NCBI RefSeq assembly: GCF_016432865.1
Contig: NC_067400.1
Location: forward strand, 31,558,001 to 31,622,000
Length of the DNA: 64,000 bases
DNA from: Antechinus flavipes
Taxonomy: Eukaryota
Reading direction: 5' to 3'
How positions within the stretch are numbered: the first letter of the stretch is position 1; every line of letters begins with the position of its first letter. Below the pieces are notes generated by a model. That model saw nothing but the letters and a program-made list of their open reading frames with translations. It searched no databases and was not told the origin of the DNA. This document shows, one piece after another, positions 1-64,000 of this stretch. The translations under genes and the position numbers were made by a program.

Positions 1-125
1 TTATTTAACAAATGAGAAAGCTGAGGACCACAGAAATTAAGTGGTTAGTTCAGGGTCCCATAGGTGATATCAGGGACAGAATTTGAACTTATCTCCTTTG
101 ATTCTTAAGATAGTACTCTTTATTC
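1..125 (-). mobile_element. MIR/CORE-SINE fragment
   Basis: acaaatgagaaagctgagg...aagtggttagttcagggtc...atttgaac, the antisense MIR core. Confidence 0.7.
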
Positions 126-429
126 TTCTTCACATAGTCTTTTATAAATGATAGCACATTTCCATTATGTATTGTTTCTACATGATTGTATATTAATATT
201 ACTATCTCCTCACATTTTCAAGTATTATTATTTTAAACTATTATTAATGTGGTATCTCCTATCTATAATTTTGTTATTATTACTACCATTAATATTTTTT
301 TTTTACCATGTGGGTATTTCAATTAATCATAAAACAGTCTTATTTTTATTATCCTTAACATTTTTCCAATTTATTTACCAAATATGTAACTTTATTAGTC
401 TCTATACTCAAAGCTTTGGTGGGGAATGA

Positions 430-632
430 TTTTTTTTTTAAACAAAAGTTTTTTATTTTCAAAATACATGCAAAAAGTTTTCAACATTCACCCTTGCAAA
501 ACGTTGTGTTCCAAATTTTTTCCCTCTCTTCTCCCTCCCCCTTCCTCTAGATAGCAAGTAATCCAGTATGTATTAAACATGTATAATTCTTCTATACATA
601 TTTCTACATTTATCATGATGCACAACAAAAAG
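430..632 (-). mobile_element. Marsupial L1 3' end
   Basis: Poly-T, then ttattttcaaaatacatgc...cccttgcaaaac...ccctcccccttcctctagatagcaagtaatcc; reverse-complement match to the copy at 39477-39636. Confidence 0.8.
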
Positions 633-854
633 AATGATTTATTTCTTATTCTTAAAGAATGATTTATTTCAATAGAAAAGAACCCAAACAAAAGTACAAA
701 AGAAATCATTTAATCATTGAGATATTTTGTCTTCACAATACTAAATTCTAGTTTACTTTGGAGCAATTGACTTTAATCTTCATTCTTTCTAAGGATATTA
801 TACTTCCTACAAGCAAATCAGATTATTCCATTCCCTTATTGAAAAATAATACCT

Positions 855-1070
855 AGCACATAGAGTATTTTATGGTCTGCAAAACCCTTTACAGATATTA
901 TTTCATTTATATTCACCTTAGCCTTTATGATAGGTGCTATTATTATTTCAATTTTACAAATGAGGAAACTGAGGCAGATAAGTGTTAAGTGATCTTGTGT
1001 AGGATCATAAAGTCAGTAAGAGCTTGAGGGCTACTTTGAACTCAGGTGTTCATGACTTCAGGTATAATAT
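855..1070 (-). mobile_element. MIR/CORE-SINE
   Basis: ttttacaaatgaggaaactgaggc...ttaagtgat...tttgaactcagg...tgacttc. Confidence 0.8.
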
Positions 1071-1511
1071 ACTATAGGCTGGTTAAGGATTAAAGGGGAA
1101 ATACATAGTGATATTCTAAAGATATTGAATTATCACAAACTATAGTAGTTTGGAAGTATTTTTTAAAAGATCTATAAACAAAGTTCCTTCAAGGTTCAAA
1201 GTGAATGTCACCTTTTCCTAGAAACCATCTATTATTTTACAGTTAAAAATATTTTGTCTTTCTTCAAATCTTCCTAAAATCCTATGTGCTACAGTGGAGA
1301 GATTGTTTCTATTAGTCATTGGACCTGGGTTCAGAGTCTGTCACTTAATCTGTCAGTCACTTAATCTCTCAGTATTAATCTGTAAAATTAAGGGACAAGA
1401 CTATTAGCTTTAAATCTGTTTGTGATCTTTCTAATACCCCCAGTAAAGCTTTCCTTGTGTGCATGTTATTTGCCCCACAAGGAAGTCAAATTCTTGAAGG
1501 CAAGAACTGTC

Positions 1512-1628
1512 TTTTTCTTCCTCCTCCTTCTCCTCTTCCTCCTCTTGCTCTTTTTCTTCCTCTTCCTTTATTTCCTTCTCCTCTTTTTTCTCCTCCTCTT
1601 CCTTCTTGTTCTTATTCTTCTCCTCCTA
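1512..1628. repeat. (TCC/TTC)n CT-rich simple repeat
   Basis: Visible pyrimidine tract; explains ORFs 1422 and 1457. Confidence 0.9.
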
Positions 1629-2579
1629 TCATAATATTTTGTGCAAATTAATTACTTGATGAATGCTTGTTGAATTGAGTTGGGGTTTCAGATTTGTGCA
1701 CACTTGACTTCTATCAATAGAATTTCCCCTTTAGCTCTCCAGGGACGGTACTTCCTTTGGGGAAAGTGATAATCTACTATCCAATGTTTACCGACATTTG
1801 TAACTAAATTTTTGACCCAATACCATTGCCATTTAATAGTTAACTATGAGCTGCTGAAAAGAATATAGGTTACCTTCAGTGCCCATGATGTTCCAAGCCA
1901 ATGCATCTGTCATTTTAAATTTAAATCTGTATTACTTAGCTGTCCAACACTTTATACACAAGTAACAGAGTTATCTATCTTTTTTTTTTCTTTTAGATTA
2001 AAAAAATCACTATTTCATGATTTTTTTTCTTGTTGAGCTAAATGCTCCAGTACCTATATTAAAACAATTTTTCTGTGATGTGTTAGTGCATCTGGCTTCT
2101 CTTGGATGGAGATAGCTCCTCCTTTAACTTTTTCATCCCCTCCAGTTCTGAACCTGGTTCTCCAATGAAGCTTTTATCCCATTGAAATCTATATGCCAAT
2201 AAGTCAAAGATCTGTCATTGACTTCAGGTGGGAACTGCCTCCAATTCCACAGATGACAACTCTTAGAATCCTAAGCGAGCAAAATTTGTTTGAAGCTTCC
2301 AGCAGCTGAGATTTGAATCCAGAGCTCTAAAGTCATTCTTCATTATAACAGGTCACCTTGACTTTTGCGTGCCTCCATTCCTAGAATGCTCTCTTTTCTC
2401 TCTCCATCTCTATAAAACCTCCGGTTTCTCTCACAGCATGGTCATAGTGTCTGACATCTCCTATAGGAAGCTTTCCCTGATGCTCTCAGTTGTCATTGCT
2501 CTCCTTCATTACCTACCAAAATTTCTCATTAATTTTTATTTTGTAAATATGTTTGTTTTGACTTATTAGTTTGTGTATG

Positions 2580-2703
2580 TGCTGTTTCACTTCTAAGTTT
2601 CTCAAATAAGGGATTGCTTCATTTTCTCCTCATATCTCAGCACTTCATACAGTGCCTGATATGTGGTGGCCTCTCAATAATAAGTGCTTTCTGAATTGAA
2701 TTG
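2580..2703 (+). mobile_element. L2 3' end
   Basis: cagcacttcatacagtgcctgatatgtgg...ctcaataataagtgctt...gaattgaattga. Confidence 0.7.
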
Positions 2704-3204
2704 ATTACAATAATGATAGCTAATATTTATATAGTTTTTGCATATATTGTTTCATGCTATCCATTGAATTACTTATCATCTATCTCTGTCCATCCGTGTG
2801 ATCATAGATCTATCCATGTCTCTATCATTTCTCTCTTCCTTTTCCTCTTTTTTACCTTTTTTCTTTGTTTCCCTGTCTCTTCTCTCTGCAACAGTAGACA
2901 CACATATGTGTGTGCATATGTATATATTTATGTATGTGTATATTCTATATAAATATGGAGATATCTATGTACTTCTATGTAAACACATTTTTTTAATATG
3001 TAATTCTGACTCTAATGTAATACTGTTGTGGGCTTTTCACCAAGTAGTCATAATACTTGGTAGCTGTTTGCCTAACTGCAAAATAACTGATTTTGCTCTT
3101 TTAAAAGTACATAAGGTAAGTCAACTGTTTTAGAGAAAAAAGTCCTGGATGAGTAGCTAAGAGATATACATTTTGTGGTGACCTAGATATTACTACTAAT
3201 CATG

Positions 3205-3435
3205 ATTGACATTTATGTAGCACTTTAAAATTTATGTAACACTTTGCATTAAAAATCTAATTTGAGCTTTACTACATCCCTTTGAGTTTGGTCCTGTAGA
3301 TATTATTATTACCATTTTTCAAATTAGGAGCAAAGTTAAGTTACTTGCTCAGGGTCATACAGCTAATAAGAATCAGAAGCTACATTACAATTCAGGACTT
3401 CCTAACTTTAATTCTCAGATGCTTTCTACTATACT
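3205..3435 (-). mobile_element. MIR
   Basis: acatttatgtagcactttaa...ttaagttacttgctcagggtcatacagctaataag. Confidence 0.75.
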
Positions 3436-6345
3436 ATCCTATTGTCACTTTATATAAGTCATGGATCCTTCATGGGACTCAGTTTCCTGAGCTATAAAAT
3501 AGTCTGAAAATAATTAGGCAATCTCTAAAGCCCATTAAATCCTCTAAATCTGAATAATCCTATAATTTGATTTTTTTAATTGGATTGGCCAAATAATATG
3601 GTACTTGGAAGAAGCTATGAGGAAGAAAGTGAAATATGGAGATGATGTGGTATAAAAGAGAATAGAGGACTGGGAGAGGGAGGACCTAGCTCCAGATCCT
3701 TGTTTTACTTTCATGATATTCTTGGAAGCCTCAGTTTCCTCATATGTAAAATGATGAATAAGTTCCTTTCAAATCTGAAGTCTAAAAACTACTTTATACA
3801 AAAATATATCAAAATCAAAGATGGAAAATGAAGATTGAAATAAATATTTTAAAGGCTTTTAATATGGATTCTTATTAATTTAAGTTTGGTAAATTATTCA
3901 TTAGGGACTTATGATATGGAGCAGTGAATATTTGGGATGTTATAATTTACTAGGAAATATATTAAGCTCATATTTCACTCTGAAGAAAACTGGATTAATT
4001 AGGTTAATTACAAATGACATTTGCAAAATAATAGTCAAAAGTAAACAAAGATTGCACTTTTGGTTATATAGCATGACATTTGTTTCTTTCTGCTTTACAA
4101 ATTCTGTGCTTTGTATCCAACCATCTAGAGGCATAAATGATGGATTTTATGATCCATCAAACTGTTAGTACTTGCTTAGTGTTTGGTGGGAATTGTTCAT
4201 CTCTTCCTTGCTAGACACAGGATCCATAAAGATTATGGTGTTGATTTGGTGACACAGTTAACTGAAGATAAAAAGAAAAGAACTGACTAGCTGGGGGATC
4301 CTGGGAATTTAACAAGCATGTTTCTCCCCATCATGCCTTCGGTCAATTATTTAGAGCTAAGCTGTACTAGGAGTAATTAGGAACCTTTAGGGATGTTGTG
4401 AAATCCTTATGAGAAGAGTTGGTTAGGCTCTAGTCAAGTGTTATTTATTTATTTTTTTATAAAATCACTTTTTGCATTATCTACAAAAGTGTGGGACTGA
4501 AAGAACATATTTTTTTTTTTATTCTTTTGGGGACAATCATGGTTAAGTGACTTTTTCAGAGTCACACTGCTAGAAAGTATCCTCCTAGCTATCCCTGAAA
4601 GAACATTTTAATGGCTCTCTCATTTCTCACCATTCAGTTCTTGTGTCAGAATTGACTCATGCTAACATGGACTGAGGGTTGAGAAACTTGAAACAATCCT
4701 TTCCAAAATATAGCTGGTTTCTCTGATAAGAGACAATAAAAATATGATGAGGGCTTTTCTTAAAGACAGTACTAGGACTAAATTTTTTCCGCTTTTCTCA
4801 AGGAGTCCATGTGATGTGCTCATCATATACGTACCATATAGGAAAGACATTATAGATGGATCCAGAGAAGATGGGCTTCAACACTGTTTCTGTTATTACC
4901 TATGCAAATCTTTTTAGATCTCCAAGGAGGGCCTCTCTTTTTCCATCTATAAAACAAGATAGCTAGATAATATGACTTCTTCCTCCTTATGTAATATTAG
5001 TGAGGTTACTTACCTTTTCTAGGACATGGTTGCCTCACCTGTAAAAAGAAAGTATTATATCTAAGATCCTAAGTTTTCTTCAAGCTCTCAAAGACCAAAC
5101 TTTTTTCTTTTGTTTATTTCTGAAATATATAGTATAAACTCAAGGTGTATAACAGCTGTTTTGCAGATATGATTAAATAGATTCTGGAGATAGTAGTTTA
5201 TGGCCCATTCGTAATTTATTTTTGGAAAAAAAAAGCATTTGTATATTATTGTGTACATTGTATATTATTGACAGTTCGACTCAAAAGCCTATCTTGAGAT
5301 CTTGAGTGATGATACAGTTTCATCTAAATAATTACCAATTAACTTTAAAAAACCCAAACACATGCCCTTAAATATTACCACTTGCCATTGAAACTATTTC
5401 CCATGACTGAGTTGAAAATTATTTAATTCCTTTTCTCTCCTGTGATTAACTTCAGTAGTCTAAATTATAATTTAACAGTAAAATTCAAATATTTATTAAA
5501 CACCTATTATATGTGTGTTAAGCATTGTGCAAGACTCCTAGAAGACAAAGATAAAGGTGAGACAATATACTTAATCATCTATCTGGAGAAAGCATATTAT
5601 GGAAACCCCTTTATTAATGTAGATCAGCAACTTGTCAGTAAATTAATATCTTTGAGAGTTTGCCCAGGTTACTGAAAGGCTAAGTAATTTCCCTCGTCTC
5701 ACAAATATTACATGATGGAGGTATGACTTGGGCTATAGTCTTCTTGAAATGAAATACAGAACCTTGTCTGTTTTTCCAAGCTGCTTCTGTGGACAAGACA
5801 TAAACAAGATAAATTGAACCCATTCCCAGCTAGTAAGGAGCTTATCATTGGATTTTTCCCTTGACATCTAAAGATGTTTTGTAATTCACTTTCTCATTCG
5901 TTCCCCTTTTACATTGGTTGGACCTCAAAGTTGTCTTAGCCTACTCTTTTCAGGGGAACTGGCCTTGGTTCCTGCTCCAACTGACTTCTGGGCAGCCAAC
6001 CTTGGCTTTAGCTACATGCCAGTCCCTTTTCCCTCAGGCCTAGTAAAGTACCACATATACTGGTGTCCTGTCCACATTCCCTCTGGTCTTCAGTTCTTTG
6101 ATTGAATACTATTGTAGCATAGAGTGCTGCTATGTTAGTCCGTGACAGAGCAAAATTTTACCTTTTAATTTTGTGAGGCACAGAGGAGAGGAAATGAGGC
6201 AGAATCAAATTCTATTAAAGTTTTTGGGCTGGTCCAAACTGATAGCCCAATTTATGGGGAAGGGAGTTCAGGGTAACCAAGATAACCTCTTATGATTTAG
6301 GTCCATTGAGTTGTTACTATCATTAAGGTTGTTGGTATTTTAGAT

Positions 6346-6530
6346 CAGGAGTAACAAACTTGAGGTCCTCTGATCAAATGGTCAACAAAACTCCCCAGTG
6401 TGCACTGAATCAGATTTACATGTAGGAAATGTTTTAGAAATGTTTTAATAAAAAACTCAATACAACATAGACCATGTTATTTGTGGTTTCCTAAATCAAT
6501 ATGTTGCTTGCAGGTATTAATTTCTATGTA
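6346..6530 (+). mobile_element. hAT-type non-autonomous DNA transposon (MITE), same family as 41128-41305 and 42907-43034
   Basis: CAGGAGTAACAAACT left end; shared internal gaaatgttt..aataaaaa..caatacaacataga..atgtt; degenerate 8-bp TSD ttttagat/tcttagac. Confidence 0.55.
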
Positions 6531-7544
6531 TCTTAGACAGGGAGTAGGGCTATATTGTCTCAAGCACAATTCCTAATTTGGAGAGGTTTGAGATATCATA
6601 AGTATCCGAGAAAATGTTTCAGCCTCTATTTGCTGGGTCAAATAAGTCATTTGAGAAACATTCAGGGTAAAATTAGTTCCAGGCGATAGCTTGACAGACT
6701 AACTTTTTGTTTTTATTCTTAAGAAATCTGGATTCATATGATTGGTTTGTGTGCAACCATTTTAGGTTTCCCTGTGGGTCCTGCAAATTCTGTCCTTTTT
6801 GGTCTATGAGGACTTCAAGACATGTTGATGCATCTGAAATCACAGTGTTGTAGGTGATGACTCACCTTTGTCTGCCCATACCTAGGAACTTTAATCATCT
6901 GTGAATGCAATAGGGAATTGAATCAATGGAAAAATAGTGCAGATAAATCACAAATAAAATAAAGATCATTCGAACTCTTACTTTAAACTGGCAATTTACT
7001 AAAACAAAAATTCTTCTGTTCATTTTCCATAACCAGTTACTCTAGGTTCTAATGACTAATTAAGCCAAGAGAATCAAAGAAGTCTCAAATCTAAGTTCAT
7101 CTTGTACAATCTCATGACTTAATATGACTTCTCTAAAATATCAACAAATAGTATTCTAACTGGGATTTTTAACTTTTGTTCATGTCTTAGACAATTAGGA
7201 TTATCTAGTGAAACGTATGGACTTCTTAGAACAACATTATTATGGACATAATATAGAACATATAGTATTGCAAAGAAACCAGTTATATTGAAATATAAAT
7301 TTAAGACAGGAACCAGTTCATAGATCCCTGCTTTAAAATAAGGTTTTATAAACATGCTTTCTACCCTCTTTTTAGACATTTCTAGTTATGGGGAGTTTCC
7401 CAAGTGAAAAACCTAATACACATTCATAGAATCAGTGTTAGAATCAATCAAGTAGCCCAGTAATTCAACTGAAACCTGAGGAAAATTCCTTCCTCTATAA
7501 TATTCCCAACAAATGGTTATCCATGACTATTCCTCCTCCCTCAA

Positions 7545-8165
7545 TTCATTTTTCCAGTCATATGAATAGCTAGTTTTCAACATACATTTTTGTGAGATTT
7601 TGAGTTCCAATTTTTTTCTTCCTTTCTCTCCCTTCCTTCCTCCCCAAGATAGCAAGCAGTCTGGTATAGGCTATAGACATACGATCACTTTAAACATGTT
7701 TCCATATTTTTCATGTTGTGAAAGAAAAATCAGACAAAAGGGGAAAACACGAGCAAGAAAAAGCAAACAAAAAAAGGTGAAAATAGCATGCTTCAATCCA
7801 CATTCAGTCTCCATAGTTTTCCTGGTGGATGTGGATGGCATTTTCCAGCCCAAGACTATTGGAACCATCTTGAATCACTACATTGTTGAGAAGAGCTAAG
7901 TCTGTTATAGCTGATCATTACATAATTTTGCTGTTATTACGTGTGATGTTCTCTGGTGCTACTTACTACACTCACATCAGTTCATGTGTTTCCAAGCTTT
8001 TCTGAAATCAGTCTGCTTGTCTTTTCTTATAGAATAATAATTCATAACTTATTCAGCTATTCTCTAACTGATGGACATTCACTCAATTTCCACTTTCTCA
8101 CTACTATAAAAAAAAATGGCTATAAACATTTTTGCACATGTAGTTCCTGTTCCCTATCCATCACC
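7545..8165 (-). mobile_element. Older marsupial L1 3' UTR, inserted into an L3/CR1
   Basis: gttttcaacat...ttccaa...atagcaag...aaaatagcatgcttcaatccacattcagtctcc...ataacttattcagc...tgatggacatt; homologous to 38588-39945. Confidence 0.8.
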
Positions 8166-8184
8166 TTTGATAATGTGGATGACA

Positions 8185-8515
8185 TATAGTCCTATTAACT
8201 CTTGGTAGGCAACCCATTCTACTTATGAGTAAGTCTGTGTTACCTAAACCGATCTCTTTGAATCTTCTAATATTGTTCCAGATTCTACCCCAAAGCCAAA
8301 TAGTTAATACATCTAATTTCCCCTTCATATATCAACCCTTCAAATACTTTGAAGATAGCCAAACTAGTCCATAGTTCTTTTTATTCTTAAGGCTAAGTCT
8401 CCCTAGTTTCTTCAGCCAATCTTCATATGACATGGCTTCGTGGCCTTGCCCCATCTTGGTTGCCCCCTCTGTAGACTTTCTCCAGTTTATCAGCATTTCA
8501 GACAGCTCTAATTTA
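8185..8515 (-). mobile_element. L3/CR1 LINE fragment (continues at ~7420-7530 on the other side of the L1)
   Basis: cccttcaaatactttgaagatagc...ggctaag...cttcatatgacatgg...ccatcttggttgccc. Confidence 0.7.
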
Positions 8516-11240
8516 AGTCTTCTTTATATTTAGCTGAAATGTTTGTGACCCAGAGGTGACCCCTTTCAGACAAAAGCAGCAGCTGAATATCCTGGTCAAA
8601 GATGAATGTCTATCTTTAGCTATTGAGGGATAATTCATTTCCATCTGGATACTTATAGGATCATCAATTAACTTTAACAATATTCTCTGCAATATTCACC
8701 ATATTCTATAAATTTTTTTCTATTTCCCTTTGCAGTCTTTCTAAATGGTTTTTATTTCCCTTTTAAATTATAAAAACCTTAACAAATAGCAAGTACCTCA
8801 ATCCAATTTTTAATTTAAAAAAAAATCCAATCTAGATTCTTTGATCAAATCTAACAACAAATCTCTTAAACTTCCTGGGTCTCAGTTTCCTTATTTGTAA
8901 AATAAGAAAGTTATATAGTGTGTGGATGGGTTTCCTTCTGGTTATAATGTGTTTGGCCTATGACAACTTCAGTTGTCAAAACTAGTTGTTTCATAAGTAA
9001 TAGTTGGGACTATATGTGTATGGGGCCAAAGGACAGTGGCTCACAGAATATGGTAGAGAAGAGGAGGGGCATGGTGGTAGGATAATGGAAAAGGTTTGGG
9101 AATGGGATCATTTTGTGCACCACGTCTTAGAGGATTATAGAGAATAAGTCTACCTTCCCTGATGTTTATACACTGAGGCAAAGCCCTAGTTATAGTTTTT
9201 TTTTATCCCTAACATATCTAGAATGCTTACAGTGTTCCATTTTCATCATCTTTTCTATCCCATAGAAAAGAGCCTATCATCATTTCATTGGATGATGGAG
9301 TTGCCATTGATGCAATTGACTAGAAAACTGTATAGTGATTTGCATATAGGAGATGGAAAGTGTGCAGGTGGGATGATTCTAACTTGTATTGCAGAGCTCA
9401 AATACTATTAACCATTGCCAAAAATGCAATGCACTGCAATATGATATAGTATTTACTAGCTGTGTATGTACTGAAGTATCACTGTAGTCCAGTACACTCT
9501 TTGAACATTAGCAATGTACTCTTTATCTTTCTTTTAAATGATTGTTCTTAGTGTTAAGATCACAATATAGTTGCCACCCCCCTTTGTATTCTGTTCTCAT
9601 ATTTTCACTATTTATTCTTTCCTTCATTTTTCATTCATTCAACAAACTTTAACAATTGTCTGCTTTGGACTCTACAATGTATCATTTTAGCTACCAGAGA
9701 AGATCAGAAGATGAAAAATAACTGATTGTACATCTCAAAGAACTTCAAGCCTAGTTTCCTTTCTTTGTATCATAAGCTTTTTGCAAGAAACATTCAGGGG
9801 CAAGACAAACTTTGATGTGGAATCAGGCTGGGATGGTCCATAGTTTTCTCAGTGAGAAAGTGAAATGCAGCAGTGGCCATTCCATTGTATCGTATATCTA
9901 AGCTGCACATTAATGGCTGGGACTTCCCACTTTTTCAAATTCATCCTTCATCCTTTTCTTGGCTATTGCTTAAAGATCCTATGACTTTCTGGTCTTACTG
10001 CATGACTAGCAAGTTAATACATAAATTATGTGTATCCCACCCGGTACACTCTATGCACTTTAAAGGAAAGTTTTGTTTGTCACTTTGCCTTTATATTCTT
10101 AGTGCCCATCTAATGCCATGTGTAGTAGATAATTAATAAATGTTTGTGGGACTGGATTGCAAGATCTTTAAGATTTTAATTACTTCATGAGCTTGTTTGG
10201 AAAATGAGATTTAATTCAGTTCAACAAGTAGATAATATATGCATAGCTCCTAAGCAAATAGAGGTGCTCAATAAAAGCTTATTTAATTGAAGAGTTGGAT
10301 TTAATTTCTCTTCCAAGATATGAGAACTATTTTTTTTTTTTATGAAGGCTCACTTATTGCTTAAGCCTGAGATTCACTAAAATTGGGATTTAAGGTCAGT
10401 GGAGGAGACAATTGGAGGTAGGAGGCCCTTTCATTATCCCTTCTATGTTAAACTAATTAGAAAACTGCCCACTTAACCTACTGGAATGGACAGCTTCAAA
10501 GTCTTCCCTTACCTTAGTCCCATGGGAATTGGTTGACCTTCTGAGTGAGGCTAATCTAATTAATCATTACTTAGTGTGACTTTTGAAATCTCCCCTCTTC
10601 TGTTCTCCTCACCCTAATATTCATATAGGGCTGCAAAGCAAGAGCGCAAATGGAAAAAAAAATCTCTTTTTCTTACAAGTTATTTGGCTAAAGTATTTAA
10701 ATAAGCTTTTTTTTTTCTGCGACAGTTGTGAACCATATTTGAGCAGTATCTTTCTTCTAAGGAACTTAAAACCTTTTTCAGTGACTGGCTTGCTAATGTG
10801 TCAGAGCTTCTGAAATGTATTAATGGTAAGCTGACAACAGATTTGAAGGCCTTTATAGCTACATATGTCAATACCAATATGTAATTTTAGCCAAATATCT
10901 TTTCATGTTTGACTCAGAAGGCTAAAGGGAAATAGGGAAGAAGAAATTATTTGGGAATTCATTATACAGTTTTGGCTTCTCAGCACTGCTTACAAAATGG
11001 CCAAAGTGAATGAAAGCTCACTGAAGCAGTGGGTCTTAATGTATTGCAATACAACTGCAATAATAAATAATAATAATAACAATAATGTTACATAGCTTTT
11101 TTAAGGTTTAAAAAAACATTTTTCTCAACACAATTATAGGAGATAAATAGTACAAGTTTATGTTTGCCATTTTTCAGATGAGGAAATAATTTTATGAAAG
11201 TGAGCTGATTTGTTTTATCATCAAATAGTGTCAGGGTTCC

Positions 11241-11415
11241 TTTTTTTTTTTTTTTTCTGTTTCTTTCTTTCTTTTTTTTCCTGAGGCAATTGGGGTTAAG
11301 TGACTTGTCCAGGGTCACGCAGCTAGGAAGTGTTAAGTGTCTGAGGTCATATTTGAACTCAGGTCCTCCTGACTTCAGGGCTGGTGCTCTATCCTCTGTG
11401 ACACCTAGTTGTCCC
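11241..11415 (-). mobile_element. WSINE1-type tRNA-derived CORE SINE, full length with TSD
   Basis: Reverse complement reads gggacaactaggtg...gccctgaagtcaggaggacctgagttcaaat...cttaaccccaattgcctcag plus an A tail. TSD ggttcctttttt at 11235-11246 and 11417-11428. Inserted into an older MIR. Confidence 0.88.
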
Positions 11416-11966
11416 AGGTTCCTTTTTTCCTTCATAAAGTCTTCTTCTTAAAGTGTCTCTCAATAAATTTACTAGACTATATCTAACATCTTTCTGGAAT
11501 GTGAGCAAAAATTCAATTGGAAGGGATCCATGATTCACTTCAGTTATGTAGAATTTTAATGTTGGATATATTTTATTTGTGATTTTCCAATGTCATTCTT
11601 ATAAAACCCCAAACCCTTTATTTTAACCTCTTGCATGGATGATGAGTGAAGAAAGTCAATTCAACAAGCATGGTTTATGCTCATATCATTTGTTTTGTAC
11701 TGACATAAAAGAACATAAATATTTCCTATTCTGAAGCTCATACTCTGAAGCTATAAGTGTTTTATTGGATTTGTTTAATGGAGTATTTTATTAATTTACT
11801 GAAAAAATATGTATATTTCTATGGTATCTTTGTTCCATGTACATAGTAGGTACGTAAAATATTTATGGAGATTGGATTTTAGGATGAGATTTCTTGATCT
11901 TCATTTGATCATTAATGTAGCACCATAAGGAAGGAATCATAAGGGCATTTAAAAAATGGTACTCAA

Positions 11967-12158
11967 GGGGCAGCTAGTTGGTGTAGTGGATGGAGAACCA
12001 GCCCTGAAGTCAAGAGGACCTGAGTTCAAATCTGGCCTCAGACACTTAACAATTCCTAGATGTGTGACCCAAGACAAGTCACTTAACTCCAATTGCCTCT
12101 GCCAAAAAAAGAAAAGAAAAAGAAAAAGAAAAAGAAAAAAGAAAGAAAGAAAGAAAAA
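11967..12158 (+). mobile_element. WSINE1-type SINE, full length with (GAAA/GAAAAA)n tail
   Basis: ggggcagctag...gccctgaagtcaagaggacctgagttcaaatctggcctcagacacttaac...aattgcctc; decayed TSD aaaaatggtactcaa / aaaaaggtacttga. Confidence 0.88.
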
Positions 12159-13981
12159 GGTACTTGAGGTGGAGGTAAGGGATAAAATGTATGGCTTCAT
12201 TAGTGTGGGAAACACTTGATTAGGAAAGTTCAGATCTATGATAAGAAAAGTAGAGCAATGCTTGCTTTGCAATTTATAGTTTTAGAAAAATTTCTCTGGT
12301 TGGTATCAACTCCTGCTTGATGTCCAACGAGACTGAAGTGATTTCCAAACCATGACCCAACTCCTACATGTCAGAAGCCAAATTCAAACCCAAGACTCTT
12401 AGTTTAACAATCCACTTCTGTTATTTACTGAGGTACCAATCGGATAAGGCATACAATCAATCAGCAAGTATTTATTAAACGCCTACTAGGGCTATCTACT
12501 GACTCTGGAGATCTAAAGATTGAAATGATCTTTTCATTCTCAGAAAGGAACACGCAGGAGATCTGAATCCTACCCTAAAATGGAAGCAGGGAGTACATAA
12601 TCAATCACGGAGAATTTCAGAAGTGTCAGTAGTTTCCCTACTTAACATCTGCTCAAGTTGTTGCTGCTAAAAAAGTAATAGGCCAGGGGAGGGAAGCCTT
12701 AGACATATGAAGGCCAGCTGCAATTCTGCTCAAGCTTAAGCCATAATAAACTTTCACCTGAATGGAAATATTCAGGTGTAGATAGATCTTCAGGTAATGC
12801 TGGGACTCTGAAGTGAGAGAAAGATGGGCACCGGCCTATCTTTGTATGCTAATGTACCCTGCCAGCCAAACTATGAGAATGAATATGGGGAAATTCTGGA
12901 AAGGCAGCAGCATTCTCCTTATTATCTCCCAAGATGGATTGTTCCAGGCTAAAGGAACATCACACATGGACCGAATCTCTCACTGCCCCATGGAGTCTTT
13001 ACAATCTCCATTTTAATAACACAAACTGCGGGGCAGCTTGACTGCTAGCCCAGCATTTCTTCAGAAATCTTTCTATTACGGGACAGGATAAAACCATCAC
13101 TAACACGAACCAACAATATTATTTCCAATGTAAGCATTTTAAAAGGTTGCTTGTACAAGGAAAGACAAATTCCCCGAATTACATGCTATTTTGCAGTTAG
13201 TCGGCGATTATGCTGTGAATTGTATTACACTGGATATTACGTTGGCTTCTGTGTTGCACTCAAACACATGAACTGTGTAAACAGTGTTAGATGTTTGATT
13301 AGCATTAATATGAAAGATGGGACGATTAGGTAGGATTTCTACAGAAAGGCCTTACACTTACTGTGTAGCAATCTTTTGTATTAAAGAAAAATAGAACTAG
13401 GATGTAGCATTCAAAAAAATATTCACTTTGACTCAGTATGTTATTTTTAAGCTGCGGATTTACTAGGATCTAAGAAATGCAACTCTTTTGTGGCACATGG
13501 AGGCTATTGATGGATGCTAAGAATTACATTTCTCTTTTTCATTTTTTTCATCTCCATCTCTTTCTTTTTTTACAGCCATTTTGGTACTTTTCATTCTTGG
13601 AAATATAGTTTAAAGTGGGGAATAAGATCACCGAAGGACCAAAGAAAAAAGTTCTATGACCTTGTGAGGGGGGTCCTTTTCAGAGCACAATGACCTTTCC
13701 TGTAAAATGAAGGGATTTTACTGAGTTATTCATAAGGTTCCTTCTGCCTCGGAATCCTACAATCCTAGTCTATCCCCTGCTTGACAATGTAAATTGGGTA
13801 AGGAATAGGCTTCGGTGTGTACATGCAAAGGGGGATTCTCTTAAGCAGTTGTAAGAGTAAATGTTGTTATTCTTAAATTAGCTTTATATTCACCTAAAAC
13901 TCAATTTGGCAAAAGAAATATTGAGAACCTATGATGTACAAGGCATAGCTGAGTTTTAGTAGCTCTTATCTTTGTACTTCT

Positions 13982-14182
13982 GTTTCTCTTTGTCTGTCTT
14001 TCTCTGTGTCTCCCTCTCTCTCTCTGTCTCTTTATTTCTTAGTATGTGTGTCTCTCTCTTTTTGTGTCTTTCTCTCTCTGCAAACATCTGTCTCTGTCTT
14101 TGTATCTCTGTGTCTCTGTTGATTCTCTCTTTGTTTCTGTCTCTCTCCTGTCTGTCTCTCTGTGTCTCTGTTATTTCTCTCT
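13982..14182. repeat. (TC/TCTG)n low-complexity tract
   Basis: Visible; explains ORF 13972. Confidence 0.85.
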
Positions 14183-14224
14183 TTCAAGAAATTATGGTTA
14201 ATTGATTTGTTTATGGGGACACAG

Positions 14225-14312
14225 GTCAAGTGTCTGAGACTGGATTTCAACTCAGGTCCTCCTGACTTCATAACCAGTGCTCTATCCACTGCCTGCACTA
14301 TTCAACTTCCCC
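14225..14312 (-). mobile_element. 5' head of a tRNA-derived SINE (WSINE/Mar-like)
   Basis: aagtgtctgagactggatttcaactcaggtcctcctgacttc...gtgctctatccactg. Confidence 0.75.
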
Positions 14313-14488
14313 TCAATAAATCTTTTTCAAGTGGTTTCTATGTTCAGACCACTTTGGTGCTAGGTTATGGTGACAGAAAGGCATGGACAAAATACAGCAG
14401 CATGCATTTTTTCTGGCAGGCTAGGGGTAAGGTAAGTGTATAGTGATTTTATTATTTATCTACGAAAAAGTAATAAAAGTATGATGGC

Positions 14489-14655
14489 TACAGTGTTGGA
14501 CTTGGAAGTAGGAAGTTTGAGTTTTACTCTTACCACAGACACCCAGTAGCTATATGTCCCTGGCCAAGTCACTTCAGTTCTGTTGGCTTCATCTGCAATA
14601 GAACTAAGGGTGATGGTGAAGTGATGGACTCTCACTTGTGGTCCCTTCCAGTTCC
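14489..14655 (+). mobile_element. MIR3-like SINE
   Basis: ttggacttggaagtaggaag...ggccaagtcactt...ggtcccttccagttc. Confidence 0.65.
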
Positions 14656-14974
14656 CATCTAGGATTCATCCAGAATAATTTCCAGTAAATCACAACTATT
14701 TGGGGAATCAGAGAAGGGATATATAGTATGTCAGAAGAAAAAAGAGAAGGATTCTATGAAGCCAAGATAAAGAGGGACTGAACTCTTCAGAAGTCATTTT
14801 TGCCAAGTCAGGCTTTTTGATGTTGTATTACTTTAATGGAGTTCATTTCCATGGGAATGATGATTTCTCAGACCTGGGTGAATTTGTTTTTCTGTCATTT
14901 GCAAGAGATCTTATACATATCTATATGTACTAGTAGTTTTCATTTCTAATCTTTCTAGCTTATTAGTAGGAGTT

Positions 14975-15195
14975 GTTTGCTATTTGTTCCAGAAGAAGAT
15001 CATGATATCAGGGAGGTGAAGCCATGCAATGCAAATAAATAGAATTTAAGTGAGAGAGAGCTATGCAAGATCACCTACCCCACTATCTCCTCTAGTGCCA
15101 TGTTGGTCCAGGGGCAAGATATAAATTAGGATGACTGTACATGGCCCTGGTTTCAGTGGAAGACCATGGCCTTTTTTAAGTTAAGGTCTTTAGGC
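14975..15195. mobile_element. Marsupial interspersed repeat, probably RTE-associated; family uncertain
   Basis: gaagatcatgatatcagggaggtgaagccatg...aatttaagtgag...ggtccaggggcaagatataaattaggatgactg resembles a recalled marsupial repeat consensus. Confidence 0.5.
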
Positions 15196-15486
15196 AGAGT
15201 AAGGAGGCCCAAAACAAAGAAACCTATAACATTTCAATCATTAGCAATAGATATTTTATGAACTGTGAATTTAGAGAATGTTTCACTATAACCTATTTCT
15301 ACTTAAATTTCTACAAATTTAGCAGATTTATCAAGAGTATATTCATCAGCATTTCATTTTATATCAAATGGCACCAGAAATAGTCCATTGTAGAAATTTA
15401 TGTACACATTCTTTGTTGCCTTTGATGTCCACTCAGTGACTTGTAAAATAACTAGTGAAATAACTCTGTCCATATTAGTTTCTACA

Positions 15487-15515
15487 TACTAATAATTTAT
15501 TTTCATTTTCTCTAG
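15487..15515 (+). promoter_or_regulatory. Branch point, polypyrimidine tract and 3' splice site of the first coding exon
   Basis: TACTAAT (15487-15493), T/C tract, TAG ending at 15515. Confidence 0.85.
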
Positions 15516-15824
15516 GATATCAACCTACTGCTAACTGGATTTGAGGGGAAACCAAAATAAATGGCTACTTTCCTTATACTGCTGCTATGGAAAATGGAAC
15601 ACCAGTGGCTGATGGGACATGGTTTGATAAAGAACATCAAGTAAAGATGTCTCAATAATTGTGAAATCAATGGAAGATCCTTGCTCTTTGAAAAGCTTTT
15701 TGAGATTATCCTGACAGGTTCTCCTGGAAACCTGAGGAAACATTCCTTCTTTATCTGTCTCATTTTTCACAGAGGATTATAAATACTATTACTTCCTTGT
15801 CAACTTCACACCTCATGTGGGACC
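15516..15824 (+). other. NLGN1: 5' UTR portion (309 nt) of the NLGN1 first coding exon
   Basis: Acceptor ttattttcattttctctAG|GATATC at 15515/15516 with a near-consensus branch point TACTAAT at 15487-15493. Gives an 802-nt exon, close to the ~813 nt recalled for human. Confidence 0.88.
15561..15714 (+). promoter_or_regulatory. uORF cluster in the NLGN1 leader: 15561-15644 (27 aa), 15587-15658 (23 aa), 15619-15627 (MV*), 15670-15714 (14 aa)
   Basis: ATG-to-stop frames read directly from the UTR. ATG 15587 has strong Kozak context (gctATGG). Actual translation is not shown. Confidence 0.6.
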
Positions 15825-15973
15825 ATGGCCCCGCCAAGATCCATGTGGCTGAACTGTGCATGGAAAGCAGGGATGACACATCTTGTACTCCGGGGATTGG
15901 ATGCCACACTGGCCCTCTGCATCTTTGGATGTTTGCTTCAGGCCTCTGCTGTATCCTCACAAAAGTTGGATGA
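15815..15973 (+). promoter_or_regulatory. Overlapping out-of-frame uORF (52 aa, [10 protein letters not shown]...TKVG*) starting 10 nt before the main ATG
   Basis: ctcATGT (weak Kozak) at 15815; stop TGA at 15971-15973. Confidence 0.5.
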
Positions 15974-16317
15974 TGCTGACCCACTGGTGACGACTAACTT
16001 TGGCAAAATAAGAGGGGTTAAAAAGGAACTCAATAATGAAATTCTGGGGCCTGTGATTCAGTTTCTTGGGGTTCCATATGCAGCTCCACCCACAGGGGAA
16101 CGCCGTTTTCAGCCTCCTGAACCTCCATCTTCTTGGTCAGACACCAGAAATGCCACTCAATTTGCTCCCGTTTGTCCACAGAACATTATCGATGGCAGGT
16201 TGCCAGAAGTCATGCTCCCCGTTTGGTTTACTAATAATTTGGATGTAGTTTCCTCCTACGTACAAGATCAGAGTGAAGACTGCCTCTACTTAAATATCTA
16301 TGTCCCAACAGAGGATG
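15825..16317 (+). CDS. NLGN1: Neuroligin-1, first coding exon (aa 1-164 plus 1 nt, phase 1): signal peptide and start of the cholinesterase-like domain
   Basis: Translation MAPPRSMW...[57 protein letters not shown]...[49 protein letters not shown] matches NLGN1 as recalled. Strong Kozak accATGG; 493 coding nt; donor G|GTGAGT at 16317/16318; N109 sequon (NAT), C117 and C153 present. The ORF-track extension to 16358 is intron read-through. Confidence 0.98.
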
Positions 16318-16443
16318 GTGAGTTAACTGAAGGAAAAAAAAAACAGCCACATCTTTAAAAATAAATATATATATATATATACATAATATATATTATTCTT
16401 ATTCTAAATTCTAACAATATTAATTCATGTATACTGGTAGCAA

Positions 16444-16760
16444 GCATGGCTTTCTGTTGTTGGCACGAAGGCATTTTCCATGTATGCATGTGGCTTATTT
16501 GTGTGTATTCATGTGCGTATGCATATGTTTTATTTTTTTCTCCTCTTTCTACTTGTTTTATTTCCCCCATAGCACGTATGTTTAGGCAGAAATTGGTTCT
16601 TAATTCTCATTTCCTACTCAACGCCTTCAAGGAAGATGCATCAGCCTTTCTCCATTTTGCATGTGCAGGCACAAGAAATGGGTGACCTTTGGCACTCAAA
16701 AAAATCCAAAAAACAAAAACGCAGGAGTTTTAGATTTAAGTGATCTAGCGGTGTTGCATG
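16444..16760 (+). promoter_or_regulatory. Rbfox-type (T)GCATG motif cluster upstream of exon A1
   Basis: GCATG 16444; TGCATG at 16485, 16658 and 16755, all within the 501-nt intron. Confidence 0.6.
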
Positions 16761-16818
16761 CTCCGAGAGTCTGTGATGGAGCTCCATGTTATTTTCTAGT
16801 CTTCTATTCATTTTTCAG

Positions 16819-16878
16819 TAAAAAGAATATCCAAGGAATGTACAAGAAAACCCGGCAAGAAAATTTGTAGAAAAGGAG
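16819..16878 (+). CDS. NLGN1: NLGN1 alternative cassette exon, splice insert A1 (VKRISKECTRKPGKKICRKG), 60 nt, phase 1-1
   Basis: Acceptor cttctattcatttttcAG at 16817-16818 and donor GAG|GTATGT at 16878/16879. In-frame translation matches the known A1 insert with its two cysteines. Too short for the ORF track. Confidence 0.96.
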
Positions 16879-18346
16879 GTATGTATAAAAGTGGAAACCA
16901 AAAACGGGGGAAAAAAGGCTTGGAGAGGAAGAACGAGATAACATATCCAAAGGATGATTTGCTGATATGCTGAAGTGAAAGGTTAGGCAATATCTTATAT
17001 TTAATGAAGCTCAAGAAGGAATTGAGAGTTGGTGAAAGAGGTGCCTAGTGGAGTATATAACTTCTATAAAGCATTATTCTCTCCCTCTTTGGTTCCCTGG
17101 TGATGATTGTAGGGGCAACATCCATATCTTGGCCTTGTGCTTGTTTCAAGGTTGCTGAACATATTTGTGCATTGGCAAAGAAGCAGAGAGGGAGATCTCC
17201 TAATGATGGAAAAATGTGTATTCTCTGGATATTTTCTCCACACAAGAGTACTAACCTTCCTGCGGCCTCTTTTTGTCCATTTATGGAAAAAAAAAATGAG
17301 TGAGAATGAATAGTCAGTTTTCTGTTTGCTCATAGTTTGCTCTTATGTAAACTTATGTTCCAAGGATAGTGAAATGTTCAAAACATTTTGCCATGGTAAT
17401 TTGGCCACTGCTGTTGTCAGGTAGTATTTTCCTTCAGACATTATTTAAATCTTGTTGTCAATTCCCAGCAGGAATGGAGATCTTGCAGATTTCGTCCCAA
17501 ACATTTGCAGATTTTCAAAATTACTCTAACACTTGTATATTTATGTTCAACAACTTAAAACATGGGAAATAACATGATTCAGAAGCTACAATTAAATCAA
17601 CCTTTAAAGCATCCTCTAGTTAGATTGTGCAAGTGGAGACATTCACAGCTGCAGGCTTGCTGAGACTTAATGTGTCTGAATGTGGCTTGTCCAGACAACA
17701 TTTTTTTAAAGCTTCCTATTCAGTATATCACCCATACGAGAGTCTGACCTGCTAGGGTGGGAGATACTTGATGTGATCACGTGATTTCAACCATAAGGGT
17801 GTAGAAATTTAAGCCAGCTTTGATATCCAGGCATTGGTGACTTGTGTTCTAGTTTTCGCTACTTCAGATCATATTTTATTATGAACAGTTTCAAGGACAG
17901 TTCAGATTATTGTGTTCTGCTGATCCACAACTGGATATTGGCCATATTTCCTCCAGACATTTCATCATAAAATTGGTATTTGCAGCAATGTGGTCCAACA
18001 TGTCTTTTCCCAATGGTACATGCAAATTGAATGGTGGCAGCATGGTACCATTGAAGAAGATAAGTATAGAAGAAACAGGAGTGTTTTGAATAACTAACAA
18101 CAAAGTGCTTCATTTCTTTCAAGTGAGAACAATTGAAATCATTTTCATGCCTTCTGGTGATGTACAACTCTGATATAGTTTTTAATCGTGTAGTTTATCA
18201 AGTATGTGTAATTAGCACAGCAATTTTTTCCTCCTATCACAGAAATGTTGATTCTCAGTCATAAGTAAAGATGTTGGTAAAGGATATATAACTATAAAAT
18301 ATATTATGCAAATATACATGCAGTTAAAATCAAGAAAGAGAGAAGA

Positions 18347-18489
18347 NNNNNNNNNNNNNNNNNNNNNNNNNNNNNNNNNNNNNNNNNNNNNNNNNNNNNN
18401 NNNNNNNNNNNNNNNNNNNNNNNNNNNNNNNNNNNNNNNNNNNNNNNNNNNNNNNNNNNNNNNNNNNNNNNNNNNNNNNNNNNNNNNNN
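18347..18489. other. Assembly gap (143 N)
   Basis: N run. Confidence 0.99.
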
Positions 18490-18849
18490 GCCCAAAGTAG
18501 AGACCATGCTTCATCTTATAAACAAATTTAGGAGATGTTTTCGTCTATTGAAAATTTTTTTTGTCATTAACTTTTCTTTGAATCATTTCTTCAATCCATA
18601 ATATGCTAGTGCTAGTGAGTATTTGTGTGGGTATCCTTCATTTGCATTGGCAAAGTCACATATTTTTATCAGAGACTTCTTATGACATTAACTTAAGAGA
18701 CCAGCCTTGCCCCAGTACTTGGAAAACTCCTTCAAGCCTTCTAGTCTAACCCCATACTTGAACAAGTCCCTTGTACTAGAGAATCAGCCTTTAATCACCC
18801 AGCTTTCATTTTTAAGCCTCTCATTAATGAGAGAGAAACCTGTTAATTC

Positions 18850-19070
18850 CCAGGGCACTCATTGGATGATTAGTTAGTTCTAATTTTTTTAGAAAGTGTT
18901 TCCTTATATCAAAGCTAATGTGCCTCTTTTGTCCATTGTCCATGGTCCTGCCCTTTGGAATTTCGCAGAACAAACCTAAGTAATGTCCATGTGTCAGCCT
19001 TTCCAAACCTGAAGAAAATTTCTGTTCTCTTCTTCCCCCTGGCCCCCTGAGCCTTTTCTCCTCCAGGCTT
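18850..19070 (-). mobile_element. L3/CR1 fragment
   Basis: ttagaaagtgtttccttatatcaaagctaa...gtcctgccctttgg...agaacaa...ttttctcctccaggct. Confidence 0.6.
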
Positions 19071-20315
19071 TCATTAATGCCAACACAAGATGCAGGTCAC
19101 TTCTATACACAAAATATACATGTGTAAAACATTATATACTTGTACTAATCCTTGGGTACCAGTGTGAAGGCCACTCCACATTCTGTGGTACTATGCTATA
19201 ACAAAAGAGCTGGGAGGAATGGTATCAGTCTAATTTTCTGCACAAGTGGAGCTTAAGAATGAAATAAACACCACCTATTCCAGACAGAGAATAATAGTGT
19301 CTTTTCTTTCAGGCATCAGTAGAATGTCCCCTTATCTTTTTCTAAAGTGACTGTCAAAGCTCTTCTCGGGAAGAGTTGAATGATCATATGCTAATTAGAA
19401 AAAAAGAATATTGGAAACTCTAAGTTTTTTATTTGTTTGTTTCTGTTTTGTTGGCAAATTTAGATATTATCCTAACTATCCTATAGAATTTCATCTTCAA
19501 ATGTTTTGTTGGAATACTCTAACAGACCTGTGTTCATGAGGTGTGTGGGGATTCTCGCTAACTAGGTAAATCTAGCCTATTATACCCATCCTGACTAGAT
19601 AACCATAGTTCATATCTCTCCAAAAGTCAGTCAGAGACAATCCTGTCAAAATACTGGTGGTTTTCTTCAAATTCTCTTCACATTGTTAGGGTACCAATGG
19701 AGCATTCAAACAGTCCACAGAATATTTCTTTCTATCCCTCCATGACAACTCATCTTCTTTACTGCTCAGATGATTCTTTGATGAAAACAGACTGTCTTTT
19801 AAAATGGACTTTTTCAGAAAACCACAACTTGAATGAACTAATAAATTCAAGTTTGTTTTAATCTTGTTAGATTGCTTTTGTTAAAGGACCAAAATGACCA
19901 GGTGCAAATTATGTCTGCAAATGTATGCCTGCTTATGTACAAAATGGAAGATAGTCTTCTTAAAAGGCCTATTGTGGTATCATATCTATTTAGAAACATA
20001 CATATATATTATATTTTGTATAGTATATTAATGCATACATGGATATAAATTTTGATCATCTCTATCTTCAGAATTATTTTCTGCTTAATTGGCAAGGGTC
20101 TCCTTTGATGCCAAACAGATTTCTCCTCTTTTAAAACATTTCTCAATTGAATTTCTTTTCTCATCTATCTTTTTATCTGTCCCATGAGAATTTTATCCAT
20201 TTGTTAATTACTTTTTTGGTTCTTCAGTACTCTCTGGCTTAGCCAAATAGAAGGAAAGATTGATACCAAAAGCAGAGATAATTACAATGGCTTACATAAT
20301 TGGTGAGCAGGAAGT

Positions 20316-20639
20316 NNNNNNNNNNNNNNNNNNNNNNNNNNNNNNNNNNNNNNNNNNNNNNNNNNNNNNNNNNNNNNNNNNNNNNNNNNNNNNNNNNNNN
20401 NNNNNNNNNNNNNNNNNNNNNNNNNNNNNNNNNNNNNNNNNNNNNNNNNNNNNNNNNNNNNNNNNNNNNNNNNNNNNNNNNNNNNNNNNNNNNNNNNNNN
20501 NNNNNNNNNNNNNNNNNNNNNNNNNNNNNNNNNNNNNNNNNNNNNNNNNNNNNNNNNNNNNNNNNNNNNNNNNNNNNNNNNNNNNNNNNNNNNNNNNNNN
20601 NNNNNNNNNNNNNNNNNNNNNNNNNNNNNNNNNNNNNNN
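20316..20639. other. Assembly gap (324 N)
   Basis: N run. Confidence 0.99.
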
Positions 20640-20789
20640 TAATTCTAGAAACATATTTTGATTACTTTTCTGTATTTGATGATATTTTGGGCATATTTGA
20701 TGCAAATATGGCCCATGTATAGTAAAGGCTAATAGAAAACATGGATGGTTAAAAGTCAGAGATAATGGAAAACAAGCACTATTGTGTAC

Positions 20790-20980
20790 TGGATTATATC
20801 CTGGAATTGGAGTCAGGAAGACTTGATTTGGATTCTTTCTTTGCCATTTTGATACTTACTGCTTGTGTGATCTCAGGGAAATCAATTCACCTCTCTTTGC
20901 CTCAACTTCTTCACTCCCCAAATGAGGGATTTAGATAGAACAATATCTGGGATTTCCTTATAATTATAAATCTATGATCC
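20790..20980 (+). mobile_element. MIR/MIR3
   Basis: ctggaattggagtcaggaagactt...acttactgcttgtgtgatc...cctcaacttcttcac. Confidence 0.7.
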
Positions 20981-23478
20981 AATGACACATTTTAATCAGC
21001 AGCTTCAAAATCCACTCAGCATATTTGCCAGTGCTGATTAGGTGACTGAATTAACCAATTAGCAACACTTCTATTTTCTCCAGCTCTGACTTTTGGAAGC
21101 ACCAACACTAGAATAGAATAACTGGCACTTTTTCCAGGGTATCAACATTTAGAAAGCAGTGATAGTACTCACACATTTCAGCTGCATAGAAACAGCTGAG
21201 GTTGGTGACCCAGCTGAACCTACCACACCAAGTCAGTCCCTTCTTAGCAATCACACCAACCCCTTTTAGAATCCTCGATTGAAACGTCATGTGGTTTGGC
21301 TATCCCAGGACGCCTGGTATACCAGAGTCCCTTCTTCCATCAGGCTTTGCATCCTTATTGCTCTCCTTCCACACTTAAATAATTGAATCTCTCTTAAGAA
21401 GTTGTTTTAAGGGTAGCTTTCCCGCTGCTTCTCTACGGGTGTGTTTTGGGAAGCTTGTCCTAAGCCCTTTCCCCTGGTGGAATGGTTAAAAATCCCAGAG
21501 TGGTTTGATGCCATGCACTAGATTGGGCCATCTGCACACAGATCAATCAATCCACGAATATTTATGCAGTTTTCTTCATTTCTTTAAGCATTTGTAGCTC
21601 TTTTCTCATCAGTGCTTCCAAAATGAGTACAGTATATGTTATCCTTTATTTTGCTATTTGTTCTCTTCCCCATTTCTTCATTATTTCATAGGATTTTAGA
21701 TTTAGATGAACAGCCTTGGAATGATTTCTTATACTTTCTTCCATTTTTCTTCCTAGTTTATTTGTAAGGATTCATTTGTTCTTGCTACATTTGATACTTT
21801 CTTATACAATATAATGTGGGTTTATTTCAAGAGCTTTTCCATAAAATAAAGCATTTTAGAAGATTTTTTTTAAGATAAGGAAAACAAGCTTTTCCTGAGT
21901 ATGGCTATAACTCTGATTGTGCTCAGTTTGTGTGCCAGCAAAGAAAAGTAAAGGGTAAATCAGAGTGATTGGAGGAACAATAGTTTCTAAATCTCTGATT
22001 TCTCAGATTCTCTGGGTACAACAAGCATGCGTGACAGATATCAGCTGGGAATCTTTGAGCAGAACAGGCAAGAACTGTGTTTATACATAGGCTGGCAGAT
22101 GGCATCGAGAAATTGTAACTGATCTGGAAGTTGAGTTTTCAAAGACCCACCTAGCAGGAGACTCATTCCCAATACTTTCTATTCACCTCTAGGGTATAAC
22201 TGGAATGCTATGGGGAACCCTCTTATAGGTAGGTGATGGAGGTTGCACTAGAATTGGGGTCTCTAGTTTCATCCAAGAGGCATATGTGAAGAGTAAACTA
22301 GAGACTCATCTACCAAAATAGCTAAGAAATAAAACCAGAGTTCTAAAATGAATGAGTTCAGAAGGCTTAGAAGAAACAGCATCAATCATCCCATTGTTTC
22401 CTGACAGATGCCGAGAGTGTCCTGAAGCAGATAATTAAAAGATCATTTGAGTTGTCCAATTCAATTTATTTTTTCACAGACTTCCTTTTCATATGGTAAA
22501 ATTTGGGGTGAAATTAAAAAAAACCACCCATACAACTAAAATAACTTCATGGTAGAAATTGCCCTCCTTCTACTTTTCCTTTTTATTCCCATCCACGTTC
22601 ACATCTTGTTTATCTGATGCTGGGCATGATAATTGCTAAATAATTAATTATGTTGTAATTGTATGTTGCTGTGTCTTACCATAGAATATTTTGGTAGGGT
22701 TATGTTCCAGTTTCTTTAAAAATGTCTACCTCATTAATAATAGAAGTTCCTAAAAAAGTAGCTTTGTGACTGGCAGATTTTCTTGTCCCTTAGTTTAATT
22801 TTTGCCCTCAGATCACAGCAAAGTGGGATTTCTTATTGATGGACACCCTGTCCTTTCTGGGTTTATTCCTATGCCAGTTATGTCAGACTACACAGGAGAG
22901 TAGAAACGTGCTTCACTGTGGTCAACTCTATTCTTGTTCAGACTATGTACAAGCTTGTGTTTTTTTTAGAGTTTTTAAAGAAATTGGAAAAACTATTTTT
23001 TCTTAAAAATCACATTTATAGCTCATAAAAATGGAATCTTGTTTACATGAATTTCAGTCTTTGGTCAATGTCATTATACAATAATGGTTTATTCCATATT
23101 AATTACAAGCTGTCAGATAGAAAATTATGATTACAGATGTATTTGAAATAAAGAACATCATCAATATAGCCAATTCTTCAAGTTTCAATCATAAGATCAT
23201 TAATTTGGAGCAAAACAGGACCTTAGTAGCCATTTCCTCCAACCCTCTTAATTTACAGATGAGGAAACTGAGACTCTGAAAAAAACTGAAATGTCTTGTT
23301 CAGTTCCCATGGATAGCAATGGTCAGATATTATTTGAACCCAGATCCTCTAGCTCTTAATTCTATATTTAGATTTATTACACAACACATGCATGTGTATG
23401 TGTGTGTAGTATGTGTGTGTGTGTGTAAGTAATCCTTCTACTATATAGCTTTTTCTCTACCAGAGATAATATATAGAT

Positions 23479-23668
23479 TAGGGGTTCTTAAACCTAAGGT
23501 TTGTGAACTAGCTTGTCTTTTAAATACATTGATAATGATTTCCATCTAATTGGTTTCCTTTTAATTCTGCATATTTTAAGCATTTACTATATTATAATGA
23601 GAAAGGGTACATTGGCTTTTCTAGTGTGCCAGAGGGCTCTAGGACCCCCAAAAGGTTAAGAACACCTG
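23479..23668. mobile_element. hAT-Charlie MITE
   Basis: TIRs TAGGGGTTCTTAAACCT / AGGTTAAGAACACCTG; 8-bp TSD atatagat / atgtagaa. Confidence 0.75.
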
Positions 23669-24980
23669 ATGTAGAAGTTGTTTTAGTCATTCCAAATTCA
23701 TTAACATCAGCTGATACTAATGTCATTTAAATTGATTAACTTCATCTTTTAATGCTGAATTGTCTTGCATTGTATTATAGGTAGTGGCTGAACACAGATA
23801 TTTGGGAGAAGGGGGTGACTTTAATCCCCCTCCCCTCATCTGTTTTCAAGGGACATTGAGAAATCTCTTCCAATGTTCTGCCTTCTCCTTCTTTCTTTTT
23901 TTTTCTTTCTCCTTCTCTGGAAGACTAAAGTGTGTAGGGTTTGGTGGTGGGGAAGGAATCTCTGTTCTTTTTTTCTCCCTCCCTCTGTGCCATTCTGACC
24001 AGATGTGATTTCTGTACTTAGAGCCTCAAAGGATCCTTTGAAAATTTGACTCTTCTTTATCAGTCTGAAATTTTGTTCTAAATTACACTCATTTTTCATC
24101 CCAATGTGCTTTTATCACTAACATACATCAATCACAGATTCTTCAAGTGCTCTTATCAAACTCCCCTTGCCCTTCCTGAAAATCTGCACCTTTTCCAAAC
24201 CTCTTTAACTCATTAAGAACACTTGGCTGCAAGCTTGTATACAGAAATAAGGCTTGACTCAATCTATGCCTGCTGGTAGCTTTTTAAAAGCAGCTCTACT
24301 GGGAAGCTGTGTTTGGCTACCTTCTCTCTTTCCCCCAAGGTCTTTCTGGAGGCTAGAACAAGAGTGATTTTTTGAAAATGAAATGTAGGTATGCATATAT
24401 AAAGAATAGACAGAAGACCAAGAGCATGTGAGTAAAATTTTATCATAAATTACAAGACAACATCATTTTACTTTTGCCATAAGTTTCTATCAAATGACCC
24501 TTAGAAAAAGAAAAAAAAATGATAGGAACTCTGTCTCTCAATCTATTTATCTATGTATCATCAGATTTGATTACATATATAGGACTTTTCTTGCATGGAT
24601 TTCATTAGGTTAAATGTAATGTCTTTTAGGCTTATGTATTGTGGAATACCATATATTGCAGTACTCATTTTGCCAAAAAATTCATATTTCACTCCCACAA
24701 TCATTAAGAGGTCATTGTGCAATGGGTAAAGAACCCGAGTTCTAAACTCACTTTAGCTTTTGGAACTTTGATTCATAAGGGACTGTGTCCTCCAGTTCTT
24801 TTTTCATTTTATGAGTGGGAAAATGAGACTCAGAAATATAACTGGAATTAGAGCACAGGTTTTCTATCCTCTGGCTCATTCAAAGCCCCTTACTAGTCTA
24901 TGGTAAGAGTTCTTAATCTGGAATTCTTTGAACATATACACACAGAGAGAGGTATATTAAAGAAGTATATTGAAGGGGTG

Positions 24981-25062
24981 TGTGTGTATATACATATATA
25001 TATGTATATACACACACACACAAACACACATATATATACACATACATGCACACATATACATA
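24981..25062. repeat. (TG)n(TA)n(CA)n compound microsatellite
   Basis: Visible. Confidence 0.85.
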
Positions 25063-25503
25063 TACATCTTTTGCCAATGTAATCCTAGCAATGGAATTAT
25101 TGGGCCAGAAGGTATGAGTTGCTGAATAACTATGTTTTGCTACATTTTGCTTCAAAATATTTGTATATTCAGGTCTATCAATAATGTATCAGAGTATCTG
25201 GTGCCCCACACTAATCATTTTTATTTGTTGATAAAATTTGCAAAAAGAAACCAGGAACTTCAGGGTCTAATGTTTTGCCTTTTATATCATGGCTTGTAAT
25301 GTAAAGGAGTATAATTTGTTGCTTAATTTGTAAATCAGCCTACAAATATTAAGTGCTTACTTTGTTCAAGACTTTGTGTTAAGTGCTGGGGATATAGTAC
25401 ACATTCAGACTAATTCAACTAATTATCTGCCCTTCATTCTAAAGAAGGAAGATAATAACATTTAAGAGAGAATCAAAGGTGGAACAAGGAAGAGGTATTT
25501 TTC

Positions 25504-25697
25504 TTTTCTTTTTTTAACTTTTTATTGACAGAACCCATGCCAGGGTAATTTTTTACAACATTATCCCTTGCACTCGCTTCTGTTCCGATTTTTCCCCTCC
25601 CTTCCTCCATCCCCTCCCCCAGATGGCAAGCAGTCCTATACATGTTAAATATGTCACAGTATAGATATAATGTATGTGTGCAGAACTGAACAGTTCA
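25504..25697 (-). mobile_element. Young 5'-truncated L1 3' end with perfect 14-bp TSD
   Basis: TSD aagaggtatttttc at 25490-25503 and 25698-25711; body acagaacccatgccagggtaa...ttatcccttgcactcgcttctgttccg with CpGs retained. Confidence 0.88.
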
Positions 25698-26209
25698 AAG
25701 AGGTATTTTTCAAAGCATAATGGCAAAGTCTGACAATCAGAAACAGAGTTTAGAGAAGAAAAATGGATGCATAGCCAAGTACTTTCCTCCAAATGGAGAT
25801 CTTTGGAGAAATTGACCAATGGTAGGCTTTGGACTCCAGATGTTCTGGGGTGGGACACACAGTGATGAACTCCATAGATTCAGGAGTACAATTAGAAGGG
25901 TAAAAAAGTAATGGGTATTGAAGATACATTCATAATTAATTAATGACAAAATTAAAGCACTGGGTATAATAACAACTATAATAGCAGCAATCAGAATAGG
26001 ACTTGGTAGATTGGGATTCAGTGTGCAGTTATGCAAAAAGAAATAGAGTTAGATGACCTGGTCCTTAGTGTCTGTGCTGGTCTGATTTTGGTGAAGGAGC
26101 CAAACTCTCCTGGTCTCAGGCAGTTTCTTCCTCTATTCAAAGAGGACATTGTGTAAGTCAAAGGAAGCACTTTTTGTAGATTCTTCCATAAATGTAGAAT
26201 ATAATTGAA

Positions 26210-26470
26210 TATCAATCAACAGACACATATAAAGAGCCTAGTGTGTGCTAGGAATATGTACCAGACATTGTGGGGATAAAAACAGAAGTATAATCATGTC
26301 TGCTCTCAAGGAACTTATGCTCTAATGGGGAGACAACATAGATGTGTAGTTATATCTGAAACACAAAAGAGATCTAAAGTCCCCTTTTGAAGGAAGACAC
26401 CAGAAGCAGGGAGGAATGAGGCCGGCCTCCTACTAAAGGTGGAGTCTTGAAGGACATCAGGGATTCCAAG
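26210..26470 (-). mobile_element. L2 3' fragment
   Basis: atcaatcaacagacacat...gagcctagtgtgtgctagg...tgctctcaaggaacttatgctctaatggggagacaac. Confidence 0.7.
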
Positions 26471-26764
26471 TGACTGGGGTGAGGAGAGATTCCATGTAAA
26501 CTGAACTTAGAAGGGAAGGCTCCATGGTATGACAAGGCTTATCTTTGTTTTACAGATGAGGGAACTGAGTGAGGTAAAGAGAGGACAAATGGATTGTCCT
26601 AGATTACAAAATACGTATTAAGGAAGGAATGGGATTTAGACCGAAGTCTCCCCCACCTCAAGTGCAGCATTAAGTACTATAATATTGTCTTGTTGAGTGA
26701 GAACAAAGAATTAATGTCTTTGGTGCTTTGGGAAATAAAATCATTATATTTCATAGCTTGTTCT

Positions 26765-27025
26765 ATTTTTTCCTTTTCCCCTCTTATCTTCCTTCTCTAT
26801 TCCTCCTCCTCTCTCTTTCTTCTCTTTTTCCTCCTCTTCTTCCTTTTCCTCCTCCATCTCTTTTCTTCCTACTCTCCTACTTCTTTTGCTTTTTTTTCTT
26901 TTTCCACTTCTTCATCCTCTTCCTCTGTACTTTTTGTCTCTTCTTTCTCTTCTCCTTTTTTCCCCTTCTCCTTTTTCCCTTCTTCTCCATCTCTCTTCTT
27001 CCTTCTCCTCCTCCTTACTCATCCC
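26765..27025. repeat. (TCT/TCC)n pyrimidine-rich low-complexity tract
   Basis: Visible; explains ORFs 26690 and 26728. Confidence 0.9.
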
Positions 27026-28655
27026 TCATCTCAGTGAATAGAACATACCTGTTCCAAGATTACTTACTATAACTGTATGACTTTGGGCAGGTCACTTCTG
27101 TTTGAGTCAGTTTTCCCATTGGAAAAACGGAGCTAATAGAACCTACCATACAGTGTTGTTAAGTAGATCAAATGAAAGAATAATTGTATTAGTGCAATGC
27201 CTGGCACATAGAAAGTAGGAGGGAATAAAAGCAGTCTTATAATTCATCTCATTCTGTGATGAACACTATTTAAATTTAAAATTTTTAGCAGTTCACATTA
27301 TGCATTTTGTCTTAGAGAATGGTAATTCAAGGAAATTCAAAGAAGGAAGCTTTTTTTGGCACCCTACAGTAATGCCATGAAGAAAATATTAAGCAACTTA
27401 ATTTTGAACTGTTCAAGTGAGGTCCAGAAGGATTTTCTTATTTTATCTCAAGGAGATTGTCTCTTATTTCAAAGTATCATATACATGATACCAGATAGAT
27501 TGAAAACTAACAATTCAGTTTTTAAAAAAGACAGAATAAGTTATGGCTCTTTCATTTAATCAGTATAGTTAACTCTTTCTGTGGAACCCTCCCCCACTCC
27601 ATCCTCAATTCAAAGATCTGGAACTCATCTGTAATTTAGAAAACTGTTTGAGCCCAGAGAAGCACTCTTGCTCATAATTAAAAGTTTCTTCCAACTTCAA
27701 GGCTAACCATCTACCTACCACAACACCATCTTTATTTACAAATAATTGAATATTAGACATTGTGAGATCAATTATTCACATTTCTTTTCTTTTTTCCTTT
27801 CTTTCCTTCCTTCTATCTTTCTTTGTTTCCCTGCTTCCTTCCTTTCTCAGATTTGAACTTTCTGTACAGATGTCACCTATTATTTATTAATCTTCCAGTT
27901 CATTGAGAGCAAGACCTTTTCCAGTCTTCTGATTTTTTTTGTATCCCCATTATTTAGCACAATGCTTGGTACATAGTACAGAATAAATAATTGATAATTG
28001 ACTGATTAATTAATTGACTTGAAGTCAGGAGTAATTAAAACTTTAGCCTCTTGAAAATACTTGGCTATATGTCCTCAGTTTAAGTTCATTTTTGTCAGAT
28101 TAGGTATTTCAACAAAGGCCTTCTAAAGAGAAATTTCAATTTAAGAACTATTTATGTATTTACTGTAATTCTCTTCATCTGGTATGTATGTAATTATAGC
28201 ATTAGAGCATTTAATTACAGCCGGTGTTGGTGAAGCATGGTAAGTAAGTTAAGTAAGTGTTGTAAAAGTCTGCTGCTAAAAATGGCAGACAATGAGAAGA
28301 GGGTCATCCTCTTGTAGGGTATTATTTTCAAAACTAGAAAATGCATTTAATCAACATCAGTCTTAAAAAGATCTTCTTTGTTCTGAAGAGAGGAAAGCTT
28401 TGGCTGGATAAGACTTGATATAGAGGAAGGAAGAGACCCTTTCTGTTCTCATTCATGCCCTTCATGGGCAATGAGTGATTGTAATGGCCAGTCTCTGGAG
28501 CAAATCCCCTCTCCTTTTTTCCTCAGGCTACAAGCTATCACCAGTTATCTAGCACCTATTCTGCACCTACTAATGTCCTAAGACTAGGACTTCAAGGACT
28601 AAAGGAAAGACACCTCTGTCCCCAAGGAACTTCCATTCTAACAAAGGAAATGCTA

Positions 28656-28657
<2 letters not shown>

Positions 28658-28692
<35 letters not shown>
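28658..28692. repeat. (TG)n microsatellite
   Basis: About 17 TG units. Confidence 0.95.
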
Positions 28693-28696
<4 letters not shown>

Positions 28697-28989
28697 TTTT
28701 AGAATACATAGCCTTCAAGTTTGGGGTTGCACCTAACATCTACAGGAAACATCCCTGAACTTTGAATCAGAAGTCTGGATTTGCATCTAGCTCTGATATG
28801 TACAAGTTCTATAGCATTTTGGAGCCCTGCTTTGCTCATCTATAAACTAGGGGGAAGTTTTATATGATTGATCTCACAGCATTGTTGTAAAGAAAGTTCT
28901 TAGTAAAATTTAAAGATGTGTAAGTTGGATCATCCCACCCATCCCCCATTCCATCAGGATAATGATTTCCCTCATATAGCTATTGTTAC

Positions 28990-29240
28990 TGGGTGGCTAG
29001 ATAGAGCATTAGATAGCACACTGGACTTGGAATCAGGGAGACTCTTCTTTGTGAGTTTAAATCCAGCCTCAGATACTTAGTAGTTGTGGACACTAGACAA
29101 GTCACTCAAACCTATTTGTCTGTTTTCTTACGTATAAAATGACCTGAAGAAGGAAACCAATGGTAAATCATTCCACTATCTTTGACAGAAAACCTCAAAT
29201 GGGATCATGAAGAGATGGACAGGATTGAAAAAAAAAGTAA
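28990..29240 (+). mobile_element. tRNA-CORE SINE with RTE-derived 3' tail (Mar1/WALLSI-like)
   Basis: CORE head plus gaaggaaa..tggtaaatcattccactatctttgacagaaaacc..aaatgggatcatgaagag. Confidence 0.7.
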
Positions 29241-29479
29241 TCAACAGTAATAATAATAGTATTAGTCATTTTTTCCATGGAGTTCATATAGAAGTGATTT
29301 ACTGACAAATCCCCATTTTACCATTATTCTTCTATGTTTAATATTCAACTGGTTTCCCCAGGAAAATATAGTTAAATGGAAGTCTAAGATGAAAACTTCT
29401 TGGTGGGGTCACTGAGAGCATCTTTAGGAAAAATGCTATAACAGACCAGAAAGAGGACATGGACGGAATCCTGTTCTTA

Positions 29480-29840
29480 CTCTTCCTTGAATATGACACT
29501 CTGTCTCTGGGCTCCATGTCTTTTCATCAGTTGTCACCAATGTATCAAATTCTGTCCCCTCTCACCTTAGTCTCCTGGCTTTTACTTAGAATCTTGATTT
29601 TTCTGCAAGAAACTTTCCCCACTCTTTCCCCATCCCTCCCATGGCTTCTGATGTTACCATCCTTCTGAAATTACCTTATATCTCCTTTATAAATTTCACA
29701 TGTGCCTAGTTTGTATGTTGTCTCCTCCAATTAGAATGTGAGCTTATTGAGGGGAGGGATTATTCTTCCTTTGCTTTGTATTCCCAGTGCTTAGCACAGT
29801 ACCTGGCACATGAGGGATTATTAATGAATGCTTGCTGACA
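29480..29840 (+). mobile_element. L2 3' region
   Basis: ttagaatgtgagcttattgaggggaggga...cccagtgcttagcacagtacctggcaca...aatgaatgcttgctga. Confidence 0.8.
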
Positions 29841-30430
29841 GTGATGGTGAGCTTGTTTTCCTATTGACTAGGTCTTTTTATTTTTAATAATTTTTCATTC
29901 CATACATATTAGAGATTATGAGTTTTCAAGACAGTGACATCTATTAAAATGTTAATTATATGAAGACAGGCTTTCTCAAGAGAGGAGAGTTGGGAAACAG
30001 TGGTAGAGTTGCCAGATATGCATATTCCCTTTGGAGTTTTGTCCATATCTGAGCCTTGCAGTGTAACCACTGGAACCAGAGAAAGGTGTGATGAGAATGG
30101 CATAAGGATGGCAGTGATGAACGCAACACATAATACCTTATGTTCTTATAAACCTTTACATTTTATAATTTTTTACATACCTTTTTCCATTTGATCCTCC
30201 TAGGGATCTTGTGATGTGAGTACCAATACTATGCTCATTTTTAGGGGGAGGAAACTGAGGGTTGGAGACTGTATGCCCAGGGCCACACAGAAGCTTCTGG
30301 TAAGGATTTTGAATTTAAGACTTTGATTCCACTCTCATCAGGAAGAAGCTTAAGCCTCTATAGTGAATTCTGCTTTTCTCTTTCTTGATTCCAAGTCTCA
30401 TTGTCTGAGCCAGCTATCCCAACCACTAGT

Positions 30431-30630
30431 ATGACTGGAACAATGGACATATATGTGTGTGTATTATAATATATATTTGTATACATGCATGTATTCGATA
30501 ATGACTGGAACAATTGGTATATGTGTTTATTATAATACACATTTGTATACATGCATTTATTCAATAATGATGAACAATTGATGTGTGTGGACATATATTA
30601 TAAAATTTGTATACATGCATGTATTGTATA
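30431..30630. repeat. Minisatellite, 3 imperfect units of 70/66/64 bp
   Basis: Units start at 30431, 30501 and 30567: atgactggaacaat...tattataa...atttgtatacatgcat.tatt. Confidence 0.85.
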
Positions 30631-31859
30631 AATATGTATACATTTATGCATCCACACATTTATGAGATACACACAAATATAAATATATAAAGAGAAAGAT
30701 ATACATACATAGAGATATGCATACAAATATATGTATATTTAGTGATAAATATATGTGTGTGTGTGTGTGTGTATACATATAGGAGGAGAAAGAGAGATAC
30801 CAAGAGAAACATAGAGGGATGAGATTTGTCACCTGTTACTCAGAAGAAAGCTCACTGAGAACCTTGACTGTCCCTCTTTGTGTTTTCATCCCTATAGTTT
30901 AGTACAGTGCTACTTGACTCATTGGAAGCATTTACTAAAGCTACTCATTAACTAGGGCAGCTACATGATGCTATTGGTCCCATGTCTTTTAGTGAGATCT
31001 TGCCTACTCATCTTGTCCTGCTAGAGTCATGAAAAGTCCTTCTCTTTATTCTGGCAAATCTACAAAAGTTCAAGGCCATAAACATGCATCTTTGCTAACA
31101 AGTGAAGACACATTAGACAAAGTGACAAAATACACAAAAGAATATCTGGGAGTGGATGGAGATATGAATCAGGATTTGAGTCTTTGGCCTAGAATCCAGT
31201 GTATGGTGTAGCAAAAAACATTACTGAACACACATTTCTGTTTTCATCCTGGTGATGAACAAAGCTAGTCCAAGTCCTAGCCCTAGGTAGTTCTGGGCTG
31301 CTGCCAATTCAGGTCTGCTGGAACACTAATTGCTTCCAAAATTTGTTTACTGTTGTTAGTTCCAAGCCTGGGCTCCCAACTGCCCCCCACCCCAGCTCTG
31401 GCCTGTGTTGTATTTGTGATCTGCAGCCATGCTACCCTTGGGCATCTTTCACTTGTCGTGAGATCCTTACTGTGGAGCAGGAAACAACTAACTTTCTGGC
31501 CATCTCATTCCACCCCCTTATTTTCTAATTAAGGAGAATGAAGCAAGTTGGTTAAATGACTTGCCCAGGATTATAGTGATGGTGTCAAAGATGGGATCTG
31601 AACCAAGGATATTTGGCTCCAAAGGCAAGCTTCCCTCCACAGCAGCACACTTCCTAGTTCCCTCTTTCATATCAGCACTTTTCTATTTATGCCCCAAAGT
31701 TTCTTCATCTAGTTTTTGTGTCATCCTATCAAAGTCTTGATCTTATCTCTTTTACTCTATTCTAAAGATTTCTGTGGCTCAAGGTCTCCAATTCTATCCT
31801 ATCCATCATCTTGACCTACTTCTCCGTGTTTTATTTGCCCAAGTTAGATACATTAGCTG

Positions 31860-32600
31860 GTTAGTTAACAAGCACATATTACGTGCTTATTATATCACAG
31901 ACATTATGCTAAGTGCAGTGGATGTTTAAAAAGGCAGAATCATGGTCCCCGATTTCAAGGCACCTATCTTTTCACAGAGAAGACAACATACAAATAACTA
32001 TATATTTCAGATATATGCAGTGGAAATAAAAAGTTATTTAGAAGGGAAAGAAACAACTAATGGTAGGGACAAGGGAAGAAGGCTATGAAAAGCCTTTTAT
32101 AGATGAGATCTGCATCTTAAAGGAACTCAGGGAAGCTAATAAGAAGGGAGAGTCCCACAATCATGGGGGACAGCTGGTGACAAGGCAAAGAATTTGGGAG
32201 ATGAAGTTGGTTTGCATTGGAGGAATCACAAGATGGCCACGATTGCTAGATTGTAGAAGTGTGAAAAATAGGAGAAGAGGCCTAGTTGTGAAAGGCTTTA
32301 AAACCTAACAGTTGATTTATATTTGATCCTTTGAGGAAGTACTAGTGTTATTGAATAAGGGGTGTCATGGTTAAAACTATGCTTTAGGAAAACCACATCA
32401 GCAGCTGAGAGGATTGGATAGGACTGGGGAGACTCTTGATTGGGGAGCCTAATCAGCAGACTAAATAATCAAGGGCTGAGATAATGAAGGCCTTCAACAG
32501 AATAATGTGTTTGTAAACATAAAAGGGTGACATATGCCAGAGGTGTTGTGAATGTAAAAACTATGAGATGGAGACAGATTGGTTGTGTGAAGGGATTGGA
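31860..32600 (-). mobile_element. L2 fragment
   Basis: ttaacaagcacatattacgtgcttat...atgctaagtgc...gaaggctttaaaac...gatttatatttgatcct...ggattggatagg. Confidence 0.7.
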
Positions 32601-35349
32601 GATTTGGAGAAGGAGCCAGTGGTAATGACTAGTCCTGCCATTGAGAATATCTTATCTCTCTTTTAACCCTGATCTCTATTGCTTGTAATATTTGGGCACC
32701 ATTTTCATTTTCTCACTGTTTTCTGTATTCAATTCATGTTCACTAGAAGAATAGTTTAAGGCTATTCCTTCCTTTTCAGAAGCCCATATTTTTCATTTGT
32801 TGTTATAATTTCTCATCTTGGATGTCTTCTTAGATGTTCTATGATCTTATTTATATCATTGTTCAATCTGAAACTTCAGCAGGTGTCTCCTCATTTAAAA
32901 ATTCATGCTTTCTTTTGGGTTACCTGTTAGTAATATATTTGTTTTCTGTTTGAAGAAACTCAACTCTTAGGTAACTGTCTTCTCTAGAATTCCTTGAAAG
33001 AGAGAGGAACTGAGCTAGCCAGTTCCATCTTCATCCTGAGGTACCCTTTTCCAGGCTTTCCTCACTTCGGAGATTTTCCTATGATCTTTTAATTTGGGTC
33101 CTGCAGTGTTTGAACTAATTCACACAATTAAGCCATCTCACCCTTGGTTCTCAGCAAGAGTCGTATGAGGGACATTTTCTTTGAGGGTCTGTTTGTTATC
33201 TTCAAGGACACAGATAGAACTCATTCTCTACTACCTTCTGTGTACATACTCCCGTCCTGGTGTGTCAATTCCAGCCTGCTGCTCTTTGAGTGGACAGAGA
33301 GGTTGTATGTGAACAACTTGAAATTAGACTGCCTAAAGTAAGGTATAAAAACATTAAAATTCTCTGCAATGATAATTGTTGCTGCATTTTATTTTTATAC
33401 CTCTTTCTTTCCAAAAACCATGAACTGCTCATTGTAGAAGAGAGAAGGTGCTTATGTGACCATGGGTCGCATTATCAGAATGCTCTTAATGGTACTTTAA
33501 GCTCTTAATTCTTAAGCTTTAATAATTTAGGATGAAGTTAGGATAGAAACAACTTATAAATGGCATATAAGGGTAATACATTTATCTCTTACCTTCTCAG
33601 AGCTGATATTTTCTAGCCACAGGGCTCAATTTGTCTTATAGTCCAAAGATGCCATTTTGGGGGATTTGAAATTTGAATTAAAGGTATATGGTAGCCCTGA
33701 TTCAGTTTTGTTATCTCTGATTAGTGAATTTGTTTTAAAATGCTTTATCCCTTTTTTCTACCATATCTGAACTCAATTTATTAAAGCTTTCATATTTTAT
33801 TGATATGTTTCATTTTGATACTTACCACCTTCATTTCTGAATACATTTTCACTCTATTTACTATCAAATGACCTATCCCTTATAATAAATAATTTCTTTA
33901 AAATGACAGAAAAAAGGATTTCAAAAACTAGCTAATATATCAAGATAATTTGACAGTTTATGTAACATTGGGCAACCATATTTCCCCACCTCCATGAACA
34001 GTAGAGGTACATTTTTTAAATTCTTCTTTAGGAGCTAGCTTAGTCATTCTAACAGCCTTCAATTCCTTCTGCTCTTGTTATTGCTGTTAGTGGTATCTTT
34101 GTTTACATTGCTCTAGTTTCTGTGTATATTGTTTTCTTGGTTCTGTTCATTGTCTCTCTTTTTTAGTTCATATAAATCTACCAATCATCTAAATTCTTTT
34201 TATGAGTCATTTTTAATGGTGCAGTCATGTCCTCCTACATTCATGTGCCACTCTGTATTCAGCCATTCTCCAATTAATTGATATGTGCCCAAATTATGTA
34301 AGTTTGAAAGTTTAAAAGAACTCAATGATAATGCTCTATAGAAATGTAAATATTCATTCTTGTACTTTTCTACTTCAAAATCACTTGCTTCATTCTTCAT
34401 AAGTATACCACAATACTTGGAGCAAAGTAGATATTTAATAAAAGTTTGTTGATTATTTGGTTATTCTGAGACTGTGTGTGTGTGTGTGTGTGTGTGTCCC
34501 TCTCCCTCCTTCTCCTCTCTCTTTCTCTGCATTAGTACAAATAGAAATTTCTGTTGTCTTTGTAAATAGTTGGTGCCTTAAATGACTGTCCCCCTTAAAA
34601 AAATACCATTCTGTGGCCAAACTTCCAGTGATGGACAACTCTTAAGGATTAGTAAGATTAGTACCTCTGCTGCCAGTGATAGTCATATGGTTGCTTGTGG
34701 ATCTAGAAAAGATAACTGACTTCCCCAGGATCACATAGCCAGTATGTGCCAAAGAACATCTTGAAACCCAGAACTTAGTGACTCCAACCAAAGTAGTCCT
34801 CCCCTAACCAGTATACCACCTGACTCCTGATTCCTGTTAATACCAACATTCTATTATTTTGTATGTGCAAGAATATGGAGAATTCAGTGTTTTTAAAAAT
34901 ATAAATGTTTGATTCAAGTTTTACATCAAAATGAATTTTCAGAAAAGAGTAAAATGTATGAAAACTGTGCTTGAGGATATGTATAATTTGGGTACCTTTA
35001 GAATGAGTTCCTGTGCTTCTATTATTTATTAGGAGAACATCAGTGCTGGAAGACTCCTTCGAGATCATCTATTTTAATATTCTTTTGATTTTTTTTTTGT
35101 ATCTGAGGAAACTGAGGTTTAGAGCTATGAAATGAAAAAAGCCAAATGTCAATCCTAACTAGGATTCCAGTCTAAATCTTCATCTCTCTTTTATCAGTGA
35201 TTAGCATTGGACTAGAAAAAGAAGCCAAAGGCACTATCTTGAGATGTAGTTGTACATCCAAATCTGCACTCAAATTGCTGTAAGGCTTAAAGCAAGTCAT
35301 TCAAATTGTTTTCCCATCATGTTATTATCTTGAAAGTAGTGACCTTCTG

Positions 35350-36220
35350 GCCAGTCAATCAATAAATAAGGACAATGTGTTAGTCTCAGTGCTAAGCCTT
35401 GGGGATACAAATGGAGGCAAAAGACAATTCTAGCTTTTAAAAATCTTAGAATGTAATGGAGGAGAGAAGAACTGCATACATATGTTCAAAGCAAGCTATA
35501 TAGAGAACAAATAGGGAATAACTAAGAGAAGGAAAGCAATAAAAGGGATTGTGAAAACTTTCCAGTGGAAGATGGTATTTTAGTTGGAACTTAAAGGAAA
35601 ACAAGAAAGATAGTAAATAGTGATGAAGATGGAGAACATTCCAGGCCTGGAGGATAATCACAGAAAATGCCTGGGGTTGAGCCATAGAATGTCTTACTTG
35701 GACAGTGAGGAGGCAGAGTGAATAGAATGTGGGACCTGGAGTCAGGAAGGCTTATTTCCCTGAATTCAAATCTGTTCTCAGTCACTTAGTAGCTGTGTGA
35801 CTCTGGGAAGTCCTTCACCCTATTTTCCTTAGTTTTCTCATCTGTAAAATAGCTGGAGAAAGAAATGGCAACACTCTAGTATCTCTGTTAAGAAAATCCC
35901 AAATATGGTTATGAAGAATTGGACTGGACTGAAAGGACTAAGCAGCAACAAAAACAGCAGATTGAGATGATGTGCTATGGAGTAAGATGTGAGAAGCCTG
36001 GTAAAGGAGGAGGGAGTAAGTTATCAAGGGCTTTGTGTGCCATGCAAAGGATTTTGTATTTGACTCTAAAGATGATAGGGAGGCACTGGAAGTTATAGAG
36101 GGAGAGTGATATGGGTAGACCTGTGATTTAGGAAGAGCACTTTAGTGACTGAAGGAAAGATGATTTGGATTGGGGAGAGATTGGAGCCAGGCTGAATTGC
36201 CAGCAGGCTACTGAGTTGAT
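35350..36220 (-). mobile_element. L2 fragment interrupted by the SINE at 35712-35950
   Basis: agtcaatcaataaat...gtgctaagccttggggatacaaat...gttggaacttaaagga...ggattttgtatttgactctaaagatgatagggaggcactgg. Confidence 0.7.
35712..35950 (+). mobile_element. Mar1/WALLSI-like RTE-tailed SINE
   Basis: ggacctggagtcaggaagg...gaattcaaatc...gctgtgtgactctggg...gctggagaaagaaatggcaacactctagtatc...aagaaaatcccaaa. Confidence 0.75.
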
Positions 36221-39011
36221 CATCTACACCTGTCAACTTTCAAATTCATAGGGGATTGTAGTGACATGGAAAAGTTCTAGTGTCTCGTGTGTCATCATAG
36301 GCTTTCCAATGAAGGCATAATAGGTAACATGCTGGTCTCATAACCTCAGGGCCTGCCGATGATATCATCTGATTCTGTGATTCTGAGCAGGTCACTTAAC
36401 TTTTTAATTTTTAGGCAGTTTTCTGAGACTGTTACATTCTAGGATCTAGACAATGAGCATTCATAAAACCCTTACTGTATTTCAGGCACTGTCCTAAATG
36501 TCACTGCCCTCAAGGAGCCCCTGGTTTAGGGAAGGCAGCAGACAATTACTGTGCCTCAGTAGGAGCATCTCAGTGGAAGTTGACAGAGCTCAATATGTGA
36601 AGACAGAAGGCCAGGAATGGAGTTAGTTTTGTTTCTTATTAACCCCAAAACTTATTTTTCCCATCTCTAAAATGAGATGAATTATGGTTATGCTATCTTC
36701 CTTATAGATCATTGTGAGGATCACTGTGAGAAAATGTTTAGAAAATGTACTTTGTGGCTCTAATACTCTGTACAAACAGTGGGCATCCCTATGCTATGTT
36801 TATAAAGGCCTAACAAGAAGCTCAATTGTGTGCTTATTGGGATCATTGATTTAGTTTTGGAAGGAACCTCAGAGATAATGTAGTCCAAACCCCTAATTTT
36901 GAGGGAATAGTAGACTGAGGCTCATGATGATTATGAATTGCCAAAAGGGCACACAGGTAATATAGAGCAGAGGTGAAATTTGAATTCATATTGTCTTACT
37001 CTATATACAATTCTCTTTCTTCTTTACTTTGAGGGTTGGCTATTTTGAACTTGATTTAATTAATATATATATTCCAGAACCTTGATATTACTGATGTGGG
37101 TTTTTTAAAAAAATATGTCTTCAGTCAAATGGATCCATTCACATTGGGTAACTCATACATATCTTTCCATAAATTCACCAAAGGATCCATGCCACATTCT
37201 AGCGACTTTTCCTCTTTTAATATTTAATGGACATGAGTTTTGTTTACATAATATCAAAAAGATATGGTCATTGAATTGGCTTTAAAAATGATTGGACGAC
37301 AAAACTGCCTAGAGTTTTTGGCTTTCAATAGAAGCAATCTTGGCTATGCACTTGAGTTGTAGCTACAGTCCATTCAGAGAGGCAGATTAGAATAGGTCCT
37401 TGGAAAAGAAATTGGAGTATCGAGTGTTTAAAATCCATCTTCCCTGTGGGGTCATAAGGAGGTGACTGAAGCTCAGTTTCCCATCTGTAAAATGGCCCGT
37501 AATGTATGTATTTCTCAAGGTCATTGGTAGACTCAAAGGAGTTAATGTATGCACATATGTATGTATGTAAACATGCAGGTGCACATGTGTGTAGGTGTCC
37601 TTGTGTGTATTTACATATCTTGAATACCATATAGATCGCAGTTTATATTCATTCAGATATTTCATGATGCATCCGGTGTGCAGAGCACTCTGCTAAACAC
37701 TATAAGGTTAAAAAAAATGTACAAAGACATAGACTCTGCCCTCAGAGAGCTCACACTGTCATATTCTGCCTGAATTACAATATTCATCCTAAATTATAAA
37801 AAGTAATCTTTCTGTCAGGGACCATGTAGATGTTTGAAGGTGACTGTCAAATCAATTTATATGAAAAACACAAACTGAATTAATGAGAGACTGTTTTGGG
37901 GGAAAATGTAAATGAAGATGATATTTGGTACTGTTTTTCATTTAACAAAGTATTATAATAACTCTTGAAATGCTCATGGAATATATCATGTTCATATTGG
38001 TATAAAGCATGACATAAGTATCGTATAAGCTCTGTTACTAAAGTTTCCTGCCATCTATTGTCACTCCCCACTCCTCAGTTTTACTTTTAACTTTGGGAAT
38101 AATAATCAAATTCAGTGTTCTCATTTCATGGAAAAGGTGAGTCACTAAATAGCCCCATTGCTTGTTTAATTTCTTGGGCTGAAATAGCCTTCCCTGATTC
38201 CCATTCCTCCATATTCACTATTTTCTTTTCCTTGAAGATAGGGCTATTTTGTTTTCTGTTGTTGCATTCCCAGGATTTAGGGATTGGTAAGAGTAAGCAA
38301 TTAGTTAATACTTTTCATTCACTTCTCTTACTGTGCTATGAAGAAATGAATTGAGGATTTATATCTTTCTATCCTCAAAATACTTCATAGGAAACCTCAA
38401 CATATTCTTTAAATGCTAAGATGTGTATTGAACTCCATTCAACCTCATCCCATTCCACATCTGCCATATTTCTGAATTCTAGGTTGGTTGATTCCACTAA
38501 AATTAAAGTTGCTACTACTCTGAACCACCATGGGTCCAGAGACCAATCAATGGTGACCCTATACTGACAACTCACTTTTCAAAACCTTTTTTTTTATTAT
38601 TTTCTTTTATTTATGGTAATACACATACATTAATTTTTAAAAACATTCTTTCTGAATCACATTGGGAGAGAAAAATAAGAACAGAAAGGAAAGACTACGA
38701 GAAAGGCGGGAAAACAGAGGAAAAAGGGAAAAAAGTAAACATGGCATATGGTGCTTTACATTTATTGTTCAGAATCCTCTCTTTGGATGCAAATGGCATT
38801 TTCTATCCAAAATTTATTGGAATTGCCTTGGATCACTGACCCACTGAGAAGAACTGAGCTTTTCATAGTTAATCATATCACAATCTTTCTATTTCTGTAC
38901 ACACTGTATTCCTGGTTCTCTTTGTTTCATTCAGCATCAGTTCATGTAAATCTTTCTAAGCCTTTCTAAAATCAGCTTCATCATTTTTATGAAACAATAA
39001 TATTCCATTAC

Positions 39012-39342
39012 ATAAATGATGGACAGAAACAGCTACACCCAAAGAAGGAACACTGGGAATTGAATGTGAACTATTTGCATTTTTGATTTTCTTCCCGAGT
39101 TATTTTTACCTTCTGAATCCAATTCTCCCTGTGCAGCGGGAGATATGTATTGTATCTAGGATATACTGCAACATATTTAACATATATAGGACTGCTTGCC
39201 ATCTTGGGGGGGGTGGAGGGAGGGAGGGGAAAAAACGAAACATAAGCGAGTGCAAGGGATAATGTTGTAAAAAAAATTATCCTGGCATGGATTCTGTCAA
39301 TACAAAGTTATTATTAAATAAAATAAAATTTAAATTAAAAAA
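39012..39342 (+). mobile_element. Young 5'-truncated L1 3' end nested in the older L1
   Basis: Perfect 16-bp TSD aataatattccattac (38996-39011 and 39343-39358), A-rich tail, same subfamily as 25504-25697. Confidence 0.9.
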
Positions 39343-39476
39343 AATAATATTCCATTACTTTCATATACTATAACTTATTCTAATCCTAACCTTAATCCAC
39401 CTCTTGACTCTAACCACAATTGATGAGCATCTACTTATTTTTTTAATGCTTTGACATCATACAAAGAGCTGTTATA

Positions 39477-39636
39477 TATGTTTAACCTATATTGGATTAC
39501 TTGCTGTCTAGGGGAAGAGTTGGGAGGAGAGAGGGAGAAAAATTTCGAACACAAGGTTCAGTAAAGGTGAATATCAAAAACTATCTTTCCATGTACTTTG
39601 AAAATAAAAAAGCTACTATTATTATTATTATTTTTA
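39477..39636 (+). mobile_element. Intermediate-age L1 3' end nested in the older L1
   Basis: TSD aaagagctgttata / aaagagctgctaca (12/14); same subfamily as 430-632. Confidence 0.8.
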
Positions 39637-40069
39637 AAAGAGCTGCTACAAACATTTTTGGACATATAGGTCATTTTTCCCTCCATTATTTCTTTGGAGT
39701 AGACCTAGTAGCAGCACTCCTAGATCAAAGGGTATGCCCAGTTTGATAACCCTTTGGGCTATCCCAAATTGATCCCAGAATGATTGGATCTATTCACAAC
39801 TCCATCAGCAATGTATTAGCATCCCAGTTTTCCCATATCCCCTCCAACATTTGTCATTATCTTTTCCTGTCATCTTAGCCAATCTGAGAGGTGTGAAGTG
39901 GTATCTCAGAGTTGTCTTAATTTACATTTCTCTAGTCAATTAACACACTTTTAAAAGAAACATGATGCAAACTGAAGTTAAATTATGGACAGGCACATTG
40001 AAATAAGTTTTCAGTATTCCCTGGATCTAAGCATAATCTTTGGAACTCGAATATTCAAAATAGTCCAAT

Positions 40070-40315
40070 AAGTCTGGGATCACCTTGATATGAGTACTTC
40101 TTCCACTGATGGGACTCTTGCTCCATCCATGGCAGCAGTTTCTGTAGCACACTTCTGCATGTATACCCATTGATTTTCTCCCCCAATGGTCAGGGAGTCT
40201 TCCTTGTCTTCTCTTGATATCATAAAGATGCCAATGGAGCCCTCAGTATTATCACTTGATTCTGTTACATCACCAGCCCCTTGTCACGTTTTACGTATGT
40301 TCTTCACAGATAGCG
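40070..40315 (-). mobile_element. Probable RTE-clade LINE fragment, runs into the gap
   Basis: ccattgattttctccc...cataaagatgcc...tcacttgattctgttacatcaccagccc resembles antisense RTE reverse transcriptase; recall only. Confidence 0.4.
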
Positions 40316-40448
40316 NNNNNNNNNNNNNNNNNNNNNNNNNNNNNNNNNNNNNNNNNNNNNNNNNNNNNNNNNNNNNNNNNNNNNNNNNNNNNNNNNNNNN
40401 NNNNNNNNNNNNNNNNNNNNNNNNNNNNNNNNNNNNNNNNNNNNNNNN
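40316..40448. other. Assembly gap (133 N)
   Basis: N run. Confidence 0.99.
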
Positions 40449-41127
40449 CCTGTGATATCTTTTCATTGCTGAATCCTCAATTTCAATTCTTTAGTAGGAA
40501 TCAAAGTGATTTTTAAAAATTGAGCACTGATAAGGTGCCAAGCATTAAATATACCATGACTTGTGACCATTTGATACACCAGAAAAAAATGTTGGTATTA
40601 AAATTCTTTTAAATTTTTGTTTGAAGGACAAATTTGTAGTTATTTTAGACGTTTTGACATTTTCCAAAAGCTCTTCCTCTTAAACTCTGGGTCTGACTCA
40701 TTGTTCATTTGCATTGTCTAATCACTATTTTCTCTCCTCTCCCTTTCTCCCTCTCTCCTTCCTCTCATTCTTTTCTCTTGTTCCCTCCCTCCCTCCCCAT
40801 ATATCAACTACCATTTATCTATTATCTTTCTAGATATATTTCTATCAAACATAATCATATTTCTGAAAATATTTTTCTATATAGATATACCTCTATTACC
40901 TTATCTTTCATCTATATAGATATTTTCCTCTAGCTTTTATCTTTCTAGATCTGGATCACCTTCCCATCTACTCATATAATCTGTCTTGATGCATCTTTGT
41001 CTTCTAACTATATTTCTCTCCACTCATCATCCATCTAGATGTATCTCTATCAAGATTCATATTTATCCACCATTTTTCTCAATATTCTTCTATCAGTTTC
41101 TCATCTGTACAGATACATAGTATATAA

Positions 41128-41305
41128 CAGAGGTGTTAACCTTTTTTGAGAAGGCAAAACTCTAGAGTGTAGCCAGAGCAAGGTTCAAATGCAATTGAGA
41201 AATGTTTAACAAAATAAATAAAAAATACAATAGAACACAGATAATGTTGACTTGTAGTTTTTTGAGGCATCAGGGATCTGTTTCTATTTGCATTTGATAC
41301 CTCTG
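41128..41305 (+). mobile_element. hAT-type MITE
   Basis: TIRs CAGAGGTGTTAAC / TTTGATACCTCTG (10/13 complementary). Confidence 0.7.
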
Positions 41306-42906
41306 GTAAAGTGGATTAGGAGCTGGCATCCAAGGTGTAAAGACCTGACTTCAAGTCACAGCTTTGACACTCTCCTTAGGAGCCTGTGTAACTCACTTAG
41401 ACTCCGTTTTCTACCTTACTCTCAGACAATTAGAAACAAAGAAGATGCTGGCTCTCATTGAAAGAGGGGACTTCCTCTCATGGAAGATCCTCAAACTAAT
41501 GAAATCATATGTGTAGTCCCTATCTTTAGCTTTAATCTATATAAATTTATATGTACATAAGTCTATAAAAAGTATCTGCTTGTCTATGTATTTATCTATC
41601 TATCATTCCCAATTCTATATGTTGTCCATCCAAATGCACCTCAAAGAGCTTTGGATTTGACCACCCAAGTCATAGAAAATCTAACCACAATTGAATAACG
41701 AATCATCCAATGTATTGGTGTTTGATTCATCCATCATTCTCCAGGAATTAGCCCTTAACTGTAAGAAGAACTCACAGAAAACTGAAAATACCATTTTATG
41801 TGCCAAAGTATTTTTCAAAAAATTAATCATTTTGAAGGATTTTTCTTCTCAAGAATATTGCACACATCACTGCCTGCGAGGCATTTTGGAGCATTATTTT
41901 TTACATAACAAAAAAAAAGATGCAATATGGTTGAGAGAGGCCCCCTTTCACACCTCCATTTGAATGATGCTGCTAACAGAAGCCATCAGGAAATGGAAAG
42001 CGGAGCCCATTTTCGTCCTCTGTGCTAAGCCATCGCTACCTTTTTATGGCACACTGCCCCTGAAAGTGAAGACAATTTTAAAGCCAATATCAGAGTCCTT
42101 AACTAAGAAGTAAGAGTGCTGAGTCTCTGACAGATAGAACCTGGACTGGATTGCTGGGGCCCTCTGGACTGTGTGTCTGCCAACAGCCCCAACTCTTGGC
42201 TACAAGCCTACGCTACTTGCTGCCAGCCTTATCACTTCTCTGCGGACTTTATATTTTAATACAAAAACCCCAAAATGCATTGATATAGTCAGAACAGAGC
42301 AGTAGATTCCTTGCTCCCGGTGAAGGAACTTTATTCTAATCTCCCATTTAAAATTTAAAAGCCCATTTTCTCTCCCCTAAATTTGCCTTTCTTTTCCCTT
42401 CTCCTGTTTTACATGTTTCTCTGGAACTGTTCTCTCTCTCTGTGTGATTCTCATTGTTAGTATTTGGGCTACAGGCTGGCCCTTCTCTTGTTTCTAAGGT
42501 AACCAATGGTCTACACAGATCTGTAGGTAACAGTGTGTGAAGTGAGTCTTGTCCCATGGTATCTATATATGTGGGGGACAAATTTTCTCCTTGCACATCC
42601 ACATAACGGAATGTTGCTGTGACAGTGGGTTCCTCTCTTACATGACCTTCTCCTCCAACTTCCCTCAAGAAGTGAGGACTAGAAATTTTAGGATGCTTTG
42701 AGTCTTCATGGATAGCTTTGCAATCTCCCACACTGGCCTATTCCCTTCCTTCTCTGAGTTAGATAATGTGCATTTAATGTTAGACAAGTAGAGAGCTCAC
42801 AAAAATCTACCATTCCAGACTAAAGGATCAAAGGATGACGAGCTAAAAGTGACTGTTGAGTTCTTCTCATCTGATGGTGTCAAATTGAAATAGAAATTGC
42901 TCCCTG

Positions 42907-43034
42907 CAGGAGTGTATTGATTGAGAACAACCACACATTATTGTATTGTGTTTTTATTTATTTTGTTAACCATTTCCAAATGACATTTTAATCTGGTTCT
43001 AACTAGTCACAGGGGTCTTTGAGTTTGACACTGC
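42907..43034 (-). mobile_element. hAT-type MITE, antisense copy of the 41128 family
   Basis: ttgtattgtgtttttatttatttttgttaaccatttcc...ttttaatctgg...gagtttgacactgc. Confidence 0.6.
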
Positions 43035-43348
43035 TTATCATTTTACAGATGAGCTTACTGAAGTCCAGAAGTTAAGTGATATGTCAGAGGTAACAAGATC
43101 CAGTAATTAAACTCAAGTTCTCTCTATAGATGTTGCCTACATCATGACCTCAGAATGCATATGTAACAGAGCTACTGGATGGCATACTGTTTCTGGAACT
43201 GAGAGGACCTGAATTAAGATCTATCCTCAGACACTTACTAACTGTGTGAATCTGGCAAAACCAAACAAACACAAATGAATGAATTAAAATGTATATGTCA
43301 CTTGAGAGGTCTCTTTGTTCTCCTCTACCATGAGCTTGGATAGCCTCT

Positions 43349-43500
43349 NNNNNNNNNNNNNNNNNNNNNNNNNNNNNNNNNNNNNNNNNNNNNNNNNNNN
43401 NNNNNNNNNNNNNNNNNNNNNNNNNNNNNNNNNNNNNNNNNNNNNNNNNNNNNNNNNNNNNNNNNNNNNNNNNNNNNNNNNNNNNNNNNNNNNNNNNNNN
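43349..43500. other. Assembly gap (152 N)
   Basis: N run. Confidence 0.99.
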
Positions 43501-44582
43501 ATGGCAAGGCAGCATCCAGTCCTGAATGAAGGGGAGGGGATAATTTAGGACACTGACAAGGCAGACTTGGTGAATTGCCATAGTTCATGGAGTGTGACTG
43601 GACCAAGGGGCAGAGTATCAGTGCTCATTCGCCAGCATGGGTCTATTTTTCTACTCTTGGCTGCTGGTTGGGAAACACTGGAAAATTGGCAAGAAAAGAC
43701 AATGTTCTGTGGAGGCAGGAGAGTTGTATTAAAACTGGCATCTAAAAAGCTTGGGGACTTGAAAGTTTTGATTCTTTTCTCATTCCTTTCATTCCTAAGT
43801 GGAATACTAGAAAGAAGTGTGCCATCAACCTGCCTGCCTTTCTGTCTGTCACAGAAACAGAAAAACGATTTTCTGTTTTTTTTTTTTCCTTTTCTCTTGC
43901 AGTCCTACTCTGATGTCATTCTTCTAACTGCTCTACTACTTAGGGGAAGGTGGGGATGGAGAAGGGACTGAAAGAAAAATAGAGGACAATAAATAGGGGA
44001 AAGAATAAAAAAGACAGAAAAATTGGATGTATACTAGAAGGAAAGATTAGATAAATATCAAGGGTATGAGTTACAATTTTCTTAGTACTTTAGAGACATC
44101 ATGATGTCATAATATCATAGCTTCAGAGTAAAAAGTCATGGACTTGAATTTAGGAAGACAGAAATTTGAATCTCACCACAGAAGTTTATTAGCTGGTCTA
44201 ATCACTTAAGCTTCTAAAGGAAAGTTAGGATAGGATTAGATATGAGAATTTTTAAATGCCAAAAAAATTTACATTTGAGCATGGAATTAATGAAAAACAC
44301 ATTAAATACCTACTGTATGCTGAGTACCTGGCTAAGCATTAGGGAATAAAAAAAAAATAAAAGTAATAACTTTTGTCCATAATGGTAAACTACCAGGAAA
44401 CGGACGGTCTAAGACATCAAGATAAAATATTGATAAAATAAGTACAATGTAAAGACAAGGGAAGGTGGTAGTCGGAAACTGGGAGTATCAGGGAATGATT
44501 CTTTTAAAAGATAGCAGTTACATTGATTCTTGAAGTCAGAGATTCAAAAAGTACTGAAAATAAACCAAAATTTAAGTTTTTA

Positions 44583-44771
44583 AAGTTTTATTTATTTATT
44601 TTTATTTTTTCATTATAGCTTTTATTTACAAGTTATATGCATCAGTGATTTTACAGCATTGACAACTGCCAAACCTTTTGTTCCAATTTTTCCCCTCCTC
44701 CCCACCCCCTCCCCCAGATGGCAGGTTGACCAATGTATGATAAATATGTTAAAGTATAAATTAAATACAGT
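44583..44771 (-). mobile_element. L1 3' end
   Basis: ttttcattatagcttttatttacaag...cattgacaa.tgccaaaccttttgttccaatttttcccct...cccccagatggcagg. Confidence 0.8.
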
Positions 44772-45339
44772 AGTTTTTATAATTTTAAACCAAACTGGCC
44801 CTTAAAATGGAGTTGAAGTAGTTGGAATAGTATGAGGGCAGAGTGGAAAAAGGAAAAAAAAAAAGGTTAGGTCAAGGATAGGAAACAGGAGAGAGAGAAC
44901 AATTAAGAGGCATCAAAGACAAATTTTGTTTATTTCTATATTTTCCTAATGACCTTTCTTTGTCAAGGAGACTTTGGAGAAATTGAGAAAAAAAAATTGT
45001 TACACAGGAAATAAGGAAATAGCAACTGTCAAGGTAGCAAAAATATTCCACTCAATGCAAAAGGCTTAAAAATAGTTTCCTAGACACTGCAGATACAGAG
45101 ATGAAAACAGAGCAGGCCCTACCCTCAAGGAATTGGCATCCCACTGGCTTGAAGATGGTTCTGCAGAACATTTACAACAGTAGTACATAATTCTAGGAGT
45201 TAATCACTGGTATTTTTTAAAATCTGATTCCCTCTAGACAAGTCTTGGGATAACCAGTAGTTTAGTATGGTTTCTAAATCTATTTCTATAATAGACAACA
45301 TGGACAGATTAGTTTCCTCCCTTGGTCAGAAGTATGGAG

Positions 45340-45530
45340 TAACAGAAATAAAAATCCTAGATCATAAATTTAGAACTGGAAATAGTCCAGTCTTAGAGGT
45401 CATCCAGTCTAAATCCCTTTTATTTTCAGATAAAGAATCTGAGGCTCAGAAATGGGCAGTGATTTCCTTCAAGTTACAGAGATAAGTAGAAAAGCTGGAA
45501 TCAGAACCCAATATTTTGATGCCAAATCAT
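45340..45530 (-). mobile_element. MIR/MIR3
   Basis: tagaactgga..cttagaggtcatccagtctaaatccc...cagataaagaatctgaggctcaga. Confidence 0.75.
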
Positions 45531-48500
45531 CTCTCTAATGCAAGTAAAATATTTTTACCATCAATCAATTCAGAGATAAAGAGTTTAAAGATGTGGAGTG
45601 AAATATCAGATATGTGATTATAGATATATCACAGAGTCCAAGAAATGACTCTTTAAACCTTGGTTTCCTCATGTATCAATGAGGAGAATAGTCTATAGAT
45701 CATCTCTAATGTTTTATCTTTTCCAGCTCTAAATCTATAATCAGCAATGATTTTTCTTAGATTGTATCCCTTAGATGGTTGTCATATTTTGATCTTGCCA
45801 TTTTATTATAGAATTGACAATAAAAATCAAGTTCTAAGAAGACTCAAGGAGCACAGATATTAGCTGTATCTGGTGATTTCAAGTATCTGGTGATGTTTCC
45901 TTTGGAAAACAGAATAGAATGTTCCTAGAGGATAGAGATAAGAAAAATAGGTAGATGACAGGAAGGAGACAAATCTTGGCTTCATGTTAGAAAACCTTCC
46001 TAATAATTGAAAGATCCCCAAAGTGGAATGGATTAACTGATGCTTCTTTTTTAAGGGTCTTGCAATAGAGTCTGGATGTTTACTTGTTGGGTATTTTGGA
46101 ATAAGGTTTTTTTTTTTTTTTTGGTTGCATTGTAAAGTTATTGATATCCCTTGCAATTCTAAATTTCTGTGATTTTTAACTTCTAAGATCTCTTCCATCT
46201 CTTTCAATGGATTCTATCTTTCAATCCCCCCCCCAAGGGTCTTACATTTGGAGATAGAAGGGACTTTAGAAATGTGTGTGTCCAATTCACCCATTTTATC
46301 GATAAGGAAACCTGAGGTCTAAAGATTCCTCAAAGTCACATCGTAAGAACATGAAGTCTTTCTGATCCCAGTTTCAGTGGTCTATTGTGCCATGCTCTCT
46401 CTTGGTAAACTCACTATAGCTCCAACCCAACTAGATTGCTTGCTCTTCCTTAACAATTCCTGACACTTTCCTTTCTCTATGTTTTCATATCCATTTTGTG
46501 GGCCTGAATTCTATTCATCCTTCAAGGCTCAGTTCATATCTGCATTTCCCAGTTGAAGCCTAAGGTGGACAACTCGGTCTCCAGTGATCTTGCTCTTAAA
46601 ACTCTTATTTAACTTGTCTGTTCTATAAAGCCTCATATTAGAATTGCTTTTATAATCTCTAAATGATTAAATTCTACAAGGGCAGGTGCTGTACTTTATT
46701 GTTCTTGTCCAGTAAAAGGATCACCTATATCCTTTCTCCCACCTCAGCCATTCTAGGCCAAACATTATACTGTGACAGACACTCAGTCAATGTTTGTTTA
46801 ATGGATAAATGAAATGCTAAAAAGTACTTCATTTGTAGTCTAATGAGTTCAAATCCTATCTTTGCCACATATTAGCTGTTTAGGCTTGGGCAAGTCACCT
46901 TGTCTCTGTGGGTCTCAAATTCTTTATGTTTAAAGGGAAGGGGTTGGATTAGATCATAGTTTCTTTACCTCTGATTCCCTTTGGCAGAAAGCCTGGGAAA
47001 CCCTTCTCTACTAAATTATTCAGGATTTTAAGAGAAACCGATTATATTGAAAGTTATCAAAATATGTTTTTTAAATTCTAGAACCCAAATTAAGAACCCT
47101 TGAAGATTTCTAAGGTCCCTTTCAGCTTTAAATTTATTATTAGGTGATTTATAATCACTCCCTTTATTCTCTAAATTATGATCCTAAGCAGTGAGAAAAA
47201 TCTTACAATCTTAAAAAAATAAATAAATTCAAATCTTTTGCATGAAAATCTTGGTTTTCCAAAGGCAAAATGAGTAGGTTGCATAATACTTCACTCGTTA
47301 AAAAAGGCCACCCACTGCAATAGTCTGGATGAGGCTAACTTCCACTGACAACCAGAGATTGAGGGATGTGAACAAGGCCAATTGCTCACATTTGGCCTGT
47401 TTTTTTTTTTTTTCCTGTCTATTTAGGTCTGCACATTTAGAGCTATGTTTATTTGCATGAGATTGGATTGGACCTGAGCTCATTTAAAGTGGTCAAAACA
47501 AGCATCTGACTGTTAGGAGTGCAGATGGGATTTTGGAGACGAGTCTAGGACTCTTAGTTGGAGAATATTTAGACATACCAAAGCTTTAGAGGGAGAGAGA
47601 AAATACAAAATGTGGCAGATAAAATTGGAAAGTATACATGGGATATCTGTCAAGAATAGTTGATGATGGATGTCCAAATGGGCATTTTGGAATTGACTCA
47701 TTGTAGGAGAGAGCAGAGAACATCCCATTGAAAGAGAGAAAATTAAACCCACAGGAGTGTGGAGCATTGGAAAGGGCTTTGGATTTGGAATTGAGAGACC
47801 CGCAACTTACTTCTTGCATGTTCTTGGGGAAGTCATATAACCAACGAATGTGTTAAATGTCGAGCTCTGTCCTGTACTCGAGAGTTACAAATATATTCCT
47901 TACCTTCAGGGATACTTGCCTTCTAATAGTTTTACGGGTTTTCTTGATCTTTTGGGTCTTTAGGCAGACTGGTAAAGACTCTGCTCCCTTCTCACAATGA
48001 TATACCTTTAAAATATAAAAGCAAATAATTAGAATTTCAGAAGAAACTTGTTATACTGATATACAGTATAATTATATAGAAAATGCTTTATGAGCCAAAA
48101 ATGAAGATAAAATGTCAGCTGTTGATGTTATTATACAAATGCCTATATTCATTTCAGCATTTCCTTAAAATAAAATAATTATACAATTGCTAAGTAAGCT
48201 TCAATACAGGGAAGACTAAAGTGAATAGTCCCAGGTCTCTTGCCAAATTACAAACTATTTTGGAAAGCAAAATTCATTCTTTTGGACCATGTAACTTGTG
48301 AGCCTTTCAGGGCACTAAATGTTCTGAAAGAACATAGCTTCTGGATGTATCAAAGCCCTAAGGGAGAAATTTTACAGGAAGAATCTCTTTTATAAAAATG
48401 GTTTATGACCACTGTCAAACAAAGGCTACCTTGATCCCACCAAATTTTATTTTATATATATATATATATATCTGTACTATATGTACATCTATATCTATCT

Positions 48501-51414
48501 ATATCACACCTAGGGGTATACAATCAGAACTTTGCACAAGAGTGCTGAAATTTAGAAGACATTGGAAACTTCAGAAGTGGGAACAACTGGATTTAGCAAT
48601 TGCTTACCAAAAGTGACTAGTTAAAATAGGAATCTATCAGATGCTCCCTGCAACCATCCCCTTTCCCTTCATGACTGACCAGCCTTGTTAATCACTGGTA
48701 ATTTTTTTCCACTTACCTCAATTGAACTCACCTTAAAAAGTTGAGAGTGTATCTCATGCTTCTTTCCTTGACCATTTTTTATGAAGCTTGTTCCAGGAAC
48801 AAAAATACTGATTAAGTCTCTGCAGTTTGTTGTATTTTTATTCTTTTTAATCTGCACTAATTATAGTATCTACTTCTTCTTACCTTCTGTTCCTGAAATG
48901 GCTGCCTAAAGGTGATGGGTGGTCTACATATTGTCAGTCTCTAAATACTCTGAGAGCATCCTTGATGAGAGAAGGTGTCCCCATATGCAGGTAAGTTAGA
49001 GTGTAATCACTGGCATTTAAAAATAATCTTGAATATTTCAACTACCCAGTAGGCAATGAATAACATCCCTGAAAAAGGCCTCAAGGAAATGGCAATAAAG
49101 AGAATCCATTAGCGGAATGCTATGGTTAAATTTGAAATATCTATATCTATCTAGCTTTCTAGATAGATATACATATAAGGAAAAGGGAGGGCATGCAACT
49201 TTTAGTGTCTCTGGCACCAAATGGAACACCTGCCAACATTTACATGTAATTAATCAAACAACAAAGACATGTTTCTTGAGCATTTACCCTGTGCAAGATA
49301 TTGTACGAGGTGATGCTGATAACAAAGACAAAAAAGGAGACTGTTCTTCCCATCGAGGAACTCTATTTTACCATCTGGGTAAAGCAGTTTTGTTCTTCTG
49401 TCCTTGTGTCCCTTGTGATGGGGAAAGCCTGGCAACACGATGGACCTTTGGACTAGGAGCTAGAGTCCTATTTTTGTTACTACTGTTTCTTTCAGCTCCA
49501 GTAATCCATTCTGAGTTTCAGTTGTTTCACTTTTACATAAAGGGGTAGAATTAAAAACATCAAAATCACTTTCAAACTCAAGATTCCTATGACACCTTTG
49601 AGGAGCAAAGACATAAAAAATGGTCTGAGGAGTAAGGGAGCTGAAGGATTGGTCTCACTCAAGTGACAAACATCATGTTACTTTACCTCTGTGACCTTCC
49701 TCAGTTTCTTCATGTGTGAAATGCCCTTCTGGTTCTGAAACCTGCTTCCTTGTATCCTGGGAGTAAAACAAGGGTTAACTTCTCTCTGCCTTTTTTGATG
49801 CCTATTTCATTGACTCACCAGCCAGCATTCTAGAAGGGAGTGTGAGTTGACGACTTCATTTCATGCATGGATTTAATGTAGCATGGGCTTGTCTCATTTG
49901 TTGCAACAGTTTAAATGCCATCTTTAATGTTTTGCTTTCATGCTATGACTTTTTTTTCTTTCTTCCCTTATTCCAAAAAGAAAAAAAGAAAAACTCTTGC
50001 AGTGAAATATTCTCCAATTTCTAAAATGAATGAGGGTATAGGTTTTCTTTAATTTCTACATAAAAAGGAAGATGCTTAATGATTATCTTCATTAATTAAC
50101 CAAGATTTTATGTTGTTTCAAAGTGGATCTTACAATAAATATTTTTTTACATTTATAATTCAAACCGAGTCTAAATTCATGATGAAACTATACTCCAGTG
50201 ATATAAAATAATAACAATATGATAGTTTTGACATGGATAATTTGGTGGAATTGATATATTTTGTGGACATCTTGAGACCAATGTTAACTTTTCTAAGAAA
50301 GTTTCTAAGTGATGGATTGAATTTGTGACTGATATGGGAAACTAGATTACAGTTAAAAAAAATCACATGGGGTTTTTAAATCCTAGTTTCTGTAGAACTG
50401 AGGGTAGTAAGATAGTTCATATATTCCTTCAGTAAAATCTAGCTGTGTCTTTGAGTGGATATAATATTTTATGTGCATAGTCTGACCTACAAAATAAGAC
50501 TGGAAACTCCTGACTTCATATTTCCTTGCAAGTTCTCCAGTGGTAAAGGTTGATTGAGTATCCCACAGCTCAAGCCATCATTTCATTTTGTTGAAGAGAG
50601 GTGACAGGTGGCCAAAGTTAGGAATATTGAAGGGTTCAGTGTAGTTCCATTAAAACATCATTTAGATTTTAAAATCTGGTCTTGCTTGACACCAAGGTAA
50701 AGGGATAAGGATAAGGGAAAAGGTTGTTGGAGATCTGGGTTCAATGTCTACAATGCCCTTACAGATGTCTCTCAAGCACAGAATTGTTTACTGTATATAA
50801 AGTAAATCTTACTATCTCTGTATATTAATGAAAAACCACAGATCAGCCTTGTGCCTTTGGCCTTTCTAGATCAGAGGAGATAGTACATTTCTCTGGTTAT
50901 GGTTGTTGTAGCAAACAGTCAGTCAACAGTATTTGTTACATTCTGATTATATTCCAGACCCTGTACTAAGTCCTGGACATATAAAGGGAAAAAAATGGTC
51001 CCTTCCTTCAAAAAGCCCATATTATAATGGAAGAAACAACATGGGGAAATTATGCATACAAGGCATTAATATTGTAAGTGGAAAATAATTTTAGAAGGAA
51101 GGACCTAATAATGTGAATATCAGGAAAAGCTTCTTATAAAGGCAAGAGTTGAGCTGAGTTTGAAGGAAACTGGGGGAGCCAGGAAACAGAAATAAGAGAT
51201 AAGGAGGAAGATGATGGCATGGCAAATAGCATTTAGCATAGTGCCTGATACATACATGTGTATTGATTGGTTGAATAACTGATGAAAAGACCTTGGCATC
51301 TTCAGATTGAATGTCATATACAAGGAACAGCTAAAAGGCTTGTATTGCAATAAGCTTTGAAGCTTTTGTTTCTGCTTGGAATTCATAGCATTTTGCTTTT
51401 ACAATTGTCTAAAA

Positions 51415-51583
51415 TAGGGGCCTGTAGGCCAAATATGGCCTACCACCTGTTATTGTACTGTCAGGGAGCTAAGTATAGATTTTATCTTTTAAAATGAAAT
51501 TTTACTGTATTTAAAAACTAAACTCAAGACTGTACTAAAGCAGGCAGCAATCTGATTCAAGGGAACTAGTTTGTTGACCCAAG
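51415..51583 (+). mobile_element. MER58-like hAT-Charlie MITE
   Basis: TAGGGG...ggccaaatatggcc..cctgttattgtac...gagctaag...tttgttgacccaag; TSD gtctaaaa / gtctaaac (7/8). Confidence 0.75.
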
Positions 51584-53643
51584 GTCTAAACTATAGTCTT
51601 TTTTGGACCTAATAATTGTTGTTGTTATTGTTGTTTTTAAACTGGGCTTGGTTGAATAACTATGATGAAATTCACCAAGTGTTCCAGACTTTTTATTGTA
51701 TCGCAATAGCCTTCTTAGAAAATACTGCTGAAGGGGATGAGCAATGGATTCAAAAGCATACATGAGTGAACATACTTTACTTGAGACTGTGGAGTTAGTA
51801 GCCTAGATTTAAACTATTTCCAGAATTAAGTAGTTGAGTGTGTGTGTGTATGTGTGTGTGTGCGTGTGCGTGTGTTACATAAGTAATAATCCATCATTCA
51901 TATACTCCCATTTCACAGTTGTCTAGGGAAAATATGAATTCAAACAGCTGATTTTTTTTCTTCAACCTCAAAATTTTTGATTATTACAGGCATTTCCTTT
52001 ATCAGTGCAGATTGAAAACTTCCATTCCATAAATTGAGCCTTATTAGTTCTTGTGACCAAGAAGTCCATAGCATGATATCTCAACTTCTGCTGACAAACT
52101 TATTTTCCACTTAGCATGTTTATTTTTTGATAACCAGTAACCATCATCCACCAGATTCACTAGTGGAGCTCTTTTGTGCTGTAGGACTTTCCAAATATTT
52201 TGTAACACTAGAGATGCTATACTAAAGATATTTATCACTGATGTAATACTTTCAAATGTTCTATAATGGCATAAATATGAAAACTCATGGTCATGTCTAG
52301 GCCATGGTGAGAAGTAGGACTTTGAGATATGTAGTGTGTACTCTGTACGATGATTTTATGTAAAACTGAATTCAAGATCAGTGGATATCTTAAAAGAAAT
52401 CAGAGTCTGTGAAAGAAAAAAAAAACATCCATTTGTTTTTAATACCATTAAAATGAAAATTCCTTAAGCACTTACTAATTAGAACATCACTTGTCTATTT
52501 TTTTAAAAAATTGGACAAAAACTCATTTTAAGTTCATTTTTCTTTGAAATTATACTAAGAACATAATTTATTTTATGACTTAAATTAATGGGCTTCTTCT
52601 TGGGAGTCTTCCTATTTTATTGTTACAAAAAGAATGCCATAGGATCAAATTATTCCAAGGCCATTTGATGCATACCAATACCTTGTTTCTGTAGAGAATG
52701 TCACTATATAGAAACCATCTTCTGATATTTGAAGGTTGTGATGCTAAAGGCATTGGTTTTTCTTGAGAATAGAATGGCTTTACTGAGAATAGAAAATTGG
52801 AAGCAAAAAGTAGAATCTGTAGAGGCAGAGCGGAGTTCAATGTAAGGGAGAATTTTCCTAAACTTTAGTGATGGCTAAGAGTGGTGTGAAAGCATCACAA
52901 TCATTGATTATCTCCTCTGTGCCTGGCATTGCATTAAGTGCTAGGTGAACAAAGTAAGGCAAAACCTAAAACAACTAAAATGGTCTCTGCCTGCAAGGAC
53001 CAGGATGAACGATTCCAATCATTGATGTTCTTTGAATAGAAAATGGAAAAGTATTTGTTGGGGATATTGTAGGGGAAATTCCCTCACTTGGACAAAGTGA
53101 TCAATGAATTTCCTTCCAACTTTGAGATTAGGTGATGCTATCTCACTATGATAGTATGTGACGTTAGAGCTGAACATTTTGTATTATACCAAAAACAAAA
53201 ACAAAAACCTTGAAACCTACTGCATACATGACAAGATTGTTTACATCATTCTTTTAGAGAATTAGAATAAACATACATCCACCAAAATTCATTCAGTAAT
53301 TAAAAGATTGGATAAAATAATATAAGAATGTCTTCTTTAAGGATGAAAGTGGTTGATGTGCATGTAGTTATAGATATAATGATGTCTCCCTTTCCTCTTA
53401 GATTTTCATGGTAGATTTCAAGGCATCAAGATACCATCATCTGATAATAATAAGGTATACCAAAAGATTTAATGTACTCCCTCTTTGGAACAACCTGAAT
53501 CACAACATTATAATAAAATGCAATTCATAATATCACAATAATTTTTGGTAAAATAAGAAATATTGACAGACCTACAATAACAATTTAATATTTTATATAA
53601 ATAGAAAATAGGTGCATTACATTTTAAAAAATAATTAGCATTT

Positions 53644-53880
53644 GGAGCAGCTAGATGATGTAGTGGATAGAATGCTTGGCCTGAAGTCAGACTGACTTCA
53701 AATTTAGTCTCAAACATTTATTAACTGAGTGATTCTAAGCAAGTCACTTTAACCCTGTTTACCTCAGTTTCCTCACTCATCAAATGAAATGAAGAAGGAA
53801 ATGACAAACCACTACAGTATTTTTGCCAAGAAAACCACAGATGAGATCACAGAATCAGACATTGATGAAAAATGATTAAA
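53644..53880 (+). mobile_element. Mar1/WALLSI-like RTE-tailed SINE
   Basis: ggagcagctagatgatgtagtggatagaatgc...gaagaaggaaatgacaaaccactacagtatttttgccaagaaaacc. Confidence 0.8.
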
Positions 53881-56800
53881 TAATAATAATGATAAGCATG
53901 TAATTTCTCTGCCCTTCCAACAATAAAACAAGCAAAAACTTAAAATAAATACAATTTTATATTAGCTGTGTGTTCAATCTAAAAATAAATATTTATTAAG
54001 TGTCCATTATATGCCAGAAACTAAGTGCTGGAGATACAAGAGGAAAAAGATAGTCCCTCAAGGAACTCACTTCTTAGGTGAATCTAACAAATGACAACAC
54101 GCAAACAAACATGTACAAAACAAGTTATATACATGATAATTAGGAAATAATTAAAAGAGGTGGGGTATATTGAGCTTAATTTTGAGATGTAAGATTGTTG
54201 ACCTCCAATTTTACATTTCCAAGTGACAAAGAGTGGGGTAGGAAAGGTAAATTTGAGAAGACTGGGTGTAGGACTGGTAATAAAATCACCAAATTTCCCA
54301 AGCATACATCTGTCTTTGCATTTTAGCTCTAGCAATTGTAGCAGGAGGTGAGTTACATGTTCCTTTTTTTGGACATGCGGTTTATCTGGTCTATTGTTCT
54401 GATGAAAAGAATTGGAAAAATTTCTGAAATTGTTCATCTCTCAATGTTGCTATTGCATAAATCTTCTGGCTCTGATTTCTTCAATTTCTTAATATCTCCA
54501 ATTGCTAGTGCTAGCATTCCTTAATTGTTGTGTGTGTGTGTATGTGTGTGTGTGCATATATGTGTGCATGTATGGGAACACATCTGTTTACTTGTTTACA
54601 TATATGACTTCTACCATGTTAGAATGTAAATGTAAGCTTGTTAAAAGCAGGGATTCTTTTTTTTCTTTCTTTTTCTTTTTTTTTTTGGGGGGGGTATGTA
54701 TTCTAGGTTCCTATATCACAGGGTCTTGATAAATGGGTGTTGCTAGATTGCTTTATCGTATTCTGTCTTATGGGTACATATATTAGTACTAACCTCCCCC
54801 CCTCCATTAAAATAAACATCTTGAGGACAAATAAACCATCCTTTTTATATTTAGCCTTAGTATTACAGGCTCCAAGCATAGTATCTTATAAGTAGACTTC
54901 TAATATTTGATTGTTGAATAAGGAAAAACAATTCTTTGTGAATTTCTGTTATTAGTTTAGCAGTTAACATAGAACATTTCAAAGAGAGTGATTGTTCCCT
55001 TCATGTCTTGTAGCAAGGATGATTTCCCTTTTTTATTTTTGAGTATGACATTTTAAAAAATAGGACAATATCAAAGTTATTTTTACTGACTTTTACAGAT
55101 TTTCTGCTAAAATTGCATAACGATTTTAAGATGAAAAGAAAGGGGTTTGTTTTAGCCTATTCTACCAGATATGCTTGTAAGGAGGGAGCTCCTGCCTTTT
55201 TTTTGGTAGAGAAAAGGCTCCATAAGGCCTTGTATTTTTAAGGGTTCTTAATACAGTATAGGATATCTCCTGGGAGCATATGATGAAAAAGAACATGATA
55301 TTTTTCTCATAATAGTCTCAGTGAAATGGGTTCAATTCCTAGTATTTTATTCCCTAAGGTCCTGATTCTTAGCCTTATAAATTTGTGAAGAATGTATTTC
55401 TTAACTCTGGATAAATTGGTCATTGTCTTTGGGCAATTTTAGAATCATTGTCTAAGATTGAGATGCTTCATGTCTTACCACAAATGACAATGTAACTGTT
55501 GCCTCAAATGACAAATTCTCCTTAATGGAAAGAAAAGGTCAGTTACTCTGAGGAAATTTGAAGAGTCCTAGGCTTGGAATGGTGGGGGTGGGGTTGAAGT
55601 TTTTTAATGCTGGATTACTTTGATACTTTGATAATTATAATTTTACTCTTGTAAAATTTGCTATTTTCAAAGATATAAATTATAATGGCTCCTTGCCTAT
55701 CCATCCCATGAAGCACTCACCCAAAAACTTATGAATGAGTGAAATGAATCTTTCTTATTGAAAGTGTTTGGTTCTCCATCTTTCCACCAATGGCTTTGTG
55801 CCTGATCTGGTTTGATTCTATTTATTCGTATTATGTGTATATATATTTGTGGACTTTTTATCTCTCTCTTAAATTAAAGAGTTCTTCACTTGTTGATTTC
55901 ATACAGGTGAGAATCATCTGCATTTGATAATTACTTAGCTTTTACTGATATGTTTACCATGTGTCTGATACAACTTTAGGTGACATGTGTACAAAGAGAT
56001 GTTTGAAGAACTTCTGAACACATCCAAAAGAATTAGTATTCATTAAATGAACTCTCCTAATGTCTTCCCAAAGAATTTTGAGATATTGCCTTTGATTTCA
56101 GTAGCTTTGCAAGAAGCCAATGTCATCTTTATGCACTTATTTTTTCTCAATGTTTCCAATTTCTCAGGTAAAGGCATATTTTTCATATCACGTTAGTCAC
56201 ATTTTCAGGGACTTTAGACACAAAAAGAATAAGGGAAGCGCTTGGTTTGGATCCAAACAGCATAGGAACCAAATGCTCCCTGTAAGAGCTTCTAATTTCT
56301 CCCACATGCCACTTGGAAATGGTCTCCCTCTGAAACTGTTATTAGTTTGTTACATTTAGTTTGGATGGTTTTCTAGTGGGTGAAAAGCTTGTTTATAAGA
56401 GCAGACGTGCCAAGTGGCATTAAACTTTAGATGGACTTACTTAAGGAAAGAATTTTCCTCTTATCTTCTTTTGCCTTTGGATGCTGTTGAATTTTCTTCT
56501 GGGTATGACCAATTCATTAGTGAGTTCTCACTGGGCAAACTTGGGTCAAAATCTATTGTGTTGAATCGTTTAATGGCTCCCATCCAATACAGAGAGAGTG
56601 ATCACTGGACATGTTGAAGAAGGAGTTTGTGTTAATGAGTCTGGAACTTGAGATGTACTCGTGATGGGGTAATAGATGCACACCCTCAACATACAGAAGG
56701 CCAAATCCAAAGGAAAATACATTATAATACCATGGAAATCAAGTGACTCATCTTTTCTTTTTTCAAATATTTCTAAAGTGCTTTGATTTATCCATGGTTC

Positions 56801-57129
56801 TTATCATTCCTGCAGACATTTTGTGCATCTATGTACCTACTCTCTTAATCTTAATCCCCAATTGAAGATGAGTTACCTGAGGGTAGGAGCCTTTTCATTT
56901 TTGTCTTTGTATCTCTGGTCCCAAGCTTGATAACTTGCACACAGAAGCTATGTGATTTAATTAAAAGAAGGCTGAAGTTGGAATCAGGAAAAATTATTTT
57001 TTGAATGTCATTCCAAACATCAAATAGCCACATGAACCTGAGCAGACTATATTATCTTCCTTATCCTCAGTTTTCTTATCTATAAAATGGAAACAATTGC
57101 TGCAATTATCTCTCAAGTATTATATAAAG

Positions 57130-57640
57130 ATCAAATAATACAATTAATCACCAAGTATTTATTAAACCCCTACTATTTGCCAGGCACAGTGCTAACTGCT
57201 GGGGATACAAAAGAAAAAAAAAAAGGTAGCTATCCTCAGGGAACTTATATTTCTCTAAGGGATACACTATGAAATTAAGAAATAGAAAAAAGATACAAAA
57301 TAAATATATACTGTTACCTTTTTCTTGGGTGGGGGAATGAACAGAAGAGCAAAAACATCTTATAGAATGTGACATTTGACCAGAGACTTGAAAATAAAAA
57401 AATAAAAAACAAGGAATTTGAAGAGTATGAAGTGAGGTAGAAGAGCTTCCCAGACACTGGGTGGGTGAGTGAGTCGGGGTGGCCAGTACAGAGGCACAGA
57501 ATTTCAATATGAAGCATCTCTCCAGAGGGAGAACAAAGCCAGTTTGGCTGGACATCAGAATGCAGGATTGGATGTGATGTGTGATAAAACTGGGAAGCTG
57601 GGTTGTGAAATGTTTCATAAACCTTGAAGCTCAATAGAAG
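57130..57640 (-). mobile_element. L2 fragment
   Basis: caagtatttattaaacccctactatttgccaggcacagtgctaactgctggggatacaaa...gagaacaaagccagtttggctgga. Confidence 0.8.
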
Positions 57641-57839
57641 GGACAATTTGTACAAGTAATGGTCCTGGGTATTTAATAAATAAATACCATGACATTACAA
57701 AGCAGAAAGTAGATGTCTGCTCACAGAAACAGGTAAAGTCATTCCTTTTTATATTAAGTGCAAACAGTGGAATAAGGGAAGGATGGAGCTAGTTTTAAAA
57801 GTTCATATAATATATAATTCACAATCATAAGATCTCTTT

Positions 57840-57850
57840 GTGTTTGTGTG

Positions 57851-57904
<54 letters not shown>

Positions 57905-57920
57905 AGAAAGAGAGAGGGAA
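57840..57920. repeat. (TG)n(GA)n compound microsatellite
   Basis: Visible. Confidence 0.95.
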
Positions 57921-59139
57921 TGAATATAAGAATAATGGGATCAAATGGTGTTCTCATAGGAAGATAACTGAGCACAAGAGATCCCTAATAGATTCATCTG
58001 TTGCTAAGTTGCCACCTTCTCCAGCAAACTGCCTGATTCCTTGGCTCTATGCCTACAGTTTCTGAGGACAAAGACTTAACACCAACAGGACATAATCATC
58101 TCTTAATTTTCTTCCAGTTAGAAATCAAACAATTCTGTTTTTGTTCAGTTTTTCTGAAACAGTAGACCCCTTTCTGTCTTCCTTACACTAACTTAACTGT
58201 TCCTGTCACCTTCTATTCCTTTCTTATTCTTCAGAGCTGACATTTGTTTGACACTGATGAACATAAGTGCTCGGGATGCTCATCTCTCTCCAGAAGAGCA
58301 TTAGCAAATGTCACTAGATTTTCTCCTAAGCCCACACTAGAAGTGCTGGCATTGTGTTTAAGTATCCAAGAAGCTGGGAAAGGATAGAGTACTAAGTTCA
58401 TAGTCATGAAGAAGCATGTTTGAAGCTCCGTTCTGACACTCTCTTTACCTGTATGACCTCGGCCAAATCACTCTCTGTTCTCCAGATTAACTCCTGGGAC
58501 TCGCCTCTTAAGTTAGAGATGGGATATGATGTATGGAAGCATAAAGAATTTCCACTCTCCCTGTAGGCCAAAAAAACCATACTTTTTTGAGTATTACTAT
58601 CTTTGAGTAATTGTGGCACATAATATTTTGGAGGCAAGGTGAATAGATTTCCAATAGGAGATTATCTGCATGGGCAAAATCCCTTATTTACTCAAAAACA
58701 GCCTCTATCATTTTGCTTTAGTGTGAATGAACTTCCCTTGGACAATGTTTTGTATCAATGGAAGCCACAAGATTTATTCCATTAAGCTTTGGCTATTTCA
58801 AGCCAGTCAACTAATGAACATTTATTAATTATTTACTACATACTAGTTATTATACAAGATGTTGAAATAGAAATAAAAAAATGAAACAATTCCTCCCTTT
58901 TAAAGAGCTTCTATTCAATTGGGGAAGGATATATGGTCTTTCCCATGGGTAATTCTATGTATAGATTAAGGTACAATATTTATTCCATTGCGACACAGGT
59001 AAATATATATCCACACAACACACATATGTGCATATATAAATCATATGCATACACACATTTATAGTACATATATAGATATACATATAACCTATACTTAACC
59101 AGGAGTCTATTTTTCATTTTTATGAGGTCATCATTACTT

Positions 59140-59440
59140 TAAGGGGAAGTATCCAACTCATATCGCATAAATTGTTTCTACTTTTGGAAAGCTCTGATTG
59201 CTAGTAAGTTTTCATTTATTGCTAGCTTAAATTGTTCCCTTCAGGTTCTTCCCATTTCTCCTGTTTCTACCCAAACAAAAGATCAATTCATTCCTTCTTT
59301 CCTATGAAAAACTTGTAGATAACTGCAGACAGATATCATCTTCTTCTTAAATCTTCCATTCTTTGGACTAAGCATCGTTAGGTCTTATAACCTGGTTCTA
59401 TATGACATGAATTTGAGGTCCTTTGGCATCATAATTCTTT
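59140..59440 (-). mobile_element. L3/CR1 fragment
   Basis: ttggaaagctctgattgctagtaagtttt...gcagacagatatcatc...ctatatgacatga. Confidence 0.65.
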
Positions 59441-60554
59441 CTTTGTATACTTTCTTTCTGTACAATCACTTTGTATAGAAAGCTTATATAATATATTTTT
59501 TTTTACTTTGTAAATCAGTGACCTTTATAAACTCTATTATCCAGCAGATTAACAAATATCTGCCCAGATCACAGCCCAGTGGGACATCCCTCTCCCTAGT
59601 CCTGAATGTTAGCATTCAAAGATTACACAATGTCTATTCAAGAGTGTTACTGGGCTTGACGTTTGAAACTAAGAATGCAATGTTGATCAGTTCGTTAAAA
59701 AATGGGGGTGAATCTTCTGAGCACACTCATCAGTCCTTAGTCTCTATTGAGTAACTTGTCACTTTGATTCATGATAACCAAGAGTCATTTAAACCTGATT
59801 TTTCTCATGGCCACCATCTTGCCCAAATCAGTTTCTTCATTGTTTTGGCAAAATCATTCATGTGCTGGGTCACTTTGTTCAAAAAAAAATACTGGTCCAT
59901 CTTCAAAAAACATTTGAAATGTCAACTACTCTTATAAGCTTTACATCAGACTAACAGAATTTTTCTTGAAATGAAAATCTCTGAAAGAAAAATAGATTCA
60001 GATTTTTATTTTCTTCAGATCATGACGTTGTTCTTTTCCTCCTTGCAAAATCATGTTTGCAAACAATTGATAACAACTTGAAAAAGTTGGAAGGGTGGCA
60101 AATTCTAGGAAAGGTTTGAGAAAATATTTATCTTTTTTTTCTGGCAAGAACAAGAGAAAACACTGTCCTCTAGAGTAAACTGTCTTTCTCAGATATTTCC
60201 TGAGGCTTGGTGAAGGATAGAGAACAAAAGCAGCATCCAGGCAAGGTAATCAGGAATCCGAGTTTGCCAACAATTGCCAAGATGTTGTACATTAAAATGA
60301 TTATAATTACTTTTCAAGGTTTTTGGGAGGGGGAAGCATTGATAAGGAGAAAACCATTTCCAGAGAATCAATTAAATGATAGCATGCAAAATAAAGGGGG
60401 ATACCATCAGGAGTTATAATGGCACTGGACTATGTTTCTTTATTCTCGTTGACAGCATGAACAAAAAAAAATCATTTTACAAATATCAATAATTCAGTGG
60501 ACCCTGACCCTGTAAATAGGGGCACTCTATTCAAAGGCACAAATTACAACCCAC

Positions 60555-60620
60555 CTCTCTCAAAGTATTGTTAATGACACTGATAGTCTCTCTCAAAGTG
60601 TTGTTAGTAACACTGATAGT
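60555..60620. repeat. Tandem duplication, 2 x 33 bp with 3 mismatches
   Basis: ctctctcaaagtattgttaatgacactgatagt / ctctctcaaagtgttgttagtaacactgatagt. Confidence 0.9.
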
Positions 60621-60811
60621 GATATATCTTGTATTGAGGCTTGAAAAGAGTAAGACAAAAATGGATAATAGAAAACTAATACATGGGGAAAGTGAAGAGA
60701 CCATAAGAGAGCATCTAATTGCCTAGTATCAATTTGACTCAACAGCTCTGGTATTGAAGAACTGGTAGTGAACCAATCATACCATTTGTGAAAATGAAAT
60801 AAAAATCAATA

Positions 60812-60814
<3 letters not shown>

Positions 60815-60861
<47 letters not shown>
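60815..60861. repeat. (TG)n microsatellite, ~23 units
   Basis: Visible. Confidence 0.95.
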
Positions 60862-60864
<3 letters not shown>

Positions 60865-61899
60865 ATATATATCTCCACACACCCACAGGCATACATGTAT
60901 ACGTAAAAATCTATCTATCTCTAGTGTCACCCTCTCTCTCTATTTGCCAGGTACTTTGATAAGTAATTTATAATTATTATCTTATTTGATCTCAACAGCA
61001 ATGGGAGGCAAGTGCTCTTATTATCCCTGTTTTTCAGATGAGAAAACTGAAGCAAACAGGGTGAAGTGATTTGTTCAGGATAACACAATTAGTCTGTATC
61101 TGAGTGTAACTGAGATGGGATTTGAACTCAGGTCCTCCTGACTTCAAGCCAACACTTCATGTAGTGTTACCCCAATGAGATGGCATATTTAAATGAGAAC
61201 ATATATAAATGAGATAAGAGATGTAAAGTACTATCCAAACTTTAAGGCATTATATGCTACTTCTATCATTTTCATTTTTATTCTTAGTCTCTAGAACAGC
61301 CCTTCCACCATATTTATTTCTCCTCACACAAGAAATTTCCTTTCCTGAGTCTGTCTTTTTATTGGCTGTCCCCTCATGTTTGGGGTATTGGCTTGCTCTC
61401 TCTGTCTCTCTCTCTGACTGTCTCTGCCTCTGTCTCACCTTTTACCTCTCTCTTTATGACTGTCCCTGTCTCTCTCCTCTGTCCCCTCTTTCCTATCTCC
61501 TCTCTTCTCTTTCTCTCTCCTTTTTTTTTCTTCATCACTTCTACTTCTTAGAACATCTGGCTTCATTTTTAACTGGCTTAAAAACCACCTTCTTCTCTAG
61601 TTCCAGTTTCCTCCAGCTCCTAGGATATTCTTCTGCACCATTAGATTGTATCTTTAAAGACAGAGCCTGTTTTGCTTTTTCTTTGCCTTTCTGGTGTCTA
61701 GACAGGGCCTGACATGTGAGCGCCTAATAAATGCTGTGATTCCTAAGCTATCATTGTGTTCTTAGGAAATTTGTGGTGAAGGGGAGTTATAGCTCTGGAT
61801 TGGAGATAGACATATATTATCCTGATTCTCAAAAAAGGGAAAAGAGCACTCTCTACAAACATGACTCCAATTCCTGGCAATATTTTAGAACGTTTTAGT

Positions 61900-63260
61900 G
61901 ACTACTTAGAAAATACACTTTATACACAAAAAAGCATCATGAGTTCATCAAGAACAAGTTAGAACTGCCTAACCTTATTTCCTTTATGGACTGAGTTCCT
62001 AGATTGGAAGGTTCTCATCTATAAAATGAAAAGATTAGACTTGATATTCTCTCAGATCCATTTCACCTCTAAACCTATTGTGATCAGGAAAATTGTGTAG
62101 ATATAATTTTTTTTGAATTTCAGGGAATAATTTGAGAAATGATTTATATTGCCTTCCATTTTTTAATCTGTTCCTATCTACTACTCAGTGATCCATCCTT
62201 TGTAAAAAGGAAGAAAAAAGACATAGGGTGGAAAGTTAATTAAAACTAACCAGTATATGAATTGAACTGAACAGTATATTTTAATGCCCTGTACTCATTT
62301 CCCCTCTTTTCTCCAGTAAAACACTAGCTAAATCTCTTGTATATTCCTATAGGAATATGGAAGAAACATAATGATAGTTGGGTGCATTTCACACTGGTTG
62401 AATCATCAGACCAAGGGATAGTCATTAATGACTCAATATTTACTCAGAAGGAAGTATCTAAGTGAAGACTTGAAATCTATGCTTGGTCTCCTAAATTAAT
62501 ATTTTCATCAATTACCAGAAAAATGGCATGTATTTATTAAATTTTTAGATAATATATATGTTTGTCCAAGTCCAGACTCCAAAAGTTGTTGACAGATACA
62601 GACCAGAAAGTTAAGTTTAATGCAATAAGATGAAATTCAATTGGCAGAAATATAAATTTATAAACAAGATTAAAAAATCAACTTTAAAAAGATGTGAGAT
62701 GGGGAGGCTCAGTTAAATAGTTCAATTGAAAAAAAAGATATGTGATTGTTTTTTATTGTGTTATTAATTTAATATGAGACAAGAGCTGGCTAAGTGAATA
62801 TGATCCTAAGGGACTTTGAGAGCAGCCAGGTGTTCAGTATTGCAGAAGTAAGAGTTTTATTCTCTTCTGCCCTTGTCACAGAATGCTTTCATTATTGTGA
62901 TCCTACTGCCACATTTTAGAAGAGGTTTTTATAGGTTGGAGAATATTCAGTGAAAGGCAACTTAGACAGCAAAAGGTATTGAGTTCATACTATATAAAGA
63001 CTACTTGAAAAATTTCAGGATATTTAGCTATCCATGTCATGGATAGGAATAGAATACAAAATTGGATCTGACACTATCAGGAAAAGCTTCCTTAGATTAA
63101 AAGTACCCTGCAGTGGAATGGATTGTTTCTGGAACTGGAAGATTCTTTCATTGGAATAATTACCAAAGTGGCTAAATGGATTCTGGTCAGAGATGCTCAG
63201 GGGAATTTTTCTTAGATCCAAGCTGGAAGATGTGATTTCTGAGATTCCCTTCTTCATTCC
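61900..63260 (+). mobile_element. Degraded L3/CR1 LINE, RT region to 3' end
   Basis: catgagttcatcaagaacaag...aaccttatttcc...actggttgaat..cagaccaa...gtcattaatg...aagatgaaattcaa...ggaaaagcttcct...gcagtggaatggattg; no intact ORF. Confidence 0.7.
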
Positions 63261-64000
63261 CTTGTAAGGAAGGTACCTCAATAAATATTATTATCTCCTT
63301 TTTAGAGAAGAGAAAATGCATGATCAGAGAAGTTAGGTGACTAGCCCAAAGGAGATGATGGAGCTGAGATTACAAATTGAAATTGCTTAACCTTTTCTAT
63401 AATATGGTGCCGTGTCCATAAGGAGGATACTAATTTCTCAAATGCCTAAGAAAAGTGAGATTTAAGTGAGTTGCCCATGGTCAATAAGCCAATCAACATT
63501 TATTAAATATCTATTTATGCCAGGCACTATGCTAAGTAGTAGGAATACAAAGAAAAAGACAGTCCGTACTCTCAAGGATGGAACTTACAATTTAATGGTG
63601 ACACAGCTAGAAAGTGTGGCATGTGGGATTTCACATAGTCAAGTTCTTGTTCTGTAATGCCGTGCCAATAGTATTTAATGAGTTCTTATTTTGTGCCAGG
63701 TGCTAAGTTTAGGGATACAAACCCCAAATTGAAATGATCTTTGTCATCCAGAAGATTATATTCTATCTCACATTGATATTCCTTAGTAACCATGGCCAAA
63801 ATAGCAGAAGCTAGTTTTCTTATTCTAATATAAGAATGATCTAGAATCTCTGTTTGTTTGAAGACCTTCCTTCATTACTACGATGTGAATTGGAGGAGAT
63901 AGCCTTTGATATTTCTTCCGACAGGGAGATTCTGGGATTCTGGGATCCCTTGTGACTCTGGGGACAGAAATTCAGTATGTGACAATAAATGGTCTCATCT

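Follow-up and report, generated by a model that had tools for sequence, protein, structure and literature searches.

The first coding exon of the neuroligin-1 gene (NLGN1) of Antechinus flavipes, located at positions 15516-16317 (+) of the 64,000-nt stretch analysed here (NCBI RefSeq assembly GCF_016432865.1, contig NC_067400.1, positions 31,558,001 to 31,622,000; hereafter the window), is the marsupial orthologue of the circNlgn exon, and its agreement with human in reading frame and stop appears to derive from a block constrained as RNA or DNA. We envisage that an ultraconserved block, with which the exon begins and which is ~40 nt long, would account for the frame and stop matching those of human, the 9-residue tail encoded across the back-splice junction being mainly a by-product of the block. 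This block would most likely be an exonic element for recognising or regulating the acceptor, in linear splicing, back-splicing or both, and most likely also a part of the translational control of the 5′UTR, beside a conserved upstream ORF (uORF). A circle, if formed, would contain an ORF of 173 codons with GYQPTANWI as its C-terminus.

The original prediction had read the same exon as the source of a circle-encoded protein, a counterpart of Nlgn173 that may predate the marsupial-eutherian split, with the caveat that splice-site or UTR constraint could explain the conservation as well. Its arithmetic (an 802-nt circle, 173 aa, stop at 15542-15544) was reproduced from the sequence in every number. 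Tail length and stop do predate the marsupial-eutherian split at the level of DNA, and extend to birds and an amphibian-like sequence and even to a teleost, where a 3-nt indel leaves the frame intact. The further step to a conserved circle-encoded protein was not supported, given that third positions are invariant, post-stop triplets are equally conserved and dN/dS is not significant, and the caveat turned out to be the better-supported reading.

Host exon and circular reading frame

The 164-aa body encoded by the exon matched PDB chains of Nlgn1 at ~1e-75 and those of NLGN2/3/4 at ~1e-50, and the constructs of mature Nlgn1 in the PDB begin at query residues 45-46. The Pfam COesterase profile was matched at 3.5e-34, covering profile positions 2-95 of 515 only. 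The top named relatives were neuroligin-1-like proteins of Notamacropus eugenii (96% identity) and Macrotis lagotis (95%). The PDB Nlgn1 matches and these marsupial relatives together identify the window as marsupial NLGN1, in agreement with the orthology originally proposed. The exon, which by its sequence is the first coding exon of that gene, aligned end to end with the NLGN1 exons of eight vertebrates (797-838 nt).

The homologous exon and its flanks were compared among the Antechinus window and eight further sources, namely the NCBI assemblies of Galeopterus variegatus, Marmota monax, Merops nubicus and Scleropages formosus and four Logan contigs placed by protein identity. The nearest relatives of these contigs were a phyllostomid bat for L001 (98.6%), a vole for L005 (99.3%), Merops for L006 (96.6%) and frogs for L007 (Spea, 86.6%).

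In Antechinus the exon spans 802 nt (length mod 3 = 1), opens with GATATC and closes with GAGGATG, and comprises 309 nt of 5′UTR and the first 164 NLGN1 codons. The main ATG at 15825 stands in the context ACCATGG, which is kept in most tetrapod sequences, and the coding part (15825-16316, +) specifies a signal peptide and the start of the esterase-like domain, leaving the exon to end in phase 1 with the G at 16317. Upstream, the acceptor region of the intron (15487-15515, +) consists of a branch-point-like TACTAAT (15487-15493), a T-rich pyrimidine tract and an AG ending at 15515. These three elements are aligned across 8/8 tetrapod sequences, the marsupial acceptor region being fully intact, and Scleropages has a comparable TGCTAAT, pyrimidine tract and CAG. 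The donor gtgagt (16318-16323, +) forms part of a GGTGAGT that is invariant in 9/9 species.

Joining the donor side at 16317 to the acceptor side at 15516 creates a junction in which ...GAGGATG is followed by GATATCAACC..., and the frame runs on as GGA TAT CAA CCT ACT GCT AAC TGG ATT TGA, that is, GYQPTANWI and a stop. The tail and stop segment thus occupies 29 nt (15516-15544, +) within the ultraconserved exon-start block, is completed by the G at 16317, and yields a predicted circular ORF of 164 + 9 = 173 aa with its TGA at 15542-15544. The human junction peptide given in the original prediction, GYRPAANWI, agrees with the one that Xu et al. 2022 state in their Methods (PMC8956965). When eutherian sequences begin at the homologous AG, exactly this published peptide results, which validates the acceptor position predicted at 15516. 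Compared with it, the marsupial tail keeps 7/9 residues and carries Arg->Gln and Ala->Thr replacements, of which the former takes away the sole charged (basic) residue of the tail.

Judged by its sequence, the exon holds every prerequisite for a single-exon circle of the human type, since it combines splice sites that are strong and conserved on both sides, a start codon in a favourable context, an upstream intron of at least 15.5 kb and a GC-poor setting. The GC content of the window is 35.5%, and the parental genes of circRNAs are described as typically GC-poor in a previous study (PMC8516420). Since human and mouse make a circle from the homologous exon, and given how AUG exons behave in general, we consider it somewhat more likely than not that the circle exists in marsupials.

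Very long flanking introns, above about 6.5 kb, are characteristic of AUG circRNAs. The upstream intron exceeds 15.5 kb, and the downstream intron would be only ~500 nt long if the splice-insert A1 exon is used. This exon of 20 codons (VKRISKEC...KICRKG) is placed at ~16818-16877 (+), with an extrapolated start ~500 nt past the donor; a tblastn search with Macrotis isoform X3 aligned residues 174-206 at 16845-16934 (16774-16843 masked). Beyond A1, no further NLGN1 exon was found in the remaining 47 kb of the window. The sole sizeable inverted-repeat pair across the flanking introns (449-586 versus 39472-39611, 141 nt, 82%), probably an interspersed repeat present twice in opposite orientations, is separated from the exon by 15 and 23 kb. 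With just one distant inverted pair, and A1 ~500 nt downstream, the exon may or may not circularise efficiently in this species. Pairing between the acceptor and donor regions was also computed with RNAduplex, which returned only long loose duplexes with no common register and was discarded as uninformative. As a separate observation, GCATG motifs, which we take to be the RBFOX-type core, are clustered between the first coding exon and A1 (16444, 16486, 16659 and 16756, +); clusters occur at similar offsets in all species (L001-L008), and the intron is conserved from amphibian to mammal.

Conservation of the exon start across vertebrates

The back-splice frame and its stop were kept in 9/9 species. 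The tail GYRPAANWI followed by a stop, identical to the human peptide, was found in the bat-like L001, Marmota, Merops, the bird L006 and the amphibian-like L007. The colugo Galeopterus reads GYRPSANWI with the stop changed from TGA to TAA. The vole-like L005 reads EYRAMVNWI and a stop, with 4/9 residues replaced and the exon opening with AAT rather than GAT (L005:1134-1165), and the teleost Scleropages reads GSRPTQLSWI and a stop, a tail of 10 aa with a 3-nt in-frame insertion. The terminal WI and stop are invariant in 9/9 species and NWI in 8/8 tetrapods, and Arg is absent from the tail in the Antechinus window only among the nine sequences. By this comparison the marsupial tail ranks among those that have diverged more. 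As a side observation, an antibody raised against GYRPAANWI may miss the product in some rodents, given the vole-like EYRAMVNWI.

The same stretch stands out at the nucleotide level. In pairs drawn from marmot, bird and amphibian, the 30 nt of the tail are 97-100% identical, compared with 67-77% for the rest of the 5′UTR, 82-88% for CDS positions 1+2 and 54-64% for CDS position 3. Five slowly evolving taxa were scanned with 1476 sliding windows of 30 nt, which covered the exon together with 300 nt of the intron before it and 400 nt of the intron after it; the maximum was at the exon start, with 29/30 invariant columns, and no CDS-internal window exceeded 26/30. The first ~40 nt of the exon are the most conserved block of the locus, above the CDS itself. 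Bird and amphibian agree at each of the nine third positions, for which the chance probability, given the third-position identity of the CDS, is 0.004, and the identical tails from amphibian-like to eutherian sequences differ by one synonymous change (GCG/GCA). The nine bases TTTATAAGA after the stop are likewise invariant in marmot, bat, colugo, both birds and the amphibian-like sequence, and the columns that do vary across tetrapods are spread evenly over the three codon positions. Because third positions are unrelaxed and the post-stop bases are equally conserved, the conservation of the exon start looks like a constraint on RNA or DNA rather than on a peptide. This pattern points to an RNA element, and therefore the cross-species conservation of the tail, which is already known in the literature, is not evidence of peptide function.

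In the marsupial the block is partly eroded, with 5/30 bases changed, the Arg->Gln replacement and 9 nt deleted after the stop. The nine missing bases (TTTATAAGA or the equivalent GATTTATAA), which the other seven tetrapods possess, would fall at 15544/15545, and the deletion lies between two GA dinucleotides and spares the TGA.

As to the form of the element, we infer an RNA-level function from the conservation pattern of the sequence. Speaking against such an element, only a weak consensus fold (-8 kcal/mol), lacking covariation, was predicted for the exon start, a 5-bp helix of the acceptor UCUAG with CUGGA is possible but weak, and a search of Rfam returned no family above threshold. A nematode C/D-box snoRNA hit further into the exon (15623-15694, +) reached 22 bits (E = 0.06), where the gathering score is 60, and was taken as chance.

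Alternative accounts of the block

The block could instead serve the linear NLGN1 mRNA only, as the end of a uORF that begins in a more upstream 5′UTR exon or as a binding site for translation or localisation, with the circle absent or negligible in marsupials and its ORF purely formal. We regard this account as unlikely, although the 5′UTR is full of conserved upstream ATGs that speak for it. The first of these opens uORF 1 (15561-15644, +), 27 codons that begin MATFLILLLWK... and start 17 nt past the tail stop. In 9/9 species from teleost to mammals this ATG is kept, 17-26 nt beyond the tail stop, and opens 24-27 codons for a peptide of the M-A-x-L...LLWK type, which makes uORF 1 a candidate conserved-peptide uORF of NLGN1. 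Another ATG, 10 nt before the main ATG, opens an out-of-frame uORF of 52 codons (15815-15973, +) that overlaps the start of the CDS. This ATG (sequence ATGTGGGACCATGG) is kept in 8/8 tetrapod sequences, and the uORF likely dampens translation. All three frames of the ancestral sequence are moreover closed within 36 nt of the exon start, again as would suit a purely linear role.

Searches for products of the circle are also compatible with its absence. No protein ending in the circle tail was present among 192 related proteins, a search of low sensitivity. A 48-residue junction query of the protein collection scored 5 candidates, none spanning the tail, and junction patterns of the marsupial and bird/amphibian types gave 0 matches in metagenome contigs, where the search is insensitive. 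Against the restriction to linear mRNA stand the literature reports that human and mouse make the circle, and the finding that, of all exon classes, AUG exons flanked by long introns most frequently form circles and most often do so in common across species (PMC6487579). The negative searches are insensitive, with only those 5 candidates scored, and the upstream 5′UTR exon lies outside the window. The window contains no CpG island and no other long NLGN1 exon, the 15.5 kb upstream of the exon being free of both, and the lack of a CpG island implies that promoter and first exon are situated over 15.5 kb upstream.

In the portion of the opossum circRNA catalogue covered here (PMC8516420), whose tables are without gene names, no NLGN1 entry could be identified. 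Sequence from the whole exon or from a part of it occurs in 22 public sequencing runs, among them four total-RNA libraries of a related organism (41-42% of sampled words) and four runs of another organism (94-100%). Several observations on linear isoforms were made along with these searches. Short NLGN1 isoforms ending soon after ...NYRLGVLGKK/EK are annotated in marsupials, rodents, bats and a turtle (P0001, P0122, P0014, P0178 and others); past the third coding exon there may thus be either an alternative terminal exon that is conserved or read-through into the intron. The gene model P0009 (Microtus ochrogaster) runs on after ...YVPTED as GHQTCANTETSH..., unlike any other isoform. Three cluster members, P0162, P0166 and P0172, found in as many as 701 contigs with metagenomes among them, appear to be human.

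Somewhat less likely still is that the tail itself is under purifying selection, Nlgn173 being an ancient circle-encoded isoform since early tetrapods or bony vertebrates and GYQPTANWI a functional variant of it. The stop falls at the same codon in 8/8 tetrapods with a shift of one in-frame codon in the teleost, the TGA->TAA change of the colugo keeps the stop, and both the ubiquitous WI and stop and the tails that differ by a single synonymous change from amphibian-like to eutherian sequences would be expected under such selection. The protein has also been published for human and mouse material, with its nine residues called conserved (PMC8956965, PMC10741722). Conversely, a coding role is unneeded to explain third positions that are unrelaxed and post-stop bases that are equally conserved, and where the block has changed, replacements dominate (4/9 residues in the vole-like sequence, 2/9 in the marsupial, 5-6 in the teleost).

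The substitutions themselves show a trend short of significance. Read in the back-splice frame, those of the three changed mammalian lineages (marsupial, vole-like and colugo) amount to ~7 synonymous and ~9 non-synonymous changes. The dN/dS of this frame, put forward in the original prediction as a check, did come out lowest of the three (0.33 versus 0.79 and 0.61) but, resting on 16 substitutions, was not significantly below neutral; the excess of synonymous change reached P 0.08-0.28 depending on the expected synonymous fraction. When substitutions were simulated at random, the 9-aa length was retained in 48% of trials for the marsupial (five substitutions in 29 nt), 32% for the vole-like sequence and 63% for the colugo, so that joint retention in the three lineages has a chance probability of ~0.10. 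In the marsupial simulation at least 7/9 residues survived in 27% of trials, and the marsupial-human peptide match is therefore not in itself beyond chance.

The protein product adds further grounds for caution. A marsupial Nlgn173, as deduced from the sequence, is one that has lost the Arg and whose 164-aa body consists of a signal peptide and a small fragment of the esterase fold (positions 2-95 of 515). AUG circRNAs as a class, moreover, are without evidence of translation (PMC6487579). All the same, the retention of frame and stop in 9/9 species and the lowest dN/dS weigh against reading the tail purely as a by-product and may leave room for some peptide constraint.

Such room would be taken up by a block of dual purpose, in which the back-splice frame has been kept for more than 400 million years from teleosts (10 aa) to mammals (9 aa). 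A dual constraint on peptide and RNA element would equally give ultraconservation; we hold it to be slightly less probable again than selection on the tail as such. If it were true, Nlgn173 would be an ancient vertebrate isoform made only from circular RNA, with peptide and RNA constraints superimposed. That the marsupial lineage is free of constraint, the length and 7/9 match being a residue of ancestral similarity after neutral drift, is very improbable, for although 5/30 bases have changed, 9 nt of otherwise conserved post-stop bases are deleted and simulated drift retains the length in 48% and at least 7/9 residues in 27% of trials, the tail block still matches other tetrapods at 25/30 positions (83%) compared with 61-67% for the rest of its 5′UTR (binomial P ~0.02-0.04), and the acceptor region is fully intact.

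Relation to circNlgn and other AUG circRNAs

Whether functional proteins are encoded by circles is disputed, and Nlgn173 is among the cited examples. Vertebrate-wide peptide selection on the frame, if it were real, would be a rare case in which evolution speaks for a protein encoded by a circle. Sequences in which the peptide changes while frame and stop persist (marsupial, vole-like and colugo) are natural variants for separating the two kinds of constraint. circNlgn and Nlgn173 were reportedly first described by Du et al. (2021, Circ Res 129:568). Both the circle and the protein have been reported from human and mouse material (PMC8956965, PMC11342054), the nine tail residues arising from translation past the back-splice junction (PMC8956965), and a review credits the original authors with the earlier report that these residues are conserved between species (PMC10741722).

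The preferred reading, an RNA- or DNA-constrained block with the tail mainly as by-product, agrees with what is known of AUG circRNAs. Stagsted et al. (2019) described these as having conserved 5′UTRs and long flanking introns, with no preferential conservation of the stop over the next triplet and no relaxation of third positions (PMC6487579).

Compared with human circNlgn/Nlgn173, the marsupial locus has the same host gene, the same exon, homologous donor and acceptor sites, 164 + 9 codons and the stop at the same codon. It differs in its tail, GYQPTANWI, which matches the tetrapod ancestral form at 7/9 residues and 25/30 nt, in the 9 nt deleted after the stop and in its exon length of 802 nt; nuclear localisation and a cardiac or gut role would be hypothetical for a marsupial product. 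Like the AUG circRNAs circHIPK3, circSLC8A1 and circZNF609, the candidate circle would be made from a start-codon exon with a conserved 5′UTR, a very long upstream intron and few proximal inverted repeats; consistent with a class that does not depend on such repeats, one distant pair only was found here. Its ORF likewise crosses the junction into the 5′UTR and stops soon after, showing no third-position or stop-specific signature. Unlike other AUG circRNAs, its predicted downstream neighbour is a small alternative exon only ~500 nt away, and its first 40 nt are conserved above the CDS, which is unusual even for this class.
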